Source of the DNA: Eledone cirrhosa
Lineage: Eukaryota
Length of the DNA stretch: 64,000 nucleotides
Assembly: GCA_964016885.1 (NCBI GenBank)
Contig: OZ024743.1
Span: forward strand, 77,190,001 to 77,254,000
Direction: 5' to 3'
The number at the start of each line of letters is the position of its first letter. Position 1 is the first letter of the stretch. The translations under genes and the position numbers were made by a program. Below are positions 1-64,000 of this stretch, piece by piece. The notes under the pieces were generated by a model. It was not told where the DNA came from. It ran no database searches and was given only the letters and a program-made list of their open reading frames with translations.

Positions 1-3000
1 TGGTCAGGGTCTCCACAGTAACATACAGTACTGTCTAGTCAGGGTCCCCACAGTAACATGCTGGACTGTCTTTCATTTCCCATTGATGGAAATGATTGGC
101 TGTCCTGGCATGTGTGGATCTGATTAAGGGACACCTGTTGCTTTCTGGAAAGGTCAAAGATGGCTGGTTTAGATGTGGCAGTTCAGGACAAGATTTTGGT
201 TAGCAGTAATATGTTAAAATAATAATAATGTTGAAGAAATCCATACTAATAATGAGATATAATCTATAAATTGATAAAAAACAGCCCTGACTACTCTTCT
301 TTTTATTTGATTTAGTTAGCTTATGTTGTCTTGTGTAAGACTAATTTCTAGCTTTTGGTTGATTTTAGTTTCCAACATTACAAACATTCAGAATAGATAA
401 GATGTTGATATACTGATTCCTATCTGTTTTGACCTCCTTGTATCATTGATGCCAGTCAGTATTAACGGAAATGGTTTCTTACAAGAGACCTGTTCAAATT
501 CTAACTAATGACTCAGAAAGAAAGCTAACTTTCTATTCAGCAGTGTTTGGTCTTACAGATGGATGAAAGCTTCTGCATGTCATTGGTAACTTATCTAAGC
601 TGGTTGAAGCTTTACCTGTCCATGATGACCAATTTCAAGTTGGACAGTGTTCCCTTGGTCAGGTGATTAGCCTGGTCCATTGGCAAGTATCAAGGTGGAA
701 TTTGAACATAACAGGCAAAGAGCCAGAAAAGATAGCACAAGTCATCTCATTCATTGCTCTCACAATTCTGTTGGCTTCAGCAAGATATATAATTATATTG
801 TAAGATACAAGACTGAATACTGGAAGGTATTCTATCAACTCATAAGCCTGTATTTTGCATAAGCCTGTATTTTGTTCTCGTATTTCATTGGAGATCTATC
901 CTCAACCAAACAAAGAATGAATACTAGAAACTCTCATGAGGATATGAATTACCAACTGGGTTCCCTGTGGGAATTGAAATATCATTTAGCAGCAACCCAT
1001 AAATATTGATCTTCCCAGTTACACCCGTCTTTAATACCTTGATAAAGTCTATCATAAAGAATCAGACTCATTAGATATTTCTTTCTACTTTACACTAATG
1101 TCCTTTAATTATGCTTCGACTGTAATTCTTCCAGCTTCTATTAATAGTAGTTTCTTCTTCTCCAGAGCACATATCTAATACTGTTGTGACTTAGATGGTG
1201 CTAGATACTCTTAACTAGACTCACTCTTCCAGCCTTCCATCTGGATATTAACAGAAAAAAACTTCTAGTTAGAAATTCCACTTAATTGTTACTATCCATA
1301 AAGTCTAGAGGGGCTCAAAAGAACTATTAGCTCTGACCTGTTCTTTAATTAACTAGTGAACTATTGTCAAAATATTATTCTTCCAAGAAATCTGCTGTCT
1401 TGTTGGTTTGGCCCATAAAGTCTATCCAGTGATTCTTTCCAGAAACATTGTAACTACATGCCCATAATATTGGAGCTGTGATCTCTCCGTTTGGAAAAGT
1501 AGCGGCTCTACCTGGAGCAACTCTCTGATTTTTATCAATTCCTTTATAAAATGAAATAAATAGATAAAAATGCTTTCCTACTTAAAAGAAATTGATTTCT
1601 CACTTTTAAAAATTGATTGAAAGAAAATTTCCAGAATAACAGCAAAGTAAAGTTTAGTATGTTTGATCAATGCTTGTTATGTTAACAGTACATTTCAACA
1701 TTGTTAAAGATATATTAAACATCGTTAAAGATATGTTCAGCTGTGTTCAATATATCTAGATTACTGCTGAGATTGCATTTGTCTTTCATTCATTAAGAGT
1801 TGCTTTATATTTCATCCTTTCAAAGACTAAAACAATACCAGTAATATAATCAGCTACACCTCTTTCATTTTCTAGTTTTTAAATATCTAAATACTTCAAC
1901 TATTGTACCATTTAGATTTTGAATCAATGTTACCAGAATTTAGGTCAGCCTATCTGTATTGGCATGCTAGTGAATTATACTCTCCTAACTAATGTCATAC
2001 TAATTAATAACTGTAAATTCATACTAAACATTGGTGGGCTATTAAGTGATAATTTCCTTACTAATGCCATACTAATAACTATATTTGTACTAATCACTAT
2101 TGTCTGTAAAGATTGCACAGCTAACACAATAATACATAAGATAAATATTTTTAATGTTTTGTGAACCACTTTTAATTAAAAAGGCTTAGATTTTGTTTTT
2201 AAAAATATATAAACCAGTTGAATATTATTATAATACAGAAACAGTTGTTTGTAACTATTGAATTATAATAAATAATATTTAAAAAGAAAATTAAATTTAA
2301 TGTTAAAATTGTTTTTAAATTTAAAATAATCAAAATAAAAGTGTGATAAGGTAAATGTCTGCATGCAAGCATGTTCACATGTACTTAGAGTAACATAAGT
2401 CACATCGATATATGTGTATATATAATTAATACACTAATTAGTTAATTTTGTTGTTTTTGTATGGTATTATACTTCTGTTGTTTTTTTGATAAAAATATTG
2501 TGAAATTATTGCTTACAATTAATTAATATTTTTGTTAATTTATTTTTCAATGCAATTAATCAAAACATTTCAAAAGATTCATTTATAATTGATATAATTT
2601 GGTCATAAACTATATTCAGTTATATTTATTTAACCAAGAAATATAAAAACTTAACATCTGTTAATTCATACCTGATTTAACTAATTAGCAAATTATTGTT
2701 TTCTGCTATAATGCAGATTTTAATAGTTAATAATGCAGCTACTTCCCTTTTTATAGAAGGCTTTTATGGATAAAAAAGAACTACACTACAAAAACTACTT
2801 TATTTCCATATTTGTTGATGAAACAATTCAGATATTTTCTTAAACTTCACTTGAACATCCTCTCCACATTCATTCATTTATACAGACAAATACACACACA
2901 CATCATGTCATTAAAATCATTACATTTTTCTTATTTGAATATGAATTGGTGCCTTCAAATAAATGTTCTAAGAGAACATTTTAAAACTAATATTTTTCAT

Positions 3001-3357
3001 TGTTAATCTCATCTAAATACTTTTGAGTCATTGTTGGTTGATGCAAAGAAAATTGAAGGTTACCAGTAAGACTGGCTTTCCAGAAGACTGCTATTAATTA
3101 TCTACCTTATTATTCTGCTGAATAACAAGTTCAACTGTTTATATCATGGAACAAGTACATTGTTTCTTCTTATCACTGGTTCAATATATCAGAATGGTTC
3201 AATTTTGCCTTTAGACTTATAGTAGTTTACTTAATAGATAACTGCTGCATTAACCTAATTTAATTTGTGTAAACTACTGACAGACTACAATAAATCTGTG
3301 TGTACTTTAAAGTTTGACCAATAGTTAGTTTATCTTTTAGCATTGGTGCTTCTCAAC

Positions 3358-3385
3358 ATGGCGAACATCTTCAAAACTTCTATTG
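3358..3385 (+). CDS. AP1G1: Probable upstream coding exon of AP-1 gamma adaptin (exon 3341-3385), encoding MANIFKTSI+G, phase 1
   Basis: Acceptor tatcttttag ends at 3340, aacATGG is a strong start context, and donor TTG|gtaagt is at 3386. The leftover G joins the GT at 6913 to give Gly in frame with MPTPKRLR. Confidence 0.62.
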
Positions 3386-6300
3386 GTAAGTGGTTTTAAA
3401 TAATTTAAATTATATATATTTATATATATATATATCTTGTCTTTACACGTACACACACACATGCACATATATATATGTATATAATATATATACATATATA
3501 TATATAGTTATTCAGAAATATTTTGCTTGAATTAATTGTTTTTTACCCTCTAGTTTGGATAATTCTCAGTAGTTTTTGTGGCTGATTTGATAAGTAGTGG
3601 GTGTTAATTTCACTTGATCAAGTAATTTATGTATCTCTTAGTGTTTATTGTTGGTATTTTATGTATCTCTCAGTAGCATTTATTGTTGGTATTTTGTGTA
3701 TCTCTTAGTAGCATTTATTGTTGGCGTGTTTGTATTTGTTAGATCTTGACAAGAAAATAACCTGCAGATAAAACTATTATATTTGAATTTACATTGGGAT
3801 TTCCTTTTTTTTAAATTTAGTCAATGATATTGATGATGGCATTAATACAAAGCTGTTTAGTGGCTTCAGACTATCAAAGCTCTTAATAAGATAAATGATT
3901 TATTAGTAGGTGTTTTGTATTTTTTCTCTTTATTTTCTGATCTCATGAATATATTCTTACTGTGAACTGACTAAGCTAAATTCATTTTTGTTTTATAACA
4001 TTATTAAAATAAAATTTCGAATTTCTACATTTCTAAATTTCAAGTAATAAATATAAGGCTTTGAATATTCGTGTATGGAGATATTTTTATATAGAAATAT
4101 ATTTTTTATTAATGTTTCCCCGATTTTAAGAATAGTTATATCGTATTCCTGCATGTCATAAGAGGCAGGTAAAGGGTTGGCATGAAGAAGGGCACCTAGC
4201 TGTAAAATATTGTCTCAAAACATCCCATCCAACCCATGCTAACATGGAAAAGTGAATGTAAAAAATGATGAAACAAAACATTTATCTTCATTAATATAGT
4301 AAACCAATTTCATTTTTTTTTCACCTGGTAATTAATTTTGACAAACAACTTAGTTTCTCTTCAGGTGAAGTATTGTCATATTTTGCTGCAGTGTTACCAT
4401 AAAGCTTTTGTCATCTCACAATCTTTTTGATTTTCATTCAAACAAAATTTGGAACTTTTTAATTCTTTCAATAAGTGCAGTTATTGAAGGAAGAAAAAGA
4501 CATTTCGTTTTGTCTCTCAGTTGAGTCTAATATGTAATCAGAGAAAACAGTTATTCTTAAAATTACAAATAATTGTCTGAAATAAATGGAAAGACTTTCT
4601 TAAGAAACCATAACATATAATAGTTTCTGATTTAGGCACAAGGCCTACAATTTTGGGGAAGGAAAAGTTGATTAAATCGAGCCCAGTGCATTACTGGTAC
4701 TTTATTTTATTGACCCCTGTAAGGATGAAAGGCAAAGCTAACCTTGGTGGGATTTGAACTCAGAATGTAAAGGGATATAACTATAAGTTGCAAGCATGGT
4801 GTCCAATGTTCTACTGATTCTGCCAATCTAACCATATAATGGCTGATGAATTGCTTTAATAAATCTTACAGGCTTTTTGTTTTAGCTGCTGAGTTTAATT
4901 TATATAATATCTCTGAAAACCAGAACAAAATAAAATCTATACAAATCTACAGACCTCAACAATTATAACCTTATCTTGGGCTAAATATATGTTAAAACAG
5001 CTGAACTAAGACCTCAATATCCAGCATTGATGTTTTTCAAATCCTTGGTCACTCTCAGTATTGGTTCTACATCTATCTAGATGTCATTACTGAGTTTGTC
5101 AAGAATACAGTCCATGTTTTGGTCACTCCCAGGATTGGTTCTACATCTATCTAGATGTCATCACTGAGTTTGTCAAGAATACAGTTCATGTTTTGATGCT
5201 CTTTCCTGAAGTCACATATGTTTTCACTATTTATCTGACATCATATATCTTTATTTCTTGGCTCTCTTATTACATTTTTATATCCTTTACTCTTCAGTAA
5301 TTTGAAGGGTTTTTTTTTCTGTCAGTGAAAACTGTCTTTTCTTTTTTCATTTTCTTGTATGATAAATGTTTTCCCTTTTTCATTCCAGTCTTAATCTTCC
5401 TTTGTCTGTTGGAAAATATCTTATTCAAATTATTGTATTTAAATGAAATTTATGAGTTCAAAATAAGTTGACTTTTGTTACTTTTCATTAACAAAGAATT
5501 AATAGTTGGTTTATTATTATTTTTTTTATTTTATCTTAACGGCCTCTTATCATAAACACTTTTTCCATATTGCTTATAATATAAAATGGTGATTAAAACT
5601 GATTCTTTTAGAAAGAAATAGAGATGAGATGAATTTCTTTTTTCTTTGGTTGTATGGGTTGGATGGTTCTGCAGTACAAATCTTTTTTTTCCATTTTGAT
5701 TTTGTATCCTGTGAGGTTTATTTTCAGGTTTGACCTCACCACTTTTTCCCTATATCATACTTGATATATCTCTCTATCACTACTACCCTCCACTTTTAAC
5801 TCGCAACACTTTCATCCTGTGTGTATCATTTCACATCACATACTACACCAGTGGAGCACTTTTGCACCGATTCTGTCTTAACTCATATGCACTCATAAAT
5901 ATTGCGTAGCCATCACTCATTTCTCATATTTCACTACCATATAGCATCAACTTTCTTATACTTACCATATATAGTCAAATACAGAGAAAGAAGTCCTTAG
6001 TCAACTGTGGTAATAGTTCTCTAAACATCTTAAACTATGTTTCTAACCGAGCTACTATACTTTCATTAATTGCATTATCTATGAGCAGAATTTTAGTCTG
6101 ACCATTGAGCCACTCCAGTAGCCCACAGCGTTTATTTCATGACTGTTGGTTATTTTGGTCTGTTTCATTGTTCTAAAATTGTGTTATCCTGTCAGTTTAC
6201 CAGAGGTCTCTATAATTTGTGAAACCATAAGCTGCGGCCAGACCCTCCTCATAATGGGACCACCCAGTTCTACACTGTAAATGTGGTTGGTGTTAAGAAG

Positions 6301-6912
6301 GGCATCCTGCTGTAAAAGAGAGAGGCCAAAATGCAGTTCCATTTGAGAAGGTAGAGCGTGGCCAGCTGACCAGACTTGCCTCATAATGTGGACGACCTGT
6401 CTAACCCATGCAAGCATGGACAAATAAGACGGTAAACAGTGATGATGATACCTACTTGCATTGTGTCCTACATATTATACAGGCTCTCTTTATATAAGAT
6501 GCTCTTTCTTAATTTCTTTCTCTTAACTAATTCAATATTTGATTTATGTCATCTATTTAATAAATTATTCAATAAAATTTTCACCTCTTATATCAAATTA
6601 ATCCTGGGTTACCTTAAATTAGTAGAGTTCTACTAATTATAGGTAATACCCGAATATAATTACTTTGATTCAAAGTGTATCCTGAATATTATTTGATTTG
6701 TATTTTATCTTTATTGGTAATATAAAATTCAATATTTTTTTCTCTTGAATTTAAATTTTCAAACAATTAAAATGTTTTTATGTTGCATTGTTTCTAACGT
6801 GTTTGTTGCCTCCCTCCTCAAATGTTGGCTTAAAAATGAAACATATGTTTAACTCTCTAATGTTTTAATGTTATTAGAAACAAATCTTTTAAGTAAGAAT
6901 TCTATTTGACAG

Positions 6913-7115
6913 GTATGCCAACCCCGAAGAGATTACGGGACCTGATAAGGGAGATCCGATCAGCCCGTACTGCTGCTGATGAACGGGCTGTAGTGAACAA
7001 AGAATGTGCCCAAATTAGGGACTCGTTTAGAGATGAAGATAACACGTATCGTTGCAGAAATGTGGCTAAATTATTATATATACACATGCTTGGCTACCCA
7101 GCTCATTTTGGTCAG
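6913..7115 (+). CDS. AP1G1: AP-1 complex subunit gamma-1, exon [16 protein letters not shown]...[10 protein letters not shown] (conserved ATG at 6915)
   Basis: Recognisable gamma-adaptin N-terminus. Acceptor tttgacag, donor CAG|gtaagt. 201 nt from the ATG, phase 0. Confidence 0.97.
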
Positions 7116-7197
7116 GTAAGTAAACTTGCTAAAGTAGGAATTTAATTCTGTATTCTACTTGAAAGAGAATTGTTTCTCTATGACTGACTATCAAATC

Positions 7198-7413
7198 TTA
7201 ACCCTTTAGCATTTAAACCAGCCGTATCCGACCAGAATTTTCTCACCTCTTTCTGTTCAAACCAACTGTAACTGGTCGATTATACTGATGTTAAGGTATG
7301 GTTCTCAAAATAAATCTCATAGATTTCATATTATGTGAGATATATGCGAGATAAAGCCTTTACCAAAAAAATACAATAGTAAATATAGAGTAATGTAAAT
7401 GCTAAAGGGTTAA
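7198..7413. mobile_element. piggyBac-type MITE family A; copies at 12143-12353, 28448-28661 and 41749-42888
   Basis: Terminal inverted repeats (TIRs) TTAA|CCCTTTAGCATTTA...TAAATGCTAAAGGG|TTAA, with TTAA target sites. Confidence 0.85.
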
Positions 7414-8395
7414 ATGATAGAAAAACACAAAAATATATTTGGTTTATTCTTACTGCTTTTGATGTATTTTGTAAAAGCACCTCAAGATATCATGAGCACC
7501 ATTACAACACAATAAAATGTGTTGGTGTACTTTCTTAAAATAACACTGAAAGCTTCACTAATATTTTTTACTATAATAGTCAAATAATGGGGCATATAAA
7601 CCCACTGAACAGAAAAAGATTGGTATAAGTATCCCATGTCTGCTGATAGCCATGTTTTTCAGTTCACTGGGTTTATATGCCCCATTGTTAGACTATATTG
7701 CAGTAAAAGATATTACAGTGAAGCTTCTATTTCAATTCTAAACTTCACTCGCCAAGTTCCCAAAATATTTCCTTTATTAACACTGAAAGCAGTTTATTAT
7801 GTGGTTTGGCAGTATCGGTAGAGCCTCAGACACCATGCTTTGCAGCATAGTTATGGCCCTTTGCATTCTGAGTTCAAATCCACTGAGGTTAACTTTACCT
7901 TTCATCCTTACGGGGTCAATAAAATAAAGTACCAGTAATGCACTGGGATAATTGCTGGCCTTGTGCCAAAAGTAGAAACAATTATGTACTTTCTTTTTAC
8001 ATAACATTTTTAATGACCTTCAAAACTATTGGGAAGTAGAAAATGATTGCGGCAGACTGTACTTCACTAAAAGCACTCAAGAGACAAGTGTTGGCGTTAA
8101 ACTAGGCAACAGGTTAAATCTACAGCCTAAGAATGAGAACAGTCTCTCCACACAGTTTCCATCTACCAAATTTCACTCACAAGGCTTTGGTGAACCTGAA
8201 GCCATGGCAGATGACATTTGCTGAAGGTGCTGTGCAGCAAGATTGAACCCCAAATTATGTAGTTTTGAAACTTCATAGACACAGAGCTATGTCTATATAT
8301 AATGACTGTATGCTATGTTTCTCATCAATTTATGCTGTTGTATGAATTGAAGCAACTTGAAGAGTTTAATAAGATTTTAATTACCAACATAAAAT

Positions 8396-8696
8396 ATAAA
8401 AGGTATAATCCCCTTTTTCTGTAATAGGGGTTCATTCTTATATAAAAGGCATCATCCCATTTCTCTGTAATAGGCGTTTGTTCTTATATAAGAAGTATAA
8501 TTCCCTTTCTCTGTAATAGGAGTTTGTTCTTATATAAAATATAAAAGGTATTATCTCCTTTCTCTGTAATAGGGGTTTGTTCTTATATAAAAGATATAAT
8601 CTCCTTTCTCTGTAATAGGGGTTTGTTTTTATATAAAATATAAAAGGTATAATCTCCTTTCTCTGTAATAGGGGTTTGTTCTTATATAGAATATAA
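8396..8696. repeat. Minisatellite, unit about 42-50 bp
   Basis: Repeated tctctgtaataggggtttgttcttatataaaa. Confidence 0.9.
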
Positions 8697-8770
8697 AAAA
8701 ACCACACATGCAAAAAATAAAATAAATATCAACACATTTTTATTTCAAAACAAAATAATGACATTTTTGA

Positions 8771-8908
<138 letters not shown>

Positions 8909-8982
8909 TAAGTTATATTTGCTCTAGCAAAACTATTTTAGTCATTGCTCTCAGATGCACCTCGTGTACGTCAAAAGATGCT

Positions 8983-11807
8983 ATAATAATAATAATAATA
9001 ATGAAATTATTGTGTAAAGTGCTCAGGTGCACTACAACTCATGTATAGTACATAGAATAATACACAAATGTCAGGGAAGTGAAAAGTGTATGAGTCATGA
9101 TATACATGTGTGTATGTGTATGGAGGGGGAACATTAGGTGTAATGTTGGCGAATCTCGGGAAGCATGGAGGCCTTAAAGGATGCAGTGTCTCGACAGCTA
9201 ACAACCGATGCAGGTAGTTTGTTCCATGCTTCAACAACTCTGAGCATGAAAAAATGTTTCCGAAAGTCATGGGAACTGTACTGTTTTCTGACTTTGTGGG
9301 CACGTCCACGTGTGTTAGACACATGGAAATCAAAAAGGTACTCAGGGTTGTTGTTGGCAAGATGGTTAACAATTTTGTGGGTGTTTACCAAGTCAGTTGC
9401 CAGGCATCGGAGCTTTAATGTATCCATACCCAGGGAAGCATGGCGCTCAGAGTATGGTAGATGCCTGATGGAGGGTATTCGCTTGGTTGCACGTCTCTGA
9501 ACAGTTTCCAGGCGGTCAATGTTCTGAGCAAGATAGGGGTTCCAGACTGGTGATGCAAATTCTAAGTGTGGCTGCACCATAGCCATGTGCAGCCTTAAAT
9601 AGATAGCTGGAGAGCGGCTGGCAAAGGTCTTGCTGAGTGATGCTAAGACACCCTCGGCCCTCTTGACAATTTTAGAGACGTGCTTCGTCTAACGCAAATC
9701 GCTGCTGACCGTAATGCCCAGGTCACGTTCACAAGAAGACTTCTTGATATTAGTGCTGTGGAGGGAGTATGTGGACGCTGGGTTTTTACTCCCAAGATGC
9801 ATGGTGGTGCACTTGTCCACAGCTAGCTTGAGTTGCCAGTTTGAGATCCATTGTTGCATTGTGTCCAGGTCAGACTGCAAGCAAGATCTATAGTGTTCAG
9901 GATCTGTCCTTTTTATCTCAAGGTACAGCTTGATGTCATCTGCGTACTTTAGTACTGTGACATTCTTTAAGTTGGCATCTATGTCATTAATATATGCCAC
10001 AAACAAAAGGGAGCCAAGAACAGATCCCTGTGGTACACCAGATGACATCTCATATGGTGAGGAATGCTGTCCCAGAACCGTGACTACCTCTCTTCGACTG
10101 AGAATGAAGAACTTCAACCAGTTAAAAAGATCATCCTTCACACCCATTGCAGAGAGTTTTGCCATAAGCCTTTTGTGTGGCACAGAATTGAAAGCTTTCG
10201 CAAAGTCAAGGTAAACAACATCCACCCATGAGCCGCCATCAGTGATCCGGGTGATGTTTTCAAGAAACTTGATAAGTTGATCACAGTAGCTGGAGTTGGG
10301 GATAAATCCAAATTGCGAGGGCCGGATAAGACTGTGAGAGTTCCAGAAGTTCCAAAGTGTTTCTCTGACACAGGATTCCATCAGTTTGGCAATGCAACTA
10401 GTAAGACTGACTGGACGATAGTTCACAGGTGATGTGTGGTCAACCTTTTTGAACAGAGGAATGACACTGGCAGTTTTCCACTGTTCTGGAGTAGCACTGT
10501 TGTTCAGACAGAATTGGAAGAAGCATGATAACTGGTGCAGAAGTAAGTACCCACCACGTTTAAGAAGCAGGTACGTAACACCATCAAGCCCAGGAGAGGC
10601 ATGGTTGCGTTTATCTTTTAGGTGACATCGCAGCATTGCAGGTGTAAATTCCATGGTTGTAATAGAATCCGGTGTCATAGGTGGTGGAGACGGTACACTC
10701 TGGTCTTCAATAGTGAAAATGCCTGCATAGCATTCAGCAATGAGCTCTGCGCATTCCTTGGGGTCGTCAGTAACCTGGCTTGTGTGGTGATTGTGAAGAG
10801 GACCAACTGGAGAGTGAGGCCTCTGCTTTGAGTGAACATACTTCCAGAACACCTTACTGTCAGGGCTGGTTGCTATGCGCTGCTCAAATTGAAGCACTGC
10901 CTTTTTTGTCACCTGTTTGAGGTGGTTGAACGATCTATTTCGCCTCTTCCTATTAATGTCTGATTTGTGCAGTTTGTACTCACGTTCAGCATTGCGACGT
11001 TCTTTTCTGGCAAGACGGACTACTGCAGTCTCCCAAATTGCACTTTTGGGATGTTTTTTCCGCTTACATGGCACCGATGCTGCACATGCTGTCCATATTG
11101 AGTTCAGGATGTTTTGGAGTACAGTGTTGACATCTCCAGAGTCATAGAACTCAAGCCAGTTTGGCCGTTGCAACTCGGTGCAGTAACAGTTCCAGTCTGC
11201 TTTATTCCAGTCAAAGTGAGCAGTTTGGAGATGGTTGTGGTTCTTGTTACTGCCCATGAGGGATAGATTGGCAATGATCATAGCATGATCAGAGTCACCT
11301 AAAGGTTCCTCAGCAGTAACACTAATGACCATTTCAGGAGTAGTGGTGAAGAGTTGGTCAAAAGTGTTGTCACCTCTTGTTGGGGAGGTGACTACTTGGG
11401 ACCAATTCGAGTCCAGCACTAGCTCAAGGAAGTCATTTGCACTTGGCGGCCAACGAAAGGTTTCCCAGTCAATCTCAGGGTGATTGAAGTCTCCTGCAAT
11501 GAAAACATAAGTGGCTGTTTTCCTGGCAGCAGCACTGAGGATATCACAAAGTTGAGTGTCCTGATGGTAATTTGGGGGACGGTAAACGACTCCAAGTAGC
11601 AGTGTTGACATGGTCATACGTATATCGCAGAAAAAAACGTCCTGCTGTGATTGGTTCAAATTAACACAAGGAATTGCTGACAAATTTGACTGAACGTAGA
11701 CCATTACACCACCACCACCACCACGATTAATGCGGTCTTTACGAAATAGGTTGTAGCCAGTTATGCTGAAAACCCCATCACAGAGTAAGGGATGTGCCCA
11801 AGTTTCC
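8983..11807 (-). mobile_element. 5'-truncated CR1/L2-group LINE; ORF2 (APE endonuclease plus RT) split by one stop codon
   Basis: ORF 11809-9689 has ETW, YRPP, GDFN, SDH, NYRPVSLTS, YLDFAKAF, GVPQGSVLG and YADD, and continues in frame into ORF 9586-9134. (ATT)n 3' tail at 8983-9002. Confidence 0.93.
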
Positions 11808-12678
11808 ATGCTGTCGGGATTGGGTTTAGATCAGCAAAGTATTCTCTCCAACCTCTCGTGAGGGTACACATCTCTTCAGAGAGGAGAACCCCAGATGTAT
11901 TTCTGATAAGAGGTGTGTAGGAGGACTTATTACGAAGTCAGCAGATGGTCTGCCCAAACACAGGAAGACTCTGCTCTCACAACCCTCCCAGGAATAAATG
12001 TGAAGAAACTATTTATATTTCCTTGGAATGTAGTTTTATCTTCAGAAGCTGTTTTAGCAGTTTACACTTATATGTATTCATTTATGTATATTTGTTTTAG
12101 TTTTAAACCTTTTAATTTTTTATGTATTTTTACCCAAACAATTTAACCCTTTAGCATTTAAACCGGCCTTATCCAGCCAGAATTCTCTCACTTCTTTCTA
12201 TTCAAACCAGCCATAACCAGCCGCTCATATCAACATTAAAATATTGTTCTCAATTAAATAATAATGTCATCAAAATCTTGTAGATTTGATATTATGTGAG
12301 ATAAAGCCTTTACTGTTAAAATACAATAGTATAGAGTAATAGAAATGGGTTAAATTATAGCTGAAAATAATAACATTGTTAGATATGGTTGTCAGATCTT
12401 ACTGGGTGTTTTATGGAATAAAGGAAACTGTCTAAAGTAATGACTTTTCCCTTTGTTTCATTCAACATTTGCAGTTTTATTTAATCGCAAGACATGTCAA
12501 CCAACACTAACAATTCTGTACTTTATTTTGTCCATTCAGAGCAGGTCTCTGGTTTTGAGGATACCTTCCTCACTCCTACCAGTCTTGAGAGGTTTTGAAA
12601 AGGGTCATAGAATACTACCTTTCCCTTTCTCATGAAACAACTAAAAAAAAACTCTATTGTGGAGAAATATGTTTACTG

Positions 12679-13077
12679 TTAACCCTTTCATGACCACATT
12701 TCTAATGAAATACACTATATTTTAATTAATTAATGAAGAATTTTGAGGAATTTATTAAAATTGTTAATTATTTATTTACTAAGATAGTAACTTAATATAA
12801 AGTCTTTATATAAGATTATACTGGAAAAAACCTTTAAAATGGGTGGTTCTATTTCATATTTGGAAGATTTTAAATTAAATTGGAAACTTTCAAAATGGGT
12901 GGCTTTATTTCATATTTGGAAGATTTAAAAATAAATTGGAAACCTTTAAAATGGGTGGTTCTATTTCATAGAACCAGGGCCAGTTTTGGCTGGGTTGGTA
13001 ACTGAAGGGTTAAAATAGGTGGTTTTATTTTATAGAACCAGAGCTGGTTTTGGCCAAGCTGGTAACTAAAGGGTTAA
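12679..13077. mobile_element. piggyBac-type MITE family B; copies at 13390-13729 (inverted), 28960-29408 (with a SINE insert), 44647-44882 and a diverged one at 41587-41746
   Basis: TTAA|CCCTTT...AAAGGG|TTAA ends and a shared internal atgggtggttttatttcatagaaccagagc. Confidence 0.85.
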
Positions 13078-14912
13078 ACACTCTGCTGTCAACAAAAATA
13101 TTTGATGTGTTAATGAACGATAATTGGTATTGAGAGTTAATCATAATGCAGCATATGACAGATTAAATCTAAGAATTACCTGCCTTCTATTTACAGTAGT
13201 CACTGTAGAGGTTTAGTATATAAGATGATGATGATGATGATTTTGAATGTATATTATTCACTATCAAAATTTTATTCTTTTATTTTTACGTCTGTTTTCT
13301 TTGTATCTTGGTAACAATAGCCATTGTTTATATTCAATGTGCAGTAGCCATTGCTTGTTGTGTATTGCTACAATTTAGATAATTGATACTTAACCCTTTA
13401 GTTTCCAACCTGGCCAAAACCAGCTCTGATTCTTTGAAATAAAACCACCCATTTTAAAGGTTTCCAACATAATTTTATATAAGAACCTTACATAAACCCT
13501 TTAGTTTCCAACCCGGAGAAAACCAGCTCTGGTTCTATGAAATAAAACCACCTATTTTAAAGGTGTCCAATTTAAGTAAAAATCTTCCAGCATAATTTTA
13601 TATAAGAACCTTACATTAAGTTACTATCTTAGTAATAAAATAATCATTTTAGTAAATCACACAAAATTCTTCATTAATTAATTGAAATAGTGTATATTTC
13701 TTTAGAAATGTGGTCAGGAAAGGGTTTAAGATCATACACATCACTATTATTATTGTAAAACCTTACCTACTATCTGTTGTGCTTGAAGATTGCTTCTCTT
13801 ATCTTCCCCCCCCCCCCCCATTTAGTATTGGAAATTTCATGTAAGATTTTCAATTGTTTTCTAAAATTCTGTTAGTATACATTTCAAAGTTGTATTATAG
13901 GATTTATTGTGAGACAGTTTCTAAGACTCACAAAGGAAAGATGTGTTGTGACTTTAACAACTATTGTGTTGACATATTAATCTATAAAGTTTCCAGACCA
14001 TAGAGAGGATCCCTGTTGTATTTGAAATAGCTTGAGAAGTTTTCAGTATACTTCTTTGCATAACACTATAGAGGTATTCTGATTCTAAGCAGCCTGGGAT
14101 ACAACTCTTCTCTCTTTATCTCTACCCACAGCATGGAGTTAACCTTTATGACAAGGGGCATCAGATCACTATATTCCTTCTATTTGGTAACTAAAGTTCT
14201 CCCTTACATCAATGAAACTTATGAACAAGGCATGAATTACAAAAGCCATATTACAGGTTGTGGGTGTAGAGGGCAGTAAATCTAAATTGATATCAGTTAG
14301 AGGGATTTCTTTACTCTTCCTTGCATGAGATAACTCCTCTAGTGCTTGTGGCATAATGCAATTCACCCAGTACACTCTGTAAAGTTCTTGGTAGGAATAA
14401 CATTCAACCACAATATACATGTCAAAATGGAATGTACAAGTGAAGCATGAACTCCACAGGTCACATCATAGGCTATCCATCTGCAAGAGGAATAACTCTG
14501 AATAAGACTTCAGAAGGACAAAGGAATTGTTTAGCCCTCCTAGCATAGAAACAATGTCTCTAGTACCTGTGTGATGATGAAATGTGTCCAGTCCAAACAA
14601 GACAACACCTATGTTGGCCAGTTTTTCTTTATTGTTGTGTGTGCAAGATCACATGTATAATGTTGACTGTCCAATCCATGCTAGGATGGAAAAATGGATG
14701 CAATATGATGAGTCTCCACACAGTTTCCATTTATCAAATTACAGGACTATTGTAGAAAACATCAATGATGCCATTCAGAGGAATCAGTCCTGGAAACACA
14801 TGGCTGCAAAGCAATACTATACTTCTTATATGTCCAAAGTGTATACACAAGACAGTAAATGCAAACCAAACGCTTCAAAGAAACTTTTTGGTGCAAATAG
14901 TTCATCAGATAT

Positions 14913-15793
14913 TATATAAGAAATAACAGGTGGTCAGCAGAGACCACGTATAGTTTCATATTTGTGGTTTACTGTGGTGTTATATAAGAAATAACAGGTG
15001 GTCAGCAGAGACCACATATAGTTTCATATTTGTGGTTTACTGTGGTGTTATATAAGAAATAACAAGTGGTCAGCAGAGACCATGTATAGTTTCATATTTG
15101 TGGTTTACTGAGGTGTTATATAAGAAATAACAGGTGGTCAGCAGAGACCACGTATAGTTTCATATTTGTGGTTTACTGTGGTGTTATATAAGAAATAACA
15201 GGTGGTCAGCAGAGACCACGTATAGTTTCATATTTGTGGTTTACTGTGGTGTTATATAAGAAATAACAGGTGGTCAACAGAGACCATGTATAGTTTCATA
15301 TTTGTGGTTTACTGTGGTGTTATATACAAAATAACAGGTGGTCAGTAGAGACCACGTATAGTTTCATATTTGTGGTTTACTGTGGTGTTATATAAGAAAT
15401 AACAGGTGGTCAGCAGAGACCACATATAGTTTCATATTTGTGGTTTACTGTGGTGTTATATAAGAAATAACAGGTGGTCAACAGAGACCATGTATAGTTT
15501 CATATTTGTGGTTTACTATGGTGTTATATACAAAATAACAGGTGGTCAGTAGAGACCACGTATAGTTTCATATTTGTGGTTTACTGTGGTGTTATATAAG
15601 AAATAACAGGTGGTCAGCAGACCACATATAGTTTCATATTTGTGGTTTACTGTGGTGTTATATACAAAATAACAGGTGGTCAGCAGAAACCACATATAGT
15701 TTCATATTTGTGGTTTACTGTGGTGTTATATAAGAAATAACAGGTGGTCAGCAGAGACCACGTATAGTTTCATATTTGTGGTTTACTGTGGTG
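14913..15793. repeat. 68-bp tandem repeat, about 13 copies
   Basis: Unit tatataagaaataacaggtggtcagcagagaccacgtatagtttcatatttgtggtttactgtggtgt. Confidence 0.97.
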
Positions 15794-15977
15794 CTTCACT
15801 TGTCTAAGTCTTCAGTTTTGTGTTGTATGTGGATCAATGCTGATATGAAAAGCCATAATGTAGGAGACACACACCATAATAGCATTAAGCCTTGATTTTG
15901 TTACCATAACCTATATAGGTGCCTATTGAAATGTATATTGTTTTCTTTGTTTCCAATGATTATCTTTTACTTTACAG

Positions 15978-16119
15978 TGATCTTACCCATCAGAATCAAT
16001 ATATACAAAGCCTGGCACTGTGTACATTGGGCTCCGTATGTTCAACAGAAATGAGCCGAGATTTAGCAGGAGAGGTAGAAAAATTATTAAAGTCTTCAAA
16101 TGCTTACATAAAGAAAAAG
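15978..16119 (+). CDS. AP1G1: AP1G1 exon (N)[47 protein letters not shown]
   Basis: Acceptor ttttactttacag, donor AAG|gtaaat, 142 nt. Phase matches the previous exon. Confidence 0.97.
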
Positions 16120-17228
16120 GTAAATCAAATGTTTATTAATATTCCTTCAGAACCTTTTTTTTATAGATAAGATGAACTTCTTTTATGATCAGGGATCATA
16201 TAAATATGTTCATATTTTGTCTGTTAGATTGGTTCAGAAAAAGATTTGTGCTAAGAAGCTAACATTTTTGGCAGAAATTTCATACATAAAACCTGGAGTA
16301 ACAAAAAAAAGCAATGTTTTTATTTAGATAATTAACAGGACTTAGGTAACAGTAATTTATAATTTGAAATCATCTGAATATCATAGTATGTCTTCCGGGT
16401 TAGAATAGGTACATTGTATCCCTGCATGTCATAAGGAGTGATTAAAAAGGTTGGTGTCAGGAAAGGTATCTGGCTGTAAAACATTGCCTGAAAAAGTCCT
16501 GTCCAACCCATGTCAGCATGGAAAAGTCGATGTAAAAACGATGATGATGTAGATATATTAAACAGACAAACATATAAGATAGTTTGGTTTCATTTCTCTC
16601 TTAAATAGAGCAGTTTTAGTTGTTTATTTATCATATTTGGTCTTGATGTAACTAATTATGGTAAATAAGCTTTTCAATGGATCCAATAAAACATTTTTAT
16701 TTTATGGCATATGGACTCATCTGTGAGAGCCCCTACTCAAAGATTACCACTGTGGGTTTGGTCAGGCACTCTGCCACCCTCAAAGTGGACTCATCTGTGA
16801 TGCAGTTATGTCAGAACCTCTCCTGGGATGGCACAAATGGTGAGGCTGATATCTGAGATTGTGTATTAGTACAATTAAGTTAGCTCATCATCATATATAT
16901 ATGATGTCTACCATTTGAATCATGACAACATTCACATTTGTATGTCTGTAATTGTTGTGCATGGGTGACTTCTGTTTGTGATGCTGTCAATTCAATAGCT
17001 GGAGCCACCTTAACCTATCTTTTATAAATGCTGATACAAATAATGGTAATAATAAACATTAACTCTACTATTTAAGTTAGTGCTGTTAAAATTTCTCTCT
17101 CATTGCATTTGTTTTTAATTTTATCCAAGTTGCTATTTTTATGAAAGACTAAAAAATCGCCATTATTCTTTTTAAAAAACCATGAAATGTTTTGATGTCT
17201 CCTAATATAGCAAAATCATTTCTTACAG

Positions 17229-17325
17229 GCTACTCTGTGTGCTTTTCGTATAATTAGAAAAGTACCAGATCTTATGGAAATGTTCATTCCAGCAACTAGG
17301 TCTTTGCTCAATGAAAAAAACCATG
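17229..17325 (+). CDS. AP1G1: AP1G1 exon [32 protein letters not shown](G)
   Basis: Acceptor tttcttacag, donor ATG|gtaagt, 97 nt, in frame. Confidence 0.97.
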
Positions 17326-17784
17326 GTAAGTTGCTTTCTAAGATATCTACTTGTAGTTCTGAAGCACTTTTTTTAAAGTTCTATTAACTATAGACGTACG
17401 TGAGAGTAATAATATCAACCTTTCTTGTATTCTTGGAATTTCTAAACATTTTATTTGAAATTTCATTTTTCAGTTTCAAGGACAGATTTCAGCATAATTA
17501 TAAAGGAATTTACTTTTCCTTTTTTATTTTATTTTATTTTTTTTGTGTTTGTGTATGTGTTTTAGGGATTAGTTTCAGAATAAATACTACTTAAAAAATA
17601 TATCCATTAGTTTAACAAAAATAATCCCACATTAATCATTATGATTATTTTCCATCCATCACATACTAATATTGATTAAAAAACATTGTTTGAAATATTC
17701 TGATTTATTTTCCATTTTGTCACATTTCTGAGGTCTGATATATATATATATATATAACCTCAGCGGGATATATACGCAGAACGT

Positions 17785-20190
17785 ATCATCATCATCATCG
17801 TTTAACGTCCATCTTCCACGCTTGCATGGGTTTGGACGGGAGTTTTCCCACTTGAGGCAAGAGTGGTTGTCTTGCTCGCATAGGATTGTCTGGTGGGTTT
17901 TCTACGGCTGGATGCCCTTCCTAACACCAACTACGTTTACAGTGTGGACTGGGAGGTCTTTACCATGTTACCTACACGGCCACATTACAGCGTGGACTGT
18001 GTGTTTTTTTGTTGTGACACCTACGTGACACCTACACGACTGGATGTTGTGGTACCAACATAACTTTACATTGAAAGGGGTGGTGTGGATGGGGTGGGGG
18101 GGTATTGAGACGGGGGGTGTATTTTGTTAGAGGTGCCTACTGACTGTAGTAGGTTTCACTTTGTACTTAGGTAAGGCGGGTCTTCTGTATTACTGTGTAG
18201 CGCCAAAGATCTCGGTCCAGTGACATTGTCTTGGAGAGGTGTAAGTGTGTGAGGTCGGAATTTATCAAGTCGTCCCAGATTTTGCTGGGTCTGCCTACTC
18301 CGTGGCTACCGTCTATTTTTATTGCCCTGCACTTTTTTATACAGCTGTCGTCTTTCATGCGCATCACGTGACCATATCAACGTAGTCTTCTCTCGAGTAA
18401 ACAGCATCTGATCCTTCTTAGTTTGTTTATGCTTTGCCGTTCACGTATATTACTATTACACATCCAGCAGAGCATGCAAAATTTCGTTCCTCTCCAGTCT
18501 GCGTATATCCTCTGCACACAATGCCCAGGTCTCACTGCCATGTAACATTGCTGTTCGTATGCAGGCATCATACAGCCTGCCTTTCATTTTTAGAGAGAAC
18601 CCTTTAGCGGCTAATAGTGGTATAAGCTCTCTGAACTTTTTCCATCCACTTCTGACTCTAGCTACTGTACTTTCAGAGCACCCTCCACCACTGCTGATTT
18701 TGTCACCCAAGTAACGGAAGCTGTCCACTATTTCTATAGAACCTTCTGTGGGCACTTGCTGCTACTTATTGCACCAGAGCACCGGCCACATATAAAATCT
18801 ATGTTCTTAGTTAGCTTACCTGTGATCCCACTACATCTTTTATGCACCCATACTTTGCATTTGGGACATAAAATGGAGTTTTTACCTACTCCTTTCCTAC
18901 ACACTGAGCATGGCCATTTCCCGGATGGGACCGGTGCCCTATTTTCCTTCCTACAAACTAGAACTTTAGTCTTAGACAGGTTAATTTTAAGGCCTTTTGA
19001 TTCTAGGCCATGCTTCCATGTTTGGAATTTCTTCTCTAGTTCGGCCATTGATTCAGCTATGAGCGTTAGATCATCGCGTATAGGAGTTCCCATGGGCAGC
19101 CGGTCTTGAACTCCACTGTTATAGCCTGAATGGCAATAATAAATAGTAGGGGGCAAAGAACGGAGCCCTGATGAACACCAACTTTTACGCTAAACTTTTC
19201 ACTATATTCGTTGTTAATTCTAACCTTGCTGACTGTTTCTTTATACATGGCTTGTATAGCTCTGACAAGCCATTCATCAACCCCTAGTTTTCTAAGAGCC
19301 CACCAGATAATGGAACGGAGGACTCTGTCGAAGGCTTTCTCCAAGTCAACAAAAGCTAAGTATAGGGGTTTACTTTTAGCTAGGTACTTCTCCCGTAGTT
19401 GTCGTACAATGAAAAGAGCATTTGTGGTACTTTTACCTGACACAAACCCGAACTGCATTTCATCTAGACCAATTCTCTCTCTGATTAGTTGCGGTATTAC
19501 TTTTTCTGTGACCTTCATGACCTGGTCGATTAATTTAATGCCTCTATAGTTACTCCTATCTTGTAGCAGTTAATGATGATGTTGCTACGCCAGTCCTTCG
19601 GAACAACCCCATTCTGTATGACTTGGTTTACTATCCGGGTGACCATGGTGTGTCCCACCGTTCCAGAAGCTTTCAGCATTTCAGCAACTACTTCCGAAGG
19701 CCCAGCCGCCTTACCCGTCTTCATATCTTTGATTGCCTTACTTATTATACTACCTTCGACTAACACTGCTGGTCCCTCTATTGGATCGATGTGGGGTAGA
19801 CTGTCTTTCTCCCCTTTATTCTCCTCATTTAGTAGTCTTTCGTAGTGACACTTCCAAGCTACCTTCTTATCAGCGTCAGTGATGGCAAGTACACCATCAT
19901 CATTAAGGACACACTTCTCCCCGACAATATCATGGTTTTCCTTGACACATTGCCTAGCAATCCTGAACACCTCACGTTTTTGGTCCTTGCGTTGTAGAAC
20001 ATGCTTGAATTTTCTTTCCTTTGCTTCCCTTCTTGCGAAGTACACTTGCCTCCTAGCTTCCCTCCTGGCCACTTGATAGTCTTCTCTACTTCCCCCATCC
20101 CGACATACTTTCCAAGACTGCTTTTTGGTCTTAATTGACTCCTCCACCTTACTGTTCCACCACCACGTTACTCTCCTCCTACCTATAGGC
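17785..20190 (-). mobile_element. 5'-truncated, frameshifted RTE-clade LINE with a Cys-rich PHD-like insert and (GAT)n tail
   Basis: ORF pieces contain TWWWN, MQFGF, AFVDLEKAFDRV, GVHQGSVL, ELLYA(DD), FRYLGD and LHGSETW. The 3' end ...ggacgttaaacgatgatgatg lies at 17785-17840. Confidence 0.9.
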
Positions 20191-20955
20191 CTATATATCT
20201 GCAAAGCTTGTTGTCTCTGACGCTCTACCGACTACTGCCAATCCTCCATCCCTATAACCATATAATGAGAAGTATTGTTTTCAGCTAGTCTCTAATACTA
20301 ATATAGTAAGATGTACAAAAAAATAAATTTAGTATTTAATGATAAAATTCACTGATTAAATAAAATCTTAGATAAAGTCTTAGAGGTGATTTATGAAAGT
20401 ACACTTCGTTAGTGATTTAACAAAGATGATATAGGGTAGGGAGGGCTTTTCAGTCTTGTTGAGTACCTGACAACTTTTTTAGTGCTGGTACCATAATAAA
20501 ATACACCCAGCCCACCCTGCAAAGTGGTAGTGTTGGTGCCATAATAAAGTCAATCCAGTACACTCTGTAAAGTGGTAAAGCTAGTGCCACAATAAAATAC
20601 CCCCAGTACACTCTGTAAAGTGGCAGTGCTAGTGCCATAACACAATACACTCTGTAAAGTGGTACCTTTAAGATGTGTGGTTTTGTTTCATAGAAACACA
20701 GTAGTTTTGGGTAGGTTGGTCTCAAAAGGGTTACTTATTGTTAACTTTATAATTATGCTGTAACTAATATAAAATAAATAAAGATATTAAAATTTAATGT
20801 TTCAACCAAAGGTACAGCTATGTATCTAGTTACATATCTGCGCTCAATTGCATTGTTCTCACAATATTTATTTTCAAATTTCCTGTATGTGCTCTAAAAA
20901 CCACCTGAAGATACCTCTAGTTCTATCATACTAAGCTGTTTACTTTAAAGTGTTT

Positions 20956-21298
20956 ATCATCATCATCATCATCATCATTTTACGCCCGCTTTTCCCTGCT
21001 TGCAAGGGTGGGACGGGAACTGATTCTGGCTCGATTTCTACAGCTGGATGCCCTTCCTAACACCAACCTCATTTACAGTGAGTGCTGGGTGCCTTTTTTC
21101 CGTGGCGCCTACACGTCCACTTTACAGTGGAATGATAGGGACCCCAGTCCTATCATCTCATTTCTACAGCTGAGTAAACTGGAGCAATGTGAAATAAAGT
21201 GTCTTGCTCAAGGAAACAACACATTACCCGGTCTGAGAATTGAATCACAACCTTTCAATTGCAAGGCCAATGCTCTAACCACTAAGCCATGTGCCTCC
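20956..21298 (-). mobile_element. tRNA/CORE-like SINE with RTE-type 3' tail; a truncated + strand copy lies at 26780-27045
   Basis: CORE-like ccttgagcaagacactttatttcacattgctccagtttactcagctg, then ggaagggcatccagctgtagaa, then a (GAT)n tail shared with the RTE LINE. Confidence 0.8.
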
Positions 21299-21518
21299 AT
21301 ATTTATTTAAATATCTTACTTCATAATTATAAGAGACTTTAAGTTAATTTCAAACACCAGCTTAATAATGAGAAAGTTATATTACTAAATCCTGCTGAAT
21401 TCTTGGTTATTTTCAAAATTTATTTTCAAAATTTATTTTCAAATTTTATTTTCAAATTTCATGCAATATGTGCTCTAAAATTCTTCATTTGAATAGTTAC
21501 CTGTTAGCTATTTTGGTT

Positions 21519-21570
21519 ATTGTAGTGCACCTGAGCACTGTACTCAATAAGTTTCATTATTATTATTATA
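21519..21570 (+). mobile_element. Very short 3' stub of the CR1-type LINE
   Basis: ttgtagtgcacctgagcactgtactcaataagtttcattattattatt is the reverse complement of the element's 3' end. Confidence 0.7.
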
Positions 21571-21894
21571 TTAACTTTTTATTTAATTCTATAAACAAGA
21601 CAAAAAGGAAAAAAATCTTGTATTTAAACAATGTTGTTTCACTAAAGAATTTTCTAAGTTTCATCTTTTGAATATGTCTATGTTGTTGTTCTAAAAAAAA
21701 AATGGCATTATCTACCTTGGTTTTTTATGATATGTAGGTGATCATTTTTCTTGTGTCAAACCATCAACAGGTAAGGAAGTTATATGAAGAAACAATATGA
21801 TAACTATATTATTGTTGCTCACTCAACCAAGCACATCGTTTTGTACATAATTGCTGTCAATGTACTGTTCTCTTTTGACACAAGCATCATTTGG

Positions 21895-23630
21895 TCACAC
21901 ACAGACATACACATATAGATAAACATACACACCCACACAGATATACACATATTCACACACACACACACACATATAGACACACACAGACATACACATATAG
22001 ACACACATACACACACACAGATATACACATAGACACATACACACACACACACAGACATACACATAGATATACACACACAGATACAGATATACACATAGAT
22101 ACACACACACAGATATACACATAGACACATACACACACACAGACATACACATATAGATATACACACACACAGATACACAGACATACACATGTAGACACAC
22201 ACACACACAGATACAGATATACACACATATACACATATAGATACACACATGCAGACAGATACACACACACACAAATAGATACACAGACATACAGACAGAT
22301 ACACACACACACAGACACACAGATACAGACACACACACACACATACAGACATAGATACATACACAGACATTCACACATACATACATATATATAGATACAC
22401 TCACACACATACACACATAGTTTTGTACATAAATAATTACTGTGTCAATGTATTCTCTTTTGACACAACCATCATTTCATCTCACACCCACAGTGACAGA
22501 CACTGACACAGTGAAAGACAGACACTGACACAGTGACAGACAGACACTGACAGAAACACAGACTGACACAGTGACAGACAGACACTGACACAGTGACAGA
22601 CACACTGAAAGACAGACATTGACAGGAACAGACAGTGACTGACACACTGACACAGTGACACACTGACACAGTGACAGACTGACACACAGACAGACAGACA
22701 CTGACACAGTGACAGACTGACACACAGACACTGACACAGTGACAGACAGACAGACACTGACACTGACAGACAGACACACTGACACTGTGACAGACACTGA
22801 CACTGTGACAGACACACTGACACAGAGACACAGACACAGTGACAGACAGACACACTGACAGACAGACACAGACACTGACAGACAGACACAGACACTGACA
22901 GACACAGACACTGACAGACACACTGACAGACAGACACTGACAGACAGACACTGACAGACAGACACTGACAGACAGACACAGACAGACAGACACAGACAGA
23001 CAGACACAGACAGACAGACACAGACAGACAGACACAGACAGACAGACACAGACAGACAGACACAGACAGACAGACACAGACAGACAGACAGACACAGACA
23101 GACAGACACAGACAGACAGACACAGACAGACAGACACAGACACACAGACACAGACACACAGACACAGACAGACAGACACAGACAGACAGACACAGACAGA
23201 CAGACACAGACAGACACAGACACAGACAGACAGACAGACACAGACAGACAGACAGACAGACACAGACAGACAGACAGACACAGACAGACACAGACAGACA
23301 GACACAGACAGACAGACACAGACAGACAGACACAGACAGACAGACAGACAGACACAGACAGACAGACACAGACAGACAGACACAGACAGACAGACAGACA
23401 GACACAGACACAGACAGACAGACACAGACAGACAGACAGACACAGACAGACAGACACAGACAGACAGACAGACACAGACAGACAGACACAGACAGACAGA
23501 CAGACAGACACTGACAGACAGACAGACAGACAGACAGACACTGACAGACAGACAGACAGACACAGACAGACAGACAGACAGACACAGACAGACAGACAGA
23601 CTGACACTGACAGACAGACACTGACACACG
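21895..23630. repeat. Two compound microsatellites (CA/CATA/AGAT, then GACA/CACA/CTGA)
   Basis: Directly visible; they explain the CV/LSV low-complexity ORFs. Confidence 0.97.
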
Positions 23631-23714
23631 CAGTGAAGCCATTGATTAATCTCCTCCGTTGGGAAACGTTGTGGAGACCAACTGAAAACGTGGCTTAGGA
23701 CAGTGAGGCAATTA

Positions 23715-23872
23715 CTGAGCTGATCTTAGGCCCACGCCTGTGTGGGGTTCAGACGCTGAGCTGATCTTAGGCCCACGCCTGTGTGGGGTTCAGACGCTGA
23801 GCTGATCTTAGGCCCACGCCTGTGTGGGGTTCAGACGCTGAGCTGATTTTAGGACCACGCCTGTGTGGGGTC
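23715..23872. repeat. 45-bp tandem repeat, about 3.5 copies
   Basis: Unit ctgagctgatcttaggcccacgcctgtgtggggttcagacg. Confidence 0.9.
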
Positions 23873-25237
23873 TGGCGTTGGAACTGTGAATGCCGCCACA
23901 CACTCGTATCTTCGATAACGTTGGACCGTCGTGCTTGGTCGGCCTTCCTTCAAGATACAGTAAATTTGTTGGCCGGAGATGGCTCAACCGACCCAGGGTG
24001 AATGCCGCCACACACACACACACACAGTGACACACATACAGTGACACACACACACACACAGTGACACAGACACAGTGACACACACACACATTATGTCTGT
24101 TATTGTCCAACTAGTTAATATCAACTAGACATTGTGACTAGCACTTCACTGTCTTATAGTTTTTACTAAACATTACTCTACCATTATCACTGTAGTACAA
24201 CTGCTGTACTCACATAAGAAGAGAAAATATTTTATATTTCAAACAAAACTGTCAGTTTTTTCATTGTTGTTATCATTGTTGTTTTGTGCATTGTTTCTTA
24301 TTGTGTGGGTAAGATAGTGGGCTTAAGATAGGAATATTTCAGTGAATATTACTGCAGATAAGATTTTGTTGACAACTTTATAGGACATGTATAACTTAAT
24401 AGAAAGACTAATTAAAAACAAAAAAAAAAGAGAGAGAATTTGCCCTTTGTATGATTATCATACATACTTTTAGCTTTTATCTTTCACATATAAATGTTTG
24501 GTTTAGAATATTGTCTTAACTTTAGACTCTGAAGAGGCTGATAGGAGCTGCTCTTCTTTAAAGTCATTAAAAAATAGCACTTCATATAATAAATTCTGGT
24601 AAAAAATTGGTAGTCATTACAATGTTGAATAGAATGTTTTGTAGTATTTGTTCTGGCTCTCTGTGCTCTGAGTTCAAATCTTGCTGAGGTCAGTAAACAA
24701 AAGTATCTGTCCAGTATTGGGGTTGATTCTTCTTCTCTTTATATATATATATCTTTCTCACTTCTTCTCTATCATTCTCTCTCTCTATCTCTCTCTCTGG
24801 AAGAAATCAGCTATGTTCAGATTTGGAGAGGAGATGGACTCCACCAGATTTAAAATTCCCAAGAAATGCTGTTTCTGTAGTGCCCCTACAATTCTGCCAG
24901 AAGTTACAGCTGTATACGTATATAAATTCTAATTTCATCTAAAGACTATTCCATACATATTGTAAAGGTCATGGACACTCATTTTCATCTTCTAAGCCAT
25001 AAGAAAAAAATGCTTTCAGTTTCGTTGCTACGGGTGTAAATATTTCCTTAGTTTTTTTAACATTATTCACAGAATTGCTATCCCATACGTTATAAAATAA
25101 ATAGGGTGGGTTGGAGTCTCAATAAGTAAACTAAATGACTAATTCTGGGTTTAAAAATATCAATGGGGACAACCTAGAAAAATTACCGAATCTCCAACCC
25201 CCCCCCCCCCCCATGCACACACTAATTCAGGGTGTAC

Positions 25238-25578
25238 AGGGTGCTTTTTGATGTAACACCTAAACAACTACTTTGCAGTGTGGACTGGGTGCTTTTTGAC
25301 ATGACACCTACACAATCACTTTACAGTGTGGACTGGGTGTCTTTTGACATGACACCTAAACAACCACTTTACAGTGTGTACTGGGTGCTTTTTGACGTGA
25401 CACCTACACAACCACTTTACAGTGTGGACTGGATGCTTTATATCGTGTCACCTACATGACCACTTTACAGTATGGACTGGGTGCTTTTTGTCGTGTCACC
25501 TACAGGACCCCTTTACAGTATGGACTGGGTGCTTTTTGTCGTGTCACCTACAGGACCCCTTTACAGTGTGGGCTGGGC
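25238..25578. repeat. 45-bp tandem repeat derived from the RTE/SINE 3' region
   Basis: Repeated ctttacagtgtggactgggtgctttttgac.tgacaccta. Confidence 0.85.
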
Positions 25579-26607
25579 TCTGGGATGAGTAAGTACATAG
25601 AGATCTAGGTGTTAAAATATATTTTGTTAAACTACATTAATAGATTATAAATCTAACCTAACACCTGTATTGTGTTTACTCTTTATTACTATTTTGCTAA
25701 GTGGTTATTTCTGATTTTGAGGTTTCGGTCAGATGTGGTATGTCGTAGCTGTTAGAAAAGAATCTCATAATTTCTCTAATTTTTTATAAATTTCAACCAA
25801 TAATTCTTTATTGATTTATTGTTTTTAAAATAGCTCGACTTGCAATCTTAATGATAAATTGCTGACTTGTATTTCAACAAAATCTAAAGACTTTTTGATA
25901 TTTTCTTTATTAAATTGCTTGCAACACCTGAGAAACGTATGGGATGCAACCTTGCAGGAGGCCAGCTAAGCCTGCGTACTGTTCTTTCTGTTATAGGACT
26001 AAAACGTATCAATGAATCTTTACCTGTGCCAAAAACTGAGTTTGATTTCAAAACCGTTGATATTGAAATATGTAGTCTTAAATAGTAAGCACATTTCCAT
26101 CACACCACTGTAAGAAATGACTGAGTGTGATTCATGTCATACTTACTAGACTGTGTTTCTGTTAAATTGGTAAAACAGTTGCTTTAAACAATCGGCCATT
26201 TTATTGTAGTCAATGGTTACAAAGATGTTACTAGGTTTTAATATAGCTCTGCAAAATGTCTTCATTTTCTAAAGCCTGCTGATAACAAATACATAGAAAA
26301 AAGGATTACTGGCATCATGTGTACTTCCAGTTGATTTGTGGCAAGATAAACTGGCTAATTGAATCTCTTGTAATCTATTCATTGAAAAGTAAACAGTGTT
26401 TTCCTTCTTGATAAACAATACAAATAAATTTCCCTTCGACAGTGCAAGTTAGCTTTTTGATTTGTTACTTGGAGTCATATATTTTTACTGCATTTCCTCC
26501 TCAATAAAAGTGCTTTTGGTATTAGTTTAAACTATGCTTAACACTTGGAGGTGAAATCCATTGTGCTAAGAATAGGAACATATTACTTTACATATTTTGT
26601 ATTTAAA

Positions 26608-27450
26608 TGATAGCTGTTATATTAAAACAAACATGTAGCTTTACTGTAATGACAACAATAGCTGTTATATTAAAACAAACATGTAGCTTTACTGTAATGG
26701 CAATAGCTGTTATATTAAAACAAACATGTAGCTTTACTGTAATGGCAACAATAGCTGTTATATTAAAACAAACATGTAGGTGATGTGTTGTTTCCTTGAG
26801 CAAGACACTTTATTTCACATTGCTCCAGTTTACTCAGCTGTAGAAATGAGATGATAGGGACTGGGGTCCATATCATTCCACAGCAAAGTGGTCGTGGAGG
26901 TGCCACAGCAAAAAAAAAAAGCACCCAGCACTCACTGTAAATGAGGTTGGTGTTAGGAAGGGCATCCAGCTGTAGAAATCAAGCCAGAATCGGTTCCCGT
27001 CCCACCCTTGCAAGCAGGGAAAAAGCGGACGTAAAATGAAATGATGTAGCTTTACTGTAATGACAATAGCTGTTATATTAAAACAAACATGTAGCTTTAC
27101 TGTAATGACAGTAGCTGTTATATTAAAACAAACATGTAGCTTTACTGTAACTGTAATGACAATAGCTGTTATATTAAAACAAACATGTAGCTTTACTGTA
27201 ATGACAGTAGCTGTTATATTAAAACAAACATGTAGCTTTACTGTAACTGTAATGACAATAGCTGTTATATTAAAACAAACATGTAGCTTTACTGTAATGA
27301 CAGTAGCTGTTATATTAAAACAAACATGTAGCTTTACTGTAACTGTAATGACAATAGCTGTTATATTAAAACAAACATGTAGCTTTACTGTAATGACAGT
27401 AGCTGTTATATTAAAACAAATATGTAGCTTTACTGTAATGGCAATAGCTA
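26608..27450. repeat. Minisatellite of about 45-51 bp interrupted by a SINE (26780-27045)
   Basis: Repeated tagctgttatattaaaacaaacatgtagctttactgtaatgac. Confidence 0.93.
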
Positions 27451-30400
27451 ATTTATGTGTGATATTGCAAGTACAATAAACTCATGTATTCACTGGATTA
27501 TAGTTAATCTACAACAGGACTGATGTTATTTAAACTGACAGCAGCCTGTTTTATGTATAAAACTGGTTTTATTAAAATATATTTTCTTTTAAAATAAATA
27601 TTCTACACACTTCAATAGATTTACTGTTGTAAATAATAAGCTTAGTTGTTAATCAGATGAAATGATTTAAACATTGAATCAGTATGTCATGAAAAATACT
27701 TTAAATTATTTTACTCAAATTAATAAGATTATATTTCGAGTTGTGTATAATTTCTAAATATTTTGGCAAACTGATTTATGTCTGATTTATTAAAAGTATT
27801 TTAAATATTTAAAAATATAAGGGTGGTGGGTTGGCAGTATCGGTAGAGTGTTGGACAACATGCTTTGTGGCATATAGTTACAGACTTTTACGTTCTGATT
27901 TCAAATCCACCTGAGGTTAACTTTGCTTTCATCCTTACAGGGTCGATAAAATAAAGCACCAGTAATGTACTGGGGTCGATTTAATCGACTTTCCCCTCCC
28001 CCCAAATTGCTGGTTTTGTGCCTAAATCAGAAATTGTTTTGCTTTGAATAGTTTATCACCCAGATTAAGCAATTGACAGGAGAAAACATTTTGGAAAAGA
28101 TAAACTTTACTACCAAATTTTGAAAAATAGATTTTTCAAAAACAATATTGTATATTAAAGTATGACATCATTATTTCTACCATATAAAACTGACTTAACT
28201 TAATTATTATATAAGTAATTGATATATAAATTAGTTATAAGTTAAGGAAATGGAGAGACAGAAAGTATAGTGCCAAACTTAATTCTTTGCTTTTAGTTAA
28301 ATTCTGCAATATACGACTTTACCTTTTATCATTTTGGGGTTGATAAAACCAGTTAAGGTCAGTTGAATCAACTACATTCCTAACCATAGTGTACAGCTTT
28401 ATCCTAAAGTTAGAAATCAATGAGGATTGAAATAGAAAAATCTTATTTTAACACTTTAGCATTCACATTACTCTATATATACTATTGTATTTTCACAGTA
28501 AAGGCTTTATCCCACAATATCGAATCTATGAGATTTTGATGTTATTTATTTTTAGAACAATACCTTAACATTAGTATGAGTGGCAAGTTACAACCGGTTT
28601 GAACAGAAAGAGGTGATAGAATTCTGGTCGGATATGGCTGGTTTATATGCTACAGGGTTAAGTAGGCAATCAATTAGCTCACGTCTGTCATCATTTCTGA
28701 TCAAACTAGAAAATAACAACTAGATACTTTAATGACTTATAAATTTCATTGTTAAATATCCATTTTAATATATTCTTTACCAAAGCATTTAAGCTGAGCT
28801 CTTTTTTACCAATACATAAACAATTGTTCTTCTAGGTGTTGGATATTTAAAGAATCATTTAGGAAATGTATTTAGGAAAACTGAGATCTTTAGAAACAGA
28901 CTTCTTTGAATGGTAGATTATGGGTATTACATCCTCGAGATAAAACTATTTGAAAATATTTAACTCTTTTGTTACCAACCCAGCCAAAACCAATGAAATA
29001 AAATCACCCATTTTAAAGGTTTCCAATTTAAATTAAAATCTTCCACCATAATTTTAGATAAGAAACTTACATTAAGTTACTTAGTAATGAAATCATCATC
29101 ATCATCATTGATTAACGTCCATCTTCCACGATAGCGTGAGTTAGATGGGTCCTATTTAGAGGCAAGTTGGGTCAGGTGACCGTGTCTCACTCCTATAGGG
29201 GTGTTTCTGGCTGGTTTTCTACTGTTGGATGCCATTCCTAACTCCAACCACATCGACAGTGAGGGCTGGATGCTTTCTGTGGTGTCTTTTACACATCCAC
29301 TTTACAGTGTGGGCTGAGTGCTAATTTTAGTAAATCCCTCAAAATTCTTCATTAATTAATTAAAATAAAAAGTGTATTTCATTAGAAATGTGACCATGAA
29401 AGGGTTAAGTTAGTTGATCAGGTTTATCAATTCATGTGGAGAATTTAGCTTCTGTAATTGCTGAAATAGGAAATATATTTAATTATAATAAATGAGCTTT
29501 TGGTTGTTTATTGAAAATATATTTTGCTTCAGTTGAGTCTAAATCTAGGAAAATGATAGTATAAATATTCAGTTCTATCCATTATATTTTAATATTTATG
29601 AATTATTAATTCAAATAATTAATATTTAGATTATTTAATCTTCTATATTAATTGAAAATAAATAGGTTTTATTAAATTAGGGTCAAATAAAATGTCAGTT
29701 CTTGTAGTCTAATCATTGTTATTTTAGATGATTTGTCAAACCTATTTTAAATAAAGCTTTATTGAAAATGAAATCGTTAACAATTACAGAGTATCATTAT
29801 ACAAATAGTTCAGTAAGTAACAGATGTTACAGCTATTGTTTCATGTAGTAGATACAGTGTATGGTTAGCAGTACAGGTAAAATAACAGGTAAATAAATCA
29901 ATACTTAATCTAAACCATTAAGAACAACATATATCTGAGTGGTCTGAGAGGGCTGATAAGCATTGCAATTCAATTATTATTAAACTAATTGTAAAAAAGG
30001 TAACTAAATTAAAAAAAGATACGTTTAAAATAAGTTGTTGTTGAATATTTGTTTATTTAAAAATCAATCCACTTGTGCCTTGGCTGTATGAACATATTAG
30101 CCAACTTTTGAAATGGCACGTATGTTTTCTTTTTCCAGGATTGCCAGGTCATCCAGGTGATGGGTATATCCCATGCAACAGGCATGCTGGACGATGGGCA
30201 AAGACTGTGTCTTCAAATGGCATGTCACACACATTGTTGTCTGTAGAAGCCTTACTCTCTGCACTCTATTATTAGCATCCCTGCATTAGAAGATAATCAT
30301 TTCTGGTGTATTTTAGAAACACATTTCCTCTTACACTGTTTATCCATTTAGATTATTACTGTGAATATTAAATATTTTCTTCCTCATAGCTTCCAAAATG

Positions 30401-30516
30401 TTTCACTACCATCGAAGTACACTCTATACATTCACTATCACCTTTTTCAATTATTTTAAAGTAATGTTTTCAAGAATCCTATAAGATTATTGGCAGTCTT
30501 AGTAATCTCTAGATTT

Positions 30517-30993
30517 ATTTTCAGTATACTAGCTAAATCAACTAATATTGAAATGAAGACTAAGATAACGTTATTAATATTTTCAGTATACTAGCTAAAT
30601 CAACTAATATTGAAATGAAGACTAAGATAACATTATTAATATTTTCAGTATACTAGCTAAATCAACTAATATTGAAATGAAGACTAAGATAACATTATTA
30701 ATATTTTCAGTATACTAGCTAAGTCAACTAATATTGAAATGAAGACTAAGATAACGTTATTAATATTTTCAGTATACTAGCTAAATCAACTAATATTGAA
30801 ATGAAGACTTAAGATAACATTATTAATATTTTCAGTATACTAGCTAAATCAACTAATATTGAAATGAAGACTAAGATAACATTATTAATATTTTCAGTAT
30901 ACTAGCTAAATCAACTAATATTGAAATGAAGACTAAGATAACATTATTAATATTTTCAGTATACTAGCTAAGTCAACTAATATTGAAATGAAG
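30517..30993. repeat. 62-bp tandem repeat, about 7.5 copies
   Basis: Unit tcagtatactagctaaatcaactaatattgaaatgaagactaagataacattattaatattt. Confidence 0.95.
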
Positions 30994-32383
30994 AAAGAGT
31001 AAGACAATGTTACTAATATTTAAATTCAAAACAATGAGACTTTAATATATAAGTTAATTCTTAAATCTAATGCTCAAACAATGGGCTCCCCTGACCTTGA
31101 TATCTAATTTCTAGTAAACTCCTCCCCCCTCCCCAGTAAAGTGTCCTTTTGAAAGATGAAACCAGGGGAACTTTATGCAAAGTGTTTTGCATTCTATTGA
31201 ATAGTGAAATATTTCTGGTTAGTATTTTGTTGCAGAGGGGATTATAGAGTTAATGTTTTTCATGAAGAACAATTATTTTTAATTATTTTCACTGAGATGT
31301 TAAAATATTATGACTAATATCCATGTGAAATATTTAAAGGATTTTTATAGATAAAATATACTGATACAATTGGTGTATAAATTTCATCTTATTTCTATCT
31401 CAATTCAAAAGAATATCTCAATTCAAAAGAATTTCTCAATTCAAAAGAATTTTTTCTTAGTTTATAATTTCACATTATTTGGTCCTGAAAATTTTGTGTG
31501 TAAGAACCATTTAACTCTGGTTCATGAATAATCAATTTTAAGAAAGCAATTTATTTTTAGTAAGTAGTGCACATCTTACTGTTGTGCTATTCAGCAATAT
31601 TTCGGTGATTAAATATCCAGCATAGAATAGATGGTTAATTATGTTATTTAGGTGAACTAAAATATGAAAACTATTCTATAGATGGTTAATAGAACCTCAA
31701 AAGATGGGAGAAATATGGAAAAGATTAAATTAGAGCTATATTAATAATAAAAATCCCCAAATGGTATTCATGTGTAGACTTGGTAAACTAGATACAATTT
31801 TTTTTTCTTCTGAATAGTGTATTATGAGATGAGTAAAGTAGAAAATAGCTGCTGATTGTTCCCAATGATATATATAAGTAGCTAAGAGAAGATAAAGTAG
31901 ATGATTAGTACTGAAGAAAAACCTAGCTTAGTAGTACTAATAAAAAACAAAAAAGGAGAAAAAAAAGGAAATTTTGATGCAGCAAAATATGTAGATGTGA
32001 GTTAAATGTAAAGAGAACACTTCATGCGGGATAATCCATTTAATATAATGAAATCATTTAGATTGATGGAGAAAAGTCCTGGTAATATCATGATTGGAAT
32101 ATCGATTATTGTTTGTTTGTTTGTTGTTGTTTTAAGAGCTGTGCATGCTTAACCTATAGAAGCAAGAGAAGATAGTTTAATGCTGATGCAATTGGTGTGT
32201 AAATGTAGTCACCTATCACTGTTCACTGATAGAACTTTTATATTAATAAAGCCAGTTATATATTTCTGGTGCAGTAACTTATAACATGTTAGATCATTAA
32301 ATCTTATTCAAATATATTTTAATATTTCTCTTTTCACTTTTATTTCGTTTTATTTTACTTTTGTTAGTTCAAAAACTCAGTTT

Positions 32384-32420
<37 letters not shown>

Positions 32421-32426
32421 GACACA

Positions 32427-32524
32427 CAGGGGTACCCCAAAAATGTATACACACTTCAACAGAATTCTAATAAATATTGCCTGTACAGATAATCAAAGTG
32501 TGTATACATTTTTGGGACACCCTG
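32427..32524. mobile_element. Tc1/mariner-type MITE of about 98 bp
   Basis: TIRs caggggtaccccaaaaatgtatacacactt / aagtgtgtatacatttttgggacaccctg, followed by TA, within a microsatellite. Confidence 0.75.
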
Positions 32525-32526
32525 TA

Positions 32527-32575
<49 letters not shown>

Positions 32576-34685
32576 GCTATGTGTGTATATTAAAAGGTGG
32601 AATAAGTCAAACTAAGTAGGGTCCTCCCTTCATCTGGTTGCAGTATTGTGATACTTAATTCATCCTTAATGCCATAAAAATCTTACTTAGTTGAAAAACT
32701 AATTAAAATGGAAGTCTTTTTTCAAATTATATCTTTTTTTAAACTATTAGAATATTCTTGTCTACAGAAATGTTCTAACCAAATACATTTACTTAATTTC
32801 TCTAGTGATATATATAATAATAATTACCACGACCACCATGTAGGGTAGAGAGGGCTGTTCAGTTGAGATACTGACTGACAAGATATCTAGTGCTGGTGCC
32901 ACAAACATTACACCCAGTACTCTCTGTCAGAGCATCCAGCCATAAAAAAACTTATCTAACAAAGGAGGACTCTTGAGGTGTGTCAAAGACCTGACAATCA
33001 CCCTACTGTTGATCTATACAATAAACATGCCCAGTACATCCTGTAAAGGGGTTGGTGATAGGAAGGGCATCCAGCAATAGAAAACCTGACAAACAAAGTG
33101 TTGGTAGAACCTTTCAGCTGTTTCAAAGACATTACAACTTCCCACTGATAAAATGCACTTGGTAGAGTAAGGGAGATGCAAGCCCCTGGCCATCTGAGAA
33201 GCCAGTACTCCTGCTTGAGTACTGACTTGGTCTGTGAAGACCCAGCCAATCCCTGCTATCAGAGAAAATGAATGTTAAATGATGTTGATAATAATTCTGT
33301 TTCCAAGCAGAATCTAAGCACTTAATCTATTCTCTATATTACTTTGGGCTTATTAGTTATTATTTTCAGTAATTGGTGTGTTAGGGTAAGACATATATTT
33401 TAGCTAAATCAGTTTTGGTATATCTGTCTTCTCTCAAGTAGCAGAAACATTGTTTTTAATGATTTAAAATACTCCATTTTATGTATCATTTCATAATAGC
33501 AACTGGTTTTAAACAGTATTTTTAAACCATACATCATGACACTATATCTGATAAATATTGGATATATGTTAAGAATATTGATTATTTTCTGAAGTAAGAT
33601 TGACTAGAATCAATCTGTCACATGATAAATACAATCATATTATTATTATTGGATTGGCAAGGGCGGTGGATTTGCAGTATCGGTAGAGGGTCTGACGTCG
33701 TGCTTTGATGCATAGATTTACGGCCCTTTCCATTCTGAGTTCAAATCCTGCTGAGGTTAACTGTCTTTCATTCTTACGGGGTCGATAAAATAAAGTACCA
33801 GTAATGCACTAGGTAATTGCTGGCCTTGTGCCAAAAGTAGAAACGATTATTATTGTGGATTGGCAGTATCGGTAGAGGGTCGGACACCATGCTTTGATGC
33901 ATAGAGTTACACCCCTTGCCATTCTGATTTCAAATCCCGTTGAGGTTAACTTACGGGGTCGATAAAATAAAGTACCAGTAATGCACTGGGTAATTGCTGG
34001 TCTTGTGCCAAAAGTAGAAACAATTATTATTATTATTATAGATTTAGAGTTGACTGCCTTTAATGTTTCTGGCAATGTTGCAGTGTTTTGATGGCCTTGT
34101 TCATGCCAGTCACCAATTTGGTATTTTTCTCAGAAGACTCATGATGACTCAGCTGTTTTAGAGGCGGCCTTTATTTGCCTCACCATAGCTGCATTACTTG
34201 GTTGTGGGGGTTTCCTTGGGAGTTAACAGTGTCATCCATTGTTCCATGGATAGGATTGGCAGGTACAACCGGTTTGGAAGTGGTATCAAGACTGGCGAAT
34301 GAAGGATCAGTCAGTTGGAATTTGCAGATTGCATGAGATTACTTGTCAGAAGGTGGTCTCTGACATACACTTGATAGATTTGGAATAGTTATGATTGATA
34401 AGAAAGCTAGTTGATTCTTAAGAAACTTTTTAATGCAATTTAAACATTTTGGGGATTATCTCTACAAATAGGAAATTAACCCTGTCCCCACCACTGATAA
34501 CAAAAATGAAGAAAAGACCCAAGTTGTATATTGTTGCTCTTCTCACTTCCATCAACACTTGGCATCTATATTTTATATTGTTATCATACTGTACCGATTG
34601 TGTTGTTATTTCTGTTTATCTTTTACATACATATATATATATCAATAATATTGATAAATTGGAAATATCTTTATAAAACCATATT

Positions 34686-34746
34686 TATTTTATTATATGT
34701 ATTTCAAGGGTACTAATATTTTAGTACGCTTTCGTCAGATAAAATA
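34686..34746 (-). ncRNA. Type I hammerhead ribozyme fold within a palindromic Penelope-like remnant (34640-34862)
   Basis: The minus strand reads tattttat-CTGACGA-aagcgtactaa(aata)ttagtaccctt-GAAA-tacata-TA-ataaaata. Stem I is 8 bp, stem II is 10 of 11 bp, and the core is intact. Confidence 0.72.
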
Positions 34747-35150
34747 CAATAATTGGTGTAAAGATAGTGACATATATTCATGTGAACTTCATGTTATAAA
34801 TACGTATAATAAAATAAATATGGTTTTATAAAGATATTTTCCATTTATTAATATTATTGATATTATTGATACTCCGGATAAAAATACGTTGAGTGCTTCT
34901 AATCTGTTGTAAATTAACTTTGTTGAATAATCAACAAACCAAATAACTCATTGTTTATATATATATATATATATATATTAGAAAGTGAGGTTTTTTTTTA
35001 CAAAATGAAAAATAACCGGTGTTCTACACGAGTGAAAGTATAAAAAAAAAGATGAAATCGAAAATGCAACAGGAGTCTTATTTTTTTTTTAAATATATAT
35101 ATTTATTTGGTTCCTTTACTGGTTTCGCACTTCTTCTGCTTTTCAACTCA

Positions 35151-35188
35151 CCTTTTGAAAAGCAGAAGAACTGCGAAACTGGTAAAGG
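35151..35188 (+). ncRNA. Minimal hammerhead fold with U3-A8 core, in the right arm of palindrome 35040-35264
   Basis: cctt-TTGAAAA-gcag(aagaa)ctgc-GAAA-ctgg-TA-aagg. Confidence 0.55.
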
Positions 35189-35620
35189 AACCAAATAAAT
35201 ATATATATTTTTAAAAAAAATAAGACTCCTGTTGCATTTTCGATTTCATCTCTTTTTCTTTATATATATATATATATTACATTACCTTTGTAATAATCAT
35301 TTCACTAAATTTATCTGGAATTTTGTCATTAAGTGGTTAAAATAATGTATATCGTACCCATGAAATGTATGGTTTTTATTTATTTTTTTGCCTCAAATTT
35401 CATATTTCATCTATGAACAATATATAATATTCAACTAGGTTTAACCTATTTAACTGAAGATGCGTTTGTTATATTTTAACATTTGACATTGGGAGAGAAA
35501 TTCAACTCCTGATCTTTTCTGTTATCCAAATTTATAAATTCAGGAAACACATAGCAACACGAAACTCAGTTATAAAAGTTATTGTAACTTATATTTATTC
35601 TCTCTAGTTCACAAACTTTT

Positions 35621-35900
35621 TCTCCTGATATATAAACATATCTCTAATAAATGGACAGGTTGTCTCTCCTGATATATAAACATGTCTCTAATAAGTGAAC
35701 ATGTCTTTCCTGATATATAAACATGTCTCTAATTAGTGAACAGGTTGTCACTCCTGATCTATAAACATGTCTCTAATATATAAACATGTCTCTAATAAGT
35801 GAACAGGTTGTCTCTCCTAATATATGAACATGTCTCTAATAAGTGAACAGGTTGTCTCTCCTGATATATGAACGTGTCTCTAATAAGTGAACAGGTTGTT
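35621..35900. repeat. Minisatellite of about 41 bp just upstream of the exon at 36060
   Basis: Repeated tctcctgatatataaacatgtctctaataagtgaacaggttg. Confidence 0.9.
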
Positions 35901-36059
35901 TTCTTTTAGGTCTGATTATATATTTGATGTATTATGAAAATTTAATAAGTATTGAAATTTTTTCTTGAAAAGGTTAACATTTAAATATATATATATATCT
36001 TTTTGATAAGTTTTCTCTGTTCCTATTGCTGGGAATAAAAACTGTTTGTTCAATTTCAG

Positions 36060-36136
36060 GTGTGTTATTGACAGCTGTCTGCCTAATCACAGAAATGTGT
36101 GAAAAGAGTCCAGACACACTGCTTCATTTTAGAAAG
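36060..36136 (+). CDS. AP1G1: AP1G1 exon (G)VLLTAVCLITEMCEKSPDTLLHFRK
   Basis: Acceptor caatttcag, donor AAG|gtaagt, 77 nt, phase 1 to phase 0. Confidence 0.97.
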
Positions 36137-36594
36137 GTAAGTGTTGATATATTAACACTCCCCCCATCCCCCTCATAGTTTTCAGGTAAGTCTTAAACAT
36201 ATCCAATTATTCTATAGCCTATACTTTTTGTTTTAGAAAAAAATGTTATAAATATATATATATATAAATGTTACTTTTATATATATATATATATATATAT
36301 AAGCACCATTGCCAATATATTTGTGATTTATATTTGGCTTAACAGATATTTTTTGCTTGTTTACATAGATGCAAGTCTCAAATATTCAAAAGTGATTTAT
36401 CTGTTCAACAGTATTGAAATTACAGTAATATAATTGTTTTGTGTTTAAAGATTTTCAAACCTAAGAATTGGATCTCAAATGAAATTAGTTTCCCCATTTT
36501 ATTGTGTGTATACAGTCGAAATACCATTAATGATAGAACAAAAATAATTTTCATTCATAAGAATGTGATAAATGAAATGTTTGTTTTTTTACAG

Positions 36595-36606
36595 AAATTT
36601 GTTAAT
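36595..36606 (+). CDS. AP1G1: Candidate 12-nt microexon AAATTTGTTAAT (KFVN)
   Basis: Acceptor tgtttgtttttttacag, donor AAT|gtatgt. Multiple of 3 with no stop, in a phase-0 intron. Confidence 0.3.
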
Positions 36607-38571
36607 GTATGTGTACATGTTTTCTAATGTAATTTGATATAGTCCATTTGTTGTAGTGTTTATCTATTTGATGGTACTGTTCTGTTTGCAATGTTATTAA
36701 CCTGTTGCTTATAATTAGTTAATATACTAATAATGATCAAGTAGAAAAAAAGAAAAGTAAATAACAGAAGCTATCTAAAAGTTTTTTTCTGTTAGTAATT
36801 TTTACAGTTACGAAGCCAAACCTTATTTGTACAGAAAGATAGTTTACCCAAACATGTGATTGTTTACCATACAAAATGTCCCCAGAAACAACATACCTAG
36901 AAACCTCAAGTAATTTGGAAGCTAGTAAATGTTATATTAAAACATAAAGATGTTTTTCCTCTCATTTAATTACAATTTCTCTAAAATATTTCTAATTGAA
37001 ATATGCCAAATACCTTACAATATATTCTCAGCTAACCATTTCTATGTGTATTACATTACATAAGTGATCTTCTGTAGTAATAACTTTTGGCATTTATGTT
37101 TAGGAAATATTATGACATGATTTTCTGTGATAAACATGTACTGGGACATAAATCTATATTGTATGGTTGCAAACATGTAAGTTAGATTTTAAGAGATGAA
37201 TAGTATGAAGAAGTTAGTGTTTATTGGTGGTACAGCAACACTGATTCAAAATATCCATATAGATTTGCTGTTAGATACTCACAGATGCATTCATAATAAG
37301 CATTGATTATATAAATATGTTGGACATTTCGTCTATAGATTAACAATTGTAACCTATTCTCATCTAGTTTGTTGTAGAATTGCTCACATATGCTATTTTA
37401 AAGTCACTCTACAGAAATTTAATATACCTACATTGATATTTATTAGTTTATTATCTTCAAATTTATTTATTTAAAAAATTAATCTTCTTTCTAAGCTTGC
37501 CTAAATTTCTCTTTGTAAATTTTAAAACTTTCTTCTTGTGTGTGTCATAATTTGTTTTTTTACCATATCTAACTGCATGTCTTTGCATTGGTTATAACTT
37601 GAAATATTTATTAGCAAGCTTGTTAATGACATTTTCTAAATAAGCTAATCATTTTTTTTTCTGTATGAATATCATATAGAAACAAGATTAAAAGTTCCAA
37701 TATTAGCATTAATTTATTACACTTTTGTCATCCTCACCTTTAAAAAGAAATGTAACAGTAGGATTTAAATTGTTTTATGTATAAACAAATCCATAACTAA
37801 CTGCTGTAATTGATAAAACTTCACCTGTGTTGACAGTCTATTAGTCATCTGATTAAATATAGACACTAGTCTTACTATAAGTTGAATTGATTTCACTGTC
37901 ATTTTAAAGTAGAAGCTATCAGTTAGGAGGTTTAACTTAATGTCATTTTTAAATAGAGCTATCAGGAGGTTTAACTCTTTCCATCTTTATTGCCCATTCC
38001 TGTCATTGCATGTTACAATACAACAATACATATTTTTATAAACTGAAATAATGATTTCATATTGAAATCATGTTGGTTGATAATGTCCGTTACAGAAACA
38101 TCTTTAGCTACTGTTACTAAATATTCTCAAGATATTGAAATATAATTTGACTTTAACACAATTTCAATAAATGAATAATTTTTTTTATTCTTTCCAAAAT
38201 TTCATTTAAATGTATCTTTGTTTTCTTGGAAATTTATGAAGTACATTACATATCTCTCTATCACAGCAGGAAATTTGGGGACCATTCTTAATATTTTATT
38301 CTAATTAAATTTTATATTTTAATGATCAGTTTTTCTTTGTGTCCTTTCTTTAAAAGATCAAATAGTATAACTATTGTGATAGCTAAAAACATTTGTTCAA
38401 CTAGGTGCAACCATGGCTGTGTGATACGATGTTCACAAACATGTGGTTCTAGGTTTGACCTCATTGCTCAGCACTTTCAGCAAGTGTCTTCGATCATAGT
38501 CTTAAGTTGGGATTGTAATTACATAGACAGAAACTGTGTGGAAGTCTCATACATATACACACACACACACA

Positions 38572-38625
<54 letters not shown>

Positions 38626-38842
38626 AAAAAAGCAAAGTTGGCCTCAGAAGAATTTGAACAATAAATTATAAATAGAATACCAGTTAAGTACTAGGGTTGA
38701 TTTAATCAAATTTCTGATCTTGTAACTAGGGTGATGGATTGATACAATTGTTAAATCATTGAACAAAATACTTTGTAGCATTAACTTAAGGCTCTTTACA
38801 TGAGTACAAATCCCGGTGAGGTCAGTTTTGCCTTTTATCCTT

Positions 38843-39117
38843 CTGAGGTTGATAAAACCTAGTTTTAGTTGACTTAGTAAGGTTGATAAAACTAAGTACT
38901 AGTTGACTACTGAGGTTGATAAAACCAAGTACTAGTTGACTACTGAGGTTGATAAAACCAAGTACTAGTTGACTACTGAGGTTGATAAAACCAAGTACTA
39001 GTTGACTACTGAGGTTGATAAAACCAAGTACTAGTTGACTACTGAGGTTGATAAAACTAAATACTAGTTGACTACTGAGGTTGATAAAACTGAGTGTTAG
39101 TTGACTAGTGAGGTTGA
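38843..39117. repeat. 33-bp tandem repeat, about 8 copies, amplified from within a SINE
   Basis: Unit ctgaggttgataaaaccaagtactagttgacta, following SINE head sequence. Confidence 0.9.
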
Positions 39118-39899
39118 TTTCATCCACTTTCTCCTATCCTGCTTCCAAATTTCTGAACTAGTGCCTAAATTAGGGACCTTTGTTATTATTTCTTAGTCTG
39201 ATAAAATAGTGTTATATTGCAATCACAATCTCTGCTCCAAAACAAATATTTGGAATTAACAAAAATGATATCTTTCAAATATCTTGGTATTAAGATCCTT
39301 CCTTTTCTTTCCAAACCAGATCATGATACTTAAACATAAAAACAAAACAATTCAATGTTAATATAATTTCAATTGTATTTTGAAAAAAATCTCCTCTATT
39401 TGATGTGGCAAATCAAAATCTTAAGTTAGCTATTGATATCAGATATTCATTTCAACATACAACTGCAATAAAAACATGGTCTCTTAATTACAAATAGAAT
39501 GAAAATAATTTTATGGCTACAAAAGTCCTTTAATTACATTTCAATTGTTTATTGACTAAATATTGTTAACTCAGCTCTTATGCAGTTTACTTCAAATCTA
39601 TTAACTTGTTTAGAATTTCACTAAGATATTTACAGGGTTTTCTATTTTTTTAAATTTTTATTTTCTGTGTATTTTTAAGTTGCTTAAATTTTGGCTTTCA
39701 TTTATCTTAAAATTCACATTCAGCTGGACTGTCAACAAATCCTGTTTAGTATTCACCAAATAAATTTCTTTGTATGGGGAAGAGGGTCTTTACATTAAAT
39801 TGTATTATTTAATCTATTTAAATATAAAGTGGTTTTATTTAACCTATTTCATATTGACTTAACTGATTTTATGTTTGACATCTTTTATGTATTCTGCAG

Positions 39900-39911
39900 G
39901 ATGATGTGGAG
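39900..39911 (+). CDS. AP1G1: Candidate 12-nt microexon GATGATGTGGAG (DDVE)
   Basis: About 68 nt of AG-free, U-rich sequence with branch-like cttaac/ctgat, then acceptor ttctgcag and donor GAG|gtagga. In frame, in the intron position of the known AP1G1 microexon. Confidence 0.62.
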
Positions 39912-40170
39912 GTAGGAACTTGGTTAGTTATTTCAATGTTTATTTTAAAAAAAAAAAAAACAAGAAAAATGCAGATTTGTGAACATAAGGTTGTGCACCT
40001 TAAAATAAGTACCTTAAAAAAAAACATTCTGAGCATGATTTCTTGTATTTTTTTTATTTTTCCCCCCTTACATTGATGGCTTTTGCTCAGTAATTACCAC
40101 CTGAGTAATTTGGGAAAATAGCTTTTTTTTCTCAACTGATTCCTCCTTCTTAACTTTCTGTTCTTTGCAG

Positions 40171-40191
40171 TACATGTCTATATTACCAGAA
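40171..40191 (+). CDS. AP1G1: Candidate 21-nt microexon TACATGTCTATATTACCAGAA (YMSILPE)
   Basis: Strong 3' splice site (cttaac plus tttctgttctttgcag), donor GAA|gtaact. In frame, no stop. Confidence 0.45.
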
Positions 40192-41019
40192 GTAACTAAA
40201 ATATTTTTAATATAACACTAAATAAATATCAAAGAAATATAATAAAAATTATATAAATTTCTTTAATATGACTTTGGTAAAAGAAATGATTTTAATAAAT
40301 TTAATTCTAAAGGTATGTTAATATATAGAACCAACAGTTATATAGTAGTAACATATATTGAATTTGGTTTGTCCATTTCACAGTTTAGATTTCACAGTTT
40401 GTATACTAAATATTAACGTCCTATATTGCATGAAACTGCATTAGCAAGATATTCTTCAAAAGTACAAAATAGCAAGCAGTATGTTTGCATCAATAAAAGA
40501 AATTGTCTTTAGTCTAATACTGCAACATTTTACAACAATTTGTTCTCAAGTAAAGATACTATAAACACTTGAATTTACAAACCTGTTTTTGGACATGTAC
40601 TAAATCATTATAGGATGTTTAGTGTTAATAGTTAGATTCTGCTTTCTTAATATATTAAATCAGAAGTGTAAAAACTGTTTACTGCTATTTCTAAGATAGG
40701 AATTAATGTAGTTGATATTCTAACACTATGCAGTGGTTCAAATTATTTTATTCTATGTAATAAATTCTAGTGTAGCGAAGCGGAGCATTTCAACCGATGT
40801 TGGTTTCTGGCAGCAGTAAATGCGTTCAACTAATTAAATCCAATCAACATATACTTAATTACATAATAATCTTTATAATTTCCATCTAACATCATTTGAA
40901 GTTCAATTTTTTAATTAAGAATAGTTTAGGAATACCTACCTTTAGAAAGTTTGGAAATGTATTAAAAGGAGAATATAAATATTATTCAAGAGATAGCATT
41001 TGAAAAAAAAAAAAAAATA

Positions 41020-41492
41020 GTTTGGCTTCTCCTAATGTAGGTTTAGCTGGCCTCCTCCTAATGTAGGTTTAGCTGGCCTCCTCCTAATGTAGGTTTAGCT
41101 GGCCTCCTCCTAAAGTAGGTTTAGCTGATCTCCTCCTAAAGTAGGTTTAGCTGATCTCCTAAAGTAGGTTTAGCTGGCCTCCTCCTAAAGTAGGTTTAGC
41201 TGGCCTCCTCCTAAAGTAGGTTTAGCTGGCCTCCTCCTAAAGTAGGTTTAGCTGGCCTCCTCCTATGAGGTTTAGCTGGCCTCTTCCTATTAGGTTTAGC
41301 TGGCCTCCTCCTATGAGGTTTAGCTGGCCTCTTCCTATGAGGTTTAGCTGGCCTCTTCCTATGAGGTTTAGCTGGCCTCTTCCTATGAGGTTTAGCTGGT
41401 CTCCTCCTATGAGGTTTAGCTGGCCTCTTCCTATGAGGTTTAGCTGGCCTCTTCCTATGAGGTTTAGCTGTCCCCCTCCTCCCATGAGGTTT
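41020..41492. repeat. 24-bp minisatellite, about 19 copies
   Basis: Repeated aggtttagctggcctc(c/t)tccta(aagt/atgt/tg). Confidence 0.95.
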
Positions 41493-41803
41493 TTATTTAA
41501 TTATTTTTTATATTAATTTATTGAAACTCTAAAATAGAAATAAGAAGTTAATATTAAACAAATTGTGTTTCTTCTAATTTATAAGTTTAACCCTTTTGAT
41601 ACCAAGCCAGCCAAAACCACCTTTGGTACTTCAATACAAAATGAGAGTTATATGACTAAACTTTTTCAAATGTTTGATTATTCAAAAAATAATTTCAAAA
41701 TCGTAAGCAGTGTCTTTCATTAGAAATATGGTAACAAAAGTGTTAAGTTTAACCCTTTAGCATTTACATTACTCTATATATACTATTATATTTTCATGGT
41801 AAA

Positions 41804-41992
41804 GGGCGGTGGATTGGCAGTATCGGTAGAGGGTCGGACGCCATGCTTTCCAGCATAGTTACGTCCCTTTACGATCTGAGTTCAAATCCCGCCGAGGTTG
41901 ACTTTGCCTTTCATCCTTACGGGGTCGATAAAATAAAGTACCAGTAATGCACTGGGTAATTGCTGGCCTTGTGCCAAAAGTAGAAACAATTA
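41804..41992 (+). mobile_element. tRNA-derived SINE, young copy. Other copies at about 4620-4835(-), 7801-7984, 27824-28035, 33660-33850, 33856-34030, 56707-56825 and 56832-57025
   Basis: A box (tggcagtatcgg), B box (gagttcaaatcc), a shared central gcctttcatccttacggggtcgataaaataaagtaccag, and a 21-bp target-site duplication (TSD). Confidence 0.9.
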
Positions 41993-42750
41993 TATTTTCA
42001 TGGTAAAGGCTTTACCTCACATAATATCTCACATAACATTTACATTACTCTATATATACTATTATATTTTCATGGTAAAGGATTTACCTCGCATAATTAT
42101 CTCACATAACATTTACATTACTCTATATATACTATTATATTTTCACAGTCAAGGCTTTACCTCACATAATATCTCGCATAACATTTACATTACTCTATAT
42201 ATACTATTGTATTTTTGTAGTAAAAGCTTTACCTCACATAATATCTCGCATAACATTTACATTACTCTATATATACTATTGTATTTTTGTAGTAAAAGCT
42301 TTACCTCACATAATATCTCGCATAACATTTACATTACTCTATATATACTATTATATTTTCGTGGTAAGGGATTTACCTCACATAATATCTCACATAACAT
42401 TTACATTACTCTATATATACTATTATATTTTCATGGTAAAGGATTTACCTCACATAATATCTCACATAACATTTACATTACTCTATATATACTATTATAT
42501 TTTCATGGTAAGGGATTTACCTCACATAATATCTCACATAACATTTACATTACTCTATATATACTATTATATTTTCATGGTAAAGGATTTACCTCACATA
42601 ATATCTCACAAAACATTTACATTACTCTATATATACTATTATATTTTCATGGTAAAGGATTTACCTCACATAATATCTCACATAACATTTACATTACTCT
42701 ATATATACTATTATATTTTCATGGTAAAGGATTTACCTCACATAATATCA
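41990..42750. repeat. 72-bp tandem repeat, about 10 copies, amplified inside a family A MITE
   Basis: Unit acatttacattactctatatatactattatattttcatggtaaaggatttacctcacataatatctcacata. Confidence 0.95.
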
Positions 42751-43228
42751 AACTTACGAAATTTTGATATTATTTATTTTGAGAACAATACCTTAACATA
42801 AGTATGAGTGGCCGGTTACAGCTGGTTTGAACAGAAAGAAGTGAGAGAGTTGTGGCTGACTACGGCAATTTAAATGCTAATGGGTTAATTCTGACTGTTC
42901 TCTAACGTTACCATTTTGTCCTAGTATTTCTTCTGTACTGGTTAGTTGAACCTTATATTAACTAACCTAATTTAAAGTCTGTCAGATGTTATATAGAATA
43001 GTGATATTTTAACTTCTGGTAATATAGAGATTTGACCGTTTCTCTGCAATCTCTGCAATATTATTGGTTTATTTTAATTCTTGGTGATGGTAACTTTCAC
43101 CTTCTTTTAAATCTTAGCTGACAGCTGCATTTACTACTATATTGACATAATTCAGCTATTTAAAAAAAACACTACTTTCTCTTACACACACACACATACG
43201 CTTAAAGACCAAAGTTTATTTTGACCAT

Positions 43229-43264
<36 letters not shown>

Positions 43265-45021
43265 AATAAAATGTATTTACTACCTATGATTTCATGGTTG
43301 CTTCTGTGTAATAATTTCATAAAAAGAACTTCCAGAATTTTCAATTTACATTTTTTTCTCCAGGTAATTACTGTTGTTAAGTTGTATTTAGGTTGGTGTC
43401 TAATGCTTGTTAAAATGGGATTAAAAGGGATAGGACAAATGTGTTGGTGTCAATATATTTGAAATTATAATCAGTGTTAATTGAATAGTTTATGTATCCT
43501 CGGGTCCCAAATAATAAGGGGTGGTTGGAATAAGTTTTTCTAGGTTGTCTCCCTTGATTTCTTTTTTTCAAAACCAGAATTACTCATTTAGTTTACATAT
43601 TGAGACCCCAATCCATCCTATTTATTTTATAACATTTGAGATTTCTAGTAATGTACTTTTTTTGCATGCATAATGTTTTTTAATGTACAAAGAAAATTGT
43701 CGCAGGGATGCTATAACTTAAAATAAAATTTTGCTGGAGATAGATTAGCAAAAAGCGGGGGTGGGTGGAAAAAATTTGAAAAACTAATAGCGAGGTGGGG
43801 TAATTATTGGAGACGAGAGTAAATGGAGTGAAGCCAAATATGTTGAAATAGGACAAGGTTTCTGCTCTAATTAACAGTTTGAGTTTGTGTATAATTTTAT
43901 TATTTAGTAATACTTTTGTAATTACAATAGTGTTATGTTGGCTGTTGTTGTTTAGCCCCAAGTCAGCTATGGTCTAACGGATTTCTGACCAAGAGTGTTT
44001 AATTTAAACCCCCCCCCCCTTCATATATAATGTATCTAGAACCATATTTCCCAACACATTTTTGGTTTTAAGATAGTAGGATGTGTGATTTGAAAGAAAT
44101 TTGGTTGCTATGCTCAGAGGCTCCCTTTGAAAATATGTACAAATCATTTCATGCTATAAAATTGTTGAGACTGGCTGATGTGCTCACCATGCATGGACAG
44201 CCTCTGTTCTCAATTGTGTGGATGCAGTGGTTTGAGCTGGCTCAACCTGCAGTGACTGGAGCTGGCTCAACCTGCAGTGACTGGAACTGGCTCAACCTGC
44301 AGTGGTTTGAGTTAGCTCAACCTGCAGTGGTTGGAGCTGGCTCAACCTATCTTAGGGGAATGCCAACATACGTACACGTAATAAAGCCAACTTTTAGTCA
44401 GTTGATCAGTTATTCTAATATGTAGTATCATATAGTAGTTTACAACTTCCAAGAGAAAACATTTATATAGTAACATCTAACCCTAACCATTACTGCTACA
44501 ACTACTACCATAGCTACTAATACCATTACTGCTACAACTACTACCTTTATTTTTTTGTACTGAACTATTAAATGTATCTTTCAATCCTGTGTATTTAACA
44601 TTACCTTTTATTAATCAATCCCTTACCATTTGTTTTGTTTGTATTTTTAACCCTGTCATGTCTACATTTCCAATGAAATACACTTTATTTTAATTAATGA
44701 AGAATTTTGAGGGATTTACTAAAATTATTAATTATTTTGTTACTAACATAGTAACTTAAGGTAAGGTTCTTATATAAAATTATGTTGAAAGCTTTTAATT
44801 TAAATTGGAAACCTTTAAAATGGGTGGTTTTATTTCATAGAACCAGAGCTGGTTTTGGCTGGGTTGGTAACTAAAGGGTTAAAGAATATAAGGAAATTAT
44901 GAGTCTAACTTATGCTAGTGTGGAAAATGGACGTTAAATGATGATGATATAGCTAATTTATATATATTAAGGAACTGTGAAAAGTAAGAAAATGGAAACT
45001 AATCAAAAGAAACTTTGGTTA

Positions 45022-45242
<221 letters not shown>

Positions 45243-45650
45243 CAATAATGTTTTAATCCATTGCTTATTAAACACTTCATGAACATCAGTGAGAAAAACC
45301 CTATATTTCTCTTCATTAATAGTTATGACATGAATTAAATTTCATAATTATTTCTATAATTGTCACTAAATATATTTTAATTTATAAATACTAATCCATT
45401 AAATTGAGTTTCTTTCCTTATTTTTTATTTTTTTTTAATTGGAATATAACTTTCATATTATTATTATAATTAGTCAGCACTGAATATTTCCTCTTTTGTT
45501 TTCATGCATAAAATATTGTTTTTTCTCTCATTGATTATAAGATACTTAAATTATTTTAATAAGAACTTTTTATAAGAAGTTTAATTTTTAAATCATATTT
45601 TTGTGGAATCCATTATTTATTTTTTCTTCTATGTTGAAATTGTTAAATAT

Positions 45651-46066
45651 GCCTGTTGGTCAGACTCTCTATAGCCTGTTGGTCAGACTCTGTATAGCCT
45701 GTTGGTCAGACTCTCTATAGCCTGTTGGTCAGACTGTATAGCCTGTTGGTCAGACTCTCTATAGCCTGTTGGTCAGACTCTGTATAGCCTGTTGGTCAGA
45801 CTGTATAGCCTGTTGGTCAGACTGTATAGCCTGTTGGTCAGACTGTATAGCCTGTTGGTCAGACTCTCTATAGCCTGTTGGTCAGACTCTCTATAGCCTG
45901 TTGGTCAGACTCTCTATGGCCTGTTGGTCAGACTCTCTATGGCCTGTTGGTCAGACTCTCTATAGCTTGTTGGTCAGACTATATAGCCTGTTGGTCAGAC
46001 TCTCTATAGCCTGTTGGTCAGACTCTCTATAGCCTGTTGGTCAAGCTCTGTATAGCCTGTTGGTCA
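45651..46066. repeat. 20-24-bp minisatellite
   Basis: Repeated tagcctgttggtcagact(ct)(c/g)ta. Confidence 0.95.
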
Positions 46067-46183
46067 TTGCAATACTAGTCTTCAATAATCTGGGAATTTT
46101 GACAGATGGAATATATTTTCCCCTTATCAACCTCCATAGTTTACCAAATATGTACTGTGATTCAGTTAAACTGTTGTAGAATC

Positions 46184-46294
<111 letters not shown>

Positions 46295-46302
46295 AGAGCT
46301 GA

Positions 46303-48266
46303 TCAGTTATATTGTTGTTTAGAGTGATAATGGCTGATAGATAGGGATATCATGCCAGTTATATTGTTGTTTAGAGTGACAATGGCTGATAGATAGGGAT
46401 ATCATGCCAGTTATATTGTTGTTTAGAGTGACAATGGCTGATAGATAGGGATATCATGCCAGTTATATTGTTGTTTAGAGTGACAATGGCTGATAGATAG
46501 GGATATCATGCCAGTTATATTGTTGTTTAGAGTGACAATGGCTGATAGATAGGGATATCATGATAGTTATATTGTTGTTTAGAGTGACAATGGCTGATAG
46601 ATAGGGATATCATGCCAGTTATATTGTTGTTTAGAGTGACAATGGCTGATAGATAGGGATATCATGATAGTTATATTGTTGTTTAGAGTGACAATGGCTG
46701 ATAGATAGGGATATCATGCCAGTTATATTGTTGTTTAGAGTGACAATGGCTGATAGATGGGGATATCATGATAGTTATATTGTTGTTTAGAGTGACAATG
46801 GCTGATAGATAGGGATATCATGATAGTTATATTGTTGTTTAGAGTGACAGTGGCTGATAGATAGGGATATCATGATAGTTATATTGTTGTTTAGAGTGAC
46901 AATGGCTGATAGATAGGGATATCATGATAGTTATATTGTTGTTTAGAGTGACAATGGCTGATAGATAGGGATATCATGATAGTTATATTGTTGTTTAGAG
47001 TGACAATGGCTGATAGATAGGGATATCATGATAGTTATATTGTTGTTTAGAGTGACAATGGCTGATAGATAGGGATATCATGATAGTTATATTGTTGTTT
47101 AGAGTGACAGTGGCTGATAGATAGGGATATCATGATAGTTATATTGTTGTTTAGAGTGACAATGGCTGATAGATAGGGATATCATGATAGTTATATTGTT
47201 GTTTAGAGTGACAATGGCTGATAGATAGGGATATCATGATAGTTATATTGTTGTTTAGAGTGACAGTGGCTGATAGATAAGGATATCATGATAGTTATAT
47301 TGTTGTTTAGAGTGACAATGGCTGATAGATAGGGATATCATGATAGTTATATTGTTGTTTAGAGTGACAGTGGCTGATAGATAGGGATATCATGATAGTT
47401 ATATTGTTGTTTAGAGTGACAGTGGCTGATAGATAGGGATATCATGATAAACAACAATATAATTATCATGATATCCCCATCTATTAGCCATTGTCACTCT
47501 AAACAACAATATAACTGGCATGATATCCCCATCTATCAGCCATTGTCATGCTAAACAACAATATAACTGGCATGATAACCCTATCTATCAGCCATTGTCA
47601 CTCTAAACAACAATATAACTGGCATGATATCCCCATCTATCAGCCATTGTCATGCTAAACAACAATATAACTGGCATGATAACCCTATCTATCAGCCATT
47701 GTCACTCTAAACAACAATATAACTGGCATGATAACCCTATCTATCAGCCATTGTCACTCTAAACAACAATATAACTGGCATGATATCCCCATCTATCAGC
47801 CATTGTCATGCTAAACAACAATATAACTGGCATGATAACCCTATCTATCAGCCATTGTCACTCTAAACAACAATATAACTGGCATGATAACCCTATCTAT
47901 CAGCCATTGTCACTCTAAACAACAATATAACTGGCATGATAACCCTATCTATCAGCCATTGTCACTCTAAACAACAATATAACTGGCATGATAACCCTAT
48001 CTATCAGCCATTGTCACTCTAAACAACAATATAACTGGCATGATAACCCTATCTATCAGCCATTGTCACTCTAAACAACAATATAACTGGCATGATAACC
48101 CTATCTATCAGCCATTGTCACTCTAAACAACAATATAACTGGCATGATAACCCTATCTATCAGCCATTGTCATGCTAAACAACAATATAACTGGCATGAT
48201 AACCCTATCTATCAGCCATTGTCACTCTAAACAACAATATAACTGGCATGATAACCCTATCTATCA
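46303..48266. repeat. 52-bp satellite: about 22 forward units, then about 16 reverse-complement units
   Basis: Unit agttatattgttgtttagagtgacaatggctgatagatagggatatcatg(cc/at). Orientation switches at about 47449. Confidence 0.97.
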
Positions 48267-49384
48267 TCTCTCTGAGTTCAAATCCTGCCATGGTCAATTT
48301 TGCCTTTCATCCATTCAAGGTTGATAAAAAAAAAGTACCAGTCTAGTACGGGAGTCGATTCTTCCTCTCTCGGGGAGAAATCTGCTGTACTCAGGCCTTG
48401 GAGAGGGATGGGCTCAGCCAGGCTTAAAATGTTCAAGAAACGCCGTATGTCAATGCAGTGCCCCTACGACTATATCAGGAGTTACAGGGCCATACCATAT
48501 ATGTTTATATTTTCTCACTTTAAAGTCTTTTGGTCTATAGTTATTCAATCTTTAACTAGAATTAACAAATATTTACTTCATGGTATTTAATCTTCTATTA
48601 TTACACAGAATATCTCACTATCTATTGATGTCATTGTGTACAGATCATAGATTTATTGAACCATATATTTACACATATACCTATTGTGTTTACAAATCTA
48701 CTTTAACAATCTTTAGTCCTTATTATTGTGTCTCAATACTATCAAGGTCTGTTTGTATTTTGGAAATGAATGAATATGTAGGGCGTGATCTTTTATTTTA
48801 TTTTATTTTATTTTATTTTATTTTATTTTATTTATTTTGCCATCATTAGAATTCTTGAATGTCAAATAAACATGTTCACATATTCTAGGATAACCATTAT
48901 TCCATTAACTATTTTCAACTACAAGTAAACTACTTCATCTTATACTATATAGTATCTGAGAGTTGTACATTTTTCTATGCTCCTCTATCATCATTGTTTT
49001 AACAGCCACTTTCCCTGCTGACAACTGTTCGACAGGTCTACATAGAACAAGTCAGTACTGAAGTGGTGGCTACTGATCTCCTAGAGAAGCCAGGGATTTA
49101 TCATCTCATTTATGTAGTGCACAGGAAAGGTTGTCATGTTTTTGATACAGTTGAAAGTCCACCCAACCCTTTGTTTGGAAAGTTTTCTATGGCTGGATGC
49201 CCTTCCTATCACCATCTACTTTACAGTGTACTGTGTTTATTGTGTGGATCAGTACTCACTTTAAATGAGGTTTGTGTTAGGAAGGGCATCCATCTGTAGA
49301 AACCAAGCCAGAATCAGTTCTGTATGAGCAAGACATGGTCACCTGACCTAGTATTGCCCACAACAGGACAACCCATCTAACCAT

Positions 49385-50480
49385 GCTTTTCCTTGCTTGC
49401 AAGGGTGGGATGGGTCCTATTCAGCACAGCATCTCTCCATTCGTCACAGTCCTTTGTCGTCTCCTCTGTGAGTTTCAGCGATCTGTCCATGATTTTCGGG
49501 GTCTTCCTCTACTACATCTTTCTTCTACTGAGATTTCTTGGCGCTTATCTACCCAGTGGTCATCCTCCATGCGCATTACATGTCCATACCATCTCGGTCT
49601 TCTCTCCCGCACACTACAGCCTATCCCCCTTATACACAGTTTCTCTCTTAACTCATCTATGCTTGGTCGTTTACGCACATTGACATTACATATCCAACGG
49701 AGCATGCTTGCTTCATTTTTCTCCAGCCGTCACATATATTCCACAGTTGTTGCACATCTCACACAGGCATCATATAACCAGTCTTTCGTTCGTAGGGAGA
49801 AACTCTTCTTTGTCAACAGAGGAAGCAGCTCCCTAAACTTCTTCCAACCCGTCCTTATTCTGGAAACTATGGCCTTGGAGCACCCTCCCCCCTTACTAAT
49901 CTGATCACCTAGGTATCAGAAGCTATCAACCACCTCTATAGGTCCTACCCACATTTGAAAAATGCGTCTATCACTGCAACTTCTACTATCAAATTTCCCT
50001 GTACATTTACTGCATATATAGTTTTCCCTACCTATTAGCTTGCCTGCTATCCCACAATATCTCTTGTGTAGCCAAGATCTGCATTGTGTACATTTTATAG
50101 AATTTATGCCAACTCCTTTCCTACATATTGAACATGGCTATTTCCCTGACAGAATCAGAGTTTTGTCCTCTTTCCTACTTATCAATACCTTTGTCTTAGC
50201 TAGGTTTACTCTGTCATCTTGATTCCAGCTGCTGTTTCCATAGCCAGAATTTATTCTTTAGCTCCCCTATTGATTCTGCTATAAGAACCAGATCGTCAGC
50301 ATAGAGAAGTTCCCATGGGCAGCCAGTCTTAAATTCCTCTGTTATGGCTTGGAGGACTATAAGGAACAAGAGCGGGCTGAGGACCTAACCCTGATGTAGT
50401 CCTACTTGTATCTGGAGATCCTCACTAAACTCCATTCCTACTCTCACTCTACTGACAGCACCCCTGTACATAGTTTGCAC
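49385..50480 (-). mobile_element. Decayed RTE LINE fragment, same broad family
   Basis: MLRWICNV..RWYGHVMR..RGRPRK. The GCPWELLYADD region is at about 50290-50335, with the Cys-rich segment between. Confidence 0.85.
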
Positions 50481-52436
50481 TGTCCTCATATAATGGTATA
50501 TATATATATATATATACCATTATCATGGTGTGTGTGTGTGTGTGTGTTATATTGGTACCACAAAACATCCAGCCCATACTGTAAAGTGGTAGTGTAGGTG
50601 TCATAACAAAAAGCACCCAGCACACACTGTAAATCCAGCTGTAGGAAACCAGCCCAAAACAGTCCTATATGAGCAAGACATGGTCACCTGACCCAACTGG
50701 CCTCTAAATGGGATAAACCCGCCTAACCCATGCTAGCATGGAAGATGGATGTTAAACGATGATGATGACGATGATGATCACCAACACTAGAGAGGTTGTC
50801 ATGTCCATGACATGACTGAAGGGTCCCCCCAACCCTTTGTTTGGCAAGATTTCTACAGCTGGATGACCTTCCTATCACCAACCACTTCACAGCATGTACT
50901 GGGTATGCTTATTGTGGAAATCGCCAACACTAGGGAGGTTGTCATGTCCTTGACACAACTGAGGGTCATCCTAATATAGTGGTCAGCTAAAACAAATTAT
51001 CAATATCCTTTCTACATAATTTGGTCTATTGATTTCTCTTTGTTTTTACTGTGGAGAGATCTGTCATTCATGTAGTCATCCCTTAACTCTCAGTATAGTA
51101 AAAACAGCCATGTTTCAAAATTCTGCTTCCAAAGCCAACATTCCCATAAATTACACAACACCACTGCTAGATTTTCTTATTATATTCTCTGTATTTATAT
51201 TCCTTATATTCCCTGTATTTGACTTCATGTATTGAAGTTTAGTAGATATTGCTTCTAAGAATTATTGTATAAAATATTCTTGTTGAGAGAGTTGTGATAT
51301 GATAAGGGGAGAATAAAATAAGTAATATGTATCATCATTATCATTTTTATCTCTGTCTTTCCACACTTGCATGGGTTGGACTGAATTAATCAAAGCAAAT
51401 TTAGATTATTTTTTAATCATGAAGCAATGTCCTTGCATTTCATCTGACATTAAGTCTAGAGATAAGCACAAAGAGGGACATTATGTCAAAATGTATTTCT
51501 AATAATTTATTTTTAACATTATTTTGTTACTAATTTGGACTGTTGAGGCTAAAGTTCTTGATTTAGCATGGCAAGCAGTGATAATATCCTAGTGTTAAGT
51601 GGACTAGAAAGAAGAAAAATAAACTGTATAATAGTTTATTAAAGCAGAGTTGGCTGCCTACAGGTGCGACTCCACGAGGTGGAGTGGGTGTTCTTGTGTT
51701 TCTCCCTCACCATCCTCCACAGTAATGTATTCTCCATCAAGATTTACTTGTATTTTATAATATTGGCGAGGTGGGGTAGCTCTTCCAGCACGCTGTCCTC
51801 TGGGGCAATATATTCTCTATCATGTCAGTCGGGACCAAGAGGCAGAGGGTAAGTTAGTTGGAGGTGGAGGATACTTGTTCAGATGTCACACACACACACA
51901 CATTCTTTATGTTCTAATTTCAAATGCAACCAAGGTCTTATTTTATACTTCAAATCAAAATTTTATTAATTGTTAATCCTTACACATTTCAGAGATAATA
52001 CTCCTATATATTTGTCCTGTTTTATCAGTGATTATTAGAGCCTTAGATAAACGCCTAGGTATCTGTTCTGGCTCTCTGCTCTGAATTAAAATCCTGTTGA
52101 GGTTAACTTTGTCTTTCGTCCTTTCAGTGTCAATAAATAAAATACTAATCTAAAGGTTGTGGGTCAGTGAAATTGTTAGTGTTGGCTGAGATACTTTGAG
52201 GTATCTGTTCTAGCTCTTTAGGTTCTGAGTTCAAATCTTGCTGTGGCCTACATGGGTAGTAGACTTAACCCATCACCCAGTTTAACATCATGACTTAGAT
52301 GAAGTAGAGTCTACATTATTGTGAACATTGAAACCAGGTCTCCAGCTTGAGCACCGCCTACATCAGCACACCAGTCTCAGAAAACACGATAGGTTGAACT
52401 AAGAACTGAATATGCTTGGATTTTCATGTCAACACT

Positions 52437-52693
52437 TACTCTCAGATCCCAAATAATAGGGGGTGGGGATAAGCAGAAGGGGGATCGGTAATTTTTCTAG
52501 GTTGTCTCTGTTGATTTTTTAAAAACCAGAATTAGTCATTTGGTTTACAGATTGAGAGACCAACCCATCCTGTAAGGAGGTGGGGGGGGGGGCAGAATAA
52601 TAAGAGTGGGGGTGCTGGAGAAAATCTGAAAAATAAAAAAAATGTGTAGGGGTGGGGAGGGGGGGGGGGGGCATTATTTGAGACCCGAGAGTA
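52437..52693. mobile_element. TA-flanked Tc1/pogo-like MITE; copies at 43495-43821 and a partial at about 25095-25210
   Basis: TIRs tactctcagatcccaaataat...attatttgagacccgagagta and a shared internal ctaggttgtc..ttgatt..aaaccagaatta.tcattt. Confidence 0.7.
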
Positions 52694-53952
52694 CACTAAA
52701 ATATTTTATCATGGAGAGTACAGTCTTATATCAGATTTAAGCCTGGAATATTTGCTTTAGGTTATTCCAAAAGATTCAAAACGTTACTTCTGAATACAGT
52801 TATCTATATTCAACAACTCTTGTTTTTGATGCATCCAGCTTATAGATATCCAAGATGACTGAAGAAATACTAGAATTGTAAGGCCATCTTCCCTGCTTAA
52901 AAAGGGGTTAGCCTTGTAAACCCCATAACAGGCTCCATAATCATCATGGGGTGTTTTTTGGTGTAATATGTTATGGCTGGATGTTATGTTAGTTGCCTCT
53001 TGCAAAACACAGATACGCTGCTCCTAGTCTTAACCAGATACACACAATATAATTACTGATGTAGCCCTTCCTAATTATGATTTAAAATGATGATACAGGG
53101 GTTGATTTGTCAAGTTATAACAAAAAGCACCCAATACACACTGTAAAGTAATCATGTAGGTGTTGTGACAAAAAGCACCCAGTCCACACTGTAAAGTGGT
53201 TATGTAGGTGTAACAACAAAATGCGCCCAGTATACACTGTAAATGTGGTTGTGTAGGAGTCATGATGAAAAGCATCATGTTCACACTGTAAATGTGGTTG
53301 GTGTTAGGAAGGGCATCCAGCTGTAGAAACCAATCCAGAAACAGTTCTGTATGAGCAAGACTTGGTGATCTGACTTGTCTCACAACGGGTCAACTCGTCT
53401 AACCCAAGCTAACATGGAAAAATAGACGTTAAGCAGTGATGGTGATAATATATGTATAAATATGTAATACACATACAATACTATTTGTTCTCACAGTTTG
53501 CTAAATGTTTCAGCCTCATGGCATTCTATAAGAATATCTAAGACATTATTTTAATCAGTCCAATATATACTACTGCATTACCAAACAACTAAAAGACTAA
53601 GCTTTACATTTTTCTGTTTTCCAATTTGTTTTTTTGTATTTTTTTTTACTTTTTCCCATTTTCTGTGTTTCTGTTTCTAATTTTTTCTGCTTGCTTTTTT
53701 ATTTATTTTTTATTTATTTTTTATTTTTGGTTTTCAATTTACTTTTCCTTATGTATTTAGGTCGTTTCGTTGTTTAGTAATGCACTTGTATATATTGAAC
53801 TGATTTAGAATTTCTTCTTGTCATCTCAGATGATGGCTTCAGGCTGAGATATCTTAAAAAAAGAATGCACAATACTGTATACTCTACATACGGCTTGTAT
53901 TGAGTTTCTTGTTTGAATTGTGGATACTCTGGTCATATGACTAGATATACTC

Positions 53953-53999
<47 letters not shown>

Positions 54000-54345
54000 A
54001 ACCGATGCTAGCGTGGAAAATGGACGTTAAACGAAGATGATGATGATATATATATATGTGTGTGTGCGTGTGGATAAACATTCTCTGATTGAGACAAAGC
54101 AAGAGTATATTTGAATTTATAGAAAAATGAGAAAACTCATCGCTTCTATATTTGATCTGCCTTGTGGATTGTCTCTCTGCCGACCACTGGTCTCATGAGG
54201 CATTTGACTGTTTTAACAGCTGTTCTAGCAATAAATTTTCTCATTTTTCTATGAATTTAAATAAATATATATATGAAGAGAGAGAGAGGGGGGAATATGG
54301 AAACATCTCTTTAAAATGTTGCATTAAAGGCATTTAAATAATTTT

Positions 54346-54382
<37 letters not shown>

Positions 54383-54889
54383 CTTAAAGATCTTTTTATT
54401 TTCATTAAAACCACAATAACATTCTCAAATATTTACATTTATGTGTTCAACATTGTCAAAAGTAATTTATAAAATTTATCTGTGCACTGATGCTTTCATG
54501 ATTTGAATGCTTATCAACCATTGATCAATACTGGCTGGAGCTATGTCTTAAGTTATTATAGTAATAAGTAATATAAATCTAAGACAAAGAATTTATGGTA
54601 AAAGAGAGCTCAGCTCATATTTGAGGTCAATATTTTGCTGATTTTCACCAACTTGAAATTCTACATAAAATATCTTCACAAGGTGAAACTTGTTTTGCTT
54701 ATTTGTTTTAAATGAACATGGCCTTTGAAATGATTGGAAATTGGGACAAAATATATATATTATATAATGAAGTAGGGAAACAAGAACTATATTTTAAGTA
54801 TCAAAATATTAAAACTTCATAAATTTCAAAACTGAGCTATCCAAACACACAGGGTTTAGTTTTTTGCTGAAGCATATAGACAATATGCC

Positions 54890-55162
54890 CACCCCCACCG
54901 CAAAGTAGTCGTGGAGGTGCAACGGCAAAAAAAAGCACCCAGCCCACACTGTAAAGTGGACGTGTAGGCGCCACGGAAAAAAAGCACCCAACACTCACTG
55001 TAAATGAGGTTGGTGTTAGGAAGGGCATCCAGCTGTAGAAATGAAGCCAGAATCAGTTCCAGTATGAGCAAGACAAGGTCAGCCGACCGGACACTGCCCA
55101 CAACAGAACAACCCATCTAATCCATGCTAGTGTGGAAGAACGGACGTAAAACGATGATGATG
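54890..55162 (+). mobile_element. RTE-tailed SINE or LINE 3' fragment. Similar copies at about 4140-4270, 6270-6450, 16410-16550, 29095-29320, 33030-33290, 48990-49400, 50590-50780, 53110-53445 and 56160-56420
   Basis: Recurrent motif ggttggtgttaggaagggcatccagctgtagaaa...cccatgctagcatggaa..ggacgttaaa(tga)n. Confidence 0.8.
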
Positions 55163-55309
55163 AGAGGGTGGCTTATATTCGAGTATACACAGTATACTAA
55201 ATGACAGTTGCCAACATTCGAAGATATCCTACATTGGTGAAAGCTGACAAATAGTACTCTTGATTTACCATTTTAATATATATTTTGAGAGTGCATAAGA
55301 TAGGTGAAT

Positions 55310-55665
55310 ATTTCTTCTTCTTCTTCATCTTCTTTGCCGACTTATTCCTGAGAAAGTCATGGAAGCAGTCCTCAAACACTTCTTCCAGTGGGTCCTGTCA
55401 GATACAACCATCTCCAACTAATCTGGCTGGATCCCAAGCAAGACCAGCCTAGCTTATGGAAGTTATCCAACCATCTTACTCGGGGTCTACTGCTGGGTCT
55501 CCTGCTGGTTGGTTTTGCCCATAAAATCTGTCCAGTGATTCTTTCCTGAGACATTCTAACCACATATCTATAGTATCAGAGCTGTGATTTCTCATTTCAG
55601 AGAAGTAGCGGCTCTACCTGGAGTGACTCTCTGATCTCTGAGCTATGCTCTTTATCGAGTAACAT
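55310..55665 (-). mobile_element. 3' fragment of a second RTE-like LINE family; related pieces at about 1400-1535 and 61695-62000
   Basis: RMSQERITGQILWAKPTSRRP..RPRVRW with a (GAA)n tail. 1400-1535 aligns by eye. 61758-61940 encodes FVPTLTYGQESWVM. Confidence 0.7.
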
Positions 55666-56419
55666 TAGTCCAAAGACCCTTAATTAATTAAATAGAATTA
55701 AATCCACAATTCTTCCTTTTAGAGGTATTATTTATTTAAATAATAACCCCTGAAGACTAATATTCAGCCAAATGGAATAGTTTTATAGAAATATTAGCCT
55801 TACACATGACTGTGAAAATCTTTTGATAAAGCAGATTTCAGTACATGACAGCATTAGTCAAGATCACTGCTTCATTTGCTCTCTTATACCAAAAGAACAA
55901 GGATATAGATATTGATTTTTAAATGTAATTTTTAAAGAAGTAGTGTTGAACATACAAAACAGACATCTTAGAAAATTGTTGTTGTCTCAATAGTGCAATA
56001 AAAATAGCCATATTTTCAACGCACTAGTGTGTGTGTGTTCATTTTATTAAGGCTAAATAATGAGTCTTGTTACTCTGGAGTTTCGCCTATTTATTAAAAC
56101 TCTACCTCGGTATTGAGTACTCTTTTCTCTCAGCCGTCAACCATATTTATAAATATATATATCATCATTTAATGTTCATTTCTCTGCTAGCAAGGGTTGG
56201 ATGGTTGGATGGCTCTTCACAGACTATATCAATACTCAAGTAGAGATACTGATCTCTCAGATGGGCCTGAGGCCTTCAGCACTCTACCAAATGTATTTTA
56301 TTGTGGAACCAGCACTAGGTAGGTTAACATGACTTTGACACAACTGAAAAGTCATTCTGATCCTTTATTTGGCAAGCTTTCTACTGCTGGATGCCCTTCC
56401 TATCACCAATCACTTTATA

Positions 56420-56455
<36 letters not shown>

Positions 56456-57237
56456 ATTGTTTCTACTTTTGGCACAGTGTCAAATTTTCATTACGTTTAT
56501 TCAGGTGTGATGCAAGTCTTACAATTGATCAGCTCAAGGTTCAATCTGTATCAATCGGGCCCGACTCTCAAATCAAAAGCTCATCAGATTTCTGTTGAAG
56601 CAATGGTGGAATGATTCCCATACAGCATACCTTGAGCTGATCAATTGTGAAACATGTCACACCTGAATAAATGTAATCAAAATTTAACACCTTGTTCATG
56701 CTTATTAGTTCAAATCCTGCCGAGGTTAACTTTGCCTTTCATCCTTACAGGGTCGATAAAATAAAGTACCAGTAAGGCACTGGGCAATTGCTGGCCTTGT
56801 GCCAAAAGTAGAAACAATTATTATCATTACAGGGCGGTGGATTGGCAGTATCAGTAGAGGGTCGGATGCCATGCTTTGACGCATAGAGTTACGGCCATTA
56901 CCATTCTGAGTTCAAATCTCGCCGGTGTTAACTTTGCCTTTCATCCTTACGGGGTCGATAAAATAAAGTACCAGTATTACACTGGGTATTTGCTGGCCTT
57001 GTGCTAAAAGTAGAAACAATTATCATTACACTCTACTTAGTACAACCCCAAAGAACATACTGGAGACTAAGCATTGAGTGCTCACTTTGGTGAACCTACA
57101 GTAACTTGACGTTACCATCCCATAACTATATATATATATATATATATATGCAAAAGTTCTATTTAAATTGTTGGGATACAACAAGCAAATATTATTATAA
57201 CTGATATAAAGCACTCAACAAATAATTGGAGTAGATA

Positions 57238-57510
57238 TACAATATTAATAAATCGAAACTATATTTATAAAACCATATTTATTTCATTATATATATTTCA
57301 AGGATACCAAGTTAAATCATGGTATGCCTTCATAAGACAAAATACAATATATAACAGTTTTACAAATAGATATTGACGTACCCTTTCAAAAAGGTGACCG
57401 TTGTTTTTGGAGGCCATCCATGATTTAACTTGGTATCCTTGAAATATATATAATGAAATAAATATAATGAAATAAATATGGTTTTATAAATATAGTTTCC
57501 ATTTATTAAT

Positions 57511-57515
<5 letters not shown>
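57238..57515. mobile_element. Palindromic Penelope-like remnant of the same family as 34640-34862, with a degenerate hammerhead at 57280-57344(-)
   Basis: Long inverted arms share ataaaaccatatttattt.attatat.tatttcaagg.tac. The core reads CTTATGA...GAAA tatata TA. Confidence 0.65.
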
Positions 57516-57547
<32 letters not shown>

Positions 57548-58002
57548 GGGAGGGTTCTCAGTTGTGTCAAAAACATGACAATCTCTCCTGTGCACTCGGT
57601 GAAGTGTTGACCATACATAAAGCAAGACACAGATCCCTGGCCTGCCTGTGAGATTAGTGGCTCTGCTTCAGTGTTGACATGGTCCATGTAGACTTGTTCA
57701 ACCCTTGCTAACAGGGAAGGTGAGATGTTAAAATGATGATGATGATATATGAGGCAGGAGAGATGGACAGTTTGTGAATGGTTCCACATGTATATATTGT
57801 GTATTGGCAAGAAACTTTGTTGCTTTTATTTCTAAAAGTTTCTTTTGAATGTTATTTTTTTTTAGGGTTTCCATTGAGGAGTTTTGTTTTGTTGGCCATA
57901 AGAGACATGAGATAGCCAGTTATTGTTTTTGTTGTCTAGCCAATGTCAGTTCTATTGTAATATACTGATGGCACAGACACAGCTAAGCTAATAAAGCATT
58001 TT

Positions 58003-58277
58003 ATAATAATAATAATAATAATGAAATTATTGTGTACAGTGCTCAGGTGCACTACAACTCATCAAAGGTGCATGAATAATATACAAATGTCAGGGAAGTG
58101 AATAGTGTATGAGTCATGATATACATGTGTGCGTGTGTATGGAGGGGGAATATTAGGTGTAGTGTTGGCGAATCTCAGGAAGCATGGAGATTTTAAAGGA
58201 TGCAGTGTCTCAACAGCTAATAACTGATGCAGGTAGTTTGTTCCATGCTTCAGCAACTCTGAGTGTGAAAAAATGTT
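58003..58277 (-). mobile_element. 3' fragment of the same CR1-type LINE family
   Basis: Closely matches 8983-9258, including the (ATT)n tail. Confidence 0.9.
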
Positions 58278-61200
58278 ATCAGCAGGGTTAGGTTTTTGTA
58301 ATCCTGGCCATGATGTAGGTATTCCTAGAGTATTTAGATCCCATTTTAAACATAGTTGGGAGTTGGTTAAAGAGATTGGGATAGTACCTTTTGTAGATTA
58401 ACTGATTTTATTGGTAGCTTTTGTTGTAATAATTATTTCTTGAAGAATTTGATGATTGGGGTTTTAAATGTTCTTTCAACAGTCTAATTGGGATATGGAT
58501 GTTGTTGGTTGAAGAGTTCTGATTATTAATAAAATTGTGTAGATTGGAATCTAAATATTAAGAAATTTTTATCTTGAGTTTCTTATCTTGATTGGATCAA
58601 TTTAAAGTACAATAAAAAAAGAAATGCATTATTTTTAGACATTAGAAAAAAAATCAATTTTTAGATGGCTCTGGGTTGATGTGTAATTAAAGATCTTGCT
58701 AAGTTATTCTGCTTTCTCTCTGATTATCGATGCATAACTTTTGGAGAGTCTAAAAATTCTACTATTTATATGTAAGTGGTTGGTGATTATTCAAGACTTG
58801 AGAGTTTGCTAAGCAGTTTCATGCAATACAGTATGTTAAACGATGAAATAATGTCATGAATATTGATATGTTTAATACTCTATTACATGTTACAGCCAAA
58901 AGATTGTGGCCGTGCTGGGGCATCACAATTGATATTCTAATAAACCTTTTTTTTTTTTAAATTAAACAATTGTAATAAATTTTAGGTTCCCTCCTTCCCT
59001 AAAAAAACTTCAGATTATTTTTTATATATTTATTCTTATTAAGAATTGTTAAATATTTTAAGTTTGTAATTTTGGCTTCTATTTTAAAAATGGACCATAT
59101 TGTAATCTACTTATTGACAACCTCGACATCCTGCTGACCAAGATCCCGGATGAGCCCAGAGCAGGAGGCAAAGCACAAATAAGGGCGACAGCAACAGATG
59201 GCCAACCAAGGAAAGCTGGCTATAGAAAGTGTAGCATCTATGGCAGTGCCCCAGTATGGCCTCAGCCTGTCAGCTGGAACATGTAATGGAGCAATAGAGT
59301 AACCTATGCTAACATGGAAATGTGAACATTAGACAAAGCAGCATTCATAGGAAATGTAGAAAATATAAAATAAAAAAGCTTTTCACTAACAGTCTTTATT
59401 AGTTCATCTTTTGTTATTTATTTAACATAATGTGACATCTTAAACAAACAATTTAAGATTCTAGCAATATTCTCAATAGAACCCCCACTTTTTGATGATT
59501 TATATGCAATTATTTAGAATTAAATAGTACCATATATACATAATCTGAGAAATACATGACAAAAAACATCAGTTTGGTAGTGAATATTACACCAGTTTCA
59601 CTTTGGAGGTTATATTCAAGTATAAACAGTAATTAAGATGTTTATAATTAGTTTCGGGGAAAGGATTTTTTTTTCTATTTTTGTTTTTTATTTTATTTGT
59701 TTTGTTTTTTTGTTTTTACTGTTTCACTTCACAATAACTATAATAATTATCAAATTTGTATTTCAACTTTTGACAACCATTGTAAGCATCAATATCACTG
59801 GTCAACTATTGGTATATATGTGGTCAGTACCACTATTAGAGTGGAACATGTGACATTGGATGTGTTAGGCATGCTTGTTAAATTAGGTTGCACGTGCTTA
59901 GCCAGACCAGCATGTGGTGTTCAACATAAACTGGATATATTTGCATGCTCCACAACTTTACTTTTCAGCTTACTTCATGTGGTTAATTCATGCATGACTG
60001 GATATTATATAAACACTGTTCAGTATATTTATGTATATATACTGTGTCTCTTGAAGAGGGGTTTTTATTTTCTGATGAGGAAGGCACTTTCTTCTCTTTT
60101 CTCTTTCTTTCTAGTAAGTGTAAGAATTATTTTCACTTGGTTTATATTTACAGCCCTCGAAACACGACTAACAACATAAAAATGAATTGAATTGCTAAAT
60201 TTATAAAGAATTTTATTTCGTTTTCTATAAAATACATCTGAATAGGTAGCTATTTATGACTCTCATAATTGCTGCTAAGCATTATAAAAATTTTTTTTTA
60301 AATTTTGATTTTAATTTTTAAAGTAAGATTTTAATTATAGCACAACATTTATTATAGTTGGAAAAGAGAATGGTGGTCAACTCTCAAAGAGGGTAAAATC
60401 ATGTAAATAAACTAGTAGATCATCTTTATATCTTATTTTTTCCTTCCTAAAAAATTATATTTTAGTTATTTTCTAATAGGATATAAATTTAGCATAGTAG
60501 AAATATAATATTAACAGCTGATAATAATATTGGCAACTATTACAGTGAGAGAAGTTATCAACATGATATATATATATATATATATATCAGTTGATCGACA
60601 AGATCTCACACCTCATTCGCTTAACAAGTGGGGTGAGGCTTGTCAAATCAAATCAAGGAAACAATATTTCCATTGGTCTTTCCAATTGCAAGTCCACGCA
60701 GAAGGAGCAACATGAAATAAAGTGTCTTGCTGAAGGACATAATGATCTCACGATTGTGAATTGAATTCTCTAACCACTCAGGCATGTACCTTCACTAAAT
60801 ATATATAATTATTATTAATCAACTTTGCTCTATGTATTGATAACAACAAGCAGGTCATTTATAAAGAAAAACATGGCTTTTTTTATGTTTTAATTTTATA
60901 AAATTGCAGTGAAAATGTTGCAATCAACATAGAATTGTAAATGGCTTTTGGTTATAAATTTGTTTTCATGGTTTCTATAATTTTCAAACAATTTTAAGGA
61001 GTTTCTTTTGTAGGATATTTCATTCTAATTGGTAACCTACCATTTTGTCTGAAGGTTGTTGACAAAATGTGGGCAAAAGATAATTTCTAATGAGTTTTAA
61101 AATTATATTTAATTCTGTATTGGAAAATAGTTCTGATGCCAAGAAAATATAACAAATAAATAAATTGATGTCTTCAACCTTATCCTTATATGAAACTCCA

Positions 61201-61551
61201 CATGTAAAATAAAATGATAAAAATAATATTGATAATCACTTTGAGCTAGTTCATAATTTGAATACCATATGCAAATTATGTCCGTTTCATTTAAACAATG
61301 TTTTAAGTTTTCACCTAACCATCTGATATATTTTCAAACTTAAATTGAAATCTAAAATACAAGATTTCTGGATCAACCTCTACACATGCAGCTAATTAAA
61401 TTTAATACTTTGGGGGGTTATAAAACCTTGAATACTCCTCAAGAAATTAATTTAAGATGTCTTTGTATTAGCATACAAATTAATTACATAAAATCTTGAT
61501 AAAATTTTGATATTTAAAAATTGAAATTTCCTTTTTTTTCTTGTTTTGTAG

Positions 61552-61656
<105 letters not shown>

Positions 61657-62579
61657 TAAGTCATCTCAGTGTGTGTTTGTGTACATGTGTATGCACTCTT
61701 TCAACATTACTCCAAAGACCCTTTGGAGAACTCCATTTTGGCTGCTTGTATTGGCGATCATATTCTTTCAGTCATTACCCAAGATTCTTGACCATAGGTA
61801 AGGGTCGGCACAAATATCAAATTGGAGACATTGAGTTTGGCTTTTACACCTACTTCCCTTCTTCTGAATGCTGAAGCTGTTCCATTACTGCACCAGCTCC
61901 TGTAATTCTTGCACTTAATCAGCCTCCTGCCTTCCATCACTTGTGAACATGACCCCGAGATACTTGAACTTCTCTACCTGCTTCAGTGGAACTCCATTCA
62001 TGAAATCTGGCTCAAGATATTAAAAGCCTTCACAATATTATAAGAAACTAAAATGAAATTATAATAAAACACCTGAGGCTGTTGTTAATATATAGAACAA
62101 TAATATAAATATTTCTAGCTGAGGTCTAGGGAGGTGTGTAGTCTATTTGATTTTCCCAATTCTTGCCTGGGACTTAGGGAATTATATTATCATTCTATAT
62201 AACTGTGTTGTGAGAGTTTTTTGGGGAGCTACAGGTGTTACCCCTTGCTCCATCTCCCCTAGTAGTTTACCACTATTGGTCCAGGATTCCTTATTCGTCC
62301 GGCAGCTGCCCACTTATATCGCAACTAACCATCATATCTGGTGGCCATATCGCTACCTGCAACCCATTCTCTAGCAGAGCAACAACCTTCTCAGGAATAA
62401 ATGAGCAAAGAAAAAGATATAATTATTTCTAGTTGAGTTATGGGGCTAGAGATTTATAGGGAAGAGTGTAGTATATTTGCCTGGGATTTTATTGACCTTA
62501 GAAGGATGAAGACTGTAATTATAAGCTTCAAGGTATTTTGTCCAATACTTCACTGGTTCTGCCATCTGCTGCTTAATAT

Positions 62580-62885
62580 TGTATGGTATGGTCCCATAAC
62601 TCCCGAGGGAGTCATAGGGGTGCTGTATTGACATATAATGTTTCTTGCATATTTTAAGCTTGGCAGAGCCCATTTCTCTCCAGTCTGAGTACAGCAGATT
62701 TCTTTCAGAGAAAGATAGAAAGTGAGAAAGAGATATAGAAGAAGAATCGACCCCAGTACAAGACTGGTACTTTTTTTATCAACTTTAAATGGATGAAAGG
62801 CAAGGTTGACATCGATAGGATTTGAACTCAGAGAGCCAGAACAAATACCACAAAACATTGTTTTAACGACTCTGCCAATTTACTG
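62580..62885 (-). mobile_element. tRNA SINE variant with a different 3' tail; + strand copies at about 24610-24920 and 48272-48500
   Basis: Same head and central domain, followed by gaaatctgctgtactcag..ggagag..atgggctc..gcttaaaat..caagaaac. Confidence 0.7.
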
Positions 62886-62948
62886 TCTTGCTTAATATAG
62901 TAATAATACTTAAAATATGCAATAATTTTACTATCTACTACATGTATG

Positions 62949-63112
62949 CAGTGCCGGATTTAGGACAAATGAGGACCTGTGCTAGTTATGAGGCCCCTTA
63001 CTTGGACCCTGAATTCATTGTAAAAAATGTTTTTGGCAGAAAGATGCCCCCCTCCCCCGGCCAATGGGGCCCTATGCTCAAGCAAACCTAAGCACAAGTT
63101 AATCCTGAACTG
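62949..63112. mobile_element. hAT-type MITE
   Basis: Ends cagtgccggattta...ttaatcctgaactg, with a degenerate 8-bp TSD catgtatg/tatatatg. Confidence 0.6.
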
Positions 63113-63159
63113 TATATATGTTTGTATTAGAAATATGCCTCAAGAGACATTGATATCTC

Positions 63160-63672
63160 TGTTCACTCTGTAAAATAGTAGTACTTGTGCCATGATAAAA
63201 AGCACCCAGTTCACTCTATAAAATAGTAGTACTAGTGCCATGATAAAAAGCACCCAGTTCACTCTGTAAAATAGTAGTACTAGTGCCATGATAAAAAGCA
63301 CCCAGTTCACTCTGTAAAATGATAGTACTGGAGCCACAACAAAAGACAACCAGTACACACTGTAAATTTGCTGGCATTAGGAAGGGTATCCAGCTGTAAT
63401 ATTTAAGTTCCAAACGGAACCTATGAGCAAGATGCGACTACTTCATTGGTCTAGCATCAGAACATGACAACCTGTTTAACTTAAGCTGATGATGATATAT
63501 GTATAGTTGACACTGTTACTGCTGTCTATGATGATGATGATATATGTATAGTTGACACTGTTACTACTGTCTATGATGATGATATATGTGTAGTTGACAC
63601 TATTACTGCTGTCTATGATGATGATATATGTGTAGTTGACACTATTACTGCTGTCTATGATGATGATGACAA
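63160..63672. repeat. Two short tandem arrays of about 45-48 bp (63160-63360 SINE-derived; 63487-63672)
   Basis: Repeated aaaagcacccagttcactct.taaaatagtagtact, and gatgatatatgt.tagttgacact.ttactgctgtctat. Confidence 0.85.
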
Positions 63673-64000
63673 CCAATTATTTCTTTTATCTTGGCACAAA
63701 GTTCTTTTTTGTCAAGAGAATACCTGTAGACAATTGACACATATTAACAATGGCGTTGTATGATAGCGAACTATTGAGATTTAAAAATACAACAGTGAAG
63801 CACCATAACTAGATAACATAAAAGGAATCTTTCAACAACTCTGATCACAACAATAGTTAGAAATTGTATTTGTTGTAGTAGTTGTTGTTTTGGGGCTCAC
63901 TTTTGCAAAGGTTTAGCTGGCCCCCTATAAAGGTTTCATTTCATAGATTTCTTGGGGAATATTAATGCTAGGGGAACCCAGTCTTGTCAGCATTTTTCCA

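Follow-up and report, generated by a model that had tools for sequence, protein, structure and literature searches.

A candidate 12-nucleotide cassette microexon in AP1G1 of Eledone cirrhosa at an insertion site of the gamma trunk

The AP1G1 locus and the candidate microexon

The window, that is, the whole stretch of 64,000 nucleotides of Eledone cirrhosa DNA analysed here, holds the 5' part of AP1G1 within a genome of 3.0 Gb. Coding blocks matching octopus AP-1 gamma-1 were found by tblastn at 3358, 6912, 8780, 15978, 17230, 36060 and 61552, and the exon at 61552-61647 also matches mammalian gamma-1 chains (E 5e-15). The features of the locus are collected in Table 1, where the ends of the four earlier exons are approximate, except for 15978-16119. 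Two other AP1G1 exons were observed on the forward strand: an alternative exon of 81 nt (27 amino acids) at 30139-30219, which is found in octopus RefSeq isoforms (eight proteins; tblastn) and, by hand count, seems to be followed directly by a GC donor (GCATGT), and a short N-terminal exon, MANIFKTSIG, at 3355-3387, which matches octopus isoforms with extended N-termini.

Table 1. Features of the AP1G1 region in the window
Feature	Position	Strand	Basis
Four earlier AP1G1 coding exons	6912-17327	+	tblastn blocks near 6912, 8780, 15978-16119 and 17230-17327
Constitutive AP1G1 exon upstream of the microexon, ending ...LLHFRK	36060-36136	+	sequence, tblastn
3' splice-site region: U-rich AG-exclusion zone of 68 nt, acceptor CAG	39830-39899	+	sequence
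12-nt candidate cassette microexon GATGATGTGGAG, peptide DDVE	39900-39911	+	phase 0/0, DDLE/DDYE isoforms of relatives
Donor (5' splice site) GTAGGA, departing from the consensus at +4 and +6	39912-39917	+	sequence
Old high-copy dispersed repeat, ~220 bp, outside the exon	40400-40630	+	genome search, contig depth
Constitutive AP1G1 exon downstream of the microexon, starting LVPQLVRIL...	61552-61647	+	sequence, tblastn

In the 25.4-kb intron between FRK and LVPQ, the first-pass annotation had placed a 12-nt exon in phase 0, preceded by an AG-exclusion zone (AGEZ) of about 68 nt. Direct reading agrees with this description: the exon lies between ttctgcag and gtagga and contains no stop, the AGEZ is exactly 68 nt long, and the flanking exons, which match AP-1 gamma-1, join in phase 0. 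With canonical AG/GT splice sites and a preserved frame, the exon has the properties of a cassette microexon (3-27 nt). A branch-point-like CTGAT is present at 39863-39867, at -37 from the acceptor. No UGC was found between this branch point and the acceptor, the sole TGC being within the acceptor itself at -5, and no TCTC or CTCT occurs in the 100 nt of the acceptor region. A 6-nt reading of the exon (DD, donor GTGGAG) was rejected because the inserts of relatives have four residues. Neither a second microexon nor a duplicated downstream exon was found in the 25.4-kb intron.

It is very improbable that these 12 nucleotides are chance intronic sequence resembling an exon. Generic signals do occur in the intron, which holds 15 in-frame microexon candidates and has an AGEZ of at least 68 nt at 18 of 756 acceptor-like YAG sites. 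Three constitutive AP1G1 acceptors have AGEZs of 57, 47 and 78, and an AGEZ of 68 nt is by itself not diagnostic, nor is it distinctive against the constitutive acceptors of the gene. Only the candidate at 39900 combines an AGEZ of at least 40 with a pyrimidine-rich acceptor, a filter that was chosen with the candidate already known. What stands against chance is the pattern YAG-Asp-Asp-x-Glu-GT, derived from the isoform peptides of relatives, which occurs once in the whole window, both strands counted, at 39900, where 0.0007 occurrences would be expected in the intron.

The surrounding ~1.8 kb had also been described as lacking transposons, which does not hold. When the window is compared with itself, a run of 1.9 kb (39119-41017) is indeed free of repeats, nothing else in the window resembling the sequence at 40400-40630, but a dispersed repeat begins ~490 nt 3' of the microexon, with 3345 candidates in the genome and copies on many contigs; 39 non-self copies among the matches listed have 75-80% identity over most of its length, and contig depth at the repeat reaches ~60,000, versus 8.5. 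Minisatellite arrays at 38840-39110 and 41030-41490 flank the microexon region on either side.

Counterparts in cephalopods and inserts across animals

Homologues were sought with an exon that leaves the FRK/LVPQ junction uncovered, and the cluster members were then read at that junction. In the octopod cluster of 20 members, DDLE stands between FRK and LVPQ in 4 of the 15 proteins listed, of which one is an older model from O. bimaculoides and three are RefSeq isoforms from O. sinensis. The other 11 are without insert; they include every one of the six isoforms listed from the later annotation of O. bimaculoides, as well as three proteins from O. vulgaris and one from Argonauta. Proteins P0134 and P0122 differ by DDLE alone. 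In a second, cuttlefish-like cluster, DDYE was found in one of five junction-covering proteins and on 5 of 70 Logan contigs. The Logan proteins P0138 and P0002 differ by DDYE alone, and P0138, the DDYE form, is 100% identical to a Sepia pharaonis protein over 189 amino acids. These Logan proteins are 819-823 amino acids long on contigs of ~3.2-3.5 kb, and are therefore likely to be assembled transcripts. Included and skipped forms coexist both in O. sinensis (three proteins with DDLE and three without) and among the Logan proteins. Sequencing runs X1 and X3, which come from one sample and are not independent because they are possibly the source of the assembly, have no differences over 39200-40458, and a contig from run X4 (organism B) spans the microexon and, over ~735 bases, has a different letter at 66 places and 52 gap letters.

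Judged by these orthologous DDLE and DDYE isoforms, the 12-nt exon is almost certainly real in Eledone AP1G1, as had been proposed, and is very likely a cassette microexon, its inclusion and its skipping both being known from the proteins of relatives. The first-pass annotation missed that the exon itself is already present in RefSeq models of other octopuses.

Altogether 455 proteins were gathered, a total that is biased because some of the queries carried an insert; 408 match the junction pattern, 47 do not (39 short, 8 long), and 159 are without insert. In a control of 188 long proteins, the junction has 20 distinct inserts (up to 10 amino acids) in 53 proteins, against six in 12 at the next site, although some clusters were picked after inserts had been noticed, and the 20 include Val-initial forms and a fixed flatworm Q. 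By this sequence comparison FRK/LVPQ is the main insertion site of the gamma trunk, and its use across many phyla had been missed earlier.

Inserts accompanied by a skipped form in the same species are found in amphioxus (QNK), a crinoid (LTRG), Drosophila (DSGNRE), Lingula (DEFME) and Lineus (DTDMD) and, among molluscs, in chiton (EHSKT), abalone (GSRHD/GKE), Pomacea (ESE/GVFIIE), Patella (EYE) and Littorina (Q); NEE of Saccoglossus occurred a single time, with no skipped form beside it. Outside the cephalopods, the invertebrate inserts are known at the level of protein sequence. Across phyla the inserts range from 1 to 6 amino acids and have no sequence in common. NEK is constant in 33 proteins of vertebrates as far apart as sharks and mammals, and a six-residue insect insert spans odonates to flies. 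Among the bilaterians sampled, no insert was found in named mussel, clam, oyster, annelid and acoel proteins, and scallops have Val-initial forms only. Inserts starting with Val in other species (VR, VC, VSE, VSDN, VKE, VWI and the like) were set aside, being probably extended donors or errors of the gene models; the flatworm Q was likewise set aside, as an insertion that is fixed.

Other arrangements were observed at the junction. Oyster isoforms (P0140-P0153, P0061, P0066-P0068, P0223-P0224) have two versions of the post-junction exon, VVPML... and VVPNL..., with both in tandem in one model, which suggests duplicated mutually exclusive exons replacing the microexon; no such duplicate of the post-junction exon is present in the window. 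Abalone, Pomacea and Lineus (P0047/P0172, P0164/P0167, P0213-P0216) each have at least two different inserts at FRK/LVPQ, suggesting several small exons within one intron.

Regulation, predicted protein effect and competing explanations

The octopod acceptor has a long AGEZ and a CURAY-type branch point, and similar features are reported for eMIC exons. A UGC enhancer and a UC-rich tract, which are typical of eMIC exons and not obligatory, are absent; in the accessible part of one source, UGC is present in 74-79% of SRRM3/4-dependent microexons and absent in 21-26% (10.1101/2024.09.17.613571). A search for PF15230, the eMIC domain, gave no match in this genome and equally none in any control genome. 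According to the accessible part of PMC12626424, the zebrafish AP1G1 microexon has a PSI of 76 in neural tissue and of no more than 9.4 in any of 12 further tissue groups, with a delta-PSI of -15 on loss of eMIC in fish and of +58 on eMIC overexpression in human cells. In that of PMC8797185, the mouse Ap1g1 exon is classed as 'ASE', not eMIC-dependent, and an 18-nt Drosophila AP-1gamma exon, DmeEX0000073, as eMIC-dependent and glia-shared. The SRRM3/4 link drawn by the first-pass annotation is thus weaker than stated, given the missing UGC, the mouse class and a zebrafish change of only -15, although the human overexpression result speaks for it. With the long AGEZ and branch point present and UGC absent, neural, eMIC-linked inclusion of the octopod microexon is suggested by its position, by analogy, and is held to be quite probable. 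It is unlikely that the exon is a real alternative microexon which is not neural or not eMIC-driven, being included in another tissue or at a low level everywhere through other regulators. Such an exon would suit the lack of a UGC enhancer, the 'ASE' and 'glia-shared' classes and the minor share of the DDYE isoform, but would fit poorly with the strongly neural exon at this junction in zebrafish and human and with the likely eMIC dependence of the fly exon.

The DDLE isoform of O. sinensis was modelled with AlphaFold2 from an alignment of 30 rows. The model has a mean pLDDT of 75.8, and of 80 in the block concerned, and its fold matches AP-1 gamma structures, the mouse chain being without those four residues. 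In the model the insert closes helix 216-225 and continues into the three-residue link before helix 229-243, so the hinge of the gamma trunk is predicted to take the insert with no helix broken. Exons tend to start with G and to end in AG, and the acidic character of the insert may come partly from this splice-site consensus. According to reviews, as far as accessible, the central gamma trunk takes part in a back-side contact with Arf1 (PMC6627992, PMC5540999), which is a candidate for a surface touched by the insert.

If the hinge does no more than tolerate inserts, with small exons arising and drifting in it without function, the exon could also be real in relatives and decaying or near-neutral here. 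This is improbable. The third residue does vary by cephalopod group (V, L, Y), insert length and sequence differ across phyla, and the named mussel, clam and oyster proteins lack an insert; initial D/E/G and terminal E/K/Q would be expected from splice-site consensus alone, and zebrafish deletion screens of microexons, ap1g1 included, gave minimal larval phenotypes overall in the accessible part of the report. Nevertheless DD-x-E, the 12-nt length and the frame are kept from octopods to a decapodiform, and the constancy of NEK in vertebrates and the span of the insect insert also argue against neutrality.

The preferred reading, which taken as a whole is considered probable, is an AP1G1 cassette microexon whose default state is skipping and whose likely place of inclusion is nervous tissue; there it would add DDVE to a predicted hinge. 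The long AG-free U-rich acceptor, the distant branch point and the presumably weak donor would keep the microexon skipped, and a neural Srrm234-eMIC isoform would promote its inclusion. Lying in the predicted helix-helix hinge of the gamma-adaptin trunk, the added loop may tune a surface contact of the central trunk, possibly that with Arf1, and the altered contact would lead to a slight change in AP-1 activation or cargo sorting in neurons. Phyla differ freely in the length and sequence of the insert, so having a loop at all likely matters more than which residues form it.

Comparison with known microexons

The octopus RefSeq DDLE isoforms XP_014784171.1 (O. bimaculoides), XP_029634178.1, XP_036357174.1 and XP_036357169.1 (O. 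sinensis) share with the Eledone exon the junction, the length, DD-x-E and optional use. They differ in having Leu instead of Val at position 3, and are automatic annotations. The vertebrate NEK exon (DreEX0013683, HsaEX0004874, MmuEX0005395) is likewise in-frame and optional and lies at the same protein junction, and the microexon shares its intron position; the earlier placing of the candidate at the NEK junction is borne out by vertebrate proteins and by the zebrafish and mouse supplement entries, which, in the accessible part of PMC12626420, put NEK between HFRK and LVPQ. However, the vertebrate exon has 9 nt against 12 nt, the peptides are unrelated, and the zebrafish/mouse entry lists a UGC, where no such motif precedes the octopod acceptor. 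Inclusion in neural tissue has been measured for the vertebrate exon, whereas the octopod exon is known here from sequence. The description of the candidate as the lineage's equivalent of NEK therefore stands as regards the junction, but is not to be read as homology, because the insert changes in length and sequence from lineage to lineage.

The Drosophila exon DmeEX0000073 likely shares the octopod junction, since in each of four Drosophila isoform pairs, both members coming from one species, the sole difference is the six residues DSGNRE at FRK/LVPQ; from its length and these congeners, the 18-nt exon likely encodes that insert. It differs in length and peptide, and its flanking introns are ~0.5 and 0.9 kb versus 3.8 and 21.6 kb here. 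The fly-mouse comparison in PMC8797185 names four shared-position exons, and AP1G1 is absent from these in the accessible text, presumably because the mouse exon was classed as an ordinary alternative exon. In the literature covered, which excludes most subscription journals, no account of a cephalopod AP1G1 microexon or of FRK/LVPQ as a cross-phylum site was found; Torres-Mendez 2019 could cover it.

The octopod exon itself represents a modest gain in annotation, as neural microexons in trafficking genes are already a known class. The wider pattern is more useful, in that one gamma-adaptin hinge has optional inserts in chordates, echinoderms, insects, molluscs, a brachiopod and a nemertean. 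It is possible, if rather doubtful, that the microexon of the FRK/LVPQ intron, neural and eMIC-responsive, dates back to the bilaterian ancestor, with length (3-18 nt) and peptide rewritten, position and regulation kept, and a function as a sequence-independent loop retuning neuronal AP-1. A study of 20 species including O. bimaculoides (bioRxiv 10.64898/2026.09.05.749416) recognises, in its accessible part, two bilaterian-ancestral microexons, APBB1/2/3 and MADD; AP1G1 has no occurrence in its main text and may be listed in its supplements. If the ancestral origin is true, AP1G1 would be a third such case. The junction offers a clean test case of ancestry versus recurrence, and of insert action by sequence versus loop length, and is comparable with the 'Type I convergent' neural exons, APBB1/2/3 and MADD of that study, where short exons likewise share a single protein position in more than one lineage.

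Follow-up and report, generated by a model that had tools for sequence, protein, structure and literature searches.

The helix-helix turn of the AP-1 gamma trunk encoded at the HFRK^LVPQ exon junction takes alternative inserts in several animal groups (vertebrates, cephalopods, gastropods, a bivalve, a brachiopod and a nemertean), and this context is the firmer result of the present analysis. In the octopod Eledone cirrhosa, the intron at this junction carries a 12-nt microexon encoding DDVE and, further downstream, a 21-nt open stretch encoding YMSILPE. There is about an even chance that this second stretch is a pseudo-exon, not or rarely spliced into AP-1 gamma mRNA, and this reading is favored because its donor is weak and because it is absent from the known cephalopod forms of the protein. 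The estimate balances the atypical donor and the silence of the annotations against an acceptor of the microexon type, the proximity of DDVE and the precedent in relatives.

The AP-1 gamma-1 gene and its 25.4-kb intron

The analyzed window, a 64-kb stretch of a 3.0-Gb genome (G000:C4:77190001-77254000), carries on its plus strand the 5' half of the AP-1 gamma-1 adaptin gene. In a family search of the whole genome, PF01602 (Adaptin_N) was matched exon by exon across the window; the first coding exon showed 100% identity to Octopus bimaculoides XP_014784171.1 (P0002), and the best PDB match of the octopod protein P0134 was 1w63_A, AP-1 gamma-1 (E 2.3e-286). The host is the octopod AP-1 gamma-1 gene. 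Coding exons were located by tblastn of XP_014784171.1 at ~6915-7115, ~8783-8907, ~15978-16119 and ~17229-17325, all on the plus strand. The constitutive exon upstream of the junction, ending in LLHFRK (...GVLLTAVCLITEMCEKSPDTLLHFRK), was placed at 36060..36136 (+) by tblastn of P0002 and P0134; it ends in phase 0 with the donor AGAAAG/gtaagt at 36136. The constitutive downstream exon, beginning LVPQLVRIL, lies at 61552..61647 (+, tblastn) and starts in phase 0 behind the acceptor ttttgtag (border ttgtag/CTTGTTCCACAG at 61552); its own donor is CAA/gtaagt. The HFRK-to-LVPQ intron is therefore a phase-0 intron of 25.4 kb, and its G+C content is 33%. Large parts of the introns are filled by long microsatellite and minisatellite arrays (window positions 21800-23700, 41200-42800 and 45000-48100) with TG/CA-type, 52-nt and ~60-nt periods. 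No Rfam match at the gathering score was obtained for non-coding RNA in the window.

Sequences matching several other alternative exons were observed in the gene. A 33-nt exon, G-DHFSCVKPST-G (tatgtag/...CAG/gtaagg), occupies window positions 21738-21770 (+) in the phase-1 intron that separates the EKNH(G) exon from the (G)VLL exon. The splice-site scan picked it out blind, and its DHFSCVKPST corresponds to the DHFSSVKPST insert carried by isoforms of O. sinensis and O. vulgaris. At 30139-30219 (+), the sequence LPGHPGDGYIPCNRHAGRWAKTVSSN is homologous to an insert of 26-29 residues (LPGHPGEGYIPCNRHAGRWARTVSPN) found in isoforms of O. bimaculoides and O. sinensis. Where this exon is expected to end, the following intron would begin with GC (AATG/gcatgt), not GT, so that either a GC-AG intron would be used or the species would splice the exon in another way or have lost it. 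At 3358-3387 (+), an alternative exon for the 5' end of the coding sequence encodes MANIFKTSIG, with which several Octopus isoforms begin without a difference; some isoforms of O. bimaculoides begin MNHKSTTILAQIQ... instead. Elsewhere in the genome, an uninterrupted 506-residue frame (G000:C10:16460764-16462242, L001) matches Adaptin_N at positions 30-523 (E 3.6e-62). It was rejected as an AP-1 gamma retrocopy (mRNA fossil), since tblastn gave no match to AP-1 gamma, and may represent an adaptin-like gene without introns or a retrocopy made from a different adaptin.

The 12-nt microexon DDVE (ttctgcag/GATGATGTGGAG/gtagga) lies at 39900..39911 (+) within the HFRK-to-LVPQ intron and was recognized from its sequence and from homologous inserts in other cephalopods. 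HFRK-DDLE-LVPQ occurs in isoforms of Octopus sinensis and O. bimaculoides, and a transcript-derived decapod protein reads HFRK-DDYE-LVPQ; at this junction, DDLE is carried by P0002, P0127, P0130 and P0134, and DDYE by P0138. DDVE is evidently a real, conserved microexon at the HFRK-LVPQ junction.

The candidate, TACATGTCTATATTACCAGAA (YMSILPE, phase 0-0), was identified at 40171..40191 (+) from the sequence and from splice-border scans, in the context cttcttaactttctgttctttgcag/TACATGTCTATATTACCAGAA/gtaact, continuing gtaactaa. The sequence-only reading of this DNA had described a stop-free 21-nt microexon here, 259 nt past DDVE, and the description agrees letter for letter: 259 nt separate the end of DDVE (39911) from the candidate downstream, the borders are cag/21 nt/gt, the length is a multiple of 3 and no stop is present. 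Because the flanking exons are in phase 0, the candidate is in frame alone or joined to DDVE. A genome search with the candidate region (261 nt) returned the self-hit only, so that the region is single copy and a repeat origin was ruled out. Positions 39700-40458 were recovered as one 1431-nt contig with 0 differences in three sequencing runs from one sample, which behave as DNA and are silent on splicing.

DDVE (DD[LVY]E) and the candidate share one intron, phase 0-0, a TGCAG acceptor and a final Glu. They differ in that DD[LVY]E is present in annotated or assembled cephalopod proteins (5/20) and has a donor with both G-1 and G+5, whereas the donor of the candidate has neither. The shared Glu end, which had been pointed out before, is correct as an observation; it is expected from the GAR/gt form of a phase-0 donor, and 2.2% of the open 21-nt windows of the intron end in Glu. 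The candidate was also considered as a tandem copy of the DDVE unit, and this origin was rejected: the local alignment score of 17 was matched by 399/500 shuffles, and the absence of detectable similarity between the two regions speaks against any recent tandem duplication as its source.

Splice signals of the YMSILPE stretch and their chance expectation

The acceptor region of the candidate is an AG-free, pyrimidine-rich tract at 40115..40170 (+; ttcctccttctt...ttctgttcttt). It contains the branch-point-like cttaac, with the A at about -18, and UGC immediately 5' of the AG, so that sequences like the branch point and pyrimidine tract reported by the sequence-only reading are there. A UGC between the branch point and the AG is present in 74-79% of SRRM3/4-dependent microexons, according to the available part of a preprint (bioRxiv 10.1101/2024.09.17.613571). 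The candidate acceptor, tttctgttctttgcag, has this UGC and the strong pyrimidine tract of the SRRM3/4 (eMIC) type, and the architectures are alike in their CU-rich tract, the UGC between branch point and AG and the long AG-free zone. TGCAG acceptors are found in 0/16 constitutive exons of the gene and in both DDVE and the candidate. Among the 86 TGCAG sites in 111.7 kb, a clean upstream tract (28 nt free of AG and at least 70% pyrimidine) is present at four, 12475, 39900, 40171 and 80120; two of these, separated by 271 nt, belong to DDVE and the candidate. The sites at 12475 and 80120 (the latter in the neighboring stretch, numbered as window plus offset) are two further acceptors with clean pyrimidine tracts. 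As read from these features, the candidate has an unusually good acceptor-like site of the microexon type.

The donor of the candidate, gtaact after GAA (40192..40197, +), was assessed by comparison with the other donors of the gene. It is present as the sequence-only reading had written it, GAA/gtaact, and has neither G-1 nor G+5. At least one of these guanines is kept by each of 17 donors (16 constitutive ones and DDVE), as it is by the donors of the 33-nt alternative exon (CAG/gtaagg) and of the LVPQ exon (CAA/gtaagt), so that 0/19 lack both; among intronic GT dinucleotides, 932/1439 lack both. In the accessible text of the same preprint, the SRRM3/4-dependent microexons are reported to have stronger, not weaker, 5' splice sites (bioRxiv 10.1101/2024.09.17.613571), and in this the weak GAA/gtaact differs from the strong 5' splice site of the eMIC class. 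Scored by an independent-position matrix, the donor reaches 7.4 bits, inside the range of the real donors (2.4-13.3), and 26/1439 GT sites reach this value. The donor of DDVE, GAG/gtagga, has G-1 and G+5 and scores 4.95 bits.

The excess of the site pair over chance depends on the model. A weight matrix was built from the 16 donors and 16 acceptors of the gene, with the scores of the candidate itself as cut-offs (donor 7.4 bits, acceptor 3.3). In block-shuffled introns, this plain matrix gave 0.95 hits per intron on average and at least one hit in 63.5% of 200 shuffles, and in the whole gene it gave three hits, including the genuine alternative exon at 21738-21770. Another scan hit was a 15-nt in-frame mini-ORF at window positions 62119-62133, after the LVPQ exon. 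Under a simpler, looser consensus rule, the intron contains five in-frame mini-ORFs whose borders resemble splice sites, namely DDVE, the candidate and three others. A combined rule was also applied, consisting of UGC-AG, a pyrimidine tract, an AG-free zone, an open frame of at most 51 nt and a donor score no lower than 5 bits. With this rule the candidate was the sole hit in the real gene, decoys (100 block-shuffled sequences) gave 0.14 hits per 111.7 kb and the reversed sequence gave 0; when UGC was omitted, 7 real hits were obtained vs 3.1 in decoys. DDVE itself fails the combined rule narrowly (donor 4.95 bits vs the cut-off of 5). Since the criteria of the combined rule were partly picked after the candidate had been seen, the true chance level of a hit within 300 nt of DDVE lies somewhere between ~0.001 and ~0.04.

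Two features lie downstream of the candidate. Read-through of its donor would encode YMSILPEVTKIFLI and then reach a stop at 40213-40215, followed by AATAAA at 40221-40226. Further on, a TGCATG at 40427..40432 (+) was located from the sequence and the contig depth. The sequence-only reading had listed this hexamer among the signals of the exon, and it is present, but it lies across the border at which a high-copy repeat begins (40429..40590, no strand assigned; contig word depth 6,000 to over 100,000). The intron holds nine TGCATG, and 9.8% of its positions have one at most 300 nt downstream. Contig depth rises from ~8-10 to values between 6,000 and more than 100,000 from ~40413-40429 onward. 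The repeat starts 238 nt past the candidate and shows many loose ends (at 40429, 40469, 40549, 40583 and 40590), with dozens of junction variants.

Inserts at the HFRK^LVPQ junction and the turn that receives them

In cephalopods, 20 proteins spanning the junction were inspected, comprising the 15 listed of the 20 members of an octopod cluster and 5 of a decapod cluster. No insert was present in 15/20, DDLE in 4/20 and DDYE in 1/20, and a 7- or 11-residue insert was found in 0/20. Shorter fragments included no cephalopod among the best 120 of 489 hits, and a DDVE-anchored pattern and a degenerate pattern of the candidate each gave 0 matches in metagenome contigs. The annotations of the inspected cephalopods do include alternative exons of 12, 33 and 87 nt. 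They are not exhaustive: in the newer annotation of O. bimaculoides, even DDLE is absent from the six isoforms listed, and the octopod sample covers 15 of the 20 cluster members.

Across animals, the junction pattern was matched by 138 inspected proteins of at least 300 residues, of which 101 had no insert and 37 had one, and the junction tolerates inserts of 1-24 residues. The junction states were GSRHD/GSKHD/GTRHD, GKE and none in Haliotis; GVFIIE, ESE and none in Pomacea; VKE, Q and none in Littorina; and none, DTDMD, DTDMD+CTVAVRMQASCTNVFYYAR (19 aa) and NKPDPLESSWQSYMNL (16 aa) in Lineus. Single inserts were recorded in Gigantopelta (VSDN), Biomphalaria (VC), Argopecten (VR), Lingula (DEFME), Batillaria (VSE) and a Logan protein (FQKDKFSAPC), and a primate protein (Saguinus, P0148) carries NEK exactly at HFRK^LVPQ. 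Proteins with junction inserts include P0148, P0010, P0260, P0290, P0291, P0064, P0321, P0323 and P0072. In the NCBI models of Haliotis, Pomacea, Littorina and Lineus, at least two alternative inserts lie between HFRK and [LVT]V[PS]Q. These lophotrochozoan cassettes show the pattern of several inserts at one site that the sequence-only reading had proposed for octopus; they are transcript-supported and belong to other phyla or classes, their inserts are unrelated and none is homologous to YMSILPE. Unlike them, the octopod annotations show one insert type. The presence of multi-insert cassettes in relatives makes a second exon in octopods more plausible from the outset.

A 9-nt neural microexon of AP1G1 has been described in zebrafish (DreEX0013683) and human (HsaEX0004874) in the portions of PMC12626424 available to us. 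It was reported there that the PSI is 76-93 in neural samples and at most 10 elsewhere (PMC12626424, supplement files 2, 6, 7), and that the microexon responds to eMIC loss or overexpression (PMC12626424). RT-PCR in zebrafish gave bands of 105 and 114 nt with primers in the SPDML and PEHDVS codons (PMC12626424, supplement file 9). By our own reading of these primers in that supplement, they bracket HFRK^LVPQ, which places the vertebrate 9-nt microexon at the same junction. The vertebrate microexon and the candidate are alike in junction, protein, preservation of frame and very short length, whereas the vertebrate exon has 9 nt and measured neural inclusion and the candidate has 21 nt and a weak donor. 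If real, the candidate would add a further cassette to a microexon site already known in AP1G1. The junction is a microexon site of deep ancestry or, alternatively, a hot spot at which exons have arisen repeatedly. In the accessible part of a preprint (10.64898/2026.09.05.749416), only APBB and MADD are named as confidently bilaterian-ancestral neural microexons; the same preprint includes O. bimaculoides splicing tables, which may bear on the candidate exon.

In the PDB chain 1w63_A, the junction falls between chain positions 219 and 220, corresponding to about K214/L215 if the first five residues of the chain are a tag. All solved gamma chains are without an insert. An AlphaFold model was made of the natural DDLE isoform with a 50-sequence alignment (mean pLDDT 75.9); it places the insert in the turn that links helix 216-223 to helix 229-242, where pLDDT dips locally to 76 (residues 221-230). 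The nearest documented contacts of this stretch of gamma, in the consulted part of bioRxiv 10.1101/2022.05.23.493093, are those of gamma K144/K147/S149, and of K186 with sigma1 K129/K133, which are lattice and Arf1-bridge contacts; these gamma residues precede the insertion turn by at least 28 residues in the sequence. If the exon is real, the more conservative guess is a longer helix-helix turn that would modulate assembly or partner contacts.

Readings of the stretch

On the pseudo-exon reading, the stretch combines a good acceptor-like site and a weak, donor-like GT, and it does so in single-copy DNA of the intron near the real DDVE exon. Counting against this reading are the quality and microexon type of the acceptor, a donor score inside the range of the real donors, the single-copy state of the region, the different inserts of relatives at the junction and annotations that are not exhaustive. 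Recognition of a 21-nt exon would be expected to lean heavily on U1 binding at the donor, and GAA/gtaact is without the two guanines (-1, +5) of which all 19 accepted donors of the gene have at least one. Owing to such a donor on a 21-nt exon, the spliceosome would usually skip the candidate and join HFRK (or DDVE) straight to LVPQ.

It is possible, if doubtful, that the stretch is a real alternative 21-nt microexon, probably neural and dependent on Srrm234/eMIC. Together with DDVE, as many as four states (none, DDVE, YMSILPE and DDVEYMSILPE) would then be available in the inter-helix turn of the gamma trunk. Several lines of evidence argue for this: the CU-rich acceptor with UGC-AG resembles that of DDVE and is rare in the gene, the stretch is single copy and in frame in a phase-0 intron, the junction has multi-insert cassettes in Haliotis, Pomacea, Littorina and Lineus, and it accepts inserts of 1-24 residues in a modeled inter-helix turn. 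They are set against a donor unlike 19/19 accepted ones in lacking G-1 and G+5, the presence of the insert in 0/20 cephalopod proteins and a chance expectation under the plain model of about one such hit per intron. By analogy, we tentatively suggest that the K214/L215 turn in octopus may be a combinatorial nervous-system cassette, the cephalopod version of the hot spot seen in abalone, apple snail and ribbon worm, which would tune neuronal AP-1 assembly or cargo handling.

Less probable still is a regulatory role, in which the pyrimidine/UGC tract would be a downstream element of DDVE (with PTB-, U2AF- or SRRM-type sites) or a decoy 3' splice site leading to an unproductive transcript. The tract lies in single-copy DNA, 200-260 nt beyond DDVE, which is consistent with this, as are the combination of a strong acceptor with a poor donor and the read-through stop followed by AATAAA. 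However, AATAAA and T-rich tracts are common in an intron of such low G+C content, and no truncated gamma with such an end occurs among the 20 junction-spanning cephalopod proteins.

YxxPhi sorting signals lie in the cytosolic tails of membrane cargo and are bound by AP mu subunits. The sequence-only reading had compared the insert to such a signal, and YMSI does fit the pattern; the comparison goes no further than these four residues. Y-x-x-[LIMFV] occurs in 1592/15776 (10.1%) of the open 21-nt windows of the intron, and YMSI, unlike the signals in cargo tails, would sit in a helix-helix turn of the adaptor itself. That the insert is a built-in pseudo-cargo, docking in the tyrosine-motif pocket of mu1 and autoregulating AP-1, is very improbable: YMSI would come after the acidic DDVE and the Lineus insert NKPDPLESSWQSYMNL (P0323) contains the similar YMNL, but the idea presupposes a real exon, the pattern appears in no other junction insert and the nearest gamma contacts documented in the consulted part of bioRxiv 10.1101/2022.05.23.493093 are with the lattice and Arf1, not with mu1.

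If the exon is unused, which is judged somewhat likelier, the case illustrates that a good acceptor and an open frame are insufficient to call a microexon. If the exon is used, AP-1 gamma would have a tunable loop of multiple lengths in cephalopod neurons, at the position of the 3-residue neural microexon of vertebrates, and would provide a new case in the debate on ancestral versus recurrent microexons.
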